Assembly: GCA_031856995.1 (NCBI GenBank)
Contig: GCA_031856995.1_4356.1
DNA: 43,888 nt
Reading direction: 5' to 3' (one strand)
Source of the DNA: a phage
In this document: piece by piece, positions 1-43,888 of the stretch
Layout: each line of letters starts with the position of its first letter
Position numbering within the stretch: the first letter of the stretch is position 1
The notes under the pieces: generated by a model
Told to the model about the DNA's origin: nothing
The model's input: the letters and a program-made list of their open reading frames with translations, nothing else
The model's database searches: none
Position numbers and translations under genes: made by a program

Positions 1-729
1 GACCATATTTGGGCCGCTACCGCACGCGGATACGAATGGGCGCGTATTCAGGAAGCCAAGCGACCACCACGTCCTGGTGAAAAAGATGACCGACCCTCAT
101 ATATCCTTGATAAGAAAGTTTGGCGCACCTGTGACGCTTTAAAGCGCATGTACCGGGAAGCTAATCCTGCAATAGTCCAATTCTGGCGCGATATTGAAGA
201 CGCAGCTATGGCAGCAATCCGTAATCCGGGGAAAGAGTTCACCGCTGGCCCTCGCGGGGTTAAGTTTTCTCGCAACGTAGAAACAGACAACAACGGCAAC
301 AAAGTCGCTGGTTGGTGGTTGCGCATGACGTTGCCGTCAGGTCGCGTTATGTCATACCCGGGCGTCGGGTTGAGCGTGTCAAAAGAGACAGACGAAGACG
401 GAAAAGTTTCTACTAACGTGCGCATCAAGTATCAGGGTGAAAATCAGTTAACCAGGCAGTGGGGCTTCCAGTACACCTACTCCGGTAAACTGGTGGAAAA
501 CTGCACTCAGGCACTGTGCCGTGACTTGCTGGCTAATGCGCTACTTAACGTTGAAGCAAACGGCTACCCGATTGTACTTCACGTACACGATGAGATTATC
601 TGCGAGACACCGGATTCGCCTGAATACAATGTGGCGGAACTCGAACGATTGATGTGTGAATTACCAGACTGGGCTAAGGGGTTCCCTCTTGTAGCAGAAG
701 GTAGCGAAATGTACAGATACGCCAAGTAG
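1..729 (+). CDS. DNA polymerase, family A (PolA), C-terminal part; continuation of the ORF that starts at 42369 and runs off the window end
   Basis: Frame-1 ORF open from base 1 to stop at 727-729; first 26 codons identical to translation of 43812-43888; VLHVHDEIICE motif resembles PolA motif C. Confidence 0.85.
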   Translation, partial: DHIWAATARGYEWARIQEAKRPPRPGEKDDRPSYILDKKVWRTCDALKRMYREANPAIVQFWRDIEDAAMAAIRNPGKEFTAGPRGVKFSRNVETDNNGNKVAGWWLRMTLPSGRVMSYPGVGLSVSKETDEDGKVSTNVRIKYQGENQLTRQWGFQYTYSGKLVENCTQALCRDLLANALLNVEANGYPIVLHVHDEIICETPDSPEYNVAELERLMCELPDWAKGFPLVAEGSEMYRYAK

Positions 730-751
730 TAGATTTAGGAAATACGTTGTA

Positions 752-796
752 GAAAATGTAAATACCGATATAATGGCTATGTCGGTATTTTTTTTT
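752..796 (+). terminator. Rho-independent terminator after polymerase gene
   Basis: Hairpin ATACCGAtataatggctatgTCGGTAT followed by a run of 9 T. Confidence 0.7.
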
Positions 797-806
797 GGAG
801 TTATTA

Positions 807-1502
807 ATGAAAAAGTGTTCAAGATGCGGCGAAGATAAACCGGCGACTACAGAGTATTTTTCAAAGTCAACGCGCCTCGGGCTGCAACGCTGGTGTAAAG
901 AGTGTGTAAATGCTAACAGGAAGGAAAAGTATGACGAAAAACTTAAATTACAAGGTAAATCCAGACGAGAAAGCCCTTGGTATGTTTTCACTGGGAAGCC
1001 TGTTAAATGCAGAAAGTGTGGGGAGGTAAAACCTTTAACAGAGGAAAACTTCAGGAAAGGAAATAAAAGTAATGGCTCTCATATCAGGAAAGATTGCCGG
1101 GAGTGTCTCAACAAGCAACGCAGGGAACTGGTGAATAAGGACCAAAGGACGCGGGCGTACGCGCTTTTGTTAGGATACAAAAGAGCAGATTCAGGAAAAG
1201 GGCTTATCTGCGATTTAACACTGGAAAGCGTTATTAAACTAATATCACAGCCATGCCATTATTGCGGAAGCACTACAAAAGTCGGGGTAGACCGCATAGA
1301 TAATACAAGCGGGCACATAGTATCTAACTGCGTTTCTTGTTGTCAGACATGTAATCTTACCAGAGGACACCGGTTTACATTCATTGAAATGGTTACGGAG
1401 ATAGGTCCCGCCATTAAAAGAATAAAAGCGGCGAGAGAAGTTTCACATATACCGTCTTTTCCTAATAGGTGGCCTGAAGGAGAATGTAGAGATGCCAAGT
1501 AA
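807..1502 (+). CDS. HNH homing endonuclease
   Basis: ORF track 795..1502 (TTG); ATG at 807 follows GGAG; Cys-rich N-terminus with CxxC pairs; C-terminal VDRIDNTSGHIVSNCVSCCQTCN HNH-like motif; AT-rich relative to neighbours. Confidence 0.75.
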   Translation: MKKCSRCGEDKPATTEYFSKSTRLGLQRWCKECVNANRKEKYDEKLKLQGKSRRESPWYVFTGKPVKCRKCGEVKPLTEENFRKGNKSNGSHIRKDCRECLNKQRRELVNKDQRTRAYALLLGYKRADSGKGLICDLTLESVIKLISQPCHYCGSTTKVGVDRIDNTSGHIVSNCVSCCQTCNLTRGHRFTFIEMVTEIGPAIKRIKAAREVSHIPSFPNRWPEGECRDAK

Positions 1503-1623
1503 ACTGATTATCGCGGTACTGGCGGGATTTGCTGCCGGTGTCTACTGTCACGAGGGCCAATACGGCATGATGGTCGCCGTATTAGGTATGTTCATCGCAA
1601 TTTATTTGTGGGTGCTGGAATGA
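1492..1623 (+). CDS. small hydrophobic protein (43 aa, one predicted TM helix)
   Basis: ATG 8 nt after AAGGAGA; translation MPSKLIIAVLAGFAAGVYCH...; stop overlaps next ATG (ATGA). Confidence 0.45.
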   Translation: MPSKLIIAVLAGFAAGVYCHEGQYGMMVAVLGMFIAIYLWVLE

Positions 1624-1709
1624 AAATTTACTGGTTCTATGAAGAAGACTGCCGAATCTGTCCGCGCTGCGGTATTGAGCATACGAAACGTGAGGGGTGC
1701 GTATTATGA
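1620..1709 (+). CDS. mini-protein with CxxCxxC motif (29 aa)
   Basis: MKIYWFYEEDCRICPRCGIEHTKREGCVL; ATGA coupling on both sides. Confidence 0.3.
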   Translation: MKIYWFYEEDCRICPRCGIEHTKREGCVL

Positions 1710-1858
1710 CAATGTTTGTATTTTGGACAATAGTAACCCTGCTCGCGCTGTTACTAGGTGCGGGAATAGCTGCGATGTTCTGTTACGGCCTGTTCTTTAA
1801 GTTTGTTGGCGTTGCCGTTCTCGGAGGAGCGTTTATAACCTGGGTTCTGCGCTCATGA
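1706..1858 (+). CDS. small hydrophobic protein (50 aa, two predicted TM helices)
   Basis: MTMFVFWTIVTLLALLLGAGIAAMF...; stop overlaps ATG at 1855. Confidence 0.4.
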   Translation: MTMFVFWTIVTLLALLLGAGIAAMFCYGLFFKFVGVAVLGGAFITWVLRS

Positions 1859-2139
1859 CCCCGGAAGGCAAGATTCAGAAATACGCAAAAGAGCAATTCG
1901 AGGCCATTGGCGGCCTCGTTCGTAAACTTTCCTACGAGGGGCGTTCCGGCGCTCCCGACCTGCTGGTAATTCTCCCTGGCGGCATCGTCTGGTTCGTCGA
2001 GGTGAAGAAAGACGAAAGCACGAAGCCTGACCCGCACCAGTTACGTGAGCATGAGCGGATGCGTAAACGCGGTGCAAATGTTTTTGTCGTTGGTTCGTTT
2101 AAACAGGTTGACGACCTAATAGCAAACTATTATAGTTAG
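1855..2139 (+). CDS. VRR-NUC domain nuclease (PD-(D/E)xK fold)
   Basis: 94 aa; APDLLVILPGG...VWFVEVKKDES matches the D...E-x-K arrangement of VRR-NUC domains. Confidence 0.7.
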   Translation: MTPEGKIQKYAKEQFEAIGGLVRKLSYEGRSGAPDLLVILPGGIVWFVEVKKDESTKPDPHQLREHERMRKRGANVFVVGSFKQVDDLIANYYS

Positions 2140-2169
2140 CCATACACCAACAATATAAGGAATTGAGAA

Positions 2170-2361
2170 ATGAAACACGAATACGACCGCAAACCAGCAC
2201 GTGACATCGTACCGGGCGACATGATTTTCAACGTTAAGACCCGTCGGCCTGTTGCCGTGGATACGGTGTTCGTCGAGTCGAACGGTAAACTGGTTATCGA
2301 AGACGTAACTGGCAACGTTACCGCGTTCGGGCGTAAAGAGCTTGTTCTGGTGGCAAAATGA
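2170..2361 (+). CDS. hypothetical protein
   Basis: 63 aa ORF with AAGGAA-type RBS; coupled (ATGA) to downstream helicase. Confidence 0.5.
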   Translation: MKHEYDRKPARDIVPGDMIFNVKTRRPVAVDTVFVESNGKLVIEDVTGNVTAFGRKELVLVAK

Positions 2362-3782
2362 GTAAGTTTCAAAGGCGCGAATATCAGAAGCTCATGACTT
2401 CGTTCATGCTGCAACACCCGCGCTGTAATATCTGGTGTGGCATGGGAGGGGGTAAAACCTCCTCTACTATGTGGGTGTTAAACCGCTTGTTCCGCAACGG
2501 GCAGCTTACAGAAGAGGACCGCGTGTTAATCCTCGCCCCGTTGCGTGTTGCGTCGGGTACGTGGCCTGCAGAACAAGAGAAATGGAACTTCCCTTGTCTG
2601 CGTGTCGTCGATGCGACCGGTTCGGAGAAGCGCCGCATCGCGGCGCTGGAGTCAGACGCTAACGTGGTGTGCACTAACTACGAAGTTATCGAGTGGCTAA
2701 TTGACTACTACGGCAAAGACGACTGGCCTTTTACGGTTATCGTTGCCGATGAAAGCACGAAGCTTAAATCGTTCCGCAGCCGTTCGGGTGGTAGCAAGCG
2801 GGCAAAGGCGCTCAGCAAGGTTGCGTTCGGAAAGGTTAAGCGTTTCATCAACCTTACTGGTACACCGTCGCCAAACGGCCTCAAGGACTTGTGGGGCCAG
2901 AACTGGTTTATCGACGCTGGCGAGCGCCTGGGGTCATCGTACACGGCATTCACCGACCGCTGGTTTAACTCGGTACAGAAGGGTAAATCGGCGATGGCAC
3001 GCGAGTACCACGCGCGACCAGGTGCCGATAATGAGATTCATCAGAAGATGAAAGACATCAGCCTTACCATCGACCCCGCAGAGTGGTTTGGATGTGAAGC
3101 GCCGATTATTGTACCGGTTGAAATAGACCTACCGAAGAAGGCGCGTCAGGCGTACATCGATATGGAGGAGAAATTATTCGCAGAACTGGAGAGCGGGGAA
3201 GTTGAAGCGGCTAACGCTGCGGCGAAGACCTCAAAGTGCTTGCAGATTGCATCTGGTGCCGTGTATGTGTCAGGGCCGGATGGCGAAGCGACCAAAGACT
3301 GGGAGAAAGTGCACGACACGAAACTGGATGCGCTCGAGTCGATTGTTGAGGAGTTGCAGGGTGCGCCGTTGCTGGTAGCCTATCAGTTTAAACACGAACT
3401 GGAGCGTATCCTTAAGCGATTCCCACAGGCACAGGCGTTCGCCAAAGGCGCTAGGGGGAACAAGCAGATGGAAGCGTGGAACCGTGGGGAAATCGAGATT
3501 TTATGCGTGCATCCTGCGTCAGCCGGGCATGGTTTGAATTTACAGGACGGGGGTCATCATCTGGCGTTCATCTCGCAAGGCTGGAACCTTGAGCACTATT
3601 TGCAGGTTGTTGAGCGCATAGGCCCAGTCCGCCAGAAACAGGCGGGTCACGAGCGCCCGGTGTTCCTTTATCACATCGTTGCTAAAGACACTCTGGACGG
3701 GGTTGTCGCCGCGCGTACCGACGAGAAGAAATCGGTACAGGAAGAGTTGCTTAATTACATGAAGAGACGAGGTAAGAAATGA
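2358..3782 (+). CDS. SF2 (SNF2/DEAD-like) helicase
   Basis: Walker A GMGGGKTS, DExx box VIVADEST, C-terminal helicase motifs (HPASAGHGLNLQ). Confidence 0.8.
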   Translation: MSKFQRREYQKLMTSFMLQHPRCNIWCGMGGGKTSSTMWVLNRLFRNGQLTEEDRVLILAPLRVASGTWPAEQEKWNFPCLRVVDATGSEKRRIAALESDANVVCTNYEVIEWLIDYYGKDDWPFTVIVADESTKLKSFRSRSGGSKRAKALSKVAFGKVKRFINLTGTPSPNGLKDLWGQNWFIDAGERLGSSYTAFTDRWFNSVQKGKSAMAREYHARPGADNEIHQKMKDISLTIDPAEWFGCEAPIIVPVEIDLPKKARQAYIDMEEKLFAELESGEVEAANAAAKTSKCLQIASGAVYVSGPDGEATKDWEKVHDTKLDALESIVEELQGAPLLVAYQFKHELERILKRFPQAQAFAKGARGNKQMEAWNRGEIEILCVHPASAGHGLNLQDGGHHLAFISQGWNLEHYLQVVERIGPVRQKQAGHERPVFLYHIVAKDTLDGVVAARTDEKKSVQEELLNYMKRRGKK

Positions 3783-4294
3783 TGGATTTCGAAGAGTTTC
3801 TACTTAAAGCTCATCTGCTGGCGCGTGGGTTTGACGCTGACCGTCTCCAGGTAGTCTTAGCCCCTGGAGTAGCTACGTTTTACCTGTGGGGGTTTGACGG
3901 TAGGCTTCGCGGATACCAGCATTACAAACCACATGCCGAAAAGAACTGTAAAAACCCTAAAGACGCGCGGTACTTTACCAGAACAACAAGGCCGTGTTTA
4001 TGGGGGCTTGAGTATTTGCCGGAAAGCGGGGTGGTATTTGTTACCGAAAGCATATTCAAAGCCGTAGCCTTGATGAATTGCGGGTTCAATGCTGTAAGCG
4101 CACTGGGGTCAAATATATCAACAGACCTACGGCAGCAAATGTCACTTTTGCCGTATGACTGGGTGTGCGCTGGCGACAATGATAAAGCTGGATTAAAGTT
4201 CAGCAAAACATTCACCAGAGGATTTGTATCTAACGACCTTGATGAACTTTGTGAAGAAGAAATAACGTATCTTGCGAGGAAATTTACCAGATGA
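3779..4294 (+). CDS. Toprim-domain protein (DnaG-like primase core)
   Basis: VFVTESIFKAVAL...AVSALG...VCAGDNDKAG: conserved E and DxD Toprim signatures. Confidence 0.7.
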   Translation: MMDFEEFLLKAHLLARGFDADRLQVVLAPGVATFYLWGFDGRLRGYQHYKPHAEKNCKNPKDARYFTRTTRPCLWGLEYLPESGVVFVTESIFKAVALMNCGFNAVSALGSNISTDLRQQMSLLPYDWVCAGDNDKAGLKFSKTFTRGFVSNDLDELCEEEITYLARKFTR

Positions 4295-4428
4295 ACATCA
4301 TAGCTCCGATTCCAGCATTGCAAAAACGTATCAAGGAACTTGAAGAAGAGGTTCTACGACTACGGCAACAGAGAGATGCCGCTAATGCGCAACTGGCGTT
4401 TGTACTGGAGAAGTTATCGGAAGAGTAG
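4291..4428 (+). CDS. small coiled-coil protein (45 aa)
   Basis: ATGA overlap with upstream gene; heptad-like KELEEEVLRLRQQRDAANAQLAFVLEKL. Confidence 0.35.
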   Translation: MNIIAPIPALQKRIKELEEEVLRLRQQRDAANAQLAFVLEKLSEE

Positions 4429-4430
4429 AG

Positions 4431-4460
4431 AAAAGGCCCCTTTCGGGGCCTTAGTTTTTA
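4431..4460. terminator. Bidirectional rho-independent terminator between the convergent + and - arms
   Basis: GGCCCCtttcGGGGCC hairpin flanked by A-run and T-run. Confidence 0.75.
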
Positions 4461-6410
4461 GAGTATGCGTATTTCCCCGCCGTGTATGGCGACAGGAGTA
4501 GCCAAATAAGGACTTTTTACCACAACGAAGCCATTTTCGTTGCTCACCACCGGCGGCTTCGATACATCGGATGTAGAAAGCGCCACCGCGGTCCCACCGG
4601 CTACGTGCCCGAGCCAAAACCATGTCCCCAAGTTATGGTCTATTTTAAGGGCGAGGAACAGTAATTGGGTATCTGAGTATTGAATCTGTGTTGTCCATTT
4701 TGCTCGGGTGTCTGAGCCAGAAATCTCTGTAGAGACGCTCGCGCCAACTGTGTACCCTGCGGAGCTACCATTGCTCATCTTCCCGTTAACAAGCTGCGGG
4801 TGGTATTTACTGGTCTGCTTGGCTTTCCCTACAACTGAACTAAGTCCTAAATCCGGGTTGTAGAAGACTATAGTCTGGTCTACTGTGCTGGCCTCTTTAG
4901 CGGATGCAGCGGGTAGTGTTGTACCGCCGGGTTTTATATCTGTTTGCCAGTGAATGTCAGAAAGGTTGTACGGCGACCCTTCGTTAAGGTTCCACCAAAC
5001 GGCCCCTCCCCCAATACGGTTATTAGGAAGAATACGCACGTTAGTATTATCGTCAAATGCGCCAAACATTTTCATACTACTGCCGTAAATCCAACAGTTA
5101 TCCATAGTGATATTATTGGCGCTCGTTGCTATGACGCCATATACACCACTTTCGTCTGACTCTATGTAGCATGAATCAAACTTGATGTTATATGCTCCTG
5201 CAATCCAAACGCCATGGGTACGAAAACTTTCAATGCCGCAGTTGAACAGCGTAAGAGCTTCAACAGCCCCTTCGAACTTAATGCCGACATCACACTGGCC
5301 TGTATGAACTGATACTAATGGCTGAATGTTACATTCATCGGTAAAGTGGTAACGGTGCAAGCCGTTAGTGTATGTACCGTTACACTGTAGGTTCCTGAAC
5401 ATGGAGTAAAAACAGCGCTGAGTGTAAATCAACTGCTGGACGTTTACACCAACAATATCTGTAACTTCGCAGCCAAATACATGGTCCCGCAGACGAAAGC
5501 CTTGATAGAAATTAATCAGTGTAGCATTGCGAATTGTTGTCCCTATAGTTAGATACTCTTCACCAGATTTTCCAAAAACCGAAGAGATAGTGCCAGTAGA
5601 AGTTATATAGCCAGTCTCAATGAACACGTTAGTTGTGTCAGAAGTGTCGTCACGCCCTACGATACGAGCGCCCTGAAAATCGATCACTTGCATCCTACGC
5701 TTAGGGAAATTAGTTGCTTCAATGTCAGATGGAGATTCTGAAGCCAACACATAAACTTTACCGGCGATGTAGTAGCTTTTCCACGGAGTAGCAACAACTT
5801 TAACACCACCCGCGCGCCACGCGGCGACTATAGCCGCCTGAAACGCCGATGTGTCGTCATGGCGACTAGGGTTTGGGCTTCCGTTTACCAGGTAGGCGTC
5901 ACCGTATGCGCCAAAATCATCAACGTTAATCTCCTGTTTGAGTTTATCCATTACGGTGAGTGAAACCGAATCGGAATACCCAGAATTGAATCCCACCAAA
6001 GATGCGCCGGATAGATCTGCTAGCTCATTGCGCAAATCCGGGTCAGTCTGCGGCTTCCAGTTAGCGTTACCAACCGGGTTAAACGATGCGGGGACAACAA
6101 CCGGCAGAGTCCCGGTATACGAGTACCACGTCTTGCTTACAGGGTCATACACCACTTTGTCTCGGTCATTAACTGTTAATGTCCCGCCTGTAGAAAAGTC
6201 CCACGACACGGGAGAAAATCCCGCGCCACGCAACACGGCGGGTAACGTCTTCTGTGTCTGTCCGGTAACCTGATTTGTTGCATAATCAATATCAGCACCA
6301 GTAGCAACACCGCCGGATTTGCCGGTGATAACCTCGGCTTCAAAAATTTGGTGTTTCTTGGCGGTCTGTAAATCCACCAGGCTTAAAACGTCACCGCATC
6401 CGCTTGACAT
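4458..6410 (-). CDS. tailspike / receptor-binding depolymerase (right-handed beta-helix)
   Basis: 650 aa, last gene of tail operon; repetitive G/N/I/V-rich segments typical of pectate-lyase-like beta-helix. Confidence 0.7.
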   Translation of the reverse strand: MSSGCGDVLSLVDLQTAKKHQIFEAEVITGKSGGVATGADIDYATNQVTGQTQKTLPAVLRGAGFSPVSWDFSTGGTLTVNDRDKVVYDPVSKTWYSYTGTLPVVVPASFNPVGNANWKPQTDPDLRNELADLSGASLVGFNSGYSDSVSLTVMDKLKQEINVDDFGAYGDAYLVNGSPNPSRHDDTSAFQAAIVAAWRAGGVKVVATPWKSYYIAGKVYVLASESPSDIEATNFPKRRMQVIDFQGARIVGRDDTSDTTNVFIETGYITSTGTISSVFGKSGEEYLTIGTTIRNATLINFYQGFRLRDHVFGCEVTDIVGVNVQQLIYTQRCFYSMFRNLQCNGTYTNGLHRYHFTDECNIQPLVSVHTGQCDVGIKFEGAVEALTLFNCGIESFRTHGVWIAGAYNIKFDSCYIESDESGVYGVIATSANNITMDNCWIYGSSMKMFGAFDDNTNVRILPNNRIGGGAVWWNLNEGSPYNLSDIHWQTDIKPGGTTLPAASAKEASTVDQTIVFYNPDLGLSSVVGKAKQTSKYHPQLVNGKMSNGSSAGYTVGASVSTEISGSDTRAKWTTQIQYSDTQLLFLALKIDHNLGTWFWLGHVAGGTAVALSTSDVSKPPVVSNENGFVVVKSPYLATPVAIHGGEIRIL

Positions 6411-6422
6411 ATAGAGTCCTCT

Positions 6423-8978
6423 TTAATTAAAACCATTGCTGAATCCGTCGGAGAAACCGCTGCCGTATGGCGCGACGCCGTCGTATTTATAGAATCCGTC
6501 GTCATAGTTGTAGCCTGTAATCTTGACCGTGCGGTCGTCGCCGGGGTCGATTGAAGAAACAACTATCTTCTGAGCATTATGCCTTGCTTCGTTGCCGAAT
6601 GAAAACTCAGTTTTTAGTGCGCTATTCCCCGTGTAGATTGCTTCTTCCGGCGCGGAGAGCATAATCACTTCGCGGTCGTGGCTTCCTTTGATAACGGAGA
6701 TACTCTGTACAGAGCCATCGCGCTTCTTGAGGATGATGGAGTGGTCATCACCCGGAGTAAACGCAACCGGCTGTGACAGTGTCAGCGTAAGCCCATTAAC
6801 GGCAGCAACATAGCCGTCCTGTGGCGCAATACGCGAGCCTTTAACTACGCTGATTACACCGCCTGGGGTAGCGAGCGCACCTTCTTCGGTAGCTTCAAAC
6901 TCTACGACAACTTTACTTAACGCATTGCGCTGGTAGCGACGCCACGCCAGCCAGTACGCTTGCTGATAGTTGCGCACGCCCTTCGATTCGTATTCCTCGG
7001 TGTTTGCCCCTAGTTCTTCCGGGATATAAATAGTTTCCTGTACGTTCGTATCCGGGTCGATGTATGAGAACGACAGGCTATCGTAGGTTGTCGAATCGTT
7101 GAACGTGCGGGTCCATTTCTCAGTACCGGTAGTTTTGCTGCGGTGGGTGAACACCATTTCAGGCCCCGCGACAGGACGGTCGAATCGCAGCATAATATCC
7201 GCACCTTTACGGTACGCAGTACAGAAAACGGCTTCCGCTATGGTCTGGACGATGTCCTGCATGGTTGTGTCATAGTCGTCGAACGTGTAGCAGAATTGCC
7301 CTGCTAATTCACTTCCGAAATAGGACTCAATTTCTTCCTGCACAGCAAGTAACTTGTCCATGTTTGCCGTTGTCAGTTCCAGATTGCCTACTGCGGGGTC
7401 GCGCGCCAGTCGAATTAGAGATTGTACGGCTTGCGTGTTCGGTGTCATTACTGTATCGAATACCCCATTGCCGAGGTATTTGTAGCACATCTCGGTCGCA
7501 ATCATGCGCAGTTCAGGGTTATCGATACTGGCGGCCCGCGGCGTCTGTTTACGGGCGCAATGTACGGTAGTTCGGTTGCCGTAGTGTGGGGTGGTGTCCA
7601 GAGACTGCCCATACAGGTTAATGAATGTTATCTCGTCGCTTACCGTTCCGTCATAGTCCTTATCAAAATTCGTTATACGGCGCATACGGGCGCGGAAACG
7701 AGACGCGGTCGGCAACTGCCCGTAGATAGACGTACCAACGTAATCCGTGCTATTACCAGTAATCGTAGCCTGTACCGTGTAAATATCGCTCAACGGGTTA
7801 CGCTGAGAGTCAATCATCTGGTACTGGAGCTCCACCGTTACGCTGGTGCGGTTATAGCCGCCGTCGTATTTGTAGATGCCGTTCTGCCCGGCAACGTTCG
7901 CAAGCACCCGGTCAACTTCTCCGCGCACCATGTAATACCAGTCTGTCAGGGATACGTCATAGGTGTCGCTCGGGCCGATAAACGTATCTGAACGCTCTGT
8001 TAGGGCGTACGTCTGCCCGCTGGTCAACGCCGCCCAGTTAGACGCACCGTTTACCGCTAATCTTACTTCGAAGTCATCAACGTATAAAACCTCAAACGAG
8101 CCGTTCAGGTTAGTGACATCAGCAACGTCAAAGTTGCTCAGCACCGCGACATCACCGACGCTAAGAAACTCAGAAAAAGCAGAGTCGCCCGACGGGTCAT
8201 AGATGTAGCCGGTGGTCGAAGTACGTTTGGCGGTTCCACCGGAGCTTGGGTTAGCCCCAATGTCGTTTGGCGCTTTGAGCACAATACCGTCAACGTCGTC
8301 ATTGGAGTACGTCACATAGAGCTTCTGATCAATGACGTCGCCGATTTGTACCTGCGGCGATGTGGTGTTGTTCGGTGACGTATACGGCGCGTACACGGCA
8401 ACAGAGGAACCTGTGATGTCGCTTATCGGGGTGTCGCCTTCCGTGACGCCATCGGCCTCAATATACAGATGTCCGCGCCCGGCGTCGTAGTACGAATACT
8501 CCAGCAAAGCACCAGTGGAGTTGAACGCTTTATACGTCTGCATAAGGTCGTTAGGGATTGTCTGCACAGTCCCGCAGATGTCATAAGAGCGCTCGTAAGG
8601 GCGTGGTTTGTTTGAGCGGTCCGTGAGGCTGTTATTTGGCGATGTTGTCTGGTTGTTAGTCGCCGTATAGTTGGCGTTTGCGGACATGTTCAGGCCAAAC
8701 AACTTAGCGATTGGCTTAAGGATAAAACCAAATACCTTACTAACTGCACCAAGCGCCCCGCTACCCGCACCCTCAATAATATGGTACACGGCGTCTTCGT
8801 CTTTAAGCGCTTCGAAGTCGTCTGTAACATCAGTATCATCGCCAATCTCGCCGAGGTAGACGCGCACAGGCACACCGTCCGGAATACGGCTAACAACAAA
8901 CTCCATCGGCATCCCGACGTGTTTTGTACGGTCGAAAGCGCCATCAGCGTTTCGCGAGTAGTGCAGGATTATCGCCAA
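6423..8978 (-). CDS. large tail tip/central fibre protein (lambda J-like by position)
   Basis: 851 aa ORF downstream of small tail-tip genes; position and size only. Confidence 0.55.
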   Translation of the reverse strand: MAIILHYSRNADGAFDRTKHVGMPMEFVVSRIPDGVPVRVYLGEIGDDTDVTDDFEALKDEDAVYHIIEGAGSGALGAVSKVFGFILKPIAKLFGLNMSANANYTATNNQTTSPNNSLTDRSNKPRPYERSYDICGTVQTIPNDLMQTYKAFNSTGALLEYSYYDAGRGHLYIEADGVTEGDTPISDITGSSVAVYAPYTSPNNTTSPQVQIGDVIDQKLYVTYSNDDVDGIVLKAPNDIGANPSSGGTAKRTSTTGYIYDPSGDSAFSEFLSVGDVAVLSNFDVADVTNLNGSFEVLYVDDFEVRLAVNGASNWAALTSGQTYALTERSDTFIGPSDTYDVSLTDWYYMVRGEVDRVLANVAGQNGIYKYDGGYNRTSVTVELQYQMIDSQRNPLSDIYTVQATITGNSTDYVGTSIYGQLPTASRFRARMRRITNFDKDYDGTVSDEITFINLYGQSLDTTPHYGNRTTVHCARKQTPRAASIDNPELRMIATEMCYKYLGNGVFDTVMTPNTQAVQSLIRLARDPAVGNLELTTANMDKLLAVQEEIESYFGSELAGQFCYTFDDYDTTMQDIVQTIAEAVFCTAYRKGADIMLRFDRPVAGPEMVFTHRSKTTGTEKWTRTFNDSTTYDSLSFSYIDPDTNVQETIYIPEELGANTEEYESKGVRNYQQAYWLAWRRYQRNALSKVVVEFEATEEGALATPGGVISVVKGSRIAPQDGYVAAVNGLTLTLSQPVAFTPGDDHSIILKKRDGSVQSISVIKGSHDREVIMLSAPEEAIYTGNSALKTEFSFGNEARHNAQKIVVSSIDPGDDRTVKITGYNYDDGFYKYDGVAPYGSGFSDGFSNGFN

Positions 8979-9334
8979 AATTCAATCTCCGTGTACGTGT
9001 CTCTGAGGTCCGCCAGCCTGTCAAGCCGTACCTGGCGGGATGCAAGCTCGCAATGACTCACCATCCCGTCGAAGTAAACTCCCGCATGCCACACGATACG
9101 ACCCCCGCAGCGATAACCCATAAGCACCGCGCAGAAGTTTTCAGGCTTATCAATTTTTGTAAGCCCCTTCGTGTCACGGCGGCCTTCGTCAAACGCTTCG
9201 TTAATTGCCGTTGGGCTTGTAACGTCGAACGCAGGGGTTTCTAACCCGGCATCCGCGCGGACAATGCGCACGTGATGCCAGCAATTGCGTTTGCGAAAGT
9301 CGTAAGGTATGCCCGTGTAGTCGTTAATATTCAT
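8969..9334 (-). CDS. tail assembly protein with NlpC/P60-like Cys-His signature (K-like)
   Basis: 121 aa; RKRNCWHHVRIV...GGRIVWHAGVY; position in tail-tip cluster. Confidence 0.5.
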   Translation of the reverse strand: MNINDYTGIPYDFRKRNCWHHVRIVRADAGLETPAFDVTSPTAINEAFDEGRRDTKGLTKIDKPENFCAVLMGYRCGGRIVWHAGVYFDGMVSHCELASRQVRLDRLADLRDTYTEIEFWR

Positions 9335-9846
9335 GTGGTCAACAGGCCGCGTAATAACGGTATCTCTTTAGGTGTCATCAGTATACCAGTGCTTCGTTGG
9401 TTCAGCATAGGTGTACCGACATCTGCGGAAAACTCGCCTTTCTCCTGATTGATGGCCTGTAACTCGTACACGACAGGGCCGTCCGCCGGATAAGACAGGT
9501 CGGTGCCGACGTAACGGCGGAATACAAACTTCGGCAACTCGGTGTTACTCATCGGGATTTTATCCATCTCATCATCAAGTTGATTGAGAATATCCGGTAG
9601 TGTAAACGTCGTCGTCTGGTCCATATCGCTGTTGTTAGCGGCCCCGGACGCCTCCATCGGGGTGGGTTCGAATGTGATAGTTTCGCCGGTTTCCAGTGTC
9701 GCCGTAAGTTCCTGTAGCCCACGAACAAGATAGTACGTCTTTGACAACAACGGGTGGCTGATTTGCAACGTGATGTAGTCTATCTCGCCGTCGGGATTTG
9801 ATGCCAACTTACGGCGATAGGCAGCTTCTACTGATTCCTGACTCAT
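9331..9846 (-). CDS. minor tail protein (L-like by position)
   Basis: 171 aa, translationally coupled within tail-tip cluster. Confidence 0.5.
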   Translation of the reverse strand: MSQESVEAAYRRKLASNPDGEIDYITLQISHPLLSKTYYLVRGLQELTATLETGETITFEPTPMEASGAANNSDMDQTTTFTLPDILNQLDDEMDKIPMSNTELPKFVFRRYVGTDLSYPADGPVVYELQAINQEKGEFSADVGTPMLNQRSTGILMTPKEIPLLRGLLTT

Positions 9847-9849
9847 AAG

Positions 9850-11250
9850 TTAGCCGTCCACATTAAAATCAATACGAGTGATATATTTACTACCCCACGC
9901 AGAATCGGCCTGAGGGATAGTCGCGTAATCATCTACAGCCTGAACGTTTATCACGGAGCCGTCGGAATAGGTGATGTCGATACTTGTCGCGCCGTTCATT
10001 ACTACTTTTGCCGATGGCGCTGGGCGTGTTACAGGAGACGCCGACGTAATTATTGGTGATGTTGTATTTTGGTTTACCTCTACAGTAGCCGCGGATAATT
10101 TAATCCCTGAAACGCCATCCCCCGTAAAGGATCCGGTAACTCCGTCTGAATATATCCATGCGTCCATCCGTATTCTCATTGTTTTATCTTCTGTCGCGGT
10201 GATCGTCTCCGATATTCGGAACCACCCTCCGCCTACGTCGGTTACATCTGTACCGCCTGGGCCGGAATAAATGCTACCATCCCGCAAATCAACAACTGCC
10301 GAGCCTAATACTGTAGGAAGTTCTCGCACGTACATCCGTATGAAATTGTATCCGTTTGCTTTTGCGAAGAAACTAAAAGTAACCATGTCGCCAACACCAA
10401 CGCTAACATCTACAGTCTGGTTTATTAGGTGGTTACCGCTTGCGGCGGTAGCAGTTACGTCGTACGTGCCAGCGGCTGTTAAAACACCTGTTTCAGATAC
10501 TGATACACTCACCAAACCTTTGTTCCAGTTTGACGAAGAGAAATTGCTTGAATATAGGAATCTGTTAGTTACTGATACCTCTGGTGGCACGCGCCCGGCG
10601 GCAACCCCGTCAATAAACGTAAGAGGCCATTCATTGGCGGCGGACTGTACAAGATTACCATTGCGGTTGATGTAATAAACCTGTGGCCCCTCATACACAA
10701 TGCGGCTATCAAGAGTCGACGCCAGAAGGTTAATCGGCGGATACCCGGCGGGGCCTTCATTGCTCCAGATGCGAGGGAACGTCGTCTCATAGTTCGCGTA
10801 TATTTTCAGGAAACTACCCAGACAATCCCCGTAACAGCCGTACAAATCCGGAAGATTGTTAATCAGGCACTGGTTCTCAAGGTCCTGGAACGGCGATTTC
10901 TCGGCGGTTGCCGTGAAGGTAATTGTCCAGTTAATCCCGTCTTCGGTGGACTCAGCGATAGTGGACGTAATGGTTACCTGATAATCTTCGATGCCCATGC
11001 CGAAGTCGTGCGCCATCCAGAAACTTGACGCACCGCCGTCTACTTTTTCGAGGAACGACAGAAACGCCTGTCGCCCCATTGCGGATGTAATCAGGGTTAC
11101 GCTAACAGGGAACACGTCGTAATACGTGTCGCGCCCCTGACGTACACCGCCACCAGCTAAATCAACGCTCCAGATGTTGTTACGTCTGGTCATCGAGTAG
11201 CCTTTCGATACAATTGGCTTAAGGCTACGTGGGAAATATAAGTCGGTCAT
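9850..11250 (-). CDS. minor/distal tail protein
   Basis: 466 aa ORF immediately downstream of tape measure gene. Confidence 0.55.
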   Translation of the reverse strand: MTDLYFPRSLKPIVSKGYSMTRRNNIWSVDLAGGGVRQGRDTYYDVFPVSVTLITSAMGRQAFLSFLEKVDGGASSFWMAHDFGMGIEDYQVTITSTIAESTEDGINWTITFTATAEKSPFQDLENQCLINNLPDLYGCYGDCLGSFLKIYANYETTFPRIWSNEGPAGYPPINLLASTLDSRIVYEGPQVYYINRNGNLVQSAANEWPLTFIDGVAAGRVPPEVSVTNRFLYSSNFSSSNWNKGLVSVSVSETGVLTAAGTYDVTATAASGNHLINQTVDVSVGVGDMVTFSFFAKANGYNFIRMYVRELPTVLGSAVVDLRDGSIYSGPGGTDVTDVGGGWFRISETITATEDKTMRIRMDAWIYSDGVTGSFTGDGVSGIKLSAATVEVNQNTTSPIITSASPVTRPAPSAKVVMNGATSIDITYSDGSVINVQAVDDYATIPQADSAWGSKYITRIDFNVDG

Positions 11251-13538
11251 TATTTAAACCCCGGCGCGTTTCTTGTGGCCTTTCTGGCCTTGCTAATCTT
11301 ACTGTTGCTGTTCTGCAAAGATGCGGCAACTTGCTCCTCGATGATGATACGCAAACGGCCTTCATCATCTTGCTCGGTGGATACGTTGCCGATTTGAGAA
11401 CTCGTGTTGTTTACGATAGTAACATTAGACGGGCCGGAAGAAGACCCGTTTTGCCCCATAATTTCTTTCATCTGCTGTGCGGTGCGAACACGCGATGCCC
11501 CCGCTGGCATGATAACTTCCGGTTTACCGCGTTCTGCGATGGTGGAAGCCTGCCCTGCGGATAACTGTCCGCCCTGTTCACGCGCGGACCGGATAGCGGA
11601 AACCTGCGCCATACCTGCACCAACGGCAGCGGCAGCGGCTACAGGGGCCAGGAACGGGCCAACTACGGGGATAGCCGCCGTGGACTTGTACGCCTCGATA
11701 GCCGCGGTGTACGTGGCTATGGTGGCCTGTACGATAGCAAATGCCTTGTACGCGCCAGAAGCCTCACCCAACGCAGACCCGATGTTTGAGGCCATGTTAC
11801 CAAAGGCCGTTGCCGTTGCATCGGCACGCTTGGTTGCGTATTGCTCGTTGATGGCGTTAAGAGCGGCCTGATACTGCTTCTCGCTAATCAAACCCTGCTC
11901 GCGGTACTTATCCGCTACCGCCAGTTTCTGCTGTTCCTGGATGTCGAGAAGCTCAAGCTCAGTAGCGTTCTGGCCCATAATCTGAGCCATGAAGTCGTCA
12001 CCTTTCTGTTGCTTTTCCTGGGCTTCTTTCTGGCGTTTATCCAGTTCATCTTGTCGTTTTTGCCCTGCTTCTAGGACAATAGCCGTTTTTGCTTGCTCGT
12101 ATTCTTTCAGTGACAGCGCGCCCTGGCTGTAGAACTCTTTTGCCTTAGCCAGTTTCTGCTGTTCCTGCGCGTCGATAGCCTTTAACTCATCGTTGTTCTG
12201 GCGGGCCAAAGTGTCGAGGTAATCTTGCGCCTGATTCCGCAATTGTTCTGCTTTCTTGGCGGCGGCTTTTGCTGCTTTATCGTCGGCGTTTCCGGTGCTG
12301 CCAGTTCCACCCTTTTTATTAACAAGGCTGGCTAAGTCAATTTCTTGCTTCTTGCGCTCGTCGTACTGCTTGCGCTGTTCCTCAATTTCTTTCTTACGCT
12401 GCTTAGACCTGTCTGTAATGGCCTGTGATTCCGCCTCTGCGCGTTTTATGCTGGCGGCGTATGCGGCGTCGGCCTCTGCGGTCAGGTTTTTAAATGTGAG
12501 CGCCGCCGTTTTGCTCGGGTCAAACACGTCGGCAAGGGTCTGTCCTAACGCTACGGCGTAATCGTCAATGCGCTGGAACCACGCAATAACCTCGTGGAAT
12601 GTCTGCTGGATGTCGGGCAGCCACTCACGGATAGCATCCGGTATAGTACCCAGCGAGTCGGACATATCCGAGGATTTGTCCTCGGTGTCATATGCCAGGT
12701 CGTTCAAGGCGTCAGAAATAAACTTGAACGACTCATTGAACAGTGTCGTCCAGTCCTGGAGCGTGGCGGCTATCTCATTAGACGCTATAGCGTCGGTGAG
12801 CGCTGTAATAGCATCTTCCGCTGTTGCCGCTTGTTCGCCTACCGCGTCACCAAAACCGGATTGCGCTACCGCAAGAACAAGACCATCGAAGGAGTCGGCG
12901 AGGCTCGATAACTGACCGTCTAGCGTCTTAGAGCGTGTCTCCATCGCTCCGGCAAAATCGGTGTTGCCGATGTTTAACAGGTATTTCTGAATCTCTTCGG
13001 AGTTCTTTTTAACCGTGGTCGTTACGCCGCGGAACGTGAACGAAACTGTATCCGCCTGTTGCGACGACTTGATGCCGAACTCTTTTAGTCGCTCAAACTC
13101 AAAGGTACTGGCGTCGGCAACTGCCTCAATCATCTGATTAAGGTCTTTACCCATAGCAGCCGCGGTGTTGCCGTAGGAGATTAATGCCTCTTTGCCGGGG
13201 TTTAGCCCAAGAGCTACGAGTTTAGTGAAGCCCTCGACCGCCTGATTGAGGCCGTACGGGGTTTCTTTTGCGAATTGCTGCAGTACGCTGAAAGCCTTAG
13301 CCGCGTTCTCGGCGCTCCCGGTCATTGTGATGAGGCCGGAGTTCAGCTTATCGAAGTTGCGCTGGGAGTCCACCAGTGCACTGAACACCTGCTTAGCGGT
13401 TTCCAGGCTGACAACGGCGGCAGCCGCAGCGCCTGCGGCTTTAGTAAGCCCGTTCAGTTGTGATGTTGTTTTATCGACGCCGGTCGATGATACTCGTACT
13501 ATCAAGCTAGCGGTATCAGCCATGATTTCTACCTTCAA
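11250..13538 (-). CDS. tail tape measure protein
   Basis: 762 aa, Ala/Gln/Lys-rich coiled-coil composition, between tail chaperones and tail-tip genes. Confidence 0.85.
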   Translation of the reverse strand: MKVEIMADTASLIVRVSSTGVDKTTSQLNGLTKAAGAAAAAVVSLETAKQVFSALVDSQRNFDKLNSGLITMTGSAENAAKAFSVLQQFAKETPYGLNQAVEGFTKLVALGLNPGKEALISYGNTAAAMGKDLNQMIEAVADASTFEFERLKEFGIKSSQQADTVSFTFRGVTTTVKKNSEEIQKYLLNIGNTDFAGAMETRSKTLDGQLSSLADSFDGLVLAVAQSGFGDAVGEQAATAEDAITALTDAIASNEIAATLQDWTTLFNESFKFISDALNDLAYDTEDKSSDMSDSLGTIPDAIREWLPDIQQTFHEVIAWFQRIDDYAVALGQTLADVFDPSKTAALTFKNLTAEADAAYAASIKRAEAESQAITDRSKQRKKEIEEQRKQYDERKKQEIDLASLVNKKGGTGSTGNADDKAAKAAAKKAEQLRNQAQDYLDTLARQNNDELKAIDAQEQQKLAKAKEFYSQGALSLKEYEQAKTAIVLEAGQKRQDELDKRQKEAQEKQQKGDDFMAQIMGQNATELELLDIQEQQKLAVADKYREQGLISEKQYQAALNAINEQYATKRADATATAFGNMASNIGSALGEASGAYKAFAIVQATIATYTAAIEAYKSTAAIPVVGPFLAPVAAAAAVGAGMAQVSAIRSAREQGGQLSAGQASTIAERGKPEVIMPAGASRVRTAQQMKEIMGQNGSSSGPSNVTIVNNTSSQIGNVSTEQDDEGRLRIIIEEQVAASLQNSNSKISKARKATRNAPGFK

Positions 13539-13848
13539 AGATTGCTTCTAAGCCCATGATAATGTCTATCTCGAACAGGCTAAGCTGTTTTTGCGTAACA
13601 TCGAGATAGGCTTTCAGGTCTTGCCACGTAACGGATTCTCTTGCGAACAATACTACAGCGTCCTCGCGCACGTGTCGCGTAAACTTAATATCACAGTACG
13701 TCTCAAAGGTGGATATAAAAAGGGGCGGGCATTCTGGCCCACCCCTTCGCGCTGCACGTTTTTTCTTATCGATTACACCCATCGCGATAAGCGCCTGTTC
13801 GTGCCCGTCAGCTATAGAATCGAACTCTCTGATTTTATGCTTATCCAC
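13516..13848 (-). CDS. tail assembly chaperone (T-like partner), GTG start in ORF track
   Basis: 110 aa between G-like chaperone and tape measure; reading frame open upstream of the annotated GTG. Confidence 0.5.
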   Translation of the reverse strand: MDKHKIREFDSIADGHEQALIAMGVIDKKKRAARRGGPECPPLFISTFETYCDIKFTRHVREDAVVLFARESVTWQDLKAYLDVTQKQLSLFEIDIIMGLEAIFEGRNHG

Positions 13849-13880
13849 AAACTCGTAGGTGGCGAACCTGTACAGCGCGT

Positions 13881-14300
13881 CTACTTTTCCTGTAATGCTT
13901 TGCGCTCGGCGTTATGGAACGCCGCAACCTGGGTTCCAAGACCTTTGAACTGGTCGAGCAATTTGTTGAACGCTTCCTTAGAGAAAGGCTCGTCGTCAAA
14001 GCTCCAGCCGTTTACGACTTCTGCCGCAAGTTGCCTGTTGAGGTCTTCCGCCAGTTCGTTAACTGCCAGGTTATATTCAGTATAGTCGCCGGAGTCTTTG
14101 GCGGCTTTTTCCAGTTCTTCGAAACGTGCCAACCCTCTACGGTACGCAATAATGAACGCACGCCCCGCTTTAACGGCGGCATCCGCATCAGGGCTTACAA
14201 CGTTAAGCCACTCCCCTGAGTCTTCACCATTCGGCAGGAGAATCGGCATCTTCTTGCCCACCAGTGCTTTCTCTTCGAAATAAAAATCAGAAAGTTTCAT
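13881..14300 (-). CDS. tail assembly chaperone (G-like)
   Basis: 139 aa acidic protein between major tail protein region and tape measure. Confidence 0.6.
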   Translation of the reverse strand: MKLSDFYFEEKALVGKKMPILLPNGEDSGEWLNVVSPDADAAVKAGRAFIIAYRRGLARFEELEKAAKDSGDYTEYNLAVNELAEDLNRQLAAEVVNGWSFDDEPFSKEAFNKLLDQFKGLGTQVAAFHNAERKALQEK

Positions 14301-14407
14301 TCTTTAATCCTTTGGTTAAGAGGTTACAGGTTAAGGTTGACGCGCCAGACGGGAACCACCCGCTTTTCGTGTGCGACACTAGGCGCAAACTTATTCTAAC
14401 ACACTAC

Positions 14408-14436
14408 TTGCGTACCCCAATATAATAGGGTACTAT
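14408..14436 (+). promoter_or_regulatory. sigma70-like promoter with palindromic core, driving the + strand island
   Basis: TTGCGT-17 nt-TACTAT with ATAATAGGGTACTATTC core; same element as at 32985-33013 and 34873-34901. Confidence 0.6.
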
Positions 14437-14451
14437 TCACTTACACCAACA

Positions 14452-14658
14452 ATGAAGGGGTTTAAAATGTCCAGTTTACCAGTTTCCTTAATTCTGTTTG
14501 CACTGCTCGCTTATTTCGCGCCTTTCCTGGTTGCGTACTTCCGTAACCATAAAGCGAAGTTAGCGATATTCATGGCTAATCTGTTTCTTGGTTGGGTTCT
14601 GCTGCCGTGGGTATTTATTTTAATCTGGGCTTGCAACTCGAACGTGAAAGAGAAGTAG
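14452..14658 (+). CDS. small membrane protein (two TM helices); likely start at ATG 14467
   Basis: MSSLPVSLILFALLAYFAPFLVAYF...LFLGWVLLPWVFILIWA; GAAGGGG RBS before 14467. Confidence 0.55.
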   Translation: MKGFKMSSLPVSLILFALLAYFAPFLVAYFRNHKAKLAIFMANLFLGWVLLPWVFILIWACNSNVKEK

Positions 14659-14696
14659 GCTACTATAAGACAAATCCTAAACACGAGGAAATAGGC

Positions 14697-15851
14697 ATGG
14701 CCCAGAAGAAAATAACCGACGAACAGTTACAGGAAGAATTGAACGCTGGGATGAAGAATATCGACATTGCTCGTAAATACGGCATCTCAGACCGCGTTAT
14801 TCGTATCCGTAAAGCGAAACTAGCGAAGAAAGGCGTAGGCCACGGGCGTGACGTTAGCCACCTTGTGCCGGACGGCTACAAGATTAAGGGTACATCGTCT
14901 CTGGTTGATGAGTTAGGCAACACTAAACTGCAATGGGTTAAGACCGACACCGATGCGGAACGTCAGGTCGAGTTAATGAAAGCCGTTGTGGACGAGATGA
15001 AAAAAGATTTACCCAAGTATAAGCCAGTCACTTTGGCCAAAAATGGGACAGATGACGACTTATTAAATCTTTACACAATAACAGACCATCACATAGGGAT
15101 GTTGGCGTGTCAAGAAGAAGGCGGGGATGATTACGACACCACAATCGCGGAATCTCTCGCGGTTGACTGGTTCAACAGTGCGGTTTGTATGAGTCCACAG
15201 AGTGGTGAATGTATCATTAACTTCTTAGGGGACCAAATGCACTACGACGGCATGAAGGCAATGACCCCTATGAGCGGTCATATTCTTTCAGCGGATAGTC
15301 GCCTGTTTAAAATGATACGCACGGCCATTAAGGTTATCAAGCTGGCTGTCTCACTGTGCTTGCGAAAACACAAGAAGGTTAAACTTCTTATCTGTGAAGG
15401 TAACCACGACCTTAGTTCTTCTCTGTGGCTCCGGGAGATGTTCTACGAGGTATACACAAATGAGCCTCGCGTCGAGGTTAACCGGGAGGTGTCACCGTAT
15501 TATGCGTACAAGTTCGGGGATTGTATGATTTCAGCACATCACGGGCATTGTTCTAACTTTGCTAAGGTAGAGCAGGCTATAATCGGTAAGTACCGGGAGA
15601 TGTACGGGCGGTGTAAGTTCACATATGTCCATACGGGGCACCTCCATCACAGGGCGGTTAAAGAGACTAATCTGCTAATTGTTGAGCAACACCAGACATT
15701 AGCGGCTAAAGATGAGTATTCTAGTAAGGGCGGCTATTATTCAGGTAGAAGCGCAAATGTGATTACATACCACAAACGTTACGGGGAGGTGTCCCGCATA
15801 AGTATACCTGTCGAAATGCTGCGAGACATAAACCCAAAATCGACATACTAA
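14697..15851 (+). CDS. HTH-domain protein fused to calcineurin-like metallophosphoesterase
   Basis: N-terminal HTH-like IDIARKYGISDRVIRIRKAKL; phosphoesterase motifs TDHHIG, GDQMHYDG, EGNHD, AHHGH, GHLHH in canonical order; ATG 14697 after GAGGA (track ORF begins 14592). Confidence 0.7.
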   Translation: MAQKKITDEQLQEELNAGMKNIDIARKYGISDRVIRIRKAKLAKKGVGHGRDVSHLVPDGYKIKGTSSLVDELGNTKLQWVKTDTDAERQVELMKAVVDEMKKDLPKYKPVTLAKNGTDDDLLNLYTITDHHIGMLACQEEGGDDYDTTIAESLAVDWFNSAVCMSPQSGECIINFLGDQMHYDGMKAMTPMSGHILSADSRLFKMIRTAIKVIKLAVSLCLRKHKKVKLLICEGNHDLSSSLWLREMFYEVYTNEPRVEVNREVSPYYAYKFGDCMISAHHGHCSNFAKVEQAIIGKYREMYGRCKFTYVHTGHLHHRAVKETNLLIVEQHQTLAAKDEYSSKGGYYSGRSANVITYHKRYGEVSRISIPVEMLRDINPKSTY

Positions 15852-15866
15852 AATATAGGTGAAAGT

Positions 15867-16367
15867 ATGGATTGGAGTGAGGTTTTTAGCTACAAAAATG
15901 GCGTCCTATACTGGAAAGTCAAATCATGTCGCCGTAACGATGTGAATATAGGTGATGTGGCCGGGAGTTTGTGTAAAAACGGCTATTGGTATGTCATGTT
16001 TGGTAACCGTAAGTTTAAAAGGTCGAGGGTGGTGTATGAGATGTTCTCAGGTAAGATTCCAAAAGGATTTGCCATAGACCATACTAACCATGATACCTGT
16101 GACGACAGAATTGAAAACCTGTCATGCAAATCTAGAAGGGACAACATGGTTAACGTGAAAAGGCGCAAAGATAATACCTCTGGAGTTACGGGTGTGGCGC
16201 GGAAAGGAAAAACTAAGTGGAGAGCTTATGCCGTTGTCAACGGTAAGCAGATTAGTAAAACATTTGACAGAATAGAGGACGCTTTCGCTGAAAGAATTTA
16301 CATGTCTGTGGCTAATAGGTTTCACATAAATCATGGACTGACAACATTCAACAACGGTTATAAATAG
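15867..16367 (+). CDS. HNH endonuclease with AP2-like DNA-binding domain
   Basis: IDHTNHDTCDDRIENL HNH motif; SGVTGVARKGKTKWRAYAVVNGKQISKTFDRIEDA AP2-like segment; AT-rich. Confidence 0.75.
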   Translation: MDWSEVFSYKNGVLYWKVKSCRRNDVNIGDVAGSLCKNGYWYVMFGNRKFKRSRVVYEMFSGKIPKGFAIDHTNHDTCDDRIENLSCKSRRDNMVNVKRRKDNTSGVTGVARKGKTKWRAYAVVNGKQISKTFDRIEDAFAERIYMSVANRFHINHGLTTFNNGYK

Positions 16368-16376
16368 GGTGTAGAG

Positions 16377-16607
16377 ATGACTTCAAAATACAACCGCACA
16401 ATGACAAACACTCACGGCAGAACTATGACAGTAGACGTTTATGATGTGCTCCGCGCTTTCGACATCCGCGACCCGGCGTTGCAGCACGCATTGAAGAAGC
16501 TGTTGTGTATGGGCTTGCGCGGTCACAAAGACACAGGAACAGACTTAGCGGAAGCAATTGAAAGTCTGGAAAAGTTACGGGAGTATCGAAGTAACATTGA
16601 TGAGTAA
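16377..16607 (+). CDS. hypothetical protein
   Basis: 76 aa ORF, last gene of + island, followed by terminator. Confidence 0.5.
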   Translation: MTSKYNRTMTNTHGRTMTVDVYDVLRAFDIRDPALQHALKKLLCMGLRGHKDTGTDLAEAIESLEKLREYRSNIDE

Positions 16608-16610
16608 TAA

Positions 16611-16640
16611 AAAGGCCCCGAAAGGGGCCTTAGTTTTATG
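16611..16640. terminator. Bidirectional rho-independent terminator (end of + island, after major tail protein gene)
   Basis: GGCCCCGaaaGGGGCC hairpin with A-run upstream and T-run downstream. Confidence 0.75.
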
Positions 16641-17808
16641 CGTAGGTGATACGTTGAATTACGATAGACGACTGGTACTGGTTGCCGGTGGCCTGGCCTT
16701 CAATAGACTGAGTGATTGACTCAGGGCCACCAATCTCAGGTGTGACCGCCGTAAGCTCTGCACGTTTCAAACTGAAAGACATAGCCCCGTTTACCCCCGC
16801 CAGAATGGAGTTAATCTCTACCTGCTGCTCGTTGATAAACTTCTGAATCATCGCCATGTCATACAGCTTACCGGAGATGGAGAAGGTGTTAGCTGCACGG
16901 CTACGCTCCACAAACGCTACGTTAGTGTTACCAAGTTCGAACTGCGCGGACGCGCTGTTATCGTTGGTGATAGTCAGACTGTCGCAACGCAACGGCGTAG
17001 AGCCGTCGAACACGGAAACGTCAACCGAAGAGAACGGCTCATCACCAAAAGTAACAGATGAGAAGTTGGAACCGGTCGGCGGCGTAGTGAGAATCTCCTG
17101 ACTGCGACCGATGAATGGGAAGCTGCCAGTTACCATCGCGTTAACAGCCTGTTCGATGGTAAAACCAGAAACTTCCACGCCTTTGGTTAACGTGTACGCG
17201 TCAGTACCGCCGCACTGGCCTTTGTACCAGGTAAGGATAGAGAACGTCTTACACGCGTTACCGGTTTCCAACGTGTCGCCAGTTTTAGCCTTACTAGTTT
17301 TTGTCTCGGTGGTCAGGGTGTGTTGGATGCCCGCACCAGTAACAACCGTAGCCGTTACTGCAGTAACAATAAATGGTTTTGCGTTATCGCCTGTTAAATC
17401 GGTAAACGCAATCAGGTCGCCTACCCCAACTCCGTCAGTGATAAAACTGCCGGTAGCGCGTGTGAACGTCTTGCCCGCGGGTGCGACGGTAATCGATAGT
17501 CCTGACAGGGAAACGCCGGATTGCCACGTAGAGCCTAAAGCGCCCGCTAACCAGTCGTCCTGGCTTTTCGAGCTAAGCTCGATGGCGTATTCTCCACTAA
17601 CCTGTTTGTTACCGGTGCGGATGGATGTAGTTTCACGGCTGCCGTCCAGTTCGTTGGATGTCAGCGTGTCACGGGTAATCGCGGGAACGCCACCCGTGTT
17701 ACGCAACGGCGACCATACCGGGTTAGTCGGTGTTACGCCGGGGGTAGTTTCCGCCACATAGAATTGCGCGGTATTCGCGCCCTTAAAAGGAGTTGTAGCC
17801 ATATTCAC
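16636..17808 (-). CDS. major tail protein
   Basis: 390 aa Thr/Gly/Ser-rich protein followed by strong terminator; position upstream of chaperones and tape measure. Confidence 0.7.
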   Translation of the reverse strand: MNMATTPFKGANTAQFYVAETTPGVTPTNPVWSPLRNTGGVPAITRDTLTSNELDGSRETTSIRTGNKQVSGEYAIELSSKSQDDWLAGALGSTWQSGVSLSGLSITVAPAGKTFTRATGSFITDGVGVGDLIAFTDLTGDNAKPFIVTAVTATVVTGAGIQHTLTTETKTSKAKTGDTLETGNACKTFSILTWYKGQCGGTDAYTLTKGVEVSGFTIEQAVNAMVTGSFPFIGRSQEILTTPPTGSNFSSVTFGDEPFSSVDVSVFDGSTPLRCDSLTITNDNSASAQFELGNTNVAFVERSRAANTFSISGKLYDMAMIQKFINEQQVEINSILAGVNGAMSFSLKRAELTAVTPEIGGPESITQSIEGQATGNQYQSSIVIQRITYA

Positions 17809-18221
17809 AGCCTCTTGGTGAATGCAATAAAGTTAATTGACAATGGTCTTTTGGCCCATCCGTTTTCTACAATCAGCGGCCCCAGGCTAACCGATTGAAC
17901 CTCGGCGCAGATGTCGTTACGTGAAAATGACTTACCTGCTTTAAACGCCGTGTTAAGTAAGTCTGCCATTTTATTGATTGGCGCGCTACCTTTCACCGAT
18001 GCGTAGTTAATGTCAACCTGATAAATACCAGAGCGTTGTTCCGTGAAGAACAAATCCGCCTGTTCCGTATCCGCCAGCAACATGTAACTTGCCAGATACG
18101 GCGTATCGGTTGACGTCGGTGCGTCGATATTTTCAAGCGCGACTTTGATGCCGTTGGCGGTTCCGAAGGCTACCAGCGGCACATCAAACGCTTTTGTTAA
18201 GTCCTCAAAGTAGCCCATCAT
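17805..18221 (-). CDS. tail component (tail terminator/completion-like)
   Basis: 138 aa, coupled between head-tail joining genes and major tail gene. Confidence 0.5.
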   Translation of the reverse strand: MMGYFEDLTKAFDVPLVAFGTANGIKVALENIDAPTSTDTPYLASYMLLADTEQADLFFTEQRSGIYQVDINYASVKGSAPINKMADLLNTAFKAGKSFSRNDICAEVQSVSLGPLIVENGWAKRPLSINFIAFTKRL

Positions 18222-18613
18222 TTCACCTTGTTGGCTTCTTCGTTAATGAGTTGCTGGAAGCGGGACACGTTAGTCCTGACCACCCCGGCGGGTGCCTGTT
18301 GCGACCAGCCATACTCCAGCCGTTGTGCATACGGCAGGTTATTTGTCAGCGTGAACTCGTGCCAGTCTGCGGCTTTCAGTACGAAACTCGTAGCGTTTCC
18401 GGTTGCCGTGTTTCCTGATTTATCCGTAGCGTCTGTAATACCGGAAGCAGGAGTACCGCCAGATGCCATCCAGTTCATACGAAAGCGACCCGTATCTACC
18501 GGACTCGCCTTTATAATAGCGGAAAACAGCTTGATAGACACCTGGCGCATCACCGTCTCAGGGTTCTTCTTCGCCTTTTCCACGAACTTAGAGACATCGA
18601 GCGCGAAACTCAT
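18218..18613 (-). CDS. head-tail joining protein (HK97 gp10-like by position)
   Basis: 131 aa; position only. Confidence 0.45.
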   Translation of the reverse strand: MSFALDVSKFVEKAKKNPETVMRQVSIKLFSAIIKASPVDTGRFRMNWMASGGTPASGITDATDKSGNTATGNATSFVLKAADWHEFTLTNNLPYAQRLEYGWSQQAPAGVVRTNVSRFQQLINEEANKVK

Positions 18614-18969
18614 TTTCTCACCTGAATAAAGTAGGCCACGACATCATCATTAACCATCTTCTTCTCAATGGTTACGACGGACCATTGCTCTCCGCCGAAT
18701 TGAACCTTGTCTTCCATCTTCGGTACGACACTGTAATCGGCTTTAACAATCATGTCGCCGGCCTGAATCGTCGTACCATTTACCAGTCCCGCGTTTACCG
18801 GAACCGGAACGGCCTTCAACGGCAACACTTCATCGTCAGACCATACGTACTCGCCGAGGGCTTCATCCCACACTTTCGAGCCAGCGCGAATCAGCGACAC
18901 CGTGCTGCCGAATTTGGTTAGCAGGCGCGTACCCACGCCTTGCATACGCTTACTGAAAGCGGTGCTCAT
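18610..18969 (-). CDS. head-tail joining/closure protein
   Basis: Track ORF 18610..19023; internal ATG at 18969 gives ATGA coupling with upstream gene. Confidence 0.45.
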   Translation of the reverse strand: MSTAFSKRMQGVGTRLLTKFGSTVSLIRAGSKVWDEALGEYVWSDDEVLPLKAVPVPVNAGLVNGTTIQAGDMIVKADYSVVPKMEDKVQFGGEQWSVVTIEKKMVNDDVVAYFIQVRK

Positions 18970-19508
18970 CAGGCGGCCTCCAGTCTTGAGATAACCAGTA
19001 GCGCGGATGGTGCTGTGCCCCATGCGGTCACGGTAGCCGCTTGCGGGTATACGCCGCCGTAGTTGCTTCCGGAGCTATCTCGCATAATCTGAACGGCAAA
19101 CGTCTGGCCTGCGGTCGGGTTAATAACGACGCGAGATTCAATCGGGATTGTTACGTCGGCGCTTACCAGTTTCGTGGCGGCTGGAGAGCCATACTGCGCA
19201 CCGTTTACTAAAATACGTGATAGCAGGATTGACGTACCACTTGCCCCTGTTCGCCCCGCCTGCAACTTGATGCGAACGGCATAGTTTCCGGGGGTGTTGA
19301 ACGTAACCAGCCCTGCGGCATTAATCATTACCGGGTCTGACGCGGCGCGGAGAACTTCAACCTCTTTAACACCAGGAGTGGCGTAAATAGGCGAGTCAGC
19401 CATCTGCGTCATCACCTCGCGCAACGCTGCGGGGGTAATAAGTCCAGTGGTGTTATCGGGTAGATTTGCACCGATAAGGGTAAACATCTCTGTTTTAGTC
19501 TTCGCCAT
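18969..19508 (-). CDS. structural protein (hypothetical)
   Basis: 179 aa ORF in head-tail connector region. Confidence 0.5.
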   Translation of the reverse strand: MAKTKTEMFTLIGANLPDNTTGLITPAALREVMTQMADSPIYATPGVKEVEVLRAASDPVMINAAGLVTFNTPGNYAVRIKLQAGRTGASGTSILLSRILVNGAQYGSPAATKLVSADVTIPIESRVVINPTAGQTFAVQIMRDSSGSNYGGVYPQAATVTAWGTAPSALLVISRLEAA

Positions 19509-19510
19509 TT

Positions 19511-20023
19511 TTAGCCCCGGTACACGTTAAACGAGAAGCCATTGTTAAGACCGCCACACAGTAACGGGCGTAAGGCGTCGTCCGCAGCGGTAATAGAAGT
19601 TGTAGCGCCACTGTTGCCGTTGTTGAAGTAGGTCACTGTCACTGCGCCTTCTACGCGCTCAGTCTGCACGGAGCGCCCATCAGAGTTAGCCCGCACCTCA
19701 GTACCGGAGCCATACGTAACGGCGGCGATTACCTGCGCAAGAATCACCTGCTTCGGGATGGCATTGTTCGATACAGGGAACCCGTTTAACGTTACACCAG
19801 CGCGAGGATACGCCAGGGACTGTTCAGCAGATACACGACGACCGCACATCTGCGGTTCTGCAAGCCCGACATAAGTAGCACCGTTGCGCAAGGCCACCTC
19901 TGCGGCGGTATCGTCTGCTGGCAACTCCAGACCATAATTAGCCGCTAACGCGCGGGCGTCAGCCAGACTAATGTAACTGTCAGCGCCAGGTACTATTGAC
20001 CCATCTTCCACGATTAGCGGCAT
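19511..20023 (-). CDS. head-tail adaptor-like protein (hypothetical)
   Basis: 170 aa ORF, position. Confidence 0.45.
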   Translation of the reverse strand: MPLIVEDGSIVPGADSYISLADARALAANYGLELPADDTAAEVALRNGATYVGLAEPQMCGRRVSAEQSLAYPRAGVTLNGFPVSNNAIPKQVILAQVIAAVTYGSGTEVRANSDGRSVQTERVEGAVTVTYFNNGNSGATTSITAADDALRPLLCGGLNNGFSFNVYRG

Positions 20024-20026
20024 AAA

Positions 20027-20206
20027 TTATTCCTCTGACTTACGGCGACGACGCTTGGCACCGCCACCGTTGTTGTGCGCTTCTTCGTTGTCCGGTTGAG
20101 TCGTAACCAGTTCATCCGCTTCTACAACACCGCGAACAGGCATCACCTGACCGTCAACGATATCAACGTGGGTGTACTTTTCGCGGATTACATAATTATC
20201 TGCCAT
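20027..20206 (-). CDS. small hypothetical protein (59 aa) with basic C-terminus
   Basis: ATG preceded by AAGGAAAGG; MADNYVIREKYTHVDIVDGQ...AKRRRRKSEE. Confidence 0.45.
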   Translation of the reverse strand: MADNYVIREKYTHVDIVDGQVMPVRGVVEADELVTTQPDNEEAHNNGGGAKRRRRKSEE

Positions 20207-20242
20207 GACCTTTCCTTATTACGGCCCCGAAGGGCCGTTGTA

Positions 20243-20596
20243 TTAAGACACAGTTGCTACAGTGCTGCTGGAGATAATATTACCATACACATCGTGAACA
20301 ACCACTTTATACGTGCCGGAATCGGTAGATGCGACAGTGGTGGCTTTGGTGTACGTAGCCGCTGTAGCGCCTGGGATGGCGTTGTTATCCTTGAACCACT
20401 GATAGGAATAAGGCGCCAGCCCACCTGTCACCACAACGGTAAGGGTTAACGCGTTAGGCGCGGTGACAGCGGTAGTAGCCGCAAGCGCGGTAGAAAAAGA
20501 GGCTGGCGCGATATTTGCCATGTCGATTTCAACCTGACCGTCGGCAGGAGAGTCGTCAGAAACACCGGTAATACGACGTTTGATTACATCAACCAT
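20243..20596 (-). CDS. Ig-like domain protein (possible head decoration)
   Basis: PYSYQWFKDNNAIPGATAATYT...DSGTYKVVVHDVYGN resembles bacterial Ig-like (Big) fold signature. Confidence 0.55.
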   Translation of the reverse strand: MVDVIKRRITGVSDDSPADGQVEIDMANIAPASFSTALAATTAVTAPNALTLTVVVTGGLAPYSYQWFKDNNAIPGATAATYTKATTVASTDSGTYKVVVHDVYGNIISSSTVATVS

Positions 20597-20608
20597 TTTT
20601 AAGCTCCT

Positions 20609-20908
20609 TTAGCTTACGGTTCCTGCGTTTTTAAGCGCAGTCAACAGATTTGCTACGGTAGTGCGCAGCGCGGTAACATCAGTTCGGAGTTTGTTGTACT
20701 CCGCTACGAGAGCATCGAACTCGGTCTTAGTTGGAGCATCAGCAGACTGCGCCCCCGCACCAGCGGTAATGGCTGCGGGCGCTGCTACAGTAGCTGACTT
20801 TTTAACTCCACCAACTACGCTGGTAGTAGCTGGCGTGACTGGGATATCCAGGTCGCCGAAATCGACATTCTGAAGGCTGCGCGGCAAGCCTTTTCCGGTC
20901 TTAGCCAT
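20609..20908 (-). CDS. hypothetical head-associated protein
   Basis: 99 aa Ala-rich ORF just downstream of major capsid gene. Confidence 0.5.
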   Translation of the reverse strand: MAKTGKGLPRSLQNVDFGDLDIPVTPATTSVVGGVKKSATVAAPAAITAGAGAQSADAPTKTEFDALVAEYNKLRTDVTALRTTVANLLTALKNAGTVS

Positions 20909-20967
20909 AATTTACCTCTTAGTAAATGAAAAGAGGGACCGAAGTCCCTCTAGATTATAGCTTAACC

Positions 20968-22017
20968 TTAAGCACCGACACCAGTTACCAGGAAGGCAAT
21001 CGGTACGTGCTTACGTTCAACAACACGGTTCCAGTTAGAGGCGTTCGCCAGGTCCTGCCAGGAAGCAGAACGTGCGACAGTCTCGGTGCCGTTGCCGGTG
21101 ATCACCGCGCCGGTGAAGCTGTAGCCCAGCGGGTGCAGTAACCAGGTCTTACGGGTCCACAGGGTTTCTACGCCACCACCGTTGCCGCGAGACGGTTCGC
21201 GCTCGTATTCCAGCGGGTTGGACGGAGAACCTTCACCGTAACCGATAGCGCCGTTGCCGAAGATGATGGAGATGAACTTACGGGTCGAGCCAGTACCAAC
21301 TACAGTCATGCTGTCATCAACAATCACGCGGTATCCCTGGTAGGTGGCGAACAAGGTGTCGTTGTCGGCGTCTTTGATGAAGTCGATAAGCTGCTGCTTA
21401 CGTGCCTGCGCATAAACGAAGCTGTGCATCGCGATAGCACCCAACACTTCACCGCCGTTACCCATCAGCGCATCACCCATAGTCTGGGTAGCGTCGATGA
21501 ACGCACCTGCGTCGAAGCCCAGAGTAGCGGACACGTCGATAACCATGTCGTTCTGCTCGTGGTACGCATCGGTAGCCGCTACGTTATCATTGTACAGACC
21601 GAGCGCGGTAGCAATAAGACGGCGTTGTGCCTGACGCTGCCAGAAGTTATCCAGACGGGAAGCCACGGATTGCAGCGGATTCTGGCTGGTCAGTTCTACC
21701 GTCAGGTCAGCCTGACCAAAACCTTCGTTCAGGTAAGCTACGCGAACATCCATCTCACCGGTTTGCACGTTACGCGGGGTGGCGACGTCCTGATATACGT
21801 CGTTCGAGTAGTTCGGCTCGATAGAGGTATCAATAGCTTTCCAGTACGGCAGGACCGCTTTGTTGGACGGGCCGTTTGCGATAGCGGCGGCATACGGAGT
21901 CGAGGTAAGGATACCGGACTGGAAGAACGCGGTTTTCTCTACCGGGTCCTCTGTCATGTAGGACAGGATTACCGATTCTTTACCAGTTACGATGTCGCCG
22001 ATAGTAGTAATTGCCAT
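20968..22017 (-). CDS. major capsid protein
   Basis: 349 aa; GAGGA RBS; directly after scaffold gene; position and size. Confidence 0.75.
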   Translation of the reverse strand: MAITTIGDIVTGKESVILSYMTEDPVEKTAFFQSGILTSTPYAAAIANGPSNKAVLPYWKAIDTSIEPNYSNDVYQDVATPRNVQTGEMDVRVAYLNEGFGQADLTVELTSQNPLQSVASRLDNFWQRQAQRRLIATALGLYNDNVAATDAYHEQNDMVIDVSATLGFDAGAFIDATQTMGDALMGNGGEVLGAIAMHSFVYAQARKQQLIDFIKDADNDTLFATYQGYRVIVDDSMTVVGTGSTRKFISIIFGNGAIGYGEGSPSNPLEYEREPSRGNGGGVETLWTRKTWLLHPLGYSFTGAVITGNGTETVARSASWQDLANASNWNRVVERKHVPIAFLVTGVGA

Positions 22018-22721
22018 TATTTTTTCCTCAGGGCTTTAAGTTGCCGTTCAAATTCGGCAGGGTTCGATTCGTACAGAGCGATACGCTCCGCTTCACTCAT
22101 GTCTTTAAACGCTGGTGCGGCCCCGCCGCCTTTGCTACCGGAAGCCCCGCCGCCGGAAGCTGCATTTGCTTTAATCAAATGTGAAAACGCTTTGTGTTCT
22201 CGCAAGTATTTGCGGAACTGTTCCGGGTCAGTCGTGATTACGTTGCCGTCTGCGCCAACAAACTTAGTAACCACATCATCGCCTTCGAACTCAGTCTTAA
22301 CGAACGGCGCAAGAATGTCCACTGCTTCTGGGGTAATAAAGTCACCCGCGAAAGAGCCTAGCACCGCTTTACGTTCGCTGCCGAGGATACGCTCTGCCAT
22401 TCTGGAGATGCGACCGTCTTTCTCGGCTAACACCGGGTCATACTGGCTACGAATCGTCTTTTCGAACTCATCCATCTTACCAGCGGCTTTTAACGCCTCC
22501 TGGTGCGCGCGCTGCCGTTCTTCTTCGGCCTCTTTTGCTTTGCGAGCGGCTTCTTTCTTCTCCGCCAACAATGCTTCCTGATTAGCCTTAAGCCCGGCAA
22601 CTTCTTTCTCAATCAGCGCCTGAACTTCTTCAGCGGTGAACATTTTCGGCGCGTCACCGCCACCAGCTTTATCTTCTGCCCCAGCTTCTTCCTGGAACGG
22701 ATAACGTAAAAAACGATTCAT
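22017..22721 (-). CDS. scaffolding protein
   Basis: Charged, Ala/Glu/Lys-rich coiled-coil protein immediately upstream of capsid gene; likely start at ATG 22721 (track ORF starts 22775). Confidence 0.6.
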   Translation of the reverse strand: MNRFLRYPFQEEAGAEDKAGGGDAPKMFTAEEVQALIEKEVAGLKANQEALLAEKKEAARKAKEAEEERQRAHQEALKAAGKMDEFEKTIRSQYDPVLAEKDGRISRMAERILGSERKAVLGSFAGDFITPEAVDILAPFVKTEFEGDDVVTKFVGADGNVITTDPEQFRKYLREHKAFSHLIKANAASGGGASGSKGGGAAPAFKDMSEAERIALYESNPAEFERQLKALRKK

Positions 22722-22803
22722 AGTCAGTATGTCCCCTGGACGTTGGAACCCGGGCCACCCGGATTTACATGTCAAGAATAAATTATTCCAACATGCAAGG
22801 CAA

Positions 22804-23067
22804 CTATTCCAGAATATTCCTCACGTAGTCCTGCAACATGAACACTTTCAGCCTCAGTTGCCGTACGCATTCGGCGTTCTGAACGTCGATAGCCAAATCC
22901 TCGTCAGCGTCGTTACTTGGCGGAGCCAGTTTGCACGGCGGCTGCATCATTGTCGTATCCGGGGATGGAATTAGCGTTTGCGACGGCGCTGGACTTGAGC
23001 AGGACGCGAGCATCGTCGAAAGTGCACACGCTGCGACCAGGCGTTTTAATGTACTTAACGACTTCAC
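22804..23067 (-). CDS. o-spanin (Rz1-like outer-membrane lipoprotein)
   Basis: Lipobox LASC after signal sequence, Pro-rich mature part; out of frame inside 3' half of i-spanin gene. Confidence 0.7.
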   Translation of the reverse strand: MKSLSTLKRLVAACALSTMLASCSSPAPSQTLIPSPDTTMMQPPCKLAPPSNDADEDLAIDVQNAECVRQLRLKVFMLQDYVRNILE

Positions 23068-23299
23068 GGGTAATTACCTCTGATTTCGTCTTGCCTTCGT
23101 TGTCAGCGGCTGCGGCCTTTGATTCGTCCTGCTGCTGCCGTTGTGTTTTCTTCGCCAACTCAGCCTGTGCTTTCTGCTGTTGCTGAGAAACGAGATTCGC
23201 CCGGCCTTCGTTCCAGCCGCTGCGGTACTGGTAGATGCCGTGTGCGTAAGCCAGGATGACGAAACATGCTCCTGCTACGACAGTTGCTTTAAGATTCAT
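22913..23299 (-). CDS. i-spanin (Rz-like)
   Basis: N-terminal TM anchor VVAGACFVILAYAHG, Gln/Ala/Lys-rich coiled-coil periplasmic part; AAGGAG RBS. Confidence 0.7.
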   Translation of the reverse strand: MNLKATVVAGACFVILAYAHGIYQYRSGWNEGRANLVSQQQQKAQAELAKKTQRQQQDESKAAAADNEGKTKSEVITREVVKYIKTPGRSVCTFDDARVLLKSSAVANANSIPGYDNDAAAVQTGSAK

Positions 23300-23550
23300 G
23301 TTTCTCCTTTCTCGATAAGTAAAGCCCCGCTTTAAGGCGGGGCGCTAGTCCTTATCATTTAAACATAGAAACGGCGTAATCTCAGTAAACCCGTTACTTT
23401 TTACACGAGCAATAGAGTATGGCCCTTCCGAACGCGTCAGCGTAACTACACTCATGACTTACGTCCCGCTCCGTTACCTGCCCGCGCCGCGGTCGCTTGT
23501 TCATACTTCACAAGCTCAGGTGGAGCTTAGCACATTTTTAGTGAAAAGTC

Positions 23551-23566
23551 AACTATTCGAATAGTT
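23551..23566. promoter_or_regulatory. Perfect 16-bp palindrome AACTATTCGAATAGTT
   Basis: Direct reading; half-sites are those of the recurring promoter palindrome but in inverted arrangement. Confidence 0.5.
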
Positions 23567-23604
23567 TATTCCTACATTTACAATTTGGTGGAATAACTGG
23601 AATA

Positions 23605-23632
23605 ATCACAGGCATTAAAAAGCCCCTTTCGG
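23605..23632 (-). terminator. Rho-independent terminator
   Basis: GCCCCtttcGGGGC hairpin with T-run on - strand. Confidence 0.7.
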
Positions 23633-23641
23633 GGCCTAAGT

Positions 23642-24103
23642 TTATTCTGGCTTAGTGACCTTCGCCGCTTTGCTGACAGCCTCTACACCATCGGCATCAG
23701 TAACTTTAACGAAGTATTCCCCAACAGAATTAACCGTCAGAGACAAAGCCTCTTCCGGGGCGTTAACCACTTCCTTCCCGTCTTTGTACCAGGTCAGCGC
23801 ATATGGTGCTTTGCCCGCCTTAACTTCGACAGCGATATTTGCGCTGCCGTCTGCCAGTTCAGCGTCCTGCGGTTGTACGGAGAAATACACATCACCAGCA
23901 TCCGCCAGGTACTGAATCTCATAAAGCATGCCCGCCGCCGGTAGCGCAATACCGGTTTTATCTGCAAACGGCATATCGTCTACGGGCGCACCCAGTACAC
24001 TTTCATCTTCAATAAATACCACGTTCTCGCCGGAGCCAGGCACACGGGCGTACTGGACTACGCGACGCGACGGTACATCAGTTACTTTGAAAAAGCCCAT
24101 CAT
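23642..24103 (-). CDS. Ig-like domain protein
   Basis: APYALTWYKDGKEV...GEYFVKVTDADG Big-like signature. Confidence 0.55.
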   Translation of the reverse strand: MMGFFKVTDVPSRRVVQYARVPGSGENVVFIEDESVLGAPVDDMPFADKTGIALPAAGMLYEIQYLADAGDVYFSVQPQDAELADGSANIAVEVKAGKAPYALTWYKDGKEVVNAPEEALSLTVNSVGEYFVKVTDADGVEAVSKAAKVTKPE

Positions 24104-25179
24104 TATTCCCCTTTCAGATAATCAGCAACACGTTTATCGAGTTCCGCCATCTGCTTAAGCGTGAGCGGATTCCCGAAACCATCTACAGATATTACGCGAA
24201 ACTCTTCCGGCGATATACCGCTGTTACGGAAAATCTTACCCCGCACCGGGCCTAGAGCCTGGTCCTGAAACCATGCCGGTTGTTGTTTCAGGAACTCGTA
24301 GTAAGTGGTGTCTGCGCTTACCTGAGTACCTCCGTCCGCACCCTTAGCCGCGCGTTTTGCGCCTTTATCCAGGAAGTCGAACTCCGAACTGATTACCGGA
24401 GCCGTGCACGACCGGCAGTTCGGATGGGCGGGGGGCATCGGCCCTTTACCGATTTCCCACGTCATCCCATCTCTGGCCTTGCAAACGGCTGAGGTCCTAG
24501 AATCAAGAGTAGACACCCACTCATATTTCTCGATAATGTCGTCGTTCTGGCGGTACGTCTCATTACGGGCTTCGTTGGACACGTGGGACAGCGCGGTGCG
24601 GATTACTGTAGCAGCGTGTTTCTCTGATACGTCAGCCAGGCCGCCTTTACCAACTACTTCTTTAACAATCTGCCGTGTGGTTTGGCCTTGCACAAAGCCC
24701 ATCTTAACGCCAGTTACAAGGCGCGCGACCTCCGCTTCACCCCAGCCTGACATCAGCTTGGTGAAGTCAACAGGCTTGTCGCTCAACGATAAGGGTTGAA
24801 ACTCGGCGGCGGCCCACACCTGTTCAGCGGTAGGCGTAACAAATTCCGCGTTTACGTTGGCGGTCAGTGTCTTTACGTTCCACTCCGCCTCATACGCCGC
24901 CAGTTCCTTAAGGTCTTCTGTCAGCTTTGTTTGCCAGTCAACTGTAAGTCCAGCCAGTGCTTCTTCAAGGTCGCGTAACAGTTTATTCAGCCGGGCGGTG
25001 CTGCGGCCATCATCGCCGAATAACAGCACCTGCCGTTTGATTTCGTCCCGCATCTCCTGAATGAACGGTGCTAGGTCTTTCACCTCACCGGATGCAGTAC
25101 GTTGCAGCCATATCTGGTGGCTAATTAGAGATGTAAGTAAGCTCATAGATAAACCCTGCGGTGCTAAAGTTAATAGCAT
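24103..25179 (-). CDS. head morphogenesis protein (Mu F / SPP1 gp7-like)
   Basis: 358 aa directly after portal gene; C-terminal AHPNCRSC motif. Confidence 0.65.
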   Translation of the reverse strand: MLLTLAPQGLSMSLLTSLISHQIWLQRTASGEVKDLAPFIQEMRDEIKRQVLLFGDDGRSTARLNKLLRDLEEALAGLTVDWQTKLTEDLKELAAYEAEWNVKTLTANVNAEFVTPTAEQVWAAAEFQPLSLSDKPVDFTKLMSGWGEAEVARLVTGVKMGFVQGQTTRQIVKEVVGKGGLADVSEKHAATVIRTALSHVSNEARNETYRQNDDIIEKYEWVSTLDSRTSAVCKARDGMTWEIGKGPMPPAHPNCRSCTAPVISSEFDFLDKGAKRAAKGADGGTQVSADTTYYEFLKQQPAWFQDQALGPVRGKIFRNSGISPEEFRVISVDGFGNPLTLKQMAELDKRVADYLKGE

Positions 25180-25215
25180 ACTATAGGAAAGCCCCTTTCG
25201 GGGCTATAGATGAAC

Positions 25216-26697
25216 TTACGGCTGAGCGGCGTCTTGTTGCTGTGCCGACCGCGGAATCTCCCCCTCCACCTGAGCAACAGTACCTAACGGCAGCGGCGCA
25301 TCCTCGATAGCGTTCCGAATATCTTCGTCTGTCCAGTCAGTTACACCGGCCTTGCGCAATGCCGCGTAATAAGCAGTAGCGGGTAGCAGGCCAGCGTTAA
25401 TATCCGCCATCCACTGCGCTCGTTCGGGAGCGGTCATCGGTTGCAGGAAGAATTCCATATTCAGCTTGAACTCAATCTCAGTGTCTTCGCGCAACCCAAG
25501 CATCGCCGCTACCCAGCGCAACGCATCGGTATACGCCATGCTTACGTTACGCGCGATTGTTGCCATAACGGACGTATCAGCACCGCGCTGCAGACGGGCC
25601 GATTCAGCGGTGATTTGCTGCGTCGGGGTGATAAGCTGCGCGCCAATCTGGATTGCCTGATTCTCTTTATCCAGCATGTTTTGTTTGGCGAGGTTGTTCT
25701 CTCCTGCCTGAACCAGAAACGCATTGCCGCCGTAGCCGATGTTATGGCCCGAACGCGACCCCATGCGCACACCGTGTGGGTTAGCTTCTTTCCACTGTTC
25801 CATGCTCATATTCTCACCGGGGGCGATGAACAGAGTGGGCTGGCCCACAACGAAACTGGACTCCTCATTGTCTGCGCTGTTACGGAAATGTCCGATATTA
25901 AGCTCAGCCAACGGCAGCAAAGGCGCATCGTCGATAGTAGCGTCGTTGTTGCTTGCACCAATGAACGTGAACGGGATTTTGCCACGTAACTGTTCGCCGA
26001 GTTCCGGGAAGATTTCGATTACTTCACCCTGTGCGCCACCTTCTGCGTCAAAGCGGTAAATGCGCTGACGGTAGCGACCGTCAATCAAATCGAGAACGCG
26101 GTATTGCTCACCGAACTTTGTTTCGAACTCTGCGCCCGGTTCTGAGTATTCCCATACCTCACGCAATACAACCATCGTCACGCGGTTAACTGAACCGACG
26201 CGAGTCAGTCGCCAGTTGATGATGTTCTCTGCGGTATAGAAAGCGATGACCGGGTTTAATAGCCCCGCGTTCTGCTCTGCCGCCGTTGCCGCGGCGGTCT
26301 CCGGGGCGTCAACCAGCAACCCACCACGGCCCACCGAGTCAATCTCCATCAGCGTGTCCTGCGCGTGCTGCCACAGACCAACACCGGAGCCGTCGGTATT
26401 ACGTAACAGGTACTCCAGTTCAGGCGGGATAATCTGCTCGGGGTCTTTGCGCATCACGGACCCAACCATCCCCGCCAGGGTACGTTTAGTAAAGTTGTAG
26501 CAGATAGCGCCGTTCTCGTATTCTTCCTGACGCTGTGCCGCGTAGGTCGGGTCTGGTTCGTTCTTCCCGACGTTGCGCAGGTAACGGATAAGGCCGCCTT
26601 CCAGCGCGTGGCGTACCTTCTGCCATTTATTGAAGTGATGCAGCCATTCCCGGTGTTTAGTCTTAACACCCTGATTCTGACCGTTCATAGTTAACAT
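25216..26697 (-). CDS. portal protein
   Basis: 493 aa ORF immediately downstream of terminase large subunit. Confidence 0.75.
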   Translation of the reverse strand: MLTMNGQNQGVKTKHREWLHHFNKWQKVRHALEGGLIRYLRNVGKNEPDPTYAAQRQEEYENGAICYNFTKRTLAGMVGSVMRKDPEQIIPPELEYLLRNTDGSGVGLWQHAQDTLMEIDSVGRGGLLVDAPETAAATAAEQNAGLLNPVIAFYTAENIINWRLTRVGSVNRVTMVVLREVWEYSEPGAEFETKFGEQYRVLDLIDGRYRQRIYRFDAEGGAQGEVIEIFPELGEQLRGKIPFTFIGASNNDATIDDAPLLPLAELNIGHFRNSADNEESSFVVGQPTLFIAPGENMSMEQWKEANPHGVRMGSRSGHNIGYGGNAFLVQAGENNLAKQNMLDKENQAIQIGAQLITPTQQITAESARLQRGADTSVMATIARNVSMAYTDALRWVAAMLGLREDTEIEFKLNMEFFLQPMTAPERAQWMADINAGLLPATAYYAALRKAGVTDWTDEDIRNAIEDAPLPLGTVAQVEGEIPRSAQQQDAAQP

Positions 26698-26709
26698 TGA
26701 ATAATCCTC

Positions 26710-27981
26710 TTAAAGTGCGAAAGTCACCGGGACGTTAATAACTGGTTTGCGAATCGGCATTTCATACGCGATAGGGTATGTGGTTCCATCATTCTGGTGG
26801 TCCACACCACCTGATTTATCCGGTTCGCCGTTCTTGTCGTAGGCTTGCTGCTCCAGGCATCGAGCAGTAACCGGGCAAGCCTGTTCGTTAATCATGACCA
26901 TACCAGATTCAAGCGCCTTATTCATCGCAGATACGCGGTCTTTAACCGGTGGGTTTGTCGATTTAGCGCGTACTTCGAAACCGGCCTGCTGTAGCTGGAC
27001 GATGTCGGAGGTGCTGGCGTTGTTGCTTTTACGGTTCTTGCCGCTGGCGTCCGGGTACATAACGATATAATGGCCCTTACTTTTCCAGCGCTCCGTTATG
27101 GCTCGCACTACATCCGGCGTATCGAACATATCAACCAACTCGGCGACAGCGTGCCACACCTTTCCGCGTTGCACGTAGACTGTGCTCGCCATATGGCCTA
27201 CGTTAAAATCCTGCCCAATATACAGAGTCTCACCAGGCTTGATTGTTTCGCGACTGCTGTTTTTCCTGCGGTCGTAAGCGTAGTAGACCGTCCCAGCCGT
27301 GAGGTTTACGAACTCGCCGTTGATGTAGGCATCAATCAACTGCCCGGGGTAGGTATCTCGTAAGGACTGCACATAATCTTCTGGCAGGAACGGGTTAGAC
27401 AGGGTGGACGCCTGAATCATCTCGTAACCAGGATTCTTTTTAACAACCCAGCGGTCATGCACGAAACGGAATCCTTCCGGCGTAGTGAACACGGAAACGG
27501 TATTAGCAGGTTTTGGCGTAATAGGTTTATACGTCCTCGGCAACTGACGGTTACGGGCGATGACTTTGTTCCATGCGTGCTCCGCGTGTTCCATGTTCAG
27601 GGTATCCAACTCGTCGATTTTTGCACGAAATGACTCGTAACCAACGATTCGTGCTGGATTATCTAATGTACGCAGGACAAAATCCCCAAATTGACCGGAT
27701 GACGTATAGATTATGTTGTCGGACTTATTGTATTTGTACCGGATACCCCAGTCCGTCAGCTTCTCTTCCATACGGGGCGCAAGGATAAGGCGTACCAGGT
27801 CATAAGTAGGCTCATACATGGCGATGATAGAATCGCTGCCACCCTCCATGCTGTCCAGTAGCGCGGAGTTACACATAACCTCTGATTTCCCGGTGCCGAA
27901 GCCAGCCACGAACGCAGGGAACTTGCAATGCATCCCAAGAAATGCGCCTTGAGGTTCCGTTGCCGTGATATTAACGTTCAC
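26710..27981 (-). CDS. terminase large subunit
   Basis: Walker A-like AGFGTGKS near N-terminus; 423 aa; upstream of portal. Confidence 0.8.
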   Translation of the reverse strand: MNVNITATEPQGAFLGMHCKFPAFVAGFGTGKSEVMCNSALLDSMEGGSDSIIAMYEPTYDLVRLILAPRMEEKLTDWGIRYKYNKSDNIIYTSSGQFGDFVLRTLDNPARIVGYESFRAKIDELDTLNMEHAEHAWNKVIARNRQLPRTYKPITPKPANTVSVFTTPEGFRFVHDRWVVKKNPGYEMIQASTLSNPFLPEDYVQSLRDTYPGQLIDAYINGEFVNLTAGTVYYAYDRRKNSSRETIKPGETLYIGQDFNVGHMASTVYVQRGKVWHAVAELVDMFDTPDVVRAITERWKSKGHYIVMYPDASGKNRKSNNASTSDIVQLQQAGFEVRAKSTNPPVKDRVSAMNKALESGMVMINEQACPVTARCLEQQAYDKNGEPDKSGGVDHQNDGTTYPIAYEMPIRKPVINVPVTFAL

Positions 27982-28483
27982 CGGACACCACCTTAATTGT
28001 TACTTCACTGATTGGCTCGTCGCGTACTTCTTCGGCGACAACTGTTTTATTCAGCCCCAGCTTAGCGGCGGCGAACGTAGCAGAGATACCGGCGGCCCCA
28101 TTCTCAGTGAAATACGCCTCTTCCAGCGCCTGTGCCGTTTCATAGGCTTCTGCAAATGAGGGAATCTCGCGCAGCCACAGCTTAATAATCGGGATAGTGA
28201 CACCGATGTGTAAGGCGAAGCGAGCCAGTGATGGCGGTTTATCCGCAATGACTGCTTTGTAGTCTCCGTGCGCACCGGTCGGCATAGCCTCCCACGACGT
28301 GCGGTCGAAGAAACGAATCAATTCGTCACAATAGTCCGGGTCCCACAACGCGGCGGAATTACGGGATGATTGATAAAGGCTCTGTTTACCGCGCGGTCGT
28401 TTACGGCGACGGTTTGCGCTAACAGCTTCTTCATGTGCAGCTTGCACCACCTCTGGTGATGGCTGCTTGAGTTTCAGCTTCAT
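27971..28483 (-). CDS. terminase small subunit (putative)
   Basis: Overlaps start of large subunit; likely ATG at 28483 after AAGGGGA (track ORF starts 28522); basic stretch RRRKRPRGK. Confidence 0.55.
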   Translation of the reverse strand: MKLKLKQPSPEVVQAAHEEAVSANRRRKRPRGKQSLYQSSRNSAALWDPDYCDELIRFFDRTSWEAMPTGAHGDYKAVIADKPPSLARFALHIGVTIPIIKLWLREIPSFAEAYETAQALEEAYFTENGAAGISATFAAAKLGLNKTVVAEEVRDEPISEVTIKVVSGER

Positions 28484-28548
28484 AGAATCCCCTTGCATAT
28501 GCGTCTGACCATCAGAGCGCACCAGACGCGCCCTACGCGTCTAAATGG

Positions 28549-28578
28549 ATTATATAAGGGGATTGGGCGGGATGTACA
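28549..28578 (-). promoter_or_regulatory. sigma70-like late promoter upstream of terminase genes
   Basis: On - strand TGTACA-18 nt-TATAAT, directly downstream of a terminator hairpin. Confidence 0.5.
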
Positions 28579-28599
28579 GAAAAGCCCTCGGTAGAGGGC
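28579..28599 (-). terminator. Rho-independent terminator
   Basis: GCCCTCggtaGAGGGC hairpin plus T-run on - strand. Confidence 0.6.
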
Positions 28600-28702
28600 T
28601 TGTATCAGTTGTATAGGCCGTGGCGTGGTGCTCTTTTACCGTCGCCGCCGTAATGGTCGTTAGCTACGGGAATGGCCCGGGCGTTAGGGATGATTAGTAG
28701 TC

Positions 28703-28939
28703 TCATTCCCCGCTCTCCTCTCGTGCGATACGTTGCTCAGTTTTAGTGATACCCCGGCGCGTGAATAACACCGGGCTTGTTTTAACGTGCGTCATCAGAC
28801 GGTTGTTATAAATTACGTGGCGCTCGCAGTCCACGTCTTTGCTGTACTTCGCAATCGTCATTTCGTTGATGCCGGTTTGTCGGCACGTCTCGGCCATCGT
28901 GCCAAATTCTTTAATCAGGTTAGGAATGCTGGTAATCAT
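28703..28939 (-). CDS. small HTH DNA-binding protein
   Basis: TMAETCRQTGINEMTIAKYSK helix-turn-helix-like; ATG 28939 coupled to upstream small ORF (track ORF starts with GTG at 28963). Confidence 0.5.
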   Translation of the reverse strand: MITSIPNLIKEFGTMAETCRQTGINEMTIAKYSKDVDCERHVIYNNRLMTHVKTSPVLFTRRGITKTEQRIAREESGE

Positions 28940-29106
28940 CCTAAGAAATTCCTCGTTGTCCACATCGCATTCGGATATTTGTTATCGCGGTCCTGCACTA
29001 CAGCAATCATGTTTCCACGTTGCACCAGGCAGAAGTGCCGTTGTTGCTCGCCGTTGTAGCGACGCCAGATTGCCTCTTCGATTGCTGCGTTGATGTCACT
29101 GAACAT
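28936..29106 (-). CDS. small hypothetical protein (56 aa)
   Basis: ATG after GTGGGG RBS; MFSDINAAIEEAIWRRYNGEQQRHF... Confidence 0.4.
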   Translation of the reverse strand: MFSDINAAIEEAIWRRYNGEQQRHFCLVQRGNMIAVVQDRDNKYPNAMWTTRNFLG

Positions 29107-29108
29107 AT

Positions 29109-29300
29109 CTACCCCACTATTTCATCACCGAGCCACGCCGTCTCTCGTATATCATCGACCACACACGCGGCGTGCTCACGGCTAATTGCAAAAATGTAGA
29201 AGCTAAACTTCTTCCCGTCGGCGTCGATATGGTTAACAGAGTATGGTTTCCACAGGACGCCATCAATCACTACCGGTTCAGGCGCTTTCATGCCCATCAC
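29109..29300 (-). CDS. hypothetical protein
   Basis: 63 aa track ORF in translationally coupled chain. Confidence 0.5.
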   Translation of the reverse strand: MMGMKAPEPVVIDGVLWKPYSVNHIDADGKKFSFYIFAISREHAACVVDDIRETAWLGDEIVG

Positions 29301-29475
29301 CGGATGCTTTGTTCAGGCTGAAGCGGTTAATCAGTTCACGACGTGTCTCGTAAAGTGACTCAACCATTTGCTCGGCTACAGCGATTTTAGTATTCAGGAC
29401 GTGCATCACGTGACTGATGTCTACGCCGCCGTTAACAGCCTCCACCATCATCTTTTCATATTCACGGTCAGTCAT
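29278..29475 (-). CDS. hypothetical protein
   Basis: 65 aa track ORF. Confidence 0.5.
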   Translation of the reverse strand: MTDREYEKMMVEAVNGGVDISHVMHVLNTKIAVAEQMVESLYETRRELINRFSLNKASGDGHESA

Positions 29476-29630
29476 TCTTTACGCTCTCCCCACATGCGAT
29501 TTAGATACTTGTTCTTGTCCGGCCCCGGGAAACTGTTACGTTTCATAAGCTCCTCTCGTGTCGGGAACGAGGTGTGACTGACTTTACGGCCTACTCGTAA
29601 TGGTTGGCTTACTTGACCTTGTTCGCTCAT
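29472..29630 (-). CDS. small hypothetical protein (52 aa)
   Basis: ATGA coupling at both ends; MSEQGQVSQPLRVGRKV... Confidence 0.4.
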   Translation of the reverse strand: MSEQGQVSQPLRVGRKVSHTSFPTREELMKRNSFPGPDKNKYLNRMWGERKE

Positions 29631-29824
29631 TCTACAATCTCCCATTTAACGCCGTGGAAGCCATCACCTTCATCGTTACCAAAGTCTATGAAAATATAGC
29701 AGTCGTCGTCGGAGTCTATATAACCGAAACCAGTAGCTGTCGGGTTGTACACATCGTACACTTTACCCTCTGTCACATAGTCAAGGGCGGCTAACCAGAG
29801 AATTTTAGCGGCTTTAACTTTCAT
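29627..29824 (-). CDS. hypothetical acidic protein
   Basis: 65 aa track ORF. Confidence 0.5.
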   Translation of the reverse strand: MKVKAAKILWLAALDYVTEGKVYDVYNPTATGFGYIDSDDDCYIFIDFGNDEGDGFHGVKWEIVE

Positions 29825-30030
29825 TTCTTCTCTCCTGCAAACTTAAATTTAGCCTCGAACTCCTTTCTACCAACACAATATTCTGAATAGGATTCATTGA
29901 ATTTCATCAATGGGTAGTCGGCGATAAGTACGTGGTCCAACCCAACCGCAGTTACAATGAAACTAACTTCACCTACATCACCCCACGAGTAATTACTCTT
30001 ATAGATGCCACCAACGATAACGTCGATCAT
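29821..30030 (-). CDS. hypothetical protein
   Basis: 69 aa track ORF. Confidence 0.5.
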   Translation of the reverse strand: MIDVIVGGIYKSNYSWGDVGEVSFIVTAVGLDHVLIADYPLMKFNESYSEYCVGRKEFEAKFKFAGEKK

Positions 30031-30176
30031 TTCTTCTCTCCTGCATAAGCTGCTTTCAGTGTCTGCATCGCGGCGAACCAGAATGCAGCCGCTGGGATGC
30101 TGTTGCTCAGGTTGCTAACGGCGATGCGTGCCATCAGTTGTGCGTCTTTGAATGCTTCGATATCTGTAATTTTCAT
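30027..30176 (-). CDS. small hypothetical protein (49 aa)
   Basis: Coupled at both ends; MKITDIEAFKDAQLMARIAV... Confidence 0.4.
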   Translation of the reverse strand: MKITDIEAFKDAQLMARIAVSNLSNSIPAAAFWFAAMQTLKAAYAGEKK

Positions 30177-30373
30177 TAGTTATTCTCCAGTATTTCTAAC
30201 GCTTTCACGAGGTAACGTTTACGTAAAACATCAGTCTGCGCGCTATTAGCCCTGCGTATGTAGCCCGCAGCAGCCCTCATCTGTAGTTTTTCCACCGAAC
30301 CATTCCCTATAACTGATGCGATACATTTAACTTCGAGTTCTTCGGTTATTTCTATCGTCGATACGTTGCCCAT
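30176..30373 (-). CDS. hypothetical protein
   Basis: 65 aa track ORF, first gene after promoter at 30408-30436. Confidence 0.5.
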   Translation of the reverse strand: MGNVSTIEITEELEVKCIASVIGNGSVEKLQMRAAAGYIRRANSAQTDVLRKRYLVKALEILENN

Positions 30374-30407
30374 TTCTCTCTACTCCGTTCTCGTTGTCGA
30401 TGAAGTA

Positions 30408-30436
30408 AATATAATAGGGTCGAGGATAATAGTCAA
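30408..30436 (-). promoter_or_regulatory. sigma70-like promoter (TTGACT-17 nt-TATATT on - strand)
   Basis: Hexamers with 17-nt spacer about 35 nt upstream of ATG 30373; leader contains AACGAGA shared with other phage promoters. Confidence 0.55.
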
Positions 30437-30454
30437 CTAGTCATTACAGAAAAC

Positions 30455-30490
30455 AGATAAAAAAAATCCCGGCTGGGTCAGGGCCGGGAT
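30455..30490 (-). terminator. Rho-independent terminator (first of tandem pair after lysis genes)
   Basis: ATCCCGGCtgggtcagGGCCGGGAT hairpin followed by T-run on - strand. Confidence 0.7.
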
Positions 30491-30562
30491 AAAACTGGAG
30501 AGCAGAGGGATGGAACAGGAGGTGATTTAAGTATCGTCTGATTAGTCTTAGGTGTCAATTGG

Positions 30563-30593
30563 TAAAATAAAACCCGGATTCGCGGTCCGGGTT
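30563..30593 (-). terminator. Rho-independent terminator (second of tandem pair)
   Basis: AACCCGGAttcgcggTCCGGGTT hairpin followed by TTTTATTTT on - strand. Confidence 0.65.
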
Positions 30594-30720
30594 TCGGGCA
30601 TAAGCCCCTGAACCCTACGCAGTCTCCACCGCCTGGGCTGCTGCTTCAGGTTTACCAGGGCTTAGTATGCAAGCACAAGCAGCGTGATGTAAGTTTACTA
30701 AACGCCTTCGTATTCGTCCA

Positions 30721-31206
30721 TCATTTAACAGCCCTCCCGATAGCCTCCGCCTCCTGCCACTGTTTACCGTCGAACAACGCCAGACGACCCGCAGTACGGC
30801 GACGCAGACCAAGTAACGGTTTACCATTCTGGTTGATGAACAGCGCCAGCTTAGCCCGCAGCGTCGTGATATCACCAGAACGCAGCGCCTTACCCGTGCC
30901 CGTAGTAGCAGCAATCACGCCAGCGCCCGCGTTATAGACCAGGTCGCAAACAGCATCAAACTGCGCCTGCGTCAGTGAATGGTGCGCTGCTGCGTCAACC
31001 GCAGCTACGGCCTTAGCCATATCACGATTCAGTAACAGGAGGCCTTGCCCTGGAGTGATGGTCCGCCCAGCCTTAACATGAGGGCCATAGCTTCCGTAGC
31101 CTATTGTAAGGTACTTCTCATTCGGTGTAGCGCGATACGCAGTTCCGCGGAATCCCTCAAATGCAGCGGTAAAATGCAACCCATTATCTGAAATGTTTCG
31201 AGACAC
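30721..31206 (-). CDS. endolysin (GH24 lysozyme-like)
   Basis: FEGFRGTAYRATPNEKYLTIGYGSYGP resembles the T4/lambda-type lysozyme catalytic region; likely GTG start at 31206, 7 nt after GGAGGA (track ORF starts at TTG 31257). Confidence 0.7.
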   Translation of the reverse strand: MSRNISDNGLHFTAAFEGFRGTAYRATPNEKYLTIGYGSYGPHVKAGRTITPGQGLLLLNRDMAKAVAAVDAAAHHSLTQAQFDAVCDLVYNAGAGVIAATTGTGKALRSGDITTLRAKLALFINQNGKPLLGLRRRTAGRLALFDGKQWQEAEAIGRAVK

Positions 31207-31456
31207 GCTTATGTCCTCCGTATGACAGCCACGCCTGACGAATCTGGCGCAGCGCAACTAATGTGATTAATGTCCCAGGCAGCGTTGGCGACATGCTGCC
31301 CTGTAACAGGTGGATGCATCCGGCAGCGCAAACGATAGCGGTCAGGATGTAGAGCACCCGACCAAATAACCCATCGTCAACACTGGGGTGGTATACATTA
31401 AACAGCGATGTGCCACCGATTGCCAGCATACCGCCGAACCAGAATAACTCATTCAT
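31184..31456 (-). CDS. holin/antiholin-like membrane protein
   Basis: 90 aa, two hydrophobic helices, basic C-terminus; directly upstream of endolysin. Confidence 0.55.
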   Translation of the reverse strand: MNELFWFGGMLAIGGTSLFNVYHPSVDDGLFGRVLYILTAIVCAAGCIHLLQGSMSPTLPGTLITLVALRQIRQAWLSYGGHKRVSKHFR

Positions 31457-31757
31457 CCGGGTCTCCTCGACGTGCGATGTATTCTCCGGCGACGATACCG
31501 GAGAGGCGGGAATAGATAGGCATCCAGAGAATAGCGATAATGAAGCCCAGGCCAGCTATCTCGCGTTCGCCGGTAATACCAAACCATTGGGCTGCGAGAG
31601 GCGCACCAAATACGGCGCAGGTGAAGCCGGTAGCGATAAAGCAGAAGCCATCAATAGGGCCAGAAATAACGGACTTATGTTGCCGTAGGCCGATTACCCC
31701 TCCGGCTAGTGCGGCAGCGAGAAGCCACCCCGTCACTGTTTCAGTAAATTTATCCAA
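31449..31757 (-). CDS. putative holin
   Basis: 102 aa with three hydrophobic segments and charged C-terminus; first gene of lysis cassette. Confidence 0.6.
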   Translation of the reverse strand: MDKFTETVTGWLLAAALAGGVIGLRQHKSVISGPIDGFCFIATGFTCAVFGAPLAAQWFGITGEREIAGLGFIIAILWMPIYSRLSGIVAGEYIARRGDPDE

Positions 31758-31832
31758 GATGAATCCTCCAGGTGCGTATTAAGTATGCAGTAACTGGAGG
31801 ATACCACGGGTAGGAATTATCCTAATAACGGT

Positions 31833-32126
31833 TTATTTATGTCTCCAGATGTATTGTCGTCTCTGTGGTTTCGTCGGGATATCATCGTATCCCAGCGATT
31901 TCCAGTAATTAAATAACCGATTAGAGATTGCAGCGCGTTCCTGTGTTTTAAACTCACCGAGGTTTACGGCCTTCCCGTTCTGGAATCCACAGGCGCGGAC
32001 AGCTTTACGCCGCTCTTGTATCTCAGGGAACAGTGCGTTACGGCGACGCTTGTGTATACGTGTCTTCGCTCTCGGTGACAGCGGCGCAAGGCCGCTTCGT
32101 TTCAGGATGTCAGTTGCTAACGACAT
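31833..32126 (-). CDS. hypothetical basic protein
   Basis: Track ORF 31833..32171; internal ATG at 32126 abuts upstream gene stop. Confidence 0.45.
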   Translation of the reverse strand: MSLATDILKRSGLAPLSPRAKTRIHKRRRNALFPEIQERRKAVRACGFQNGKAVNLGEFKTQERAAISNRLFNYWKSLGYDDIPTKPQRRQYIWRHK

Positions 32127-32395
32127 CACTCCACCCCCTCCACATGTGTAACTGACCCACAGTTCGCGCACTCGACGTAATCAGGGAACTGGTCTTTGTA
32201 TTTCTGTAACTCGGCTTCCGCTTTTTCTGCCCACGCTAAAAAGTCGAAAGCGGCATTGAGCATCTGCGTACGCCATGTCCTGAGTTCATTGAACTTACGC
32301 TCAAGTTCCGCGTAGTCTTCGTAACCAACCCAGTCACCATCGTCGTGCGGCCCTATTAAACCGCCTTGTAATAAATATCTCTGTACCATAATCAC
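32126..32395 (-). CDS. hypothetical protein
   Basis: 89 aa track ORF; C-terminal CANCGS. Confidence 0.5.
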   Translation of the reverse strand: MIMVQRYLLQGGLIGPHDDGDWVGYEDYAELERKFNELRTWRTQMLNAAFDFLAWAEKAEAELQKYKDQFPDYVECANCGSVTHVEGVE

Positions 32396-32610
32396 TTCTC
32401 CTGTTTACCAAGTCGCTTAGGTGAGCAGATAGCGCGTACCTCTGAATCGTTAGGCTTGTCGCCCTGAAACAAGAAGTGCGCGTTCTCTGCAGCGCGTGCC
32501 GCTGACTGGCACGCCTCCATCGAGTAAAACGTTTCTGATGCCGCTAGTTGCATCTGGCCAGCCGACAATACCCAGATAAATAAGATGCTGGTCATTTCTT
32601 TAACCCACAT
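32392..32610 (-). CDS. small secreted protein (signal peptide, two Cys)
   Basis: MTSILFIWVLSAGQMQLAAS signal-like N-terminus. Confidence 0.5.
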   Translation of the reverse strand: MWVKEMTSILFIWVLSAGQMQLAASETFYSMEACQSAARAAENAHFLFQGDKPNDSEVRAICSPKRLGKQEK

Positions 32611-32867
32611 TTAATGCACATACATGGAAACCCGACTCCGTAAAATTGCCATTCGTGTTCACGCTGTTTCTCCTTCCACCGTACCCACATCCGCTGAACC
32701 TCTGGTTCAGCGTAGCCATTGTCTTTCCGGGCCGGGGTGAACCCAAACCGGCTCCGGAACCATATTTCAAACTGCTGCAAAGTGAGTCTCACTTCCTGGT
32801 AACTTGAAGCCGTTGTCGGTCCGCGCCACGTTCCACTCAATCCCACCGTGGTACACAACCATGTCAT
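32592..32867 (-). CDS. hypothetical protein (overlaps 32767..32952 in another frame; true start uncertain)
   Basis: 91 aa track ORF; C-terminal CMCIKCG. Confidence 0.35.
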   Translation of the reverse strand: MTWLCTTVGLSGTWRGPTTASSYQEVRLTLQQFEIWFRSRFGFTPARKDNGYAEPEVQRMWVRWKEKQREHEWQFYGVGFPCMCIKCGLKK

Positions 32868-32952
32868 CTAAATCCAGGTCTATAACGGTTCCTACTTTGA
32901 AGATGCCTTTAGTCAGTTCACTGTCTCTTTTTGTAACTTTAACTTCTAACAT
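32767..32952 (-). CDS. hypothetical protein
   Basis: 61 aa ORF with GAGGAAAA RBS, first gene after promoter at 32985-33013. Confidence 0.5.
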   Translation of the reverse strand: MLEVKVTKRDSELTKGIFKVGTVIDLDLDDMVVYHGGIEWNVARTDNGFKLPGSETHFAAV

Positions 32953-32984
32953 TTCGTTTTCCTCTGTCTCGTCTGTGTAAATGA

Positions 32985-33013
32985 ATAGTAGCCTATTCTA
33001 TCTTAGTGTGCAA
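32985..33013 (-). promoter_or_regulatory. sigma70-like promoter with palindromic core
   Basis: On - strand TTGCAC-17 nt-TACTAT; core GAATAGTAGCCTATTC is a perfect 6+4+6 palindrome. Confidence 0.6.
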
Positions 33014-33020
33014 GTAAATT

Positions 33021-33191
33021 TTATTGGTGTTTTAAAGATAATCGTTCGCCACGAATCCAGTAGTACCTCGGGCGTCTGGCCCACTGGCACCAGCGCATAA
33101 CACGGTACTTGTTGCCGTCTGACGCAACAATAAGCCCGAATCGCTTTTCTCCGTTTCTACCGGTCCAGGTTACGATGTCATTCAGTTTCAT
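33021..33191 (-). CDS. small hypothetical protein (56 aa)
   Basis: ATG preceded by AGGAGA; MKLNDIVTWTGRNGEKRFGLIV... Confidence 0.4.
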   Translation of the reverse strand: MKLNDIVTWTGRNGEKRFGLIVASDGNKYRVMRWCQWARRPRYYWIRGERLSLKHQ

Positions 33192-33325
33192 TGTTGCGTC
33201 TCCTGCAATAGTCGCTTCGATTGTTGCGTTTGGTGAAAGTGTCGCCTTTTGACGACACTAAGTTAAAGTTGTACGCTGCTGTGTAGCAGCGTAAGTCACT
33301 CAGTAAAATCCCAAACTATTGAACA

Positions 33326-33526
33326 TCACACTTCCGGCGGCTCAGGTAACGGCATCCAGTGAGTCACGTACTTATCGTAGTGATTCCAGAAAGGCTTTCT
33401 CCCGTCATCAGGAACGATGTAATAATCGTGTTGAACTGCGTTATTTAACGTTTCATACACCAGGAATTCTTTATCTGTACTACCGTTGCCCGGCAGCATC
33501 TCACTACACTTAATCCACTCACCCAT
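33326..33526 (-). CDS. DUF551-like phage protein
   Basis: 66 aa ending ...WMPLPEPPEV, the W-x-PLPEPP signature I associate with DUF551. Confidence 0.5.
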   Translation of the reverse strand: MGEWIKCSEMLPGNGSTDKEFLVYETLNNAVQHDYYIVPDDGRKPFWNHYDKYVTHWMPLPEPPEV

Positions 33527-33529
33527 ATC

Positions 33530-33673
33530 TCACCTCGTATTCATCGCAGTTTGAACACCAGCTTTCCACGCCCGCCACGCGAGACGTGTCTTAACGTTCA
33601 GGTACTCTTTCTTTGAACCCTTGTTAACCGGCAGACCCTCGACGATGGCCCACCGTTCGAATGCTTCTCTCAT
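33530..33673 (-). CDS. small hypothetical protein (47 aa)
   Basis: ATGA coupling with upstream gene; MREAFERWAIVEGLPVNKG... Confidence 0.35.
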   Translation of the reverse strand: MREAFERWAIVEGLPVNKGSKKEYLNVKTRLAWRAWKAGVQTAMNTR

Positions 33674-33876
33674 AACTCAACCCCGTGGTGCTTAAGAAAA
33701 CTGTTTAACTTGTACTCACGGTACTGTGCTACCTCCTTAGCATGAGCCAAATGCCACGACTTCAACGGGGTGTACTTCGCCTTTTCCCAGCATTCAACAC
33801 CAAACTCGGCGGCGCGCAGACCGCCAATCAGACGGCGTAAGCGGAATTCGTTATACGGACTCATACCAACCTCCAC
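33670..33876 (-). CDS. hypothetical protein
   Basis: 68 aa track ORF. Confidence 0.5.
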   Translation of the reverse strand: MEVGMSPYNEFRLRRLIGGLRAAEFGVECWEKAKYTPLKSWHLAHAKEVAQYREYKLNSFLKHHGVEL

Positions 33877-33928
33877 AACGCGTGCACCACATAAACGGCG
33901 CTGATGATTAAAACAAACGGGTAATTAT

Positions 33929-34201
33929 TCATACCACCCCCATCTTCTCTTTAACGTGCACCCAGAACTCACCACAATACCAGCACCACATTAAATTCGG
34001 TGTCTCGCGAACCCAACCGTAATCCCCGCGTGCGCGAATAGGGATAACGCCTTTAATGAAATAATAACCTGTTCGCAGAAACTCAGGGTCGCGCGTCGCT
34101 GTGCGCCACATGTTATAAAACTGCTCCAGCCCGGCACCCCGACGCATGACCCGTACCTTATGAATGGTGTCAGAGACTTTTTCCAGTTCAGCGTTATTCA
34201 T
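33929..34201 (-). CDS. hypothetical protein
   Basis: 90 aa track ORF, coupled to upstream gene. Confidence 0.5.
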   Translation of the reverse strand: MNNAELEKVSDTIHKVRVMRRGAGLEQFYNMWRTATRDPEFLRTGYYFIKGVIPIRARGDYGWVRETPNLMWCWYCGEFWVHVKEKMGVV

Positions 34202-34419
34202 TTACGGCAACCTCCCTCAGAGTCGTCGGCACGAGCATCATGATTCGGTGCCGGTTCGAGTAAAGTGACCACACCACTTTCCTTCGTCAGAAGGATGTAA
34301 ACCGTCCGCAAATGTGCGTACTGTTTTAGCCAGGGACCGATTTCGGATTTACTGTTGAATTCTTTACTGGCTATGGTTTGTTTTGTCTCTTTCGATTTAA
34401 TCTCTAGCTTAATCATCAC
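34198..34419 (-). CDS. hypothetical protein
   Basis: 73 aa track ORF. Confidence 0.5.
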   Translation of the reverse strand: MMIKLEIKSKETKQTIASKEFNSKSEIGPWLKQYAHLRTVYILLTKESGVVTLLEPAPNHDARADDSEGGCRK

Positions 34420-34610
34420 TTCGCCCCTTTGAATTTAAAATTGTTGCCGATGAGTGTTAAATTATCTCTGAAAGCGTAACCATGTTTCTTTCGTACAAGA
34501 CCCCATACGTCTACAGCGGTACTATATTCATCCTCATTCTGGGTAACTATTACGTACTGTCCGCCGCGTTTTGTTTTAACCAACTGACCCTTCTTAAACA
34601 TAACCATCAC
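34416..34610 (-). CDS. hypothetical protein
   Basis: 64 aa track ORF. Confidence 0.5.
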   Translation of the reverse strand: MMVMFKKGQLVKTKRGGQYVIVTQNEDEYSTAVDVWGLVRKKHGYAFRDNLTLIGNNFKFKGAK

Positions 34611-34619
34611 TCCTCTGTC

Positions 34620-34838
34620 TTATTTAAAGTAGATAGCAAATTTCTTGTAACCCGCTGGCTCGTTACGAAGTCCTTTACCGTTAGCGAAACGTTGTACGTT
34701 AACAAAATCATTTTCATCCATTCCGTCGGTGTCGAACGTAAAGAAGTTGCGCTTGTTCCCGATAATTACGCGCTCTGAGATATCGATGCCGTAAACTTCT
34801 TTGATTGCGGAAACTACGCTTGCGGTCGCTTTGTTCAT
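34620..34838 (-). CDS. hypothetical protein (first - strand early gene)
   Basis: 72 aa ORF with AAGGAA RBS, directly downstream of promoter 34873-34901. Confidence 0.55.
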   Translation of the reverse strand: MNKATASVVSAIKEVYGIDISERVIIGNKRNFFTFDTDGMDENDFVNVQRFANGKGLRNEPAGYKKFAIYFK

Positions 34839-34872
34839 TTCTAAATTCCTTATGTCTCGTTTCGATAAGTGA

Positions 34873-34901
34873 ATAGTAACCTATTATGTTGGGGTGTGCA
34901 A
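34873..34901 (-). promoter_or_regulatory. sigma70-like promoter with palindromic core (leftward early promoter)
   Basis: On - strand TTGCAC-17 nt-TACTAT; core GAATAGTAACCTATT. Confidence 0.6.
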
Positions 34902-34973
34902 GAGAATAGTTACGTTGCCGTTGTGATTCTTCGGGGAGGGTTGTGCCTTTATTCTTATTACTTGGTAACTAAA

Positions 34974-34993
34974 GGGCAGGCTTAAGCCTGCCC
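34974..34993. other. Perfect stem-loop GGGCAGGCttaaGCCTGCCC in the divergent intergenic (origin-like) region
   Basis: 8-bp perfect inverted repeat with 4-nt loop. Confidence 0.6.
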
Positions 34994-35259
34994 AATAATC
35001 GTTACATTTTTACGGTTGCGAATCTACGGCACATTAAGAAACAGTAGATATTTCAGCGGGTTACTTCTTTAAATGAGATTTAGATACACTTATCCTTAAA
35101 CCCCAAGGCAAGCATCTCAGCTGTCTGGGAGGGGTTGACGAATCCCTCGGGGAGGGTTCGTCAACTCCGTAATATATACAAGTCCCAAAACCATTATACA
35201 AACATGTGTCAAGAACTTTCAATAACATTTTTGTAAAGATTAAATATTACAGAGATTGG

Positions 35260-35288
35260 TTGCTTTTACATTCCCGCTATCCTATACT
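35260..35288 (+). promoter_or_regulatory. sigma70-like rightward early promoter
   Basis: TTGCTT-17 nt-TATACT about 30 nt upstream of ATG 35320; preceded by AT-rich tract. Confidence 0.55.
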
Positions 35289-35319
35289 CAGTTTCACCAA
35301 ACAAACAGGAGATATAAAA

Positions 35320-35502
35320 ATGTCGCATTATATGACGCAGAATGAAGTAGCTGAACGTATCGGGGTGACACGTCAGACAATTAATAACTGGTTGCGCAGC
35401 GGCAAATTCCCTGACTGCTGTATTAAGGTTATGGGCCGCCGTTTACCGGGAACATTTGACCGTAATAAAGTCGAAGCATGGATTAAGGAGAACGTGAAAT
35501 GA
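35320..35502 (+). CDS. small HTH DNA-binding protein (AlpA/excisionase-like fold)
   Basis: MTQNEVAERIGVTRQTINNWLRSGKFP; ATG 35320 after AGGAGA (track ORF starts 35206). Confidence 0.6.
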   Translation: MSHYMTQNEVAERIGVTRQTINNWLRSGKFPDCCIKVMGRRLPGTFDRNKVEAWIKENVK

Positions 35503-35789
35503 AAGGCGTAATTTTCCACAATAAAGCAGAAAACGAAGTGTATATGGTTCACTCCGTGGCAGGAGAGTTCGCTTTATGCTTCAATATCTCTTGCCATCTT
35601 GATACCTACCGGCCTTTCTGCGTAGAAACAGAAATGAAGCTAATTAGCTTACGCCAACTAAGCACCATGTCGGCATCGCTTAACGTAAGAGATAATCTCG
35701 AGTATATCGACTTCTATTTCGGCGATGATTTGGTCGAGGAATATTTTGAAGAGTATAAAAATTTGCTGGAAGGGTTGGCTAAACGGTAA
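35499..35789 (+). CDS. hypothetical protein
   Basis: 96 aa track ORF, ATGA-coupled to HTH gene. Confidence 0.5.
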   Translation: MKGVIFHNKAENEVYMVHSVAGEFALCFNISCHLDTYRPFCVETEMKLISLRQLSTMSASLNVRDNLEYIDFYFGDDLVEEYFEEYKNLLEGLAKR

Positions 35790-35858
35790 AAAGAAACCCC
35801 AACGCAAGAACGTCGGGGCCAAAGCACAAATCATCAAAGTAAGCACAAGGATTATACA

Positions 35859-35987
35859 ATGACGAAGTTAATAGTTCCACAGCTGCGCCGACAGAAACAC
35901 GGCGCCGATTTCTTCGCGCCGGTAAAGATGAACCGCGCAATGCGCCGTATGCAGGAAGCCTTAGAACGTGCGGAGAAAAAGAAATGA
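35859..35987 (+). CDS. small basic protein (42 aa)
   Basis: MTKLIVPQLRRQKHGADFFAPVKMNRAMRRMQEALERAEKKK; stop overlaps ATG 35984. Confidence 0.35.
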   Translation: MTKLIVPQLRRQKHGADFFAPVKMNRAMRRMQEALERAEKKK

Positions 35988-38206
35988 ATATTGTTTTTGC
36001 AACGCTGCGTAACACATTCGATAAAAACCCTGTAGCGCGTGAAATGCCGCTGGAGCAGTTTGTCGAGTATGTCTGCGATACATCGAAGCGTTTATCCGTG
36101 GACCCGTCATGGACTAAGGAAGAGTACGACGCTGCCAAGATTAAACAGAAAGCTATTGCGCCTGTTGGTGGTCGCCGTAAAAACGCTATCCTGGAAGACA
36201 GTGTGGTTAAGTTCGATTTCGACCATCTCAACCGTACTCAGTACCGCGACCTGACACGCAAATTCAAGAACGCGCCGTTCTTCAATATTCTGCACACAAC
36301 GGCATCGCATCAGCACGCATGTAAAAACGGAGATTACGCTTTCCGCGTTCTGGTTCCAGCTCGCACGCCGTTTAACTCTAACGACGCGTGGATGGTGCAA
36401 CGTGCTATTTGTGCAGAGTTAGAAATAGACGAAGCGTTGCGCGACCACTGCACAGAAGACGGCAACCGCCTTATCTACCTGCCGCATAAAGAGTCGAAGA
36501 TAACGGTTACAGAAGGGCGTGTTATCCGTGCTGAGCGGTACATCAAGAAAGCCGAAGAGATGGGGTTGCGTAAGCGTGAGGCTAAAACACTTGCCGCTGA
36601 TGAGCATGGGCTTAACGCGGATATAGCACACTTCTGCGAAGCCGAGCTTGGCCTTGACGCTTTATCTTCCGGGCGCGGGTACGAAGTGCCATGCCCTAAC
36701 GAACATCTGCATACAGGCAAGGGCTCCACCAGCATAATGCTCGACGGTAAAGAAGTGCGCTTTGTCTGCCAGCATACAAACAACGGCGCTTGCACCGAGC
36801 TTAACCGTAGGCAGCATTTGGCCCTGCGTATGTGTGGCCTACCCGACGAGCTTAACATAGATAAGCAACCTATCAGCATTAACAGCATTCGTGCGGCTCT
36901 GCCTGATTTACCGGAAGAAGAGATTGAAGAACTACACCGCACAGAGAACGAGGACCCAGTAACTTGCAGCCTCGACGACCTGGAAGACGACGAGGACTCA
37001 GAGGAGGACGAGTTACCGGAGCCGGTAAAGGCTGATTTCGTCGTTGAGGGGTACATGCCGTCGGATTGTATCTGGGATATCGTCGGGGAATCTGGCACGT
37101 ACAAATCGTTCTATACGCTGGGGATGATGTACCTCAGCGCCGCCGGGTACAGGTTTGCGGGGGCGGATACCCAGCGTTGCCACCATTTCTATATTGATGG
37201 TGAGGGTGGCGCAGCTACACGCACCCGTATTGATGCACTAGCGGCTAAATATGGCGGGGAAGGTAAAGATTATGTACACGTCATCGATATGGGCGAAGTC
37301 GGCAAACTTAAAAGCCTGATTAAGTTAATGCGCGAAACTGCTGGCGACGAGCCAATTGGCATGGTTGCGTTCGACACCCTTAACCAGACCCTGGCACTGA
37401 CGATTGATAAGTTCGACGAGAACAGTTCATCAACAGCAATCGGCATGGGTAAAGTTATCGCCATTCTGAAAGAAGTACGCGATGCAACTAAAGCCGCAGT
37501 AGGCGTTGTCCACCATACGCCGAAGGGTGGAAAGAAAGCACGCGGCAGTGGGGCGCTGTATGCGGGTGTTGACGTGGAACTGACAATCGAACGTGCAACC
37601 GACCGTCAGATAAACGTATATCACTCGAAATTCAAGCACGGGCCTCAGCAGAAGACGGTTGGCATGGTGCTGGAGTCGGTACAGTTCCGTGAAGCGCCGC
37701 CGCCTAAAGAATACCGAGCGGTTGAGTTCCTGGGTAGCACAGAGGAATACGGCACAATCGTAAACCTGGACCTGCCTGAACCACACAAGGCGCTTGTGTT
37801 GATGCCGTGGGGTTTCGAGCCGTTCAAAACTGACGAGGAGAAAGAGCGGGAAGAAGGGTTGACGAAAGAAGGTAAGCAAAAAGTAAAGGAAGAAGTTAAA
37901 CGCGGCAGGGATGAAGTAAGGAAGGAGTCAATACTTTCGGCACTGGAAGACCTGCAACAGTCAGATGACACAGGTCGCGGTTTTACTCAGCAGCAGATAG
38001 TGGCTCGTTCCGGTGACTTCTCTGTGACTAACACCCATCTTGATAAAATGTTGAAAGATGGAGAACTAATGCTTGGTTGCGATGCTAACGGCGAAGTAGT
38101 ACCGAGAACATATCGTATACCCGAAAGAATAGGTGATAGATTAAGGCCGAAGACACTATACGAACCAAATGAGATGCTGGTGGTGACAGAGGAGGATTTG
38201 GAATAG
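35984..38206 (+). CDS. replication initiation primase/helicase-like protein (N-terminal Zn-binding primase-like region plus RecA-like ATPase)
   Basis: 740 aa; Walker A-like VGESGTYKSF, Walker B-like IGMVAFDTL, Cys/His cluster CPNEHLHTGKG...CQHTNNGAC, acidic linker. Confidence 0.6.
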   Translation: MNIVFATLRNTFDKNPVAREMPLEQFVEYVCDTSKRLSVDPSWTKEEYDAAKIKQKAIAPVGGRRKNAILEDSVVKFDFDHLNRTQYRDLTRKFKNAPFFNILHTTASHQHACKNGDYAFRVLVPARTPFNSNDAWMVQRAICAELEIDEALRDHCTEDGNRLIYLPHKESKITVTEGRVIRAERYIKKAEEMGLRKREAKTLAADEHGLNADIAHFCEAELGLDALSSGRGYEVPCPNEHLHTGKGSTSIMLDGKEVRFVCQHTNNGACTELNRRQHLALRMCGLPDELNIDKQPISINSIRAALPDLPEEEIEELHRTENEDPVTCSLDDLEDDEDSEEDELPEPVKADFVVEGYMPSDCIWDIVGESGTYKSFYTLGMMYLSAAGYRFAGADTQRCHHFYIDGEGGAATRTRIDALAAKYGGEGKDYVHVIDMGEVGKLKSLIKLMRETAGDEPIGMVAFDTLNQTLALTIDKFDENSSSTAIGMGKVIAILKEVRDATKAAVGVVHHTPKGGKKARGSGALYAGVDVELTIERATDRQINVYHSKFKHGPQQKTVGMVLESVQFREAPPPKEYRAVEFLGSTEEYGTIVNLDLPEPHKALVLMPWGFEPFKTDEEKEREEGLTKEGKQKVKEEVKRGRDEVRKESILSALEDLQQSDDTGRGFTQQQIVARSGDFSVTNTHLDKMLKDGELMLGCDANGEVVPRTYRIPERIGDRLRPKTLYEPNEMLVVTEEDLE

Positions 38207-38211
38207 GTAAA

Positions 38212-38235
38212 AAGAAAGGGGCGTTACGCCCCTTC
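38212..38235. terminator. Bidirectional terminator hairpin
   Basis: GGGGCGttaCGCCCC with A-rich 5' flank (T-run on - strand). Confidence 0.55.
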
Positions 38236-38439
38236 ACCTAGCGCCAGCCACTTGGCGTCTACTTCCAGCACTTCCGCCAGTTTAAACAGCGTTGCCGGGC
38301 GTACGTCCTGAGTTACCCCGAGTGCAAGCTGGTTAATCGCGCCCTGGGAAACGCCGGCCAGAACAGCCAGACGGCGCTGGGAGATACCGAGTTCTTTACG
38401 GCGTTGCTCTACACGGATGCCTAGTTCAGATGGTTGCAT
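38224..38439 (-). CDS. XRE-family (Cro/CI-like) HTH transcriptional regulator
   Basis: 71 aa; ISQRRLAVLAGVSQGAINQLALG classic HTH; AAGGAG RBS; divergent from + strand genes. Confidence 0.75.
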   Translation of the reverse strand: MQPSELGIRVEQRRKELGISQRRLAVLAGVSQGAINQLALGVTQDVRPATLFKLAEVLEVDAKWLALGEGA

Positions 38440-38454
38440 GTCAGTTACTCCTTA

Positions 38455-38490
38455 GTCAGTTGATATGTGAATAGTACCATATTAATTATT
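38455..38490 (-). promoter_or_regulatory. Promoter/operator element for the leftward HTH gene
   Basis: Palindromic core GAATAGTACCATATT; on - strand TACTATTCAC box matching -10 regions of the TTGCAC promoters. Confidence 0.45.
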
Positions 38491-38503
38491 TTAGAAAAGC
38501 CCA

Positions 38504-38532
38504 TTGACATGTGAATAGTTCGCTATTATAGT
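38504..38532 (+). promoter_or_regulatory. sigma70-like rightward promoter with palindromic core
   Basis: TTGACA-17 nt-TATAGT; core GAATAGTTCGCTATT. Confidence 0.6.
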
Positions 38533-38560
38533 TAGCCCATACCAAACGAGAGGGGCAGAT

Positions 38561-38788
38561 ATGAACACAATCACTGGGGCCATAGCTAAAGGTTTTCGAG
38601 CAATTTTCGGCGCTCCGCAAGAAGTGTGCACAAAACATAAATTTGTACTTTCTTGCGTAGTAGGGGATGAGTTTGATGGGTTCGATAAACTTGTTGTCTG
38701 TGACCATTGCGGGCAAGAAGCTATTCAACACTCAAACGGTAAATTTGAACTAATAGACGATAGCCTTACTGAAGGCGACGGTGAGTAA
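38561..38788 (+). CDS. hypothetical protein with CxxC
   Basis: 75 aa; GAGAGGGG RBS; CDHCGQE motif. Confidence 0.5.
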   Translation: MNTITGAIAKGFRAIFGAPQEVCTKHKFVLSCVVGDEFDGFDKLVVCDHCGQEAIQHSNGKFELIDDSLTEGDGE

Positions 38789-38812
38789 CTTACACAAACA
38801 GGAGAGAAACAA

Positions 38813-39313
38813 ATGTTAGAGAAATTCTTAGTATTGCTGGAACGTTTCGTAGTTGCACATGAACTGATTGCCGCGAACAGTGCGAAACAAGTTGTTCAGG
38901 TTGCCACGCCGCTGGAAGTAGAGACGGTATCGTACACCAAAGAAGCGGTAGCTGAGTGCGCTGAAGAAGCAACAAAAGAAATCCCGGTTGAAGGTGAAGA
39001 CGTAGTTGACACTAAACCGGCGGAGGAAGAGAAGCCAAAACGCAAGCCGCGTAAAGCTAAAGTAGAGGAACCTGCGCCAGAACCGGAAGAAGAGAAAGAA
39101 GAAGTCGATTACAAGTCTCTGCGTGACCAGATTCAGGCCATCGACGATGCAATTAATGAAGGTCCTAGCGATGCCGCGTGCGACGATTCTGATGAACTGC
39201 TGGAAGAGTTCACTGGTAAGAAAATGAAGATTGCAGCGATTAAAGACGAAGACCTGGCTGAATACCTGGAACGCTTGACAGCAATCAAGAACAAGTATTT
39301 CGAAGAAGAATAA
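38813..39313 (+). CDS. hypothetical acidic protein
   Basis: 166 aa, Glu/Lys-rich; followed by terminator. Confidence 0.5.
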   Translation: MLEKFLVLLERFVVAHELIAANSAKQVVQVATPLEVETVSYTKEAVAECAEEATKEIPVEGEDVVDTKPAEEEKPKRKPRKAKVEEPAPEPEEEKEEVDYKSLRDQIQAIDDAINEGPSDAACDDSDELLEEFTGKKMKIAAIKDEDLAEYLERLTAIKNKYFEEE

Positions 39314-39320
39314 TTATCTG

Positions 39321-39340
39321 GCGGCCTTCGGGCCGCTTTA
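39321..39340 (+). terminator. Rho-independent terminator
   Basis: GCGGCCttcgGGCCGC followed by TTTA. Confidence 0.6.
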
Positions 39341-39356
39341 ACTGAGGGTCGTAATA

Positions 39357-39572
39357 ATGAGTAACGTATACAAAGTAATAAACGAACAAATAGTTGTAGA
39401 AATAAGTGACTCATATGTGGGTTGTCAGCAATTCTTTGTTTTGAATGGTGCGTGGCGCGGGACTCTTGACTATGCCGCTGGCGAATATTGGGCGGACATG
39501 TACCCAACCGATAAAACGGCGGTACATACAATTCGTCCCGCCGTTAAAGGTGAATTTGCGCCGTACTACTGA
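39357..39572 (+). CDS. hypothetical protein
   Basis: 71 aa ORF preceded by conserved ACTGAGGGTCG initiation motif. Confidence 0.5.
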   Translation: MSNVYKVINEQIVVEISDSYVGCQQFFVLNGAWRGTLDYAAGEYWADMYPTDKTAVHTIRPAVKGEFAPYY

Positions 39573-39583
39573 GGGTCGGAATT

Positions 39584-39787
39584 ATGGCTATTTTAGCTAA
39601 GAAAAGTGGTCTTATGATTTCTGGCAGCGTTGTCGCTGAAAATGATTTGGTTTACGTATTTCAGGCGGTAGACAACAAACACCCTACGACGGTCAAGAAG
39701 GCCAGCAAAGTTGAGAAGGTTTTCGACGGCGATTTTTCTATTGACGATGTTTTCACGTGGATTAATTCTGCGAGGGTAAGGAAATGA
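39584..39787 (+). CDS. hypothetical protein
   Basis: 67 aa ORF preceded by ACTGAGGGTCG motif. Confidence 0.5.
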   Translation: MAILAKKSGLMISGSVVAENDLVYVFQAVDNKHPTTVKKASKVEKVFDGDFSIDDVFTWINSARVRK

Positions 39788-40056
39788 TTTACCAACTCTA
39801 CCGCGCCGTCGACAGGCGGGACAACACAGAGGCACTATGGCTGTTGCGTGCGCCGTCCGGAGCGCACCAGATGGAAGAGATGGCTTACTTAGGCAAAGTA
39901 CCGCGGCCTAAAGATATAGGCCGTCACGTGTCACAGATTAAGCGCACGACATTCGCCAAGCCAGACTTTTATGTCTTTGAGTCGATGTATGGGTGGGCTA
40001 TGCACTGCGAACATAAGACGCGACATTTAATCGACCAGTGGGAGAGCAGGGTATGA
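39784..40056 (+). CDS. hypothetical protein
   Basis: 90 aa ORF, ATGA coupled. Confidence 0.5.
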   Translation: MIYQLYRAVDRRDNTEALWLLRAPSGAHQMEEMAYLGKVPRPKDIGRHVSQIKRTTFAKPDFYVFESMYGWAMHCEHKTRHLIDQWESRV

Positions 40057-40202
40057 CAAGGTACGCGATAATTGTAGAAATAGACGGTAAAGACCAGGAA
40101 CACAGCCGCTACGCACGTTTGGACGAAGCCCAGTACATCTTCTACACATTCGGCTTCGCACGCAGTTTCACTAATGCGCGTATTGTGGAGATTGCAGAAT
40201 GA
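40053..40202 (+). CDS. small hypothetical protein (49 aa)
   Basis: ATGA coupling at both ends; MTRYAIIVEIDGKDQEHSRY... Confidence 0.35.
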   Translation: MTRYAIIVEIDGKDQEHSRYARLDEAQYIFYTFGFARSFTNARIVEIAE

Positions 40203-40357
40203 CGAACCGTAAAGCGCGACTTCTCTTTATTAAATGTCACCAGCCTTTTCGAGTAAGCAACTCGACTTGGCTGATTATATTCAACCGTAGCGGTGACACG
40301 TGCGCCTACAAGCGCAAAACGCGTAAAGTTAAATGGGGTGGGAGTTTAAGAGCATGA
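40199..40357 (+). CDS. small basic protein (52 aa)
   Basis: ATGA coupling at both ends; MTNRKARLLFIKCHQPF... Confidence 0.35.
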   Translation: MTNRKARLLFIKCHQPFRVSNSTWLIIFNRSGDTCAYKRKTRKVKWGGSLRA

Positions 40358-41595
40358 AACTAAAAGAACGAGGCGGCAATAATGATGTACACGCCTTACT
40401 GTCACCGTCAGGCGCTAAAAAGTGGCTGTCATGCGCTGCGTCGCTGGCGTGTGAAAAAGATATCCCTAACACGTCGGGTAAAGCCGCTGTATCAGGAACC
40501 GCCATGCACACCATAGCTGAGGTCCATCTCAACGCCTATATACGCGGCACTGCGTTGCCGTTGGAGCGTGAAGTCGGCGCTTACGTGCTGGACGAGGGTA
40601 AAGGCCAGATTAAGGCGCTAATTAGCCAGATGAAAGGCGCGGTACTGATTACGGCTGACATGATTGAGCAGGTGCGCAAGTACACCGACTACTGCAAAGC
40701 GATTATCGACGTAGCGACTTACGCCAAGCTGGAAATGCGGGTAAATCTTACTGAGGTATTGCATCCGGGTTACGAAGGCGTTGAGACGTTCGGAACCGCT
40801 GACCTTGTTGCCGTTCAGGAACTGGCGAACACTGACGAGCATATGCTCATTATCGGCGACCTGAAAACAGGACGGCATCATGTCGAAGCGAAAGAAAACA
40901 AGCAGCTTATGCTCTACGCTCTCGGTGTTTACCGCCGACTCAAGAGACGTTATAACATATCAGTAGTGCGCCTGGTCATCTTCCAGCCGTACGCCGGGGG
41001 CGCGTCGGAGTGGGACATCTCGGTTGAAGGTCTGGAACTGTTCGCTAAGTTCGCACAGAAACGCGCACTGTTAGCCCTTGATGCGTATTTCCGAGGCAAG
41101 AAGAACCTGAAAGCGTCGGACTTTAAGCCGTCTGTCGACGGTTGTCAGTGGTGTCGGTTCTCTGAACAGTGCGCAGCGCGTACAAAGACGGTTAATTCTG
41201 TACTTGCCGAAGAACTGGAGGACGACTTTGCGCTGGAACTTACGCCGGAGCAACTCGTAGCTGAATATGAGAAGTTGCCGTTGTTGCGCCAGCACATCGA
41301 TAAGGTCGAAAAAGCTATGGCTGCTGCGTTGCATTCCGGTAAGAAAGTGCCAGGGTACAAGCTGGTGGAAGGTCGCCCAGGTAATCGTGCGTGGAAAGAC
41401 GCAGAGAAAGTAGCAGAACTCTACGGCGACAAGCTGACTAAAGAAGTGCTCCTGACGCCGACCGAAGCGGTTAAAGTAATACCAGAAGAAGAACTGAAAG
41501 ACTTCATCACACGTAAGCCGGGGGCGCCATGCGTCACAACAGCGGACGACAAACGTCCTGAGTGGAATAAGGTTAGTGAAGAAGATTTAGAATAA
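40354..41595 (+). CDS. PD-(D/E)xK exonuclease, Cas4/RecB-like with probable Fe-S cysteines
   Basis: GTADLV, IGDLKTG (D..K), QLMLYALG, and cysteines LSCAASLAC near N-terminus plus CQWCRFSEQC near C-terminus; ATG 40354 after GGGAG (track ORF starts 40333). Confidence 0.7.
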   Translation: MKLKERGGNNDVHALLSPSGAKKWLSCAASLACEKDIPNTSGKAAVSGTAMHTIAEVHLNAYIRGTALPLEREVGAYVLDEGKGQIKALISQMKGAVLITADMIEQVRKYTDYCKAIIDVATYAKLEMRVNLTEVLHPGYEGVETFGTADLVAVQELANTDEHMLIIGDLKTGRHHVEAKENKQLMLYALGVYRRLKRRYNISVVRLVIFQPYAGGASEWDISVEGLELFAKFAQKRALLALDAYFRGKKNLKASDFKPSVDGCQWCRFSEQCAARTKTVNSVLAEELEDDFALELTPEQLVAEYEKLPLLRQHIDKVEKAMAAALHSGKKVPGYKLVEGRPGNRAWKDAEKVAELYGDKLTKEVLLTPTEAVKVIPEEELKDFITRKPGAPCVTTADDKRPEWNKVSEEDLE

Positions 41596-41599
41596 AGTG

Positions 41600-41628
41600 T
41601 TGACATCTGAATAGTTAGCTATTATAGT
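41600..41628 (+). promoter_or_regulatory. sigma70-like promoter with palindromic core
   Basis: TTGACA-17 nt-TATAGT; core GAATAGTTAGCTATT. Confidence 0.6.
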
Positions 41629-41682
41629 TCTAATCACTGGCCGGGCAGCTTCCCGGAGTAATCTTAAAAGCGAGAAATCAAG

Positions 41683-42309
41683 ATGGGCATTAAACTGAAT
41701 CTGCGTAAAGTAAACACTGCATGGGTTAACGTATTCGAACGCGAAAAAGACCGTGAAAACGACGACGGCTCAATCACTAAAGGCCAGTACAGCGCAACTA
41801 TCATCCTGCCGACTGACCATGCTCAAATCGATGCGCTGTACGACACTGTTTACGCTGTAGTTGAAGAAGCATTAGGTGCAGCTGCTGCCGAGAAGTGGAT
41901 GAAGTCAAACTACGGCGAAGGCAAGCATATGGATAAATGCGCTATTAAAGACATTGCTGAGCGCGACAATCCGTTTGAAGACTTCCCGGAAGGCTTCTAC
42001 TTCAAAGCGAAAGCACAGAAACAGCCGCTGATTGTAACCTCTAAAAAAGGTGAGACTCAGGTGGAGCAGGACTTCAACGTAGACGGTGAACAGATTGAAG
42101 GTGAACAGGTTTACAGCGGCTGCGTCGCTAACGTAAGCGTCGAAATCTGGTTCAGCCAGAAATATAAAGTACTCGGCGTTAACCTGCTGGCGATTAAATA
42201 CGTCGGAGAAGGTAAAGCGTTTGGAGGCTCTAAAGTTGCTGCAAGCGTCGACGACCTGGAAGACGACGAAGAAGATGAAGCACCGCGCCGCGAACGTCGC
42301 CGCCGTTAA
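41683..42309 (+). CDS. putative ssDNA-binding protein (acidic C-terminal tail)
   Basis: 208 aa between exonuclease and polymerase; C-terminus VDDLEDDEEDEAP...; own promoter and terminator. Confidence 0.5.
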   Translation: MGIKLNLRKVNTAWVNVFEREKDRENDDGSITKGQYSATIILPTDHAQIDALYDTVYAVVEEALGAAAAEKWMKSNYGEGKHMDKCAIKDIAERDNPFEDFPEGFYFKAKAQKQPLIVTSKKGETQVEQDFNVDGEQIEGEQVYSGCVANVSVEIWFSQKYKVLGVNLLAIKYVGEGKAFGGSKVAASVDDLEDDEEDEAPRRERRRR

Positions 42310-42329
42310 TATCTGAATCAATTTAACTA

Positions 42330-42351
42330 AGGCCCTTCATTGGGCCTTTTT
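42330..42351 (+). terminator. Rho-independent terminator
   Basis: GGCCCttcattGGGCC followed by TTTTT. Confidence 0.7.
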
Positions 42352-42368
42352 ACTAAGGGTCGAAAATA

Positions 42369-43888
42369 ATGAGTTACCTGTTCTTAGACTTTGAAACATT
42401 CTCCGAAGCCGATTTGAAGAAAGTCGGTTCCTACGCTTACGCCGAACATCCAACTACCGAAGTGCTAATCTGTACATATGCTTTTAACGACCAGCCTGTA
42501 CAGGTATGGGATTGCACCGACGGCAGCGATATGCCGGGCGATTTGTATCGCGCGTTACGCCGCCTGGTTAAGCCGAACAGCCGCGTTAAGATGGTGTGGC
42601 ACAACGGCTCAATGTTCGATAGGCTCGTCATGAAACACTGCTGGGGTTTTGACATTCCGGTAAGCAACACCATTGATACGATGATTTGGGCGTTTCGTCA
42701 CGCGCTGCCGGGTTCGCTCGATGCGCTGTGCGAAGTGCTGGGCGTGTCCGCCAACAACGCGAAAGACAAACGCGGCAAGGCGCTGATTCAGCGTTTCTCT
42801 AAACCGACGCCGAAGAACTACAAAATCCGCCGCTACACCGCTGAAACACATCCCGATGAGTGGGCGCTGTTCATCAAGTATGCCGTTAGCGACATTACTG
42901 CGATGCGTGAAGTCTTCCATAAGCTGCCGCGGTGGGGTAACTCGGAGTTCGAAGACCGTGTACTGGAACTTGACCAGTTAATCAACGACCGCGGATTTAA
43001 GGTTGACGTCGCACTGGCGGAAGCCGCGATTGAAGCCGTAGAGAAGCACAAGGCACAGTTACAGGAAGAAGCTCAACGTAAATACGGCGGCTCGCTTACC
43101 GGTAAAGACTTCCTTCCGATTCTGCGTGAACTTGCGCCCGCGCACCACATACACAATGCACAGAAGTCGACGCTTAACGACCTGTTGGCAGATGATGATT
43201 TACCGGACGACGCCCGGATGATTATCGAAATGCGCCTCGGGGCCGCGTCAACAGCGTCCACGAAATATAACCCGCTGCTGTTAGGCCGCTCGTCGGACGA
43301 CCGACGCCGCGGTTGTATCCAGTACGGTGGGGCAAAGCGTACTCTGCGATGGGCCGGTAAAGGCTTCCAGCCGCAGAACCTGGCACGCGGTTACTATCAC
43401 GATGATGAGCTGGATAAAGGCATTTCGGCGTTACTTAAGGGTCGCGCCCATCGCCGTTTCGATGTGGCCAAGCTAACGGCATCGACCGTTCGTAGCTGCA
43501 TCATACCGGAAGCAGGGCATAAGTTTGTCGTTGCCGATTACTCTAACGTCGAGGGCCGCGGTCTTGCGTGGCTGGCGGGTGAAGACGATTTAATCGAAGT
43601 ATTTGTAAACGGGGTTGATGTGTATAAGAAACTCGCATCAACGGTGTTCAATGTTGCATATGAAGCCGTAACAAAGGACCAAAGACAAATAGCCAAAGCA
43701 ATGGTTCTGGGACTCGGCTACGCGGGGGGCGTCGGTGCTTTCGTCACGTTTGCTAAAAACTTAGGTCTTGATTTGAATGACATGACTAACACTTTAGACG
43801 GTACATTCCCGGACCATATTTGGGCCGCTACCGCACGCGGATACGAATGGGCGCGTATTCAGGAAGCCAAGCGACCACCACGTCCTGG
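42369..43888 (+). CDS. DNA polymerase, family A, N-terminal part with 3'-5' exonuclease motif (ORF runs off window end and continues at 1..729)
   Basis: ATG 42369 after TAAGGGTCG; MSYLFLDFETFS contains Exo I-type D-x-E; no stop before 43888; in frame with ORF at base 1. Confidence 0.85.
   Translation, partial: MSYLFLDFETFSEADLKKVGSYAYAEHPTTEVLICTYAFNDQPVQVWDCTDGSDMPGDLYRALRRLVKPNSRVKMVWHNGSMFDRLVMKHCWGFDIPVSNTIDTMIWAFRHALPGSLDALCEVLGVSANNAKDKRGKALIQRFSKPTPKNYKIRRYTAETHPDEWALFIKYAVSDITAMREVFHKLPRWGNSEFEDRVLELDQLINDRGFKVDVALAEAAIEAVEKHKAQLQEEAQRKYGGSLTGKDFLPILRELAPAHHIHNAQKSTLNDLLADDDLPDDARMIIEMRLGAASTASTKYNPLLLGRSSDDRRRGCIQYGGAKRTLRWAGKGFQPQNLARGYYHDDELDKGISALLKGRAHRRFDVAKLTASTVRSCIIPEAGHKFVVADYSNVEGRGLAWLAGEDDLIEVFVNGVDVYKKLASTVFNVAYEAVTKDQRQIAKAMVLGLGYAGGVGAFVTFAKNLGLDLNDMTNTLDGTFPDHIWAATARGYEWARIQEAKRPPRP
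43812..43888. repeat. 77-bp terminal direct duplication of bases 1..77 (assembly overlap / circular permutation)
   Basis: Exact identity between 1-77 and 43812-43888 by direct comparison. Confidence 0.95.

Follow-up and report, generated by a model that had tools for sequence, protein, structure and literature searches.

Stem-loops at the 5' end of a transcript, such as that of the ompA 5' UTR, stabilise mRNA and need no particular sequence to do so; the rule that few unpaired 5' nucleotides favour mRNA stability reportedly goes back to Emory, Bouvet and Belasco in 1992. The put RNAs of phage HK022 are two stem-loops in the nascent transcript that make RNA polymerase resistant to termination, and in phage SPP1 the TerS-binding sites of pac overlap the promoter region of gene 1. 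At the phage T4 genes e, soc, 49 and I-TevI, ribosome sites are masked in long early transcripts (McPheeters et al. 1986; reviewed in PMC3014915), and the 5' arm of the masking helix contains the gene's late promoter (PMC3014915).

The window, the whole stretch of 43,888 nt that was analysed, corresponds to Escherichia phage vB_EcoS_XY1 (Kagunavirus), with 100% identity to MN927225. Few coliphages and salmonella phages are isolated as often as Kagunaviruses, Jerseyviruses and Dhillonviruses, which serve in therapy and as synthetic-biology chassis; the timing of late genes in these phages is essentially unstudied. The interval ahead of the small terminase gene (terS) is read here, with slightly better than even confidence, as a control region heading the Kagunavirus packaging and structural gene block. 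The features of the region, in the order in which they would be transcribed, are as follows:

28605..28706, minus strand: upstream open reading frame (ORF) of 33 codons (phrog_32259), with a TGA stop at 28607-28605
28576..28601, minus strand: predicted Rho-independent terminator, stem AAGCCCTC/GAGGGCTT, loop TACC, then U-rich UUCUGU
28573..28578, minus strand: -35-like hexamer TGTACA, in a block TTTTCTGTACA that is invariant in Kagunavirus and Jerseyvirus
28545..28564, minus strand: 5' strand or strands of the proposed helix P0, complementary to the Shine-Dalgarno (SD) sequence; the RNAalifold register is AAUCCAU (28551-28545)
28564-28556, minus strand: second register of P0 in this genome, AAUCCCCUU plus UAU (to 28552), from the minimum free energy (MFE) fold
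28549..28554, minus strand: -10 hexamer TATAAT, 18 nt from the -35; its last 3 nt also belong to the P0 5' strand
28542, minus strand: predicted transcription start (A), placed 7 nt past the -10 from sigma-70 spacing; first base of HP1
28524..28542, minus strand: hairpin HP1, AGACGCG-UAGGG-CGCGUCU, loop YAGGG conserved; it would form the 5' end of promoter-started RNA
28499..28522, minus strand: hairpin HP2, GUGCG-C-UCUGA-UGG-UCAGA-CGCAU, with a bulged base and covariation of inner pairs
28483..28494, minus strand: terS ribosome site, also the P0 3' strand; SD GGGG at 28492-28489, spacer AUUCU and the A of AUG
27971..28483, minus strand: terS, 170 aa (phrog_3064), starting at ATG 28483 and not at the in-frame GTG 28522

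The comparison set comprised approximately 80 distinct relatives in five lineages (Kagunavirus, Jerseyvirus, two ZS-type lineages and Dhillonvirus), drawn from roughly 600 GenBank records of Guernseyvirinae and Dhillonvirus. The element is present in 417 phage records. TerS identity falls to approximately 30% in the most distant relatives, and the ZS-type and Dhillonvirus phages carry the element despite a TerS identity of 27-30%. A scan of viral contigs with GGGCTTTTCTGTACA yielded mostly duplicates and chance matches, and a scan of genomes returned one chance match and one Jerseyvirus contig within a Taishania assembly. Comparison with Rfam 15 gave no match overlapping 28484-28601, even at E up to 10, and literature searches turned up no specific account of promoters, transcriptomes or mapped pac sites for these genera. 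An all-lineage MAFFT alignment placed the Dhillonvirus and ZS-type hairpins out of register, and a covariance-model alignment was therefore used for stem comparisons. Database records of these phages begin at the ATG of the long ORF, at the ribosome binding site or at TATAAT; such start points look like annotation conventions and were not taken as evidence of physical DNA ends.

Terminator and promoter at the module boundary

An inverted-repeat search located the hairpin AAGCCCTC-TACC-GAGGGCTT at 28601-28582, followed by TTCTGT. The stem has 8 bp, including five G-C pairs, the loop has 4 nt, and UUCUGU follows two stem U's. The predicted folding energy is -14.3 kcal/mol (z -4.35), with none of 200 shuffles equally stable. 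A simple terminator scan did not call the hairpin at 28601-28582, probably because extension of the stem by two A-U pairs leaves T in only four of the next eight bases; the homologous hairpin of the relative fBC-Eco01 has been called by ARNold (T23, score -12.7; PMC9825357 supplementary table S2). Among relatives the stem changes in a compensatory manner, from CCCTC/GAGGG to CCCGC/GCGGG in Jerseyvirus and to CACTC/GAGTG in one variant (L232). Another variant (L050) carries G.U pairs in the stem on the sense strand, and the loops vary freely. The initial annotation had placed a terminator hairpin on the minus strand in front of the small terminase gene, and this is borne out by the compensatory changes and by retention of the hairpin in five lineages. 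Together these features support 28601-28576 as a Rho-independent terminator, at which termination is predicted.

The TGA of the phrog_32259 ORF ends 3 nt before the hairpin, and in this genome the upstream unit closes with this ORF. In relatives it is swapped for other genes, so that the hairpin trails different genes. The upstream gene content is mosaic, and homology among relatives begins exactly at the hairpin.

The promoter proposed directly after the terminator, TGTACA-18-TATAAT, is present as described and matches the consensus at 10 of 12 positions. Sites of this quality are no more frequent than expected by chance (17 in 20 kb, where shuffles give an expectation of 20.2), and support for the promoter therefore comes from conservation and not from the consensus match by itself. 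Nucleotide diversity (pi) in the -10 hexamer is 0 in 56 Kagunavirus-lineage variants, and Jerseyvirus has TACAAT. The spacer diverges in sequence at a fixed length while both hexamers are kept; at 18 nt this spacer is suboptimal. Those lineages with a -35-like hexamer at 17-18 nt, including the ZS type (TTGCCT-17-TATAAT), are without TGn, and where no usable -35 exists the extended -10 is perfect, TGnTATAAT. The extended -10 reads TGTTATAAT, TGCTATAAT or TGGTATAAT in Dhillonvirus, in a sixth lineage and in Vibrio phage NF. The distance from the -10 to HP1 is 6-7 nt in five lineages. Conservation of these elements across five lineages supports 28578-28549 as a sigma-70 promoter, with transcription predicted to start at approximately 28542. 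The further proposal of a separate transcription unit, headed by this promoter and beginning at terS, gains support from the conservation of both terminator and promoter and from the mosaic upstream boundary.

Leader hairpins HP1 and HP2

HP1 and HP2 are separated by 1 nt here and by 1-3 nt across lineages. Each palindrome occurs once in the window, and a covariance-model search found a single HP1-HP2 copy per genome. RNAalifold independently predicts both helices. In the covariance-model alignment, 98.3% of the aligned stem cells are paired, against 91.2% in shuffles, and none of 500 shuffles reached the observed value. Four pairs of HP1 and HP2 are altered on both sides, and in HP2 changes on both sides affect three inner pairs. 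One-sided stem changes give sense-strand G.U pairs in 21 cells, of at least six kinds, against two A.C cells. The bulges of HP2 are 1/0 nt in Kagunavirus and Jerseyvirus and 1/2 nt in the ZS type, with the outer stem kept. The apical GAUGGUC is identical in each lineage consensus, the one exception being a Kagunavirus variant (L027) with GAUGAUC. The motif is absent from the outgroup phage NF and from a sixth lineage with a related TerS. Diversity is 0.004 in HP1 and 0.023 in HP2, against 0.207 at terS third codon positions; within Kagunavirus the hairpins vary 10-50 times less than synonymous sites.

HP1 lies at the predicted 5' end with at most two unpaired bases, and probably guards the mRNA from decay that depends on the 5' end. 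Neither this protection nor masking of the ribosome site accounts for the strict retention of the loops (YAGGG, UGG) and of nearly all stem bases. The YAGGG loop was rejected by inspection as a boxB-like pentaloop, not being GNRA-like. The boxA of lambda is CGCUCUUA; a boxA-like CGCUCUGA in the 5' arm of HP2 was also rejected, being restricted to Kagunavirus and paired, with CGCUAUGA, CGUUAUGA and UUGCCGA at this position elsewhere.

The leader repeats had originally been described as interlocking, and as able to form alternative structures with a possible attenuator role. The repeats themselves were recovered by inverted-repeat search on the plus strand, GCGTCTG at 28501-28507, CAGACGC at 28523-28529, AGACGCG at 28524-28530 and CGCGTCT at 28536-28542, with the CAGACGCG first listed extending to 28530. 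On paper CGCGUCUG could pair with either AGACGCG or CAGACGC, and three mutually exclusive partners would make an attenuator or switch. The prediction for the leader is instead of two adjacent, independent hairpins: the GCGUCUG/CAGACGC helix has an ensemble probability of approximately 1e-5, and forcing it costs 8.3 kcal/mol (-16.2 against -24.5 kcal/mol). HP1 is also transcribed first and so would fold first. The alternative helix is conserved only in Kagunavirus and broken in Jerseyvirus (CAUACGC), Dhillonvirus and the ZS type; HP1 and HP2, by contrast, covary. Neither hairpin is followed by a U-run, HP1 being succeeded by GGUGCG and HP2 by AUAUGCAA; an attenuator is thus hardly credible. It is also highly unlikely that GTG 28522, which is ATG in relatives, is the genuine start, using the SD-like AGGG in the HP1 loop to make a longer TerS or a leader peptide that opens the structure. 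Several database records do annotate terS from this codon or begin the genome there, in all five lineages AGGG precedes AUG or GUG by 8-9 nt, the G/A polymorphism at 28522 retains a start codon, and Kagunavirus and Jerseyvirus have the ORF in frame. However, neither its frame nor its length is conserved: Kagunavirus, Jerseyvirus and L184 have it as an in-frame extension, one ZS-type lineage as an ORF of nine codons, and the other ZS-type lineage and Dhillonvirus as an out-of-frame ORF of 20 codons. Across the 13-codon stretch, all six codon changes between Kagunavirus and Jerseyvirus are non-synonymous, whereas after ATG 28483 changes are mostly synonymous, and the upstream AUG is itself in a stem, AGGG being confined to a loop of 3-5 nt. 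Placing the start at ATG 28483 corrects many database records.

Whether the hairpins act as DNA or as RNA was weighed from the same alignment. A pac site bound as DNA by the small terminase just upstream of terS, as in SPP1, would fit palindromes that occur once per genome and adjoin terS, their strong conservation alongside the invariant helix-turn-helix-like core (IGV..W.R..FAEA) of TerS, and the headful packaging of Jerseyviruses, presumably from a pac site. Against this, the excess of sense-strand G.U over A.C is an asymmetry sensible only for sense RNA, the unequal HP2 bulges would shift the register of DNA half-sites, the element has no phased direct repeats, and published PhageTerm runs on relatives gave random, permuted ends with no preferred end. 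A pac site is accordingly improbable. A P1-type pac, with TGATCA/GATC clusters, was rejected, as the window holds only seven GATC sites and none lies near terS. The same asymmetric changes and bulges speak against HP1 and HP2 as DNA operators (+1 to +44) through which one or two dimeric repressors would silence the packaging promoter until late. Such operators would be consistent with two perfect dyads (7 bp-N5-7 bp at +1 to +19 and 10 bp-N3-10 bp at +21 to +44), and changes on both sides are also compatible with co-evolving half-sites; yet these sites are unique in the genome, two unrelated dyads would require two regulators, and the evident operator palindrome of this phage is different (AATAGT-N3-CTATT, approximately 10 copies), which makes repression at these sites very improbable. 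The pattern of G.U pairs and the unequal bulges thus favour action as RNA over a DNA site. A sequence-specific, cis-acting RNA signal, either a translational operator bound by a phage or host protein or an element acting on RNA polymerase in the manner of HK022 put, would be compatible with the control scheme, and a put-like action would allow read-through of terminators within the long structural operon. Conservation beyond the needs of pairing, retention of YAGGG and GAUGGUC across lineages at approximately 30% TerS identity, the position of the two hairpins immediately past the promoter, and strong same-strand hairpin terminators inside the downstream operon (23343-23324, 20951-20932 and 16631-16612) all favour it. 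However, no Rfam family matches, phage NF and the sixth lineage do without the motif, and internal terminators after capsid or tail-tube genes are common and need no antitermination, so such a signal, though possible, is unlikely. The corresponding suggestion, equally tentative, is that HP1-HP2 may be an undescribed cis-acting phage RNA motif common to Guernseyvirinae and Dhillonvirus, its loops read by a protein or RNA polymerase to control the packaging and structural operon. Processive antitermination and terminase autoregulation are candidate modes, either acting atop a promoter whose -10 would double as an anti-SD strand.

Predicted helix P0 and the proposed control scheme

The 5' strand of P0 consists of the last 3 nt of the -10 and the next 4 nt (28551-28545), upstream of the predicted +1. 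As these bases are complementary to the terS SD region, read-through RNA should mask the ribosome site. In six of six lineages the MFE fold of read-through RNA contains P0, with the ribosome site open in promoter-started RNA, and in the five lineages in which it was computed the mean unpaired probability of the site falls from 0.65-0.72 in promoter-started RNA to 0.19-0.43 in read-through RNA. RNAalifold predicts P0 for Kagunavirus and Jerseyvirus, with one C-G to U-A exchange and U.G variants, and the P0 region also changes from TATAAT/AUUAUA to TACAAT/AUUGUA. Lineage-specific complementarity is seen as CUCC/GGAG, CACCUG/CAGGAG and CCC/GGG. The native duplex ranks in the top 0.05-20% of genomic 24-mers, depending on the lineage (p 0.0005-0.2), and is more stable than shuffles in all seven cases; the 160-nt sense fold has a z of -3.75. 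Vibrio phage NF has the terminator and promoter without P0, and the helix is therefore not automatic.

Several observations weaken this picture. P0 is short and imperfect here, with A28546 opposite G28491 in the conserved register, a pair that is lost in 5 of 22 variants. The second register is weaker, with no visible compensation, in Kagunavirus variants carrying AAUCACC or AAUCCAC. One Jerseyvirus representative and the second ZS-type lineage (p ~0.2) each give P0 weak support, and the C/U-rich composition upstream gives some pairing with the purine-rich SD even in shuffles. When 5' segments and leaders were exchanged between lineages, no clean diagonal was obtained for Kagunavirus and Jerseyvirus, and the ZS type and Dhillonvirus gave partial support only. 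If the promoter is constitutive, it is doubtful what masking of read-through RNA would gain. On balance the folds make it about an even call that P0 hides the terS ribosome site in read-through RNA and not in promoter-started RNA.

In the favoured control scheme, the intrinsic terminator would end the variable upstream unit of small genes, and a host sigma-70 promoter directly after it would start transcription at the predicted A. The resulting 59-nt leader would open with HP1 and HP2, adjacent and independent, followed by an open SD and the terS AUG. RNA that reads through the terminator would in addition carry the -10 hexamer with the C-rich stretch that follows, whose pairing with the terS SD and spacer would form P0, closing a three-way junction with HP1 and HP2 and hiding the ribosome site. 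Promoter-started RNA would be without the P0 5' strand and hence translatable. Terminator and P0 would then jointly insulate terminase expression from upstream transcription by the logic of T4 gene e, with the sigma-70 -10 element as the masking strand.

Comparison with known systems

The region offers a concrete control point for the terminase and structural operon, composed of one promoter, one terminator and one putative RNA junction, and the T4 device of a promoter inside a masking helix may extend to ordinary sigma-70 promoters. At the level of the module boundary it resembles the known phage type in which a terminator is followed by a sigma-70 promoter. A GC-rich 8-bp stem with a 4-nt loop and a U-rich tail follows a stop codon, the -35/-10 pair lies directly downstream, and the whole coincides with a mosaic recombination boundary. 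The U-tract here, however, is short, interrupted (UUUUCUGU) and overlaps the -35.

HP1 resembles the 5' stem-loop stabilisers exemplified by the ompA 5' UTR in lying 0-2 nt from the predicted 5' end in five lineages; those stabilisers need no fixed sequence, but HP1 and HP2 hardly vary. The likeness to HK022 put lies in the arrangement, with two adjacent hairpins approximately 1 nt apart near a promoter, heading a long operon that contains terminators, and HP1 and HP2 are much smaller (19 and 24 nt). As with SPP1 pac, a conserved, genome-unique element lies immediately upstream of terS in a siphovirus with headful packaging, but the G.U and bulge covariation here points to RNA, and phased repeats are absent.

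The T4 gene e group shares with the scheme proposed for this locus a -10 region that encodes the 5' strand of a helix sequestering the SD or start codon, promoter-started transcripts without the masking strand, which here are predicted to be translatable, and an apparent insulation of a late gene from upstream read-through. It differs in that the promoter here is of the host sigma-70 type (TATAAT with a -35 or TGn) and not the gp55 late type (TATAAATA), and in that an extra intrinsic terminator stands upstream and the target is the small terminase of a siphovirus. The masking element of T4 is a simple stem-loop, whereas P0 would be a long-range helix that spans a 59-nt leader, containing two conserved hairpins, and closes a three-way junction.

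Terminator and promoter upstream of terS

The sequence of the window matches that of Escherichia phage vB_EcoS_XY1 (MN927225; Kagunavirus, Guernseyvirinae) at 100% identity. Upstream of the small terminase gene (terS), a structured leader forms part of a conserved control module. On the - strand, a series of small ORFs ends in a NinH-like protein and a 33-codon ORF, after which a 121-nt intergenic gap holds the terminator, promoter and leader.

Features of the terS control region
28939-28703, - strand: NinH-like protein
28706-28605, - strand: 33-codon ORF, the last before the gap
28601-28582, - strand: Rho-independent terminator hairpin, AAGCCCTC-TACC-GAGGGCTT, then UUCUGU
28578-28549, - strand: predicted sigma-70 promoter TGTACA-18-TATAAT, 10/12 consensus matches
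28542-28524, - strand: leader hairpin HP1, AGACGCG-UAGGG-CGCGUCU
28522-28499, - strand: leader hairpin HP2, GUGCG-C-UCUGA-UGG-UCAGA-CGCAU
28483, - strand: ATG of terS, followed by terL, portal, head and tail genes

Searches by TerS protein, by DNA pattern and by BLAST yielded about 80 distinct sequences of this region, which belong to five lineages: Kagunavirus (K), Jerseyvirus (J), two around Salmonella phage vB_STM-ZS (Z1, Z2) and Dhillonvirus (D). With TerS of the Z and D lineages at 27-30% identity to that of XY1, all five share the order terminator hairpin and T-run, -10 (TATAAT; TACAAT in J), 6-7 nt, HP1, 1-3 nt, HP2, Shine-Dalgarno (SD) and ATG. At least six unrelated sequences lie 5' of the terminator hairpin among relatives and shared homology begins exactly at the hairpin, which thus forms a mosaic boundary.

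The terminator hairpin folds at -14.3 kcal/mol (z -4.35). It was not called by a simple terminator scan of the window, presumably because two A-U pairs take up part of the T-run; in the relative fBC-Eco01, ARNold calls this hairpin, as T23 (PMC9825357 supplement). Compensatory stem changes in relatives (CCCTC/GAGGG in K, CCCGC/GCGGG in J and Z, CACTC/GAGTG in L232) back the hairpin, with a G.U variant in L050 and a freely varying loop. Matches to the promoter consensus occur at chance level (17 found vs 20.2 expected per 20 kb of shuffled sequence), so the evidence for a promoter comes from the relatives. No diversity is seen in the -10 hexamer over 56 K-lineage variants, and the K and J spacers are both 18 nt long, with completely different sequences. 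A -35-like hexamer stands at 17-18 nt in K, J and Z, without TGn; D, a sixth lineage (L202-L208) and Vibrio phage NF have no usable -35 and a perfect extended -10, TGnTATAAT. Such complementary use is the pattern of functional sigma-70 promoters, and by these sequence comparisons a terminator directly followed by a promoter, as listed in the initial annotation, is well supported.

Several database records bear on the region. The sixth lineage (L202, L203, L207 and L208; IMG/VR contigs of 27-39 kb, TerS 35-38% identical over 90 aa) has the same layout with a different leader: a terminator, then an extended -10 (TGTTATAAT), a single hairpin GCGGAUCGAAAGAGCCGC with U6 that resembles a leader terminator, GGAG and ATG. 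The Salmonella phage SETP3 record (L072/L136; IMGVR_UViG_641201315) is recombinant within the control element, its terminator stem and HP1 being of Jerseyvirus type and its promoter spacer and -10 of Kagunavirus type (ATCCCGCCCAATCCCCTTATATAATCCCTTT). Four independently deposited Dhillonvirus genomes (L190, L193, L194, L198) start exactly at the TATAAT of the terS promoter, and the vB_SenS-Ent3 and fBC-Eco01 records are cut near it, probably a copied convention.

Leader hairpins and the terS start codon

The three inverted repeats noted in the leader are exact, located where described and found once each in the window, and in RNA structure prediction they form two independent hairpins, no switch, HP1 and HP2 together being the MFE fold (-24.4 kcal/mol). 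The interlocking alternative structures proposed for them were not borne out: the helix 28529-28523/28507-28501 has an ensemble probability of ~1e-5, costs 8.3 kcal/mol and is disrupted in J, Z and D. Nor was an attenuator supported, with no U-run after HP1 or HP2. HP1 starts 6-7 nt past the -10 hexamer in every lineage and therefore sits at the predicted +1 (28542).

A search with a covariance model trained on K and J sequences gave a single match of 50-76 bits in each K, J or Z genome, and weaker matches in D. In the alignment from this model 98.3% of cells were paired, a value reached by 0/500 shuffles; the alignment was fitted to the model, so that its counts lean toward the structure. The same helices came out when RNAalifold was run on an ordinary MAFFT alignment of the K and J sequences. 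Four pairs changed on both sides, those in HP2 being U-A to G-C, C-G to A-U and U-A to C-G, and all one-sided stem changes gave G.U or U.G. The excess of G.U over A.C cells (21 vs 2) and the unequal size of the HP2 bulges on its two sides fit a sense-strand RNA, not a DNA dyad.

This RNA-type substitution pattern argues against a packaging (pac) site at the element, an alternative that is not supported. Jerseyviruses package by the headful mechanism, and a Kenyan jerseyvirus study predicted pac initiation; its restriction digests gave no pac fragment and published PhageTerm runs on one kagunavirus and one jerseyvirus gave no defined ends, so that nothing in these relatives places pac at the terS leader.

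Kagunavirus nucleotide diversity is 0.004 in HP1 and 0.023 in HP2; in terS it is 0.207 at third and 0.05 at first and second codon positions. All five lineages retain the YAGGG loop of HP1 and the apical GAUGGUC of HP2. Because pairing alone requires neither kept loops nor low diversity, a specific partner (protein, RNA polymerase or ribosome) is a live possibility, if an unlikely one. The HP1-HP2 motif had no match in Rfam 15 and among 185,579 species genomes occurred only in a Jerseyvirus contig within a Taishania assembly. That scaffold (NZ_JACVEL010000022.1, L252; 18,987 nt), from Taishania pollutisoli (Bacteroidota), bears a typical Jerseyvirus terS control region and is most likely phage contamination.

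At 28522 an in-frame GTG, replaced by ATG in relatives, belongs to the HP2 stem, and the ORF it opens varies in frame and length between lineages. Between K and J, 6/6 codon changes from this GTG to the ATG at 28483 are non-synonymous, and changes after the ATG are mostly synonymous. The substitution pattern and non-conserved frame and length argue against a longer terS from 28522; judged by these comparisons, 28483-28522 is predicted to be untranslated leader and terS to start at 28483, as in the XY1 annotation. Many relatives' database records annotate a 183-aa terS from the upstream in-frame ATG/GTG, or begin the genome there.

Other candidate regulatory motifs in the window

The palindrome AATAGT-N3-CTATT, which the terS promoter lacks, occurs ~10 times in the window vs 0.57 expected.

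Copies of AATAGT-N3-CTATT
2118-2131
14424-14437
23544-23557
25172-25185
30428-30441
32984-32997
34872-34885
38470-38483
38514-38527
41610-41623

At 2108-2136, 38504-38532 and ~41600 it lies between a perfect TTGACA and TATAGT (TTGACAtgTGAATAGTnnnCTATTATAGT) and thus resembles an operator placed within one class of strong sigma-70 promoters. In the fBC-Eco01 paper the same motif is given as 'phage RNA polymerase promoters'; the XY1 annotation has no RNA polymerase gene. Directly 3' of the endolysin gene, on the - strand, a near-consensus promoter (TTGACA-17-GATACT, 30558-30530) is followed after ~40 nt by a strong terminator (CCCGGC-CCTGACCCA-GCCGGG-U8, 30488-30459) and, beyond it, a second promoter (30436-30408). 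The first promoter and terminator would yield a short RNA of ~65 nt, recalling the PR'-tR' arrangement of lambda. In 20970-20905 on the - strand, past the major capsid gene, stands a strong hairpin terminator, AGAGGGAC-UUCG-GUCCCUCU-UUUC (20951-20932), one of several internal to the structural operon, with TATAAT two bases upstream. GATC is ~25-fold under-represented in the window (7 sites vs ~171 expected), which suggests strong avoidance of GATC-specific restriction or Dam/MutH-related activity.

A predicted long-range helix and a proposed control of terS translation

The terS SD and spacer are complementary to the last part of the -10 hexamer and the bases that follow (helix P0); a repeat search returned this as a 14-nt pair, 86% complementary, 28564-28551 with 28499-28486. 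In K, J, Z1, Z2, D and the sixth lineage, read-through RNA is predicted to fold into a three-way junction P0/HP1/HP2 with the ribosome site paired, and RNAs from +1 to leave it open. The 160-nt sense RNA of XY1 (-53.7 kcal/mol, z -3.75) contains terminator and junction in both MFE and centroid. Over 22 K and J variants RNAalifold gave P0 as AAUCC(C/U)U with G(G/A)GGAUU, including one C-G to U-A exchange and U.G variants; outer pairs are TATAAT/AUUAUA in K vs TACAAT/AUUGUA in J. Pairing is CUCC/GGAG in Z1, CACCUG/CAGGAG in Z2 and CCC/GGG with UAUAA/UUAUA in D, and in the sixth lineage the -10 region is likewise complementary to SD and spacer.

The native duplex ranked in the top 0.05% to 20% of all genomic 24-mers, by lineage, and was more stable than 5'-segment shuffles in 7/7 cases (p 0.005 to 0.24). 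Vibrio phage NF has terminator and promoter and no P0, its duplex reaching just -3.9 kcal/mol. The helix is short, with one pair broken in XY1 and in 5/22 variants; a second register is weakened in some K variants with no compensation, and the pyrimidine-rich upstream segment pairs partly with the purine-rich SD through composition alone. On these folds, the case for a functional P0 appears evenly balanced.

In the proposed mechanism the terminator would halt most transcription from upstream. Leaked read-through RNA would bear the anti-Shine-Dalgarno strand, so that terS would not be translated from it; promoter-started RNA would lack that strand and carry a protective hairpin at its start. 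The modelled folds point to a probable promoter-embedded masking of the terS ribosome site. T4 genes e, soc, 49 and I-TevI are known to follow this masking logic (PMC3014915); the present case differs from them in its host-type -10 hexamer and three-way junction. The region presents known mechanisms in a new variant form, plus one unexplained, very conserved RNA motif.

Follow-up and report, generated by a model that had tools for sequence, protein, structure and literature searches.

The window, a stretch of phage DNA 43,888 nucleotides long, is a complete Kagunavirus genome, that of a virulent siphovirus of the Guernseyvirinae. On its minus strand, positions 38224-38439 carry, from an ATG start, the gene for a 71-aa regulator resembling the Cro protein of phage 434. 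The preliminary description had placed a leftward XRE-family gene here and the ORF is indeed real: its product matches the Pfam HTH_3 profile over residues 11-65 (47.2 bits, curated cut-off 23; E 2.3e-12), with further Pfam matches to the HTH_19 and HTH_31 profiles. An AAGGAG ribosome-binding site, evident on direct reading of the sequence, lies at 38448-38453 on the same strand and is kept in the Kagunavirus, Jersey and St162 loci. The transcript would end at an intrinsic terminator hairpin (38215-38235, minus strand), which has a 9-pair stem followed by CTTTTT and the TAA stop codon in its loop. This terminator serves the minus strand only: on the plus strand no T-run follows the stem, suggesting that transcripts of the primase operon may continue across the HTH gene in antisense. 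The position of the gene is syntenic in each of the three lineages compared, and its sequence is under strong purifying selection, with a dN/dS of about 0.05 across 33 Kagunavirus alleles.

By sequence comparison, the best solved relative of the HTH protein is 434 Cro (E 2e-6, residues 6-68), followed by the DNA-binding domain of the 434 repressor over the full length; the Gln that opens helix 3 aligns with Gln28 of 434 Cro. An AlphaFold model, computed from an input alignment of close relatives, has a pLDDT of 78 and five helices (residues 5-17, 21-28, 32-39, 48-57 and 62-66), and its top fold match in the PDB is 2cro (41% identity, probability 1.00, TM 0.73/0.79). The HTH fills nearly all of the 71 residues of this single-domain protein, which lacks a C-terminal oligomerisation or S24 peptidase domain. 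It is of the Cro type rather than the CI type, belonging to the 434 Cro subtype of the XRE/HTH_3 proteins, and the Cro-like label given to it earlier is well chosen, as phage 434 Cro tops both the sequence and the fold matches. When relatives with this recognition helix were sought outside the family by protein search, only close ones came back, with 77-97% identity.

Within the 121-bp gap between the HTH gene and the rightward gene, a 25-nt element occurs twice in direct orientation (38460-38484 and 38504-38528). Its copies are 84% identical, lie 44 bp apart start to start and each include the palindrome AATAG-N4-CTATT. Two palindromic copies at this distance had been described before, and their cores prove to be at 38470-38483 and 38514-38527, 1-3 nt off the positions first given. 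The left copy, which we term O_L, is a one-mismatch palindrome (AATAGTACCATATT, 38470-38483) placed over the predicted promoter of the HTH gene itself, P_L. The latter is a minus-strand promoter with an extended -10 of the form TGG-TACTAT (38471-38479, the -10 hexamer running 38476->38471) and with CTTTTC at the -35 position, i.e., without a good -35 hexamer. The TACTATTCAC box that had been assigned to the HTH gene does occur on the minus strand, where its TACTAT -10 follows TGG. Read on this strand, the mismatch of O_L supplies the TG of the extended -10 (TGGTACTAT), and it is kept in 34/34 Kagunavirus loci as well as in the compared sequences L081 and L082. The AATAGGnTACTATTCAC layout of P_L recurs at three other leftward or rightward promoters, and its counterpart in phage Jersey has the same -10 paired with TTGCGT at a 17-bp spacing.

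The divergent partner, P_R (38504-38532, plus strand), is a TTGACA-17-TATAGT promoter with its hexamers at 38504-38509 and 38527-38532; it matches 11/12 consensus positions and bears out both the rightward promoter of this form and the arrangement, noted earlier, of an HTH gene divergent from a strong promoter for replication genes. It would drive a 75-aa gene, a 166-aa gene and onward to the exonuclease. The first of these (38561-38788, plus strand; phrog_32657) encodes a protein with four Cys residues and is a mosaic position among Kagunavirus genomes. The perfect palindrome O_R (AATAGTTCGCTATT, 38514-38527) occupies the P_R spacer at about -25 to -12. Among 34 Kagunavirus loci, all of which keep P_R, the stretch of 3-5 nt that separates TTGACA from GAATAG differs both in its bases and in its length; O_R has unchanging half-sites throughout and a variable central 4 bp (TTCG, TTAG, CTAG, TTCA, TTTG, CTCG). 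Promoter-like matches by themselves are no more frequent here than chance predicts (3 within 3 kb, 3.0 expected); the palindrome, in contrast, is significant.

P_L and P_R had been presented as overlapping back-to-back promoters. The two conserved promoters do stand back to back, but 4 bp separate their -35 regions and there is no overlap. P_R is overlapped only by an alternative leftward promoter, TTCACA-16-TAAAAT (38515->38488), that is not conserved; it was set aside as it is not kept in L081/L082. The predicted start sites of P_L and P_R would be about 75 bp apart, a geometry close to that of lambda PR/PRM. O_L and O_R are spaced by 43-45 bp in Kagunavirus as against 55 bp in Jersey; helical phasing of the two is suggestive but the spacing is too variable for it to be used. 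When the Kagunavirus and Jersey loci were compared, no other elements conserved between the genera were seen in the HTH promoter region.

Across the genome there are six perfect copies of AATAG-N4-CTATT against 0.03 expected, with a maximum of one in any of 200 shuffled sequences, and no other 5+5 palindrome is as abundant in the genome. Each of the six overlaps a -10/-35 pair of promoter-like form whose spacer is 17 bp, the three strongest plus-strand consensus promoters being among these pairs. All six, and the one-mismatch O_L as well, lie across the -10 region of a sigma-70-type promoter, in one of two registers. In the first class (sites 2118, 38514 and 41610), the layout is TTGACA-N4-AATAGnnnnCTAT followed by TATAGT, with the palindrome at about -25 to -12. 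In the second (sites 14424, 32984, 34872 and 38470), it is TTGCRY-N10-AATAGGnTACTATT followed by CAC, with the palindrome at about -19 to -6.

The putative operators away from the HTH gene are attached to a range of transcription units. The copy at 2118-2131 lies in a plus-strand promoter, TTGACG(2108)-17-TATAGT(2136), upstream of an operon for an SNF2-type helicase, and has perfect orthologous copies in Jersey (29243) and L081/L082. That at 14424-14437, with a perfect orthologue in Jersey at 16957, is in a divergent region where the plus-strand promoter TTGCGT(14408)-17-TACTAT(14436) leads to the genes for an Imm_superinfect protein and an exonuclease, and the minus strand has a possible promoter, TTGGTG-16-TATTAT, directed towards the tail genes. 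Two copies cover minus-strand promoters: one at 32984-32997 over TTGCAC(33013)-17-TACTAT(32985) within the leftward block of small genes, with equivalent sites in L081 (15034) and L082 (14929), and one at 34872-34885 over TTGCAC(34901)-17-TACTAT(34873) at the head of a leftward small-gene operon, with a perfect orthologue at 39910 in Jersey, the record of which annotates a promoter at 39893-39920. The copy at 41610-41623 is in the plus-strand promoter TTGACA(41600)-17-TATAGT(41628) upstream of the SSB and DNA polymerase genes, and its perfect Jersey orthologue (32930) again falls within an annotated promoter (32925-32953). A degenerate copy, ACTAGTTGACTATT (30428-30441, minus strand), overlaps the -35 of TTGACT-17-TATATT and is also found in Jersey (42338), L081 and L082, making it a further candidate site. 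The regulator's own divergent promoter region is the only locus with two copies, and the promoter of the primase operon, TTGCTT(35260)-17-TATACT(35288), is without the palindrome. An Rfam scan of the whole window gave no match.

The comparison of lineages shows that the palindrome follows the phage lineage and not the host: the E. coli phage agrees with Jersey, while the two Salmonella phages, Jersey and St162, differ from each other. Jersey has four perfect palindromes against 0.04 expected, at promoters orthologous to those of the present phage, its poorest copies being those beside the regulator gene, with 1 and 2 mismatches. The palindrome is also present at the orthologous promoters of two lineages whose regulator is 78% identical, with differing centres. 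St162 has no perfect palindrome and a single one with one mismatch. Between Kagunavirus and Jersey the HTH regulator is about 50% identical, and the palindrome is identical even though the recognition helices read SQGAINQ and SQSLITH, respectively. For the St162 lineage we tentatively put forward TATTA-N6-TAATA as a candidate replacement motif, one that was picked post hoc and is imperfect at the regulator locus of St162 itself. A de novo k-mer motif search in St162 was dominated by coding repeats.

Since both P_L and P_R carry the palindrome over the -10 region, self-repression combined with gating of the rightward operon, as suggested in the preliminary description, is the natural reading of the locus. 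Its restriction to this locus does not stand, as the same palindrome is found on at least five other, distant promoters: if the HTH protein binds here it would bind there too, pointing to a genome-wide regulon in which it probably turns down most of the non-structural units, rather than to a local switch in the style of lambda. Moreover, the occurrence of the palindrome in two registers relative to the -10 means that it cannot be a contact element of RNA polymerase. We favor, at a probability of roughly 0.55, the reading that the HTH protein is a Cro-only repressor of itself and of most non-structural transcription units. Weighing against it are the divergence of the regulator and its recognition helix between Kagunavirus and Jersey in the face of an identical palindrome, the poor Jersey copies beside the regulator gene and the imperfect fit of the motif put forward for St162. 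The analysis establishes the gene, its fold family, the purifying selection on it, the motif statistics, the overlap with promoters and the conservation between genera; what we infer is the identity of the HTH protein as the binder, the repressive effect of binding and the order in which the sites are filled.

In the mechanism we propose, the 71-aa protein would act as a dimeric repressor of the 434 Cro type with the 14-bp AATAG-N4-CTATT as its operator, placed over the -10 of most sigma-70-type promoters of the non-structural genes. After infection, host RNA polymerase would fire all the operator-bearing promoters, and the regulator would be made from its own weak promoter, which has no -35 hexamer and would depend on the extended -10. 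As it accumulates, it would fill the perfect operators, and the replication, recombination and small early-gene operons would be turned down. At a higher concentration, its own imperfect operator would be filled, resulting in self-repression. The base that constitutes the mismatch in O_L is the one that makes the TG of the extended -10, suggesting that at this site operator strength is traded against promoter strength. The primase operon, with no operator in its promoter (35260-35288), would escape control. The outcome would be Cro-only negative feedback and an early shut-off, with neither a CI partner nor bistability.

A different binder is less likely, though its probability is appreciable. 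A second small HTH gene at 35320-35502 (plus strand), the first of the primase operon, encodes an excisionase-like protein of 60 aa with an HTH_17 domain; the palindrome might be its site and the Cro-like protein might have a different target. It is 80% identical (95% similar) to its Jersey counterpart, a degree of conservation in better keeping with an identical palindrome than the approximately 50% of the Cro-like protein. In tblastn searches (443 records) it is confined to Kagunavirus and Jerseyvirus, the distribution of the motif itself, and St162 has neither this protein nor the palindrome. Its promoter is without the motif, so that early synthesis of the HTH_17 protein, followed by its action on the remaining promoters, is conceivable. 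Against this, HTH_17 or excisionase-type proteins of this size, such as lambda Xis, TorI and BldC, usually bind as monomers or in head-to-tail arrays, on sites that are asymmetric or directly repeated, whereas inverted repeats of the 5-4-5 kind are classically bound by XRE dimers. Furthermore, the sole doubled site adjoins the gene of the Cro-like protein and lies over its own promoter, a region in which no alternative conserved operator for that protein is visible. The divergence of the Cro-like protein is also less telling than it might seem, in that XRE proteins of about 50% identity can share operators, as do 434 Cro and the 434 repressor domain. Separately, we considered the HTH_17 protein as a promoter-loaded antiterminator of the AlpA/Q type, for which the expected features are more than 140 aa, an N-terminal segment entering the RNA exit channel, monomeric action and a short asymmetric site between the -35 and the -10; in AlpA, residues 128-142 of a single monomer recognize its element, the asymmetric 6-bp sequence GGGACG (PMC9371919). 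This role was rejected: the protein has 60 aa and consists of the HTH only, the site is palindromic rather than asymmetric and the stoichiometry is wrong.

The Cro-only repressor can next be set against a local switch of the lambda PR/PRM kind, in which the HTH protein would act on its own promoter and the adjacent rightward operon only, and the remaining copies would be promoter sequence unrelated to it. The lambda logic had been invoked from the outset, and the two copies 44 bp apart in a divergent region, with their predicted PR/PRM-like geometry, speak for it. Of the features of a bistable switch, there are divergent promoters that share sites beside the regulator, with two sites and not three. 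That logic also implies an opposing repressor and activation at PRM, and here it fails: there is no CI partner, the rightward operon encoding instead the 75-aa Cys-rich protein and then the replication genes, and nothing hints at activation. A lysogeny module or prophage state is likewise absent, and the virulent lifestyle already proposed is upheld. The absence of an integrase and of a CI-sized repressor, also asserted before, agrees with the annotation of three related genomes, Bas70, Jersey and St162; 5,426 complete E. coli genomes contain no prophage copy of the locus, the sole matches being two CRISPR spacers; and published accounts call these phages strictly lytic. With five perfect 14-mers elsewhere that equal or better the local ones and are kept across genera, we regard a purely local switch as improbable.

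Lower still is the chance that the repeat has no dedicated binder and is an intrinsic promoter element or two opposed -10-like hexamers. In the sister phage fBC-Eco01, a search with PHIRE recovered seven copies of a motif with the consensus tgAATAGTa-ccTATTat-T, one of which is exactly O_L; these were called phage promoters and attributed to a phage-encoded RNA polymerase (PMC9825357). Apart from this label, the right half of the palindrome overlaps TATTAT or TATAGT, its left half can supply a TACTAT to the opposite strand, and at 14424 there are genes to drive on both strands. However, the sigma-70 hexamers accompanying the motif are otherwise ordinary and it takes up two registers with respect to them, and a phage RNA polymerase gene is absent from the annotated tables of Bas70, Jersey and St162. 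In the class-1 sites the left half-site is in the spacer and reads AACTAT or GCTATT on the opposite strand, where there is no gene, yet it is invariant while its neighbours drift. Symmetric bidirectional promoters were rejected as the source of the class-1 palindromes on the same grounds, namely a poor opposite-strand hexamer and no gene, with the half-site still invariant. If the Cro-only model holds, the label given in fBC-Eco01 needs correcting, as the motif would not be a phage-polymerase promoter and sits in -35/-10 pairs of the sigma-70 type. The motif itself is already published; its palindromic character, its overlap with sigma-70 hexamers and the link to the HTH gene are unnoted in that paper (PMC9825357). 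Finally, a host transcription factor as the binder is very improbable: the left flank TGTGAATA may resemble half an ArgR box, but the second ArgR half-site is missing and the motif is common to Kagunavirus of E. coli and Jerseyvirus of Salmonella and not to the Salmonella phage St162.

For superinfection immunity, which an early suggestion assigned to the HTH protein, there is a more conventional candidate in the Imm_superinfect membrane protein (14452-14658), which is driven by a palindrome-bearing promoter. A more far-reaching version, which we rate as unlikely and offer as speculation, is that the virulent Guernseyvirinae have 'immunity types': the operator specificity of a global Cro-only repressor would be switched in concert at all promoters between lineages, and the repressor, in addition to timing the programme of its own phage, would shut down promoters with matching operators when a relative of the same type superinfects a cell already infected, while a relative of the other type would be unaffected. 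Were this so, AATAG-N4-CTATT would mark the type of Kagunavirus and Jerseyvirus and a different set that of the St162-like phages, and lytic phages would exclude and compete with one another by means of a repressor, with no lysogeny involved.

Kagunavirus and Jerseyvirus are among the most commonly isolated small siphoviruses of E. coli and Salmonella, and they serve both in cocktails for therapy and biocontrol and as engineering chassis; the BASEL paper cites phage CM001 for the latter use. Their gene regulation is essentially unstudied: our literature search on regulation in Kagunavirus, Guernseyvirinae, Jerseyvirinae and Jerseyvirus found annotation-level mentions only and no experimental paper, and one on Cro-like regulators of virulent phages found nothing directly comparable. 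If the Cro-only reading is right, about seven promoter-operator units would be mapped with exact coordinates, and one small protein would govern most non-structural units, to be exploited, or to be respected when payloads are inserted. It would also explain why matches to a 'transcriptional repressor' in these genomes are no warning of lysogeny for therapy. As a Cro-type repressor acting on operators that overlap the -10 is a familiar device, the conceptual gain is modest; this is an ordinary kind of system for which the regulon prediction is useful and testable.

Among known systems, the controller (C) proteins of restriction-modification systems, such as C.AhdI and C.BclI, are similar in being small XRE-fold dimers that use palindromic boxes in their own promoter to time expression, and they are among the top structural matches of the HTH model (ranks 5, 7 and 11). 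In contrast, they control a single operon with activation before repression, whereas the present genome has no restriction-modification system and no sign of activation. P1 C1, with its many operators around the genome, and mycobacteriophage L5 gp71, with its 'stoperators', are temperate-phage repressors with dispersed sites, and here the likeness is of one small repressor with many scattered short sites at or near promoters; both are, however, lysogeny-maintenance repressors with asymmetric sites, as opposed to the palindromic site, Cro-sized protein and absence of lysogeny in this phage. P22 and lambda Cro are comparable in function. The system of phage 434 differs in having a CI partner, a tripartite OR, an integrase and prophage copies, all of which this virulent phage lacks; its half-site is ACAA rather than AATAG, and its operators are at OL/OR, while the putative operators here are on at least seven promoters. 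Nevertheless, 434 Cro is similar in size and fold (71 aa in both, five helices, no C-terminal domain, 41% identity over residues 6-68). The 434 operators are 14-bp sites of the form ACAA-N6-TTGT, and the candidate operator, with five conserved, four variable and five conserved positions, would likewise be a 14-bp site with conserved outer bases and a variable centre. The two phages are also alike in that the gene points away from a strong early promoter and has one copy of the site across the promoter from which it is itself transcribed.

The leftward gene at 38224-38439 (minus strand), which the preliminary description had taken as a Cro-like regulator, is a real ORF of 71 aa preceded by an AAGGAG ribosome-binding site, and its product matches the Pfam HTH_3 model (E 2.3e-12) as well as HTH_19 and HTH_31. 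Among proteins of known structure, phage 434 Cro is the closest in sequence (E 2e-6 over residues 6-68), ahead of the DNA-binding domain of the 434 repressor. Modelled with AlphaFold (pLDDT 78), the protein folds into five helices and among PDB entries best matches 434 Cro (2cro, 41% identity), with SinR, HipB and R-M controller proteins ranking next; the Gln opening helix 3 aligns with Gln28 of 434 Cro. Across 33 distinct Kagunavirus alleles the mean dN is 0.0125 and the mean dS 0.268, a ratio of ~0.05 that points to a gene under strong purifying selection and not to a decaying remnant. We consider it nearly certain that the gene encodes a functional Cro-type DNA-binding protein; many records already annotate it as a transcriptional repressor, Cro or DicA-like. 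Homologues at the same locus show ~50% identity in Jerseyvirus and ~40% in the lineage of Salmonella phage St162.

The gene is convergent with the primase-helicase gene (35984-38206, plus strand) and divergent from the plus-strand genes that begin at 38561 and 38813 and continue as far as the exonuclease at 40333. In St162 (12680-12980 and 9615-9785 of its record) the Cro-like gene heads the operon containing the primase and is co-directional with it; a G-rich repeat region of the GGGGGAGA type lies 3' of that primase. Kagunavirus and Jersey carry the primase segment in inverted orientation, convergent with the Cro-like gene. The hairpin at 38215-38235, between the primase and HTH genes, holds the TAA stop of the latter in its loop and has a T-run on the minus strand only. 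Read-through from the primase operon is therefore possible, and such transcription may run antisense through the HTH gene into the rightward promoter beyond it (P_R), as convergent-transcription interference.

The 121-bp gap upstream of the regulator (38440-38560) contains a 25-nt direct repeat (38460-38484 and 38504-38528; 84% identical, 44-bp spacing), each copy of which holds one 14-bp palindrome: O_L (38470-38483, AATAGTACCATATT) with one mismatch and O_R (38514-38527, AATAGTTCGCTATT), which is perfect. P_R, TTGACA-17-TATAGT at 38504-38532, agrees with the consensus at 11/12 positions. The minus-strand reading of the first repeat copy, AATATGG-TACTAT-TCAC, provides the regulator's own promoter, P_L, in which a -10 hexamer with a preceding TGn forms an extended -10 and the -35 hexamer, CTTTTC, is poor. 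Thus, the rightward promoter, the two palindromic copies 44 bp apart (placed correctly to within a few bases) and the supply of the HTH promoter by the first copy were all rightly recognized in the preliminary description; its overlapping promoters were not, as the two conserved promoters stand back to back without overlap.

The sole departure of O_L from the palindrome is AATAT in place of AATAG (minus strand), and the mismatched base supplies the TG for the extended -10 (TGGTACTAT), the promoter having no usable -35 hexamer; therefore, the autoregulated P_L seems to give up operator quality in exchange for strength as a promoter. TGn precedes TACTAT in 34/34 Kagunavirus loci and, in the form TGCTACTAT, in two lineages with a 78% identical regulator; in Salmonella phage Jersey this -10 has TTGCGT as its -35 hexamer, at a 17-bp spacing.

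The first gene after P_R (38561-38788; here a 75-aa product with four cysteines, phrog_32657) is mosaic among Kagunavirus genomes: others open directly with a 166-aa gene, or else with unrelated small ones, behind an unchanged promoter, operator and leader. In phage fBC-Eco01 the left half-site of O_R is AGTAG instead of AATAG (4011-4024 of its locus), a natural one-base operator variant that could be a ready-made affinity control. The regulatory region is also a target of natural CRISPR immunity. Two adjacent type I-E spacers of E. coli strain 2017.09.02CC (NZ_AP025214.2, 4038212-4038789) match the locus at 32/32 positions: one inside the HTH gene (38244-38275, with GCG, a non-canonical PAM, as the upstream three bases) and the other between O_L and the P_R -35 (38476-38507, with the canonical AWG PAM as ATG).

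The motif AATAG-N4-CTATT is the commonest 5+5 palindrome in the genome, with six perfect copies (2118, 14424, 32984, 34872, 38514 and 41610) against 0.03 expected, and more than one perfect copy arose in 0/200 shuffles. All of them overlap a -35/-10 pair of the sigma-70 type, spaced by 17 bp, in one of two layouts. In the first (2118, 38514 and 41610; plus strand), TTGACR-N4-AATAGnnnnCTAT runs into TATAGT and the palindrome occupies the spacer, at about -25 to -12. The second, which reads TTGCRY-N10-AATAGGn-TACTAT-TCAC, puts it at about -19 to -6 and is found once on the plus strand (14424) and three times on the minus strand (32984, 34872 and, for the HTH promoter, 38470). In effect, one 20-bp unit, GTGAATAGnnnnCTATTATA, serves in either orientation with respect to transcription. 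Given these two registers relative to the polymerase hexamers, the palindrome itself is not a polymerase-recognition element. The promoters concerned serve the SNF2-type helicase operon (2108; palindrome 2118), the Imm_superinfect membrane protein and exonuclease operon (14408; 14424), two leftward small-gene operons (33013 and 34901; 32984 and 34872), the regulator gene itself (38470), the operon running to the PD-(D/E)XK exonuclease (38504; 38514) and the SSB and DNA polymerase genes (41600; 41610). The primase operon promoter, TTGCTT-17-TATACT (35260-35288), contains no copy. Degenerate versions of the palindrome are present at 23544, 25172 and, over a -35 hexamer, 30428.

Leaders of both promoter classes (38533-38560, 2137-2165, 14437-14460, 32960-32984 and 34845-34872) have in common an A/C-rich block before the ribosome-binding site (for example CCAAACGAGAGG, ACACCAACAAT, ACAGACGAGACAGAGGA). 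Within 14422-14449, -10-like hexamers border the 14424-14437 operator on either strand (TACTAT on the plus; TATTAT on the minus, with TTGGTG lying 16 bp upstream of it), and hence the Imm/exonuclease and tail-gene operons could both be gated at this single site. The first gene behind promoter 14408-14436 encodes a 68-aa membrane protein of the Imm_superinfect family (14452-14658, plus strand; PF14373, E 9e-13), a more conventional superinfection-exclusion candidate than the HTH protein.

In 34 Kagunavirus loci drawn from IMG/VR both half-sites of O_R are invariant; its central four bases vary (TTCG, TTAG, CTAG, TTCA, TTTG, CTCG), and the 3-5 nt between TTGACA and GAATAG differ in sequence and length. 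In the two lineages with the 78% identical regulator the same six positions again bear the palindrome, with centres that differ. Jersey, where 0.04 perfect copies are expected, has four, located at orthologous promoters: those of the tail-chaperone divergent region, of SSB and of the early leftward genes, and one within the resolvase gene. Promoters annotated in its record enclose two of these copies (29238-29266 and 32925-32953), a third copy abuts one (39893-39920), and imperfect copies adjoin its regulator gene. The St162 lineage has no perfect copy and a single one-mismatch copy, in coding sequence. Its top non-terminator palindrome is TATTA-N6-TAATA (three perfect copies against ~0 expected), a tentative replacement since it was chosen after seeing the data and is imperfect at St162's own regulator locus. 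The St162 regulator promoter region has a perfect 10-bp palindrome, GAGTATACTC, in place of the AATAG motif. The AATAG motif thus tracks the phage lineage and not the host, which argues for a phage-encoded binder, and the palindromes are very probably protein-binding operators.

We infer that the binder is probably the 71-aa protein. XRE/434-family proteins bind 14-bp inverted repeats whose outer bases are conserved and whose centres vary, as in the 434 operators, a form that the palindrome shares; the sole doubled site is the protein's own divergent promoter region, where no other element is conserved between genera; and it is the only HTH regulator common to all three lineages. A serious rival is the 60-aa excisionase-like HTH_17 protein (35320-35502, plus strand), which is 80% identical between this phage and Jersey, against ~50% for the Cro-like protein, and is restricted to exactly the two motif-bearing genera, being absent from St162. 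Its distribution equals that of the motif, and therefore co-occurrence does not separate the two candidates; however, proteins of this type usually read direct or asymmetric repeats. An AlpA/Q-like loading role for it is ruled out by size and by the asymmetric, monomer-bound AlpA site (PMC9371919). The seven-copy repeat of fBC-Eco01 (consensus tgAATAGTa-ccTATTat-T) was called a promoter for a phage-encoded RNA polymerase (PMC9825357), a label that cannot be right as the annotated relatives have no such polymerase gene.

Upstream of the HTH_17 gene lies a 430-bp non-coding gap (34886-35319), of note mainly for 35222->34960 on its minus strand. TTGAAA-18-TATAAT forms a strong promoter there on that strand (11/12), and the gap further includes a long hairpin at 35131-35168 and a terminator at 34993-34974. 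A minus-strand stretch of ~220 nt folds at -78.3 kcal/mol (z = -4.96 against shuffles), and Rfam gave no match; a small RNA or a replication origin is a possible identity.

The source phage belongs to Kagunavirus (Guernseyvirinae), and its genome is complete and circularly permuted: the 43,888 bp carry an exact 77-bp terminal duplication (bases 1-77 and 43812-43888), a circular assembly of ~43,811 bp written with overlap. Escherichia phages XY1, JSSK01 and Bas70 share 97-99% identity with the tested stretch (37500-39500), for which megablast matched 428 phage records. Annotated relatives are laid out as virulent siphoviruses, with blocks of structural genes, of replication genes and of small early plus lysis genes, and in agreement with the preliminary description they encode neither an integrase nor a CI-type repressor. 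Published descriptions of these phages present them as strictly lytic, and a 1.1-kb query around the regulator locus found no prophage in 5,426 complete E. coli genomes.

The most likely mechanism, to which we assign a probability of roughly 0.55 as a whole chain, is Cro-only negative feedback. Host polymerase would fire all promoters at infection; the accumulating regulator would then occupy the -10-overlapping operators, turning down the replication, recombination and small-gene operons and subsequently itself, with the imperfect O_L possibly making self-repression the last step. The operator-free primase operon would escape control. That binding represses is, taken separately, highly likely. 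The literature searched did not link the motif, the sigma-70 promoters and the HTH gene; what making that link offers is a concrete regulon map that can be tested and a correction to an annotation, and it adds no new principle. As for the lambda PR/PRM-type switch to which the preliminary description likened this locus, the Cro-like protein here has no partner repressor, and the circuit is therefore not a bistable switch.

Follow-up and report, generated by a model that had tools for sequence, protein, structure and literature searches.

A conserved duf2800-gp2.5-polA module, probably for replication and recombination, in a Kagunavirus genome

The 43,888-nt contig analysed here (the window) is a complete Kagunavirus genome, circularly assembled with a terminal overlap of 77 bp in which bases 1-77 duplicate bases 43812-43888. 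Kagunavirus is a common genus of E. coli phages within the Guernseyvirinae. The replication region is related to 438 phage records, and its DNA is 99.8% identical over 3556 bases to that of the Kagunavirus vB_EcoS_XY1 (XY1). Three consecutive genes on the plus strand, for a nuclease (40354..41595), an ssDNA-binding protein (SSB; 41683..42309) and a family A DNA polymerase (polA; from 42369), are the subject of this analysis. The open reading frames and signals of the initial annotation of this DNA were all found where it had placed them, and its three domain assignments hold in profile, structure and motif tests.

The first gene encodes a 413-aa DUF2800 nuclease of the RecB/Cas4-fold PD-(D/E)XK type with all its catalytic residues intact. 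Its start codon is supported by the close homologues, all of which are 412-415 aa long. The protein matches the Pfam profiles DUF2800 (PF10926; 233.3 bits, curated cut-off 21) and PDDEXK_1 (36.7 bits, cut-off 22), and its family is also matched in the PHROG profiles. Among 146 diverse homologue representatives (identity <=59%), motif I (E127), motif II (G147/D150, GxxD), motif III (D169/K171, DxK) and the QxxxY motif (Q184/Y188) are 100% conserved, and the cysteines C27 and C264-x2-C267-x5-C273 are 99-100% conserved, while the remaining three cysteines are not. The catalytic D/E/K residues and Cys ligands on which the initial annotation had staked its nuclease with Cas4/AddB-type cysteines are thus present on alignment. 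The structure model (pLDDT 93) has as its best structural matches AdnA, Dna2, the Cas4 family, AddAB, RecE and lambda exonuclease, and the cysteine pattern aligns with the cysteines of AdnA. A one-plus-three pattern of this kind binds a [4Fe-4S] cluster, the “iron staple”, in AddB, Cas4, Dna2 and EXO5, and, judging from its cysteines, the DUF2800 nuclease probably binds one as well. Unlike the AdnA, AddB, Dna2, Cas4 and EXO5 nucleases, it is a stand-alone protein without a helicase motor, and it carries an additional C-terminal domain (approximately residues 290-413) that is conserved (G329, K336, R345, W347, D399, and R401) and confidently modelled, and for which the structure search gave no structural match.

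The second gene encodes a 208-aa OB-fold protein of the T7 gp2.5/Enc34 type, predicted to bind ssDNA, as the initial annotation's “SSB-like” had anticipated. The evidence comes from Pfam PF10991 (E-value 9e-16, 58.5 bits, curated cut-off 26), from PHROG 112, “Gp2.5-like ssDNA binding and annealing protein” (3.3e-42), and from PDB profiles, which return all three DUF2815 structures (4jg2, 4klk, and 5odj). The top nine Foldseek matches are the Enc34 SSB, two DUF2815 structures (4klk and 4jg2) and T7 gp2.5, and the E-values of the next matches are worse by a factor of about 500 or greater. A comparison of profile against sequence gave no significant match to T7 gp2.5. The hallmark of T7-type SSBs is an OB fold with a long helix right after strand beta-2 (PMC5686142). 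Our model, of moderate overall confidence (mean pLDDT 65.5, one of five models folded), has this arrangement, with a strand at residues 36-43 followed by helices at 49-64 and 66-77, where pLDDT reaches 83-90. The protein shares with ORF6 of Enterobacter phage Enc34 (PDB 5ODJ/5ODK/5ODL) and T7 gp2.5 (PDB 1JE5) the membership in PF10991, the predicted OB barrel, the long helix after an early strand and an acidic block in the tail, at sequence identities of about 17% to Enc34 ORF6 and 13-14% to gp2.5.

The tail is where the protein departs from these relatives. It had been described as acidic, and an acidic block, DDLEDDEEDEA, is indeed present (D190-E199, predicted to be disordered), but the last eight residues are PRRERRRR, an arginine-rich end conserved in the clade; relatives have tails with one or two more acidic-basic repeats. 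In gp2.5, the long tail is acidic and unstructured, and its tip, acidic and with an aromatic last residue, contacts the polymerase. Since the tail studied here ends in arginines and has no acidic or aromatic tip, the recruitment of partners may differ from that of gp2.5.

The third gene is, according to its motifs, a 723-aa family A DNA polymerase in which both the proofreading and the polymerase motifs are intact. Its first 506 codons (42369..43888) cover the 3'-5' exonuclease, the thumb and palm motifs A and B, and the rest, with motif C (HDE, 677-679), lies across the circular junction at 78..729, beyond the 77-bp overlap; the limit at 43888 that had been set for the module thus cuts through polA. 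The joined protein is collinear with the uninterrupted polA of XY1. It matches the Pfam profiles DNA_pol_A (2.5e-19, 69.9 bits, cut-off 34.3) and DNA_pol_A_exo1 (4.5e-5, 23.8 bits, cut-off 23.6), and Taq, Bst and Klenow in the PDB; its scores against the NCBIfam Pol I equivalogs are far under their cut-offs. The exonuclease motifs Exo I (D7/E9), Exo II (N79..F83-D84) and Exo III (Y171..D175) are all present, which agrees with the earlier prediction of an exonuclease-proficient enzyme, and are accompanied by the polymerase motifs A (D390YSNVE), B (R439-x3-K443-x7-Y451) and C (H677DE). There is no N-terminal 5'-3' exonuclease domain, as the protein begins straight at Exo I (residue 7). A terminator-like hairpin followed by a T-run lies behind the gene (760..790, plus strand; by scan, a 13-bp stem and then TTTTTTT).

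Further genes of the replication arm are also on the plus strand. A replicative helicase-primase-like protein with an AAA_25 ATPase core lies at 35984..38206 (PHROG 3228, E = 0; Pfam AAA_25, 3.7e-17). Past polA are a VRR-NUC-type endonuclease, resolvase-like (1855..2139; PHROG 93, 1.5e-33; PHROG 5702, 1e-19; Pfam VRR_NUC 0.0031, under the cut-off), a SNF2-type helicase (2358..3782; Pfam SNF2-rel_dom, 7.8e-13; PHROG 62, 8e-166) and a small Toprim primase-like protein (3779..4294; PHROG 849, 2.7e-48; Pfam Toprim_2, 9.6e-5). Just past polA, an HNH/endonuclease VII-like ORF with two N-terminal CxxC...CxxC repeats (807..1502; PHROG 1035, 4.5e-30; no Pfam match above the cut-off) is absent from XY1 at the same site and present in only 4 phage records; it is a sporadic mobile insert outside the core module. 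The set had been called unusually nuclease-rich, a description that we do not retain: leaving aside this insert, it is the standard replication-recombination set of the Guernseyvirinae and Enc34-like phages.

The nuclease, SSB and polA genes constitute the duf2800-gp2.5-polA module, which has already been described and is ordinary for Kagunavirus. The module was named in a survey that found no additional ssb gene in its vicinity (Steczkiewicz et al. 2021, PMC8093625). The Kagunavirus and Jerseyvirus phages XY1 and SE2 encode these three families too, with gene order and strand unchanged, and the same synteny is found in L041-L043. The annotation of XY1 has no second SSB, and the window differs from XY1 by the extra HNH/endonuclease VII-like ORF and otherwise by nothing of substance. 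As in Lambda Red (Exo and Beta) and RecET, a PD-(D/E)XK exonuclease gene lies beside the gene of an annealing protein, and the phage nuclease has RecE and lambda Exo among its structural neighbours. The annealing partner in the phage is of the OB-fold gp2.5 type, whereas in Lambda Red and RecET it is Rad52-like, and, unlike in those systems, it is linked to the polymerase gene and is probably the replicative SSB as well. The second role of the SSB, in which it anneals DNA in partnership with the nuclease and which has support in the literature, was omitted from the initial annotation. We consider it likely that a conserved replication and recombination module of this kind, including the expression and end-resection roles proposed below, accounts for the locus as a whole.

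A narrower reading is that the nuclease and the 208-aa protein are only a two-component recombinase similar to Lambda Red, that the SSB of the host serves the fork, and that the module is one of recombination and not of replication. T7 gp2.5 itself acts both as SSB and as annealing protein, which tells against such a division of labour. The name of the PHROG 112 family and the structural likeness of the nuclease to RecE and lambda exonuclease fit this reading, as does the placing of the gp2.5-type family among the SSAPs (PMC8093625). In phi12, a member of the family has its gene next to those of a RecE-like exonuclease and of Pol I; it carries out ssDNA annealing in vivo and yields oligonucleotide recombination (PMC2896510), and it is by analogy that we assign a probable annealing activity to the 208-aa protein. 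In phage Bas14, truncation mutants of the DUF2800 nuclease are viable (bioRxiv 10.64898/2026.07.14.737667), which indicates that the nuclease is an accessory outside the core replisome. On the other hand, Enc34 ORF6 has been shown biochemically to be a classical SSB in vitro (PMC5686142), the gene nearly always adjoins polA and the phages that carry it have no other ssb (PMC8093625), and its dedicated strong promoter and terminator (see below) suit a protein that coats DNA stoichiometrically. We therefore judge a function in recombination alone to be improbable.

That this protein is a genuine Cas4 homologue which the phage turns against CRISPR adaptation or other defences of the host, or uses to subvert them, and that it is unrelated to its neighbours, is highly improbable. 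A Cas4 proper is a single-domain protein of about 200 aa beside cas1/cas2 or a CRISPR array; this nuclease is twice that length, has the extra conserved domain, and has as neighbours small ORFs, the SSB gene and polA, in fixed synteny with the latter two. In fold it is nearest to AdnA and Dna2, which resect DNA ends, and not to Cas4, and neither cas genes nor a CRISPR array were noticed in the contig or are part of the XY1 annotation. The protein is Cas4-like in fold only.

Each of the three genes had been described as separately punctuated, which applies to the SSB gene alone. A promoter, P1 (38504..38532, plus strand; 11/12 in the consensus scan), divergent from an HTH repressor-like gene (38224..38439, minus strand), heads an operon that, based on the chain of ORFs and the XY1 annotation, leads through small ORFs to the nuclease gene. 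The nuclease is translationally coupled to the upstream ORFs: its ATG overlaps the preceding stop codon (ATGA, 40354-40357) and is the last in a chain of 4-nt overlaps that begins at 39784. The consensus scan found no terminator after the nuclease gene and no promoter for polA. The SSB gene has its own near-consensus sigma-70-type promoter, P2 (41600..41628, plus strand; TTGACA-17-TATAGT, 11/12), identical to P1 at 27 of 29 bases, and its own intrinsic terminator (42329..42351; AAGGCCC-TTCATT-GGGCCTT plus a T-run), the hairpin proper of which (42329-42348) folds as predicted. PolA begins 17 nt past this terminator, a location which suggests that the terminator is leaky, and, having no promoter of its own, must rely on read-through.

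The idea that P2 and the terminator are chance consensus matches, and that the three genes are co-transcribed at equal levels, could appeal to the promoter-like and terminator-like totals in the region, which are not above those of shuffled sequence, to a terminator fold z-score of just -1.6, and to the scan, which left the terminator uncalled owing to its T-count rule, but it deserves very little credence given that the window contains only two TTGACA-N16-18-TATNNT sites in 43.9 kb (0.16 expected), both preceding operon or gene starts, that the -35 element and the TAT..T of the -10 persist in Guernseyvirinae relatives that share only about 70% identity in their coding DNA, and that five relatives have a hairpin and U-run at the position of the terminator with four different stem sequences. 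From this conservation, we take P2 and the SSB terminator, both proposed previously, to be real signals kept across the subfamily and presumably active in vivo.

A conserved and covarying hairpin in the SSB mRNA leader is a new detail (41641..41656, plus strand; CCGGG-CAGCTT-CCCGG, with a 5-bp stem and a 6-nt loop). If transcription starts about 7 nt past the -10 element, it would occupy positions +6 to +21, approximately. Its sequence is invariant in 6 relatives, the stem is 100% paired, with both partners replaced in two of its five pairs in L042/L043, and the exact pattern occurs in 31 IMG/VR contigs; no Rfam family matches it. It is followed by an invariant A-rich stretch, AAAAGCGAGAAA, that reaches the SSB start codon. 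A tentative reading, to which we assign a rather low likelihood, is that the promoter, the leader hairpin, AAAAGCGAGAAA and a leaky terminator that meters polA make the SSB gene a self-contained, possibly autoregulated cassette. In such a cassette, the hairpin could stabilise the SSB mRNA. Alternatively, it could nucleate the binding of excess SSB and repress its translation, by analogy with T4 gene 32, where excess protein represses its own translation. The tail, first acidic and then arginine-rich, could act as a switch, specific to the clade, that governs hairpin binding or polymerase recruitment.

Under the module reading that we prefer, the host RNA polymerase would transcribe a long operon that begins at P1 (38504) and runs up to and including the nuclease gene, and P2 would add transcripts that begin with the small hairpin and, with the ends we infer, mostly stop at the SSB terminator. 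These would constitute a stable, abundant monocistronic SSB mRNA, and read-through would give polA at a lower level. The SSB would coat lagging-strand and resected ssDNA, and its charged tail may recruit the polymerase and the helicase-primase. The nuclease, as a probable Fe-S enzyme of presumed 5'-3' polarity, would resect DNA ends, and the SSB would anneal the 3' tails left behind, which may support recombination-dependent replication, concatemer formation and break repair.

The module occurs widely, and our analysis matters little beyond its correct annotation: we suggest the labels “gp2.5/Enc34-type SSB and annealing protein” for the 208-aa protein and “DUF2800 RecB/Cas4-fold enzyme, probable Fe-S cluster” for the nuclease, and that polA be read through the junction of the circular assembly. 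DUF2800 nucleases were recently reported to trigger type IX retron defence (bioRxiv 10.64898/2026.07.14.737667), and, as Kagunavirus phages that are candidates for therapy carry such nucleases, this bears on host range. Small leads on how these phages may set the ratio of SSB to polymerase are the hairpin of the leader and the tail of mixed charge.

The nuclease (40354..41595), SSB (41683..42309) and polA genes, all on the plus strand, lie in a region that is 99.8% identical across 3556 bases to that of Escherichia phage vB_EcoS_XY1 (Guernseyvirinae, Kagunavirus) and that is matched by 438 phage records, mainly from Salmonella Jerseyvirus and Escherichia Kagunavirus. Positions 1-77 of the window are an exact 77-bp duplicate of 43812-43888; such a terminal duplication is typical of circular-assembly overlap, and the window is therefore the circularly closed assembly of an entire phage genome of ~43,811 bp. 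As a consequence, the polA ORF, which starts at 42369 and seems to run off the end of the window, continues at 78..729. Joined across the junction, it encodes 723 aa and is collinear with the uninterrupted XY1 gene. Synteny outside the close relatives was checked via three exact-protein look-ups, and the gene order DUF2800, DUF2815, PolA was found again in three more distant contigs (L041-L043), some of which carry a small insert between the DUF2800 and DUF2815 genes. This arrangement has been named the "duf2800-gp2.5-polA module" and typically lacks a separate ssb gene (PMC8093625); the XY1 annotation likewise includes no other SSB. The annotation of the three genes is correct but ordinary, as the module is already known.

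The 413-aa product of the first gene matches Pfam DUF2800 (6.4e-69), PDDEXK_1 (5.9e-9) and PHROG 69, "exonuclease", while NCBIfam has no model for it. When all 1.84 billion cluster representatives were scanned, 11,841 relatives were retrieved, and conservation was evaluated in an alignment of 146 of them, each with at most 59% identity. In this alignment, E127, D150, D169, K171, Q184 and Y188 are invariant and correspond to RecB-family motifs I, II and III plus QxxxY; C27 and C267 are also invariant, C264 and C273 are kept in 145 of the 146 relatives, and the remaining three cysteines show no conservation. The one-plus-three spacing C...CX2CX5C ligates a [4Fe-4S] cluster in AddB, Cas4, Dna2 and EXO5. 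A single-sequence phmmer search of the PDB gave no match, and it took a profile built from 91 homologues to bring the four conserved cysteines into alignment with cysteines in the nuclease domain of AdnA. With the same number of homologues as input, the AlphaFold model is confident (pLDDT 93.2). The Cas4/AddB-like cysteines and D/E/K ligands proposed in the initial annotation are thus borne out by the alignment, the profiles and the AdnA match; Fe-S cluster binding and the polarity of the nuclease are inferred. We rejected a true Cas4, since the fold is Cas4-like but the protein is twice the length of Cas4, has no cas neighbours and carries an extra conserved C-terminal domain. This domain (residues ~290-413; window 41220-41595) is confidently modelled, with G329, G334, K336, G340, R345, W347, D399 and R401 nearly invariant, and no listed PDB structural match was clearly attributable to it. 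In phage Bas14, according to a 2026 preprint (bioRxiv 10.64898/2026.07.14.737667), type IX retron immunity is triggered by a DUF2800 nuclease, and escapers with a truncated nuclease are viable, which suggests that the nuclease is accessory.

The 208-aa product of the second gene belongs to the gp2.5/Enc34 type of SSB. It matches Pfam PF10991 (9e-16), the "Enc34 ssDNA-binding protein" family previously called DUF2815, and PHROG 112 (3.3e-42), named [quoted passage not shown]; NCBIfam has no model for it. Searched against the PDB, the profile of its homologues matched all three solved DUF2815 structures (4jg2, 4klk and Enc34 5odj). The AlphaFold model is of only moderate confidence overall (pLDDT 65.5), with a core at 75-90 in which a long helix comes after a strand, the defining feature of T7-type SSBs. 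Its best nine Foldseek matches are to the Enc34 SSB, 4klk, 4jg2 and T7 gp2.5 (E 4.5e-8 to 1.6e-4), and bacterial SSBs rank lower, only at E >0.07. An hhalign comparison of the SSB alignment with the T7 gp2.5 sequence was not significant (probability 1.7%), so the case for a relationship to gp2.5 is based on structure and on the literature. Enc34 ORF6 is an SSB by experiment (PMC5686142), and in staphylococcal phi12 a family member encoded next to genes for Pol I and a RecE-like exonuclease promotes the annealing of single strands in vivo (PMC2896510). The earlier label "SSB-like" is thus correct as far as it goes, but it misses the family's further role as annealing partner of the adjacent nuclease. 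The description of the protein as acidic-tailed holds in part: residues 190-208 (window 42250-42306) do contain an acidic block, DDLEDDEEDEA, but a conserved PRRERRRR follows it, whereas the tip of a canonical SSB is acidic/aromatic. Homologues of about 50% identity have one or two further acidic/basic tail repeats, and some end in NYEDDEE.

Both Pfam DNA_pol_A and DNA_pol_A_exo1 match the PolA product. Its exonuclease motifs are Exo I (D7, E9), Exo II (N79...F83-D84) and Exo III (Y171...D175), in agreement at motif level with an exo-proficient enzyme, and its polymerase motifs are A (D390YSNVE), B (R439...K443...Y451) and C (H677DE). A 5'-3' exonuclease domain is absent from the 723 aa. In some relatives the gene is much longer, encoding 1032 aa in FSL SP-101, at least 979 aa in L041 (3249-5690) and at least 1049 aa in L042 (3344-5750), and in Jerseyvirus SE2 (L040 2613-5712) it is divided into two CDS of 794 and 200 aa, a pattern suggestive of inteins or other insertions within polA of these relatives.

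The replication set had also been described as unusually nuclease-rich, a view that we do not retain. The VRR-NUC protein (1855..2139), an SNF2 helicase, a Toprim primase and a helicase-primase are usual companions, as Enc34 also shows. The HNH / endonuclease VII-like ORF (807-1502), which has two CxxC...CxxC repeats and lies directly 3' of the polA terminator, occurs in only 4 phage records (Bas72, Bas73, Bas74 and KMB35) and is missing at the same site in the near-identical XY1; this mobile insert probably encodes a free-standing homing endonuclease.

The claim that each of the three genes is separately punctuated applies to the SSB gene, but not to the nuclease gene or polA. Promoter P2 (41600-41628, TTGACA-17-TATAGT), upstream of the SSB gene, is one of only two sites of its type in the genome, against 0.16 expected, and a terminator that folds into a 7-bp GC-rich stem with a T-run lies at 42329-42351. 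Both signals persist in relatives that share only ~70% identity in coding DNA, and the stem of the terminator, while keeping its position, occurs in four different sequences. Judged from these signals, the SSB gene really is a transcription unit of its own; the text of the Kagunavirus transcriptome paper (PMC12645636) gives no per-gene values for it. The start codon of the nuclease gene overlaps the upstream stop (ATGA), the last in a chain of small ORFs (39784-40357) with 4-nt ATGA overlaps at 39784, 40053, 40199 and 40354, which suggests translational coupling. The chain and the nuclease gene are fed by promoter P1 at 38504 (38504-38532), and a signal scan found no terminator 3' of the nuclease gene. 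Since no promoter was detected for polA, which starts 17 nt downstream of the SSB terminator, the gene must be reached by read-through, plausibly yielding much SSB and little polymerase. At the gap between the nuclease gene and the SSB promoter region, L042 has a 67-aa ORF (2218-2421) and L043 an HNH_3/AP2 endonuclease gene (1925-2413), which marks the P2-bearing junction as an insertion hot spot.

P1 and P2, the genome's two strongest promoters, agree in 27 of their 29 bases, counting the spacer; TGTGAATAGT at 38466 was noted alongside this similarity. The likeness could stem from a recent duplication or from an operator that both promoters share. On the minus strand, an HTH repressor-like gene (38224..38439) is transcribed divergently from P1. 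In SE2 the likeness is not seen, the corresponding promoters sharing only about half of the spacer. Of the idea of a repressor operator common to P1 and P2, we retain no more than the observed match.

The SSB leader, between P2 and the ATG, contains a hairpin (41641-41656) with a 5-bp stem and a 6-nt loop, and a transcript made from P2 would carry this hairpin at its 5' end. The hairpin is invariant among close relatives and is kept in two distant contigs (L042 and L043) with double changes in two of the five pairs; the A-rich stretch between it and the SSB ATG, AAAAGCGAGAAA, is invariant. Rfam detected no known RNA family within 38400-43888, hairpin included. The hairpin may act as an mRNA stabiliser or a translational operator. 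Together with the match between P1 and P2, it constitutes a small new observation on an otherwise known module.
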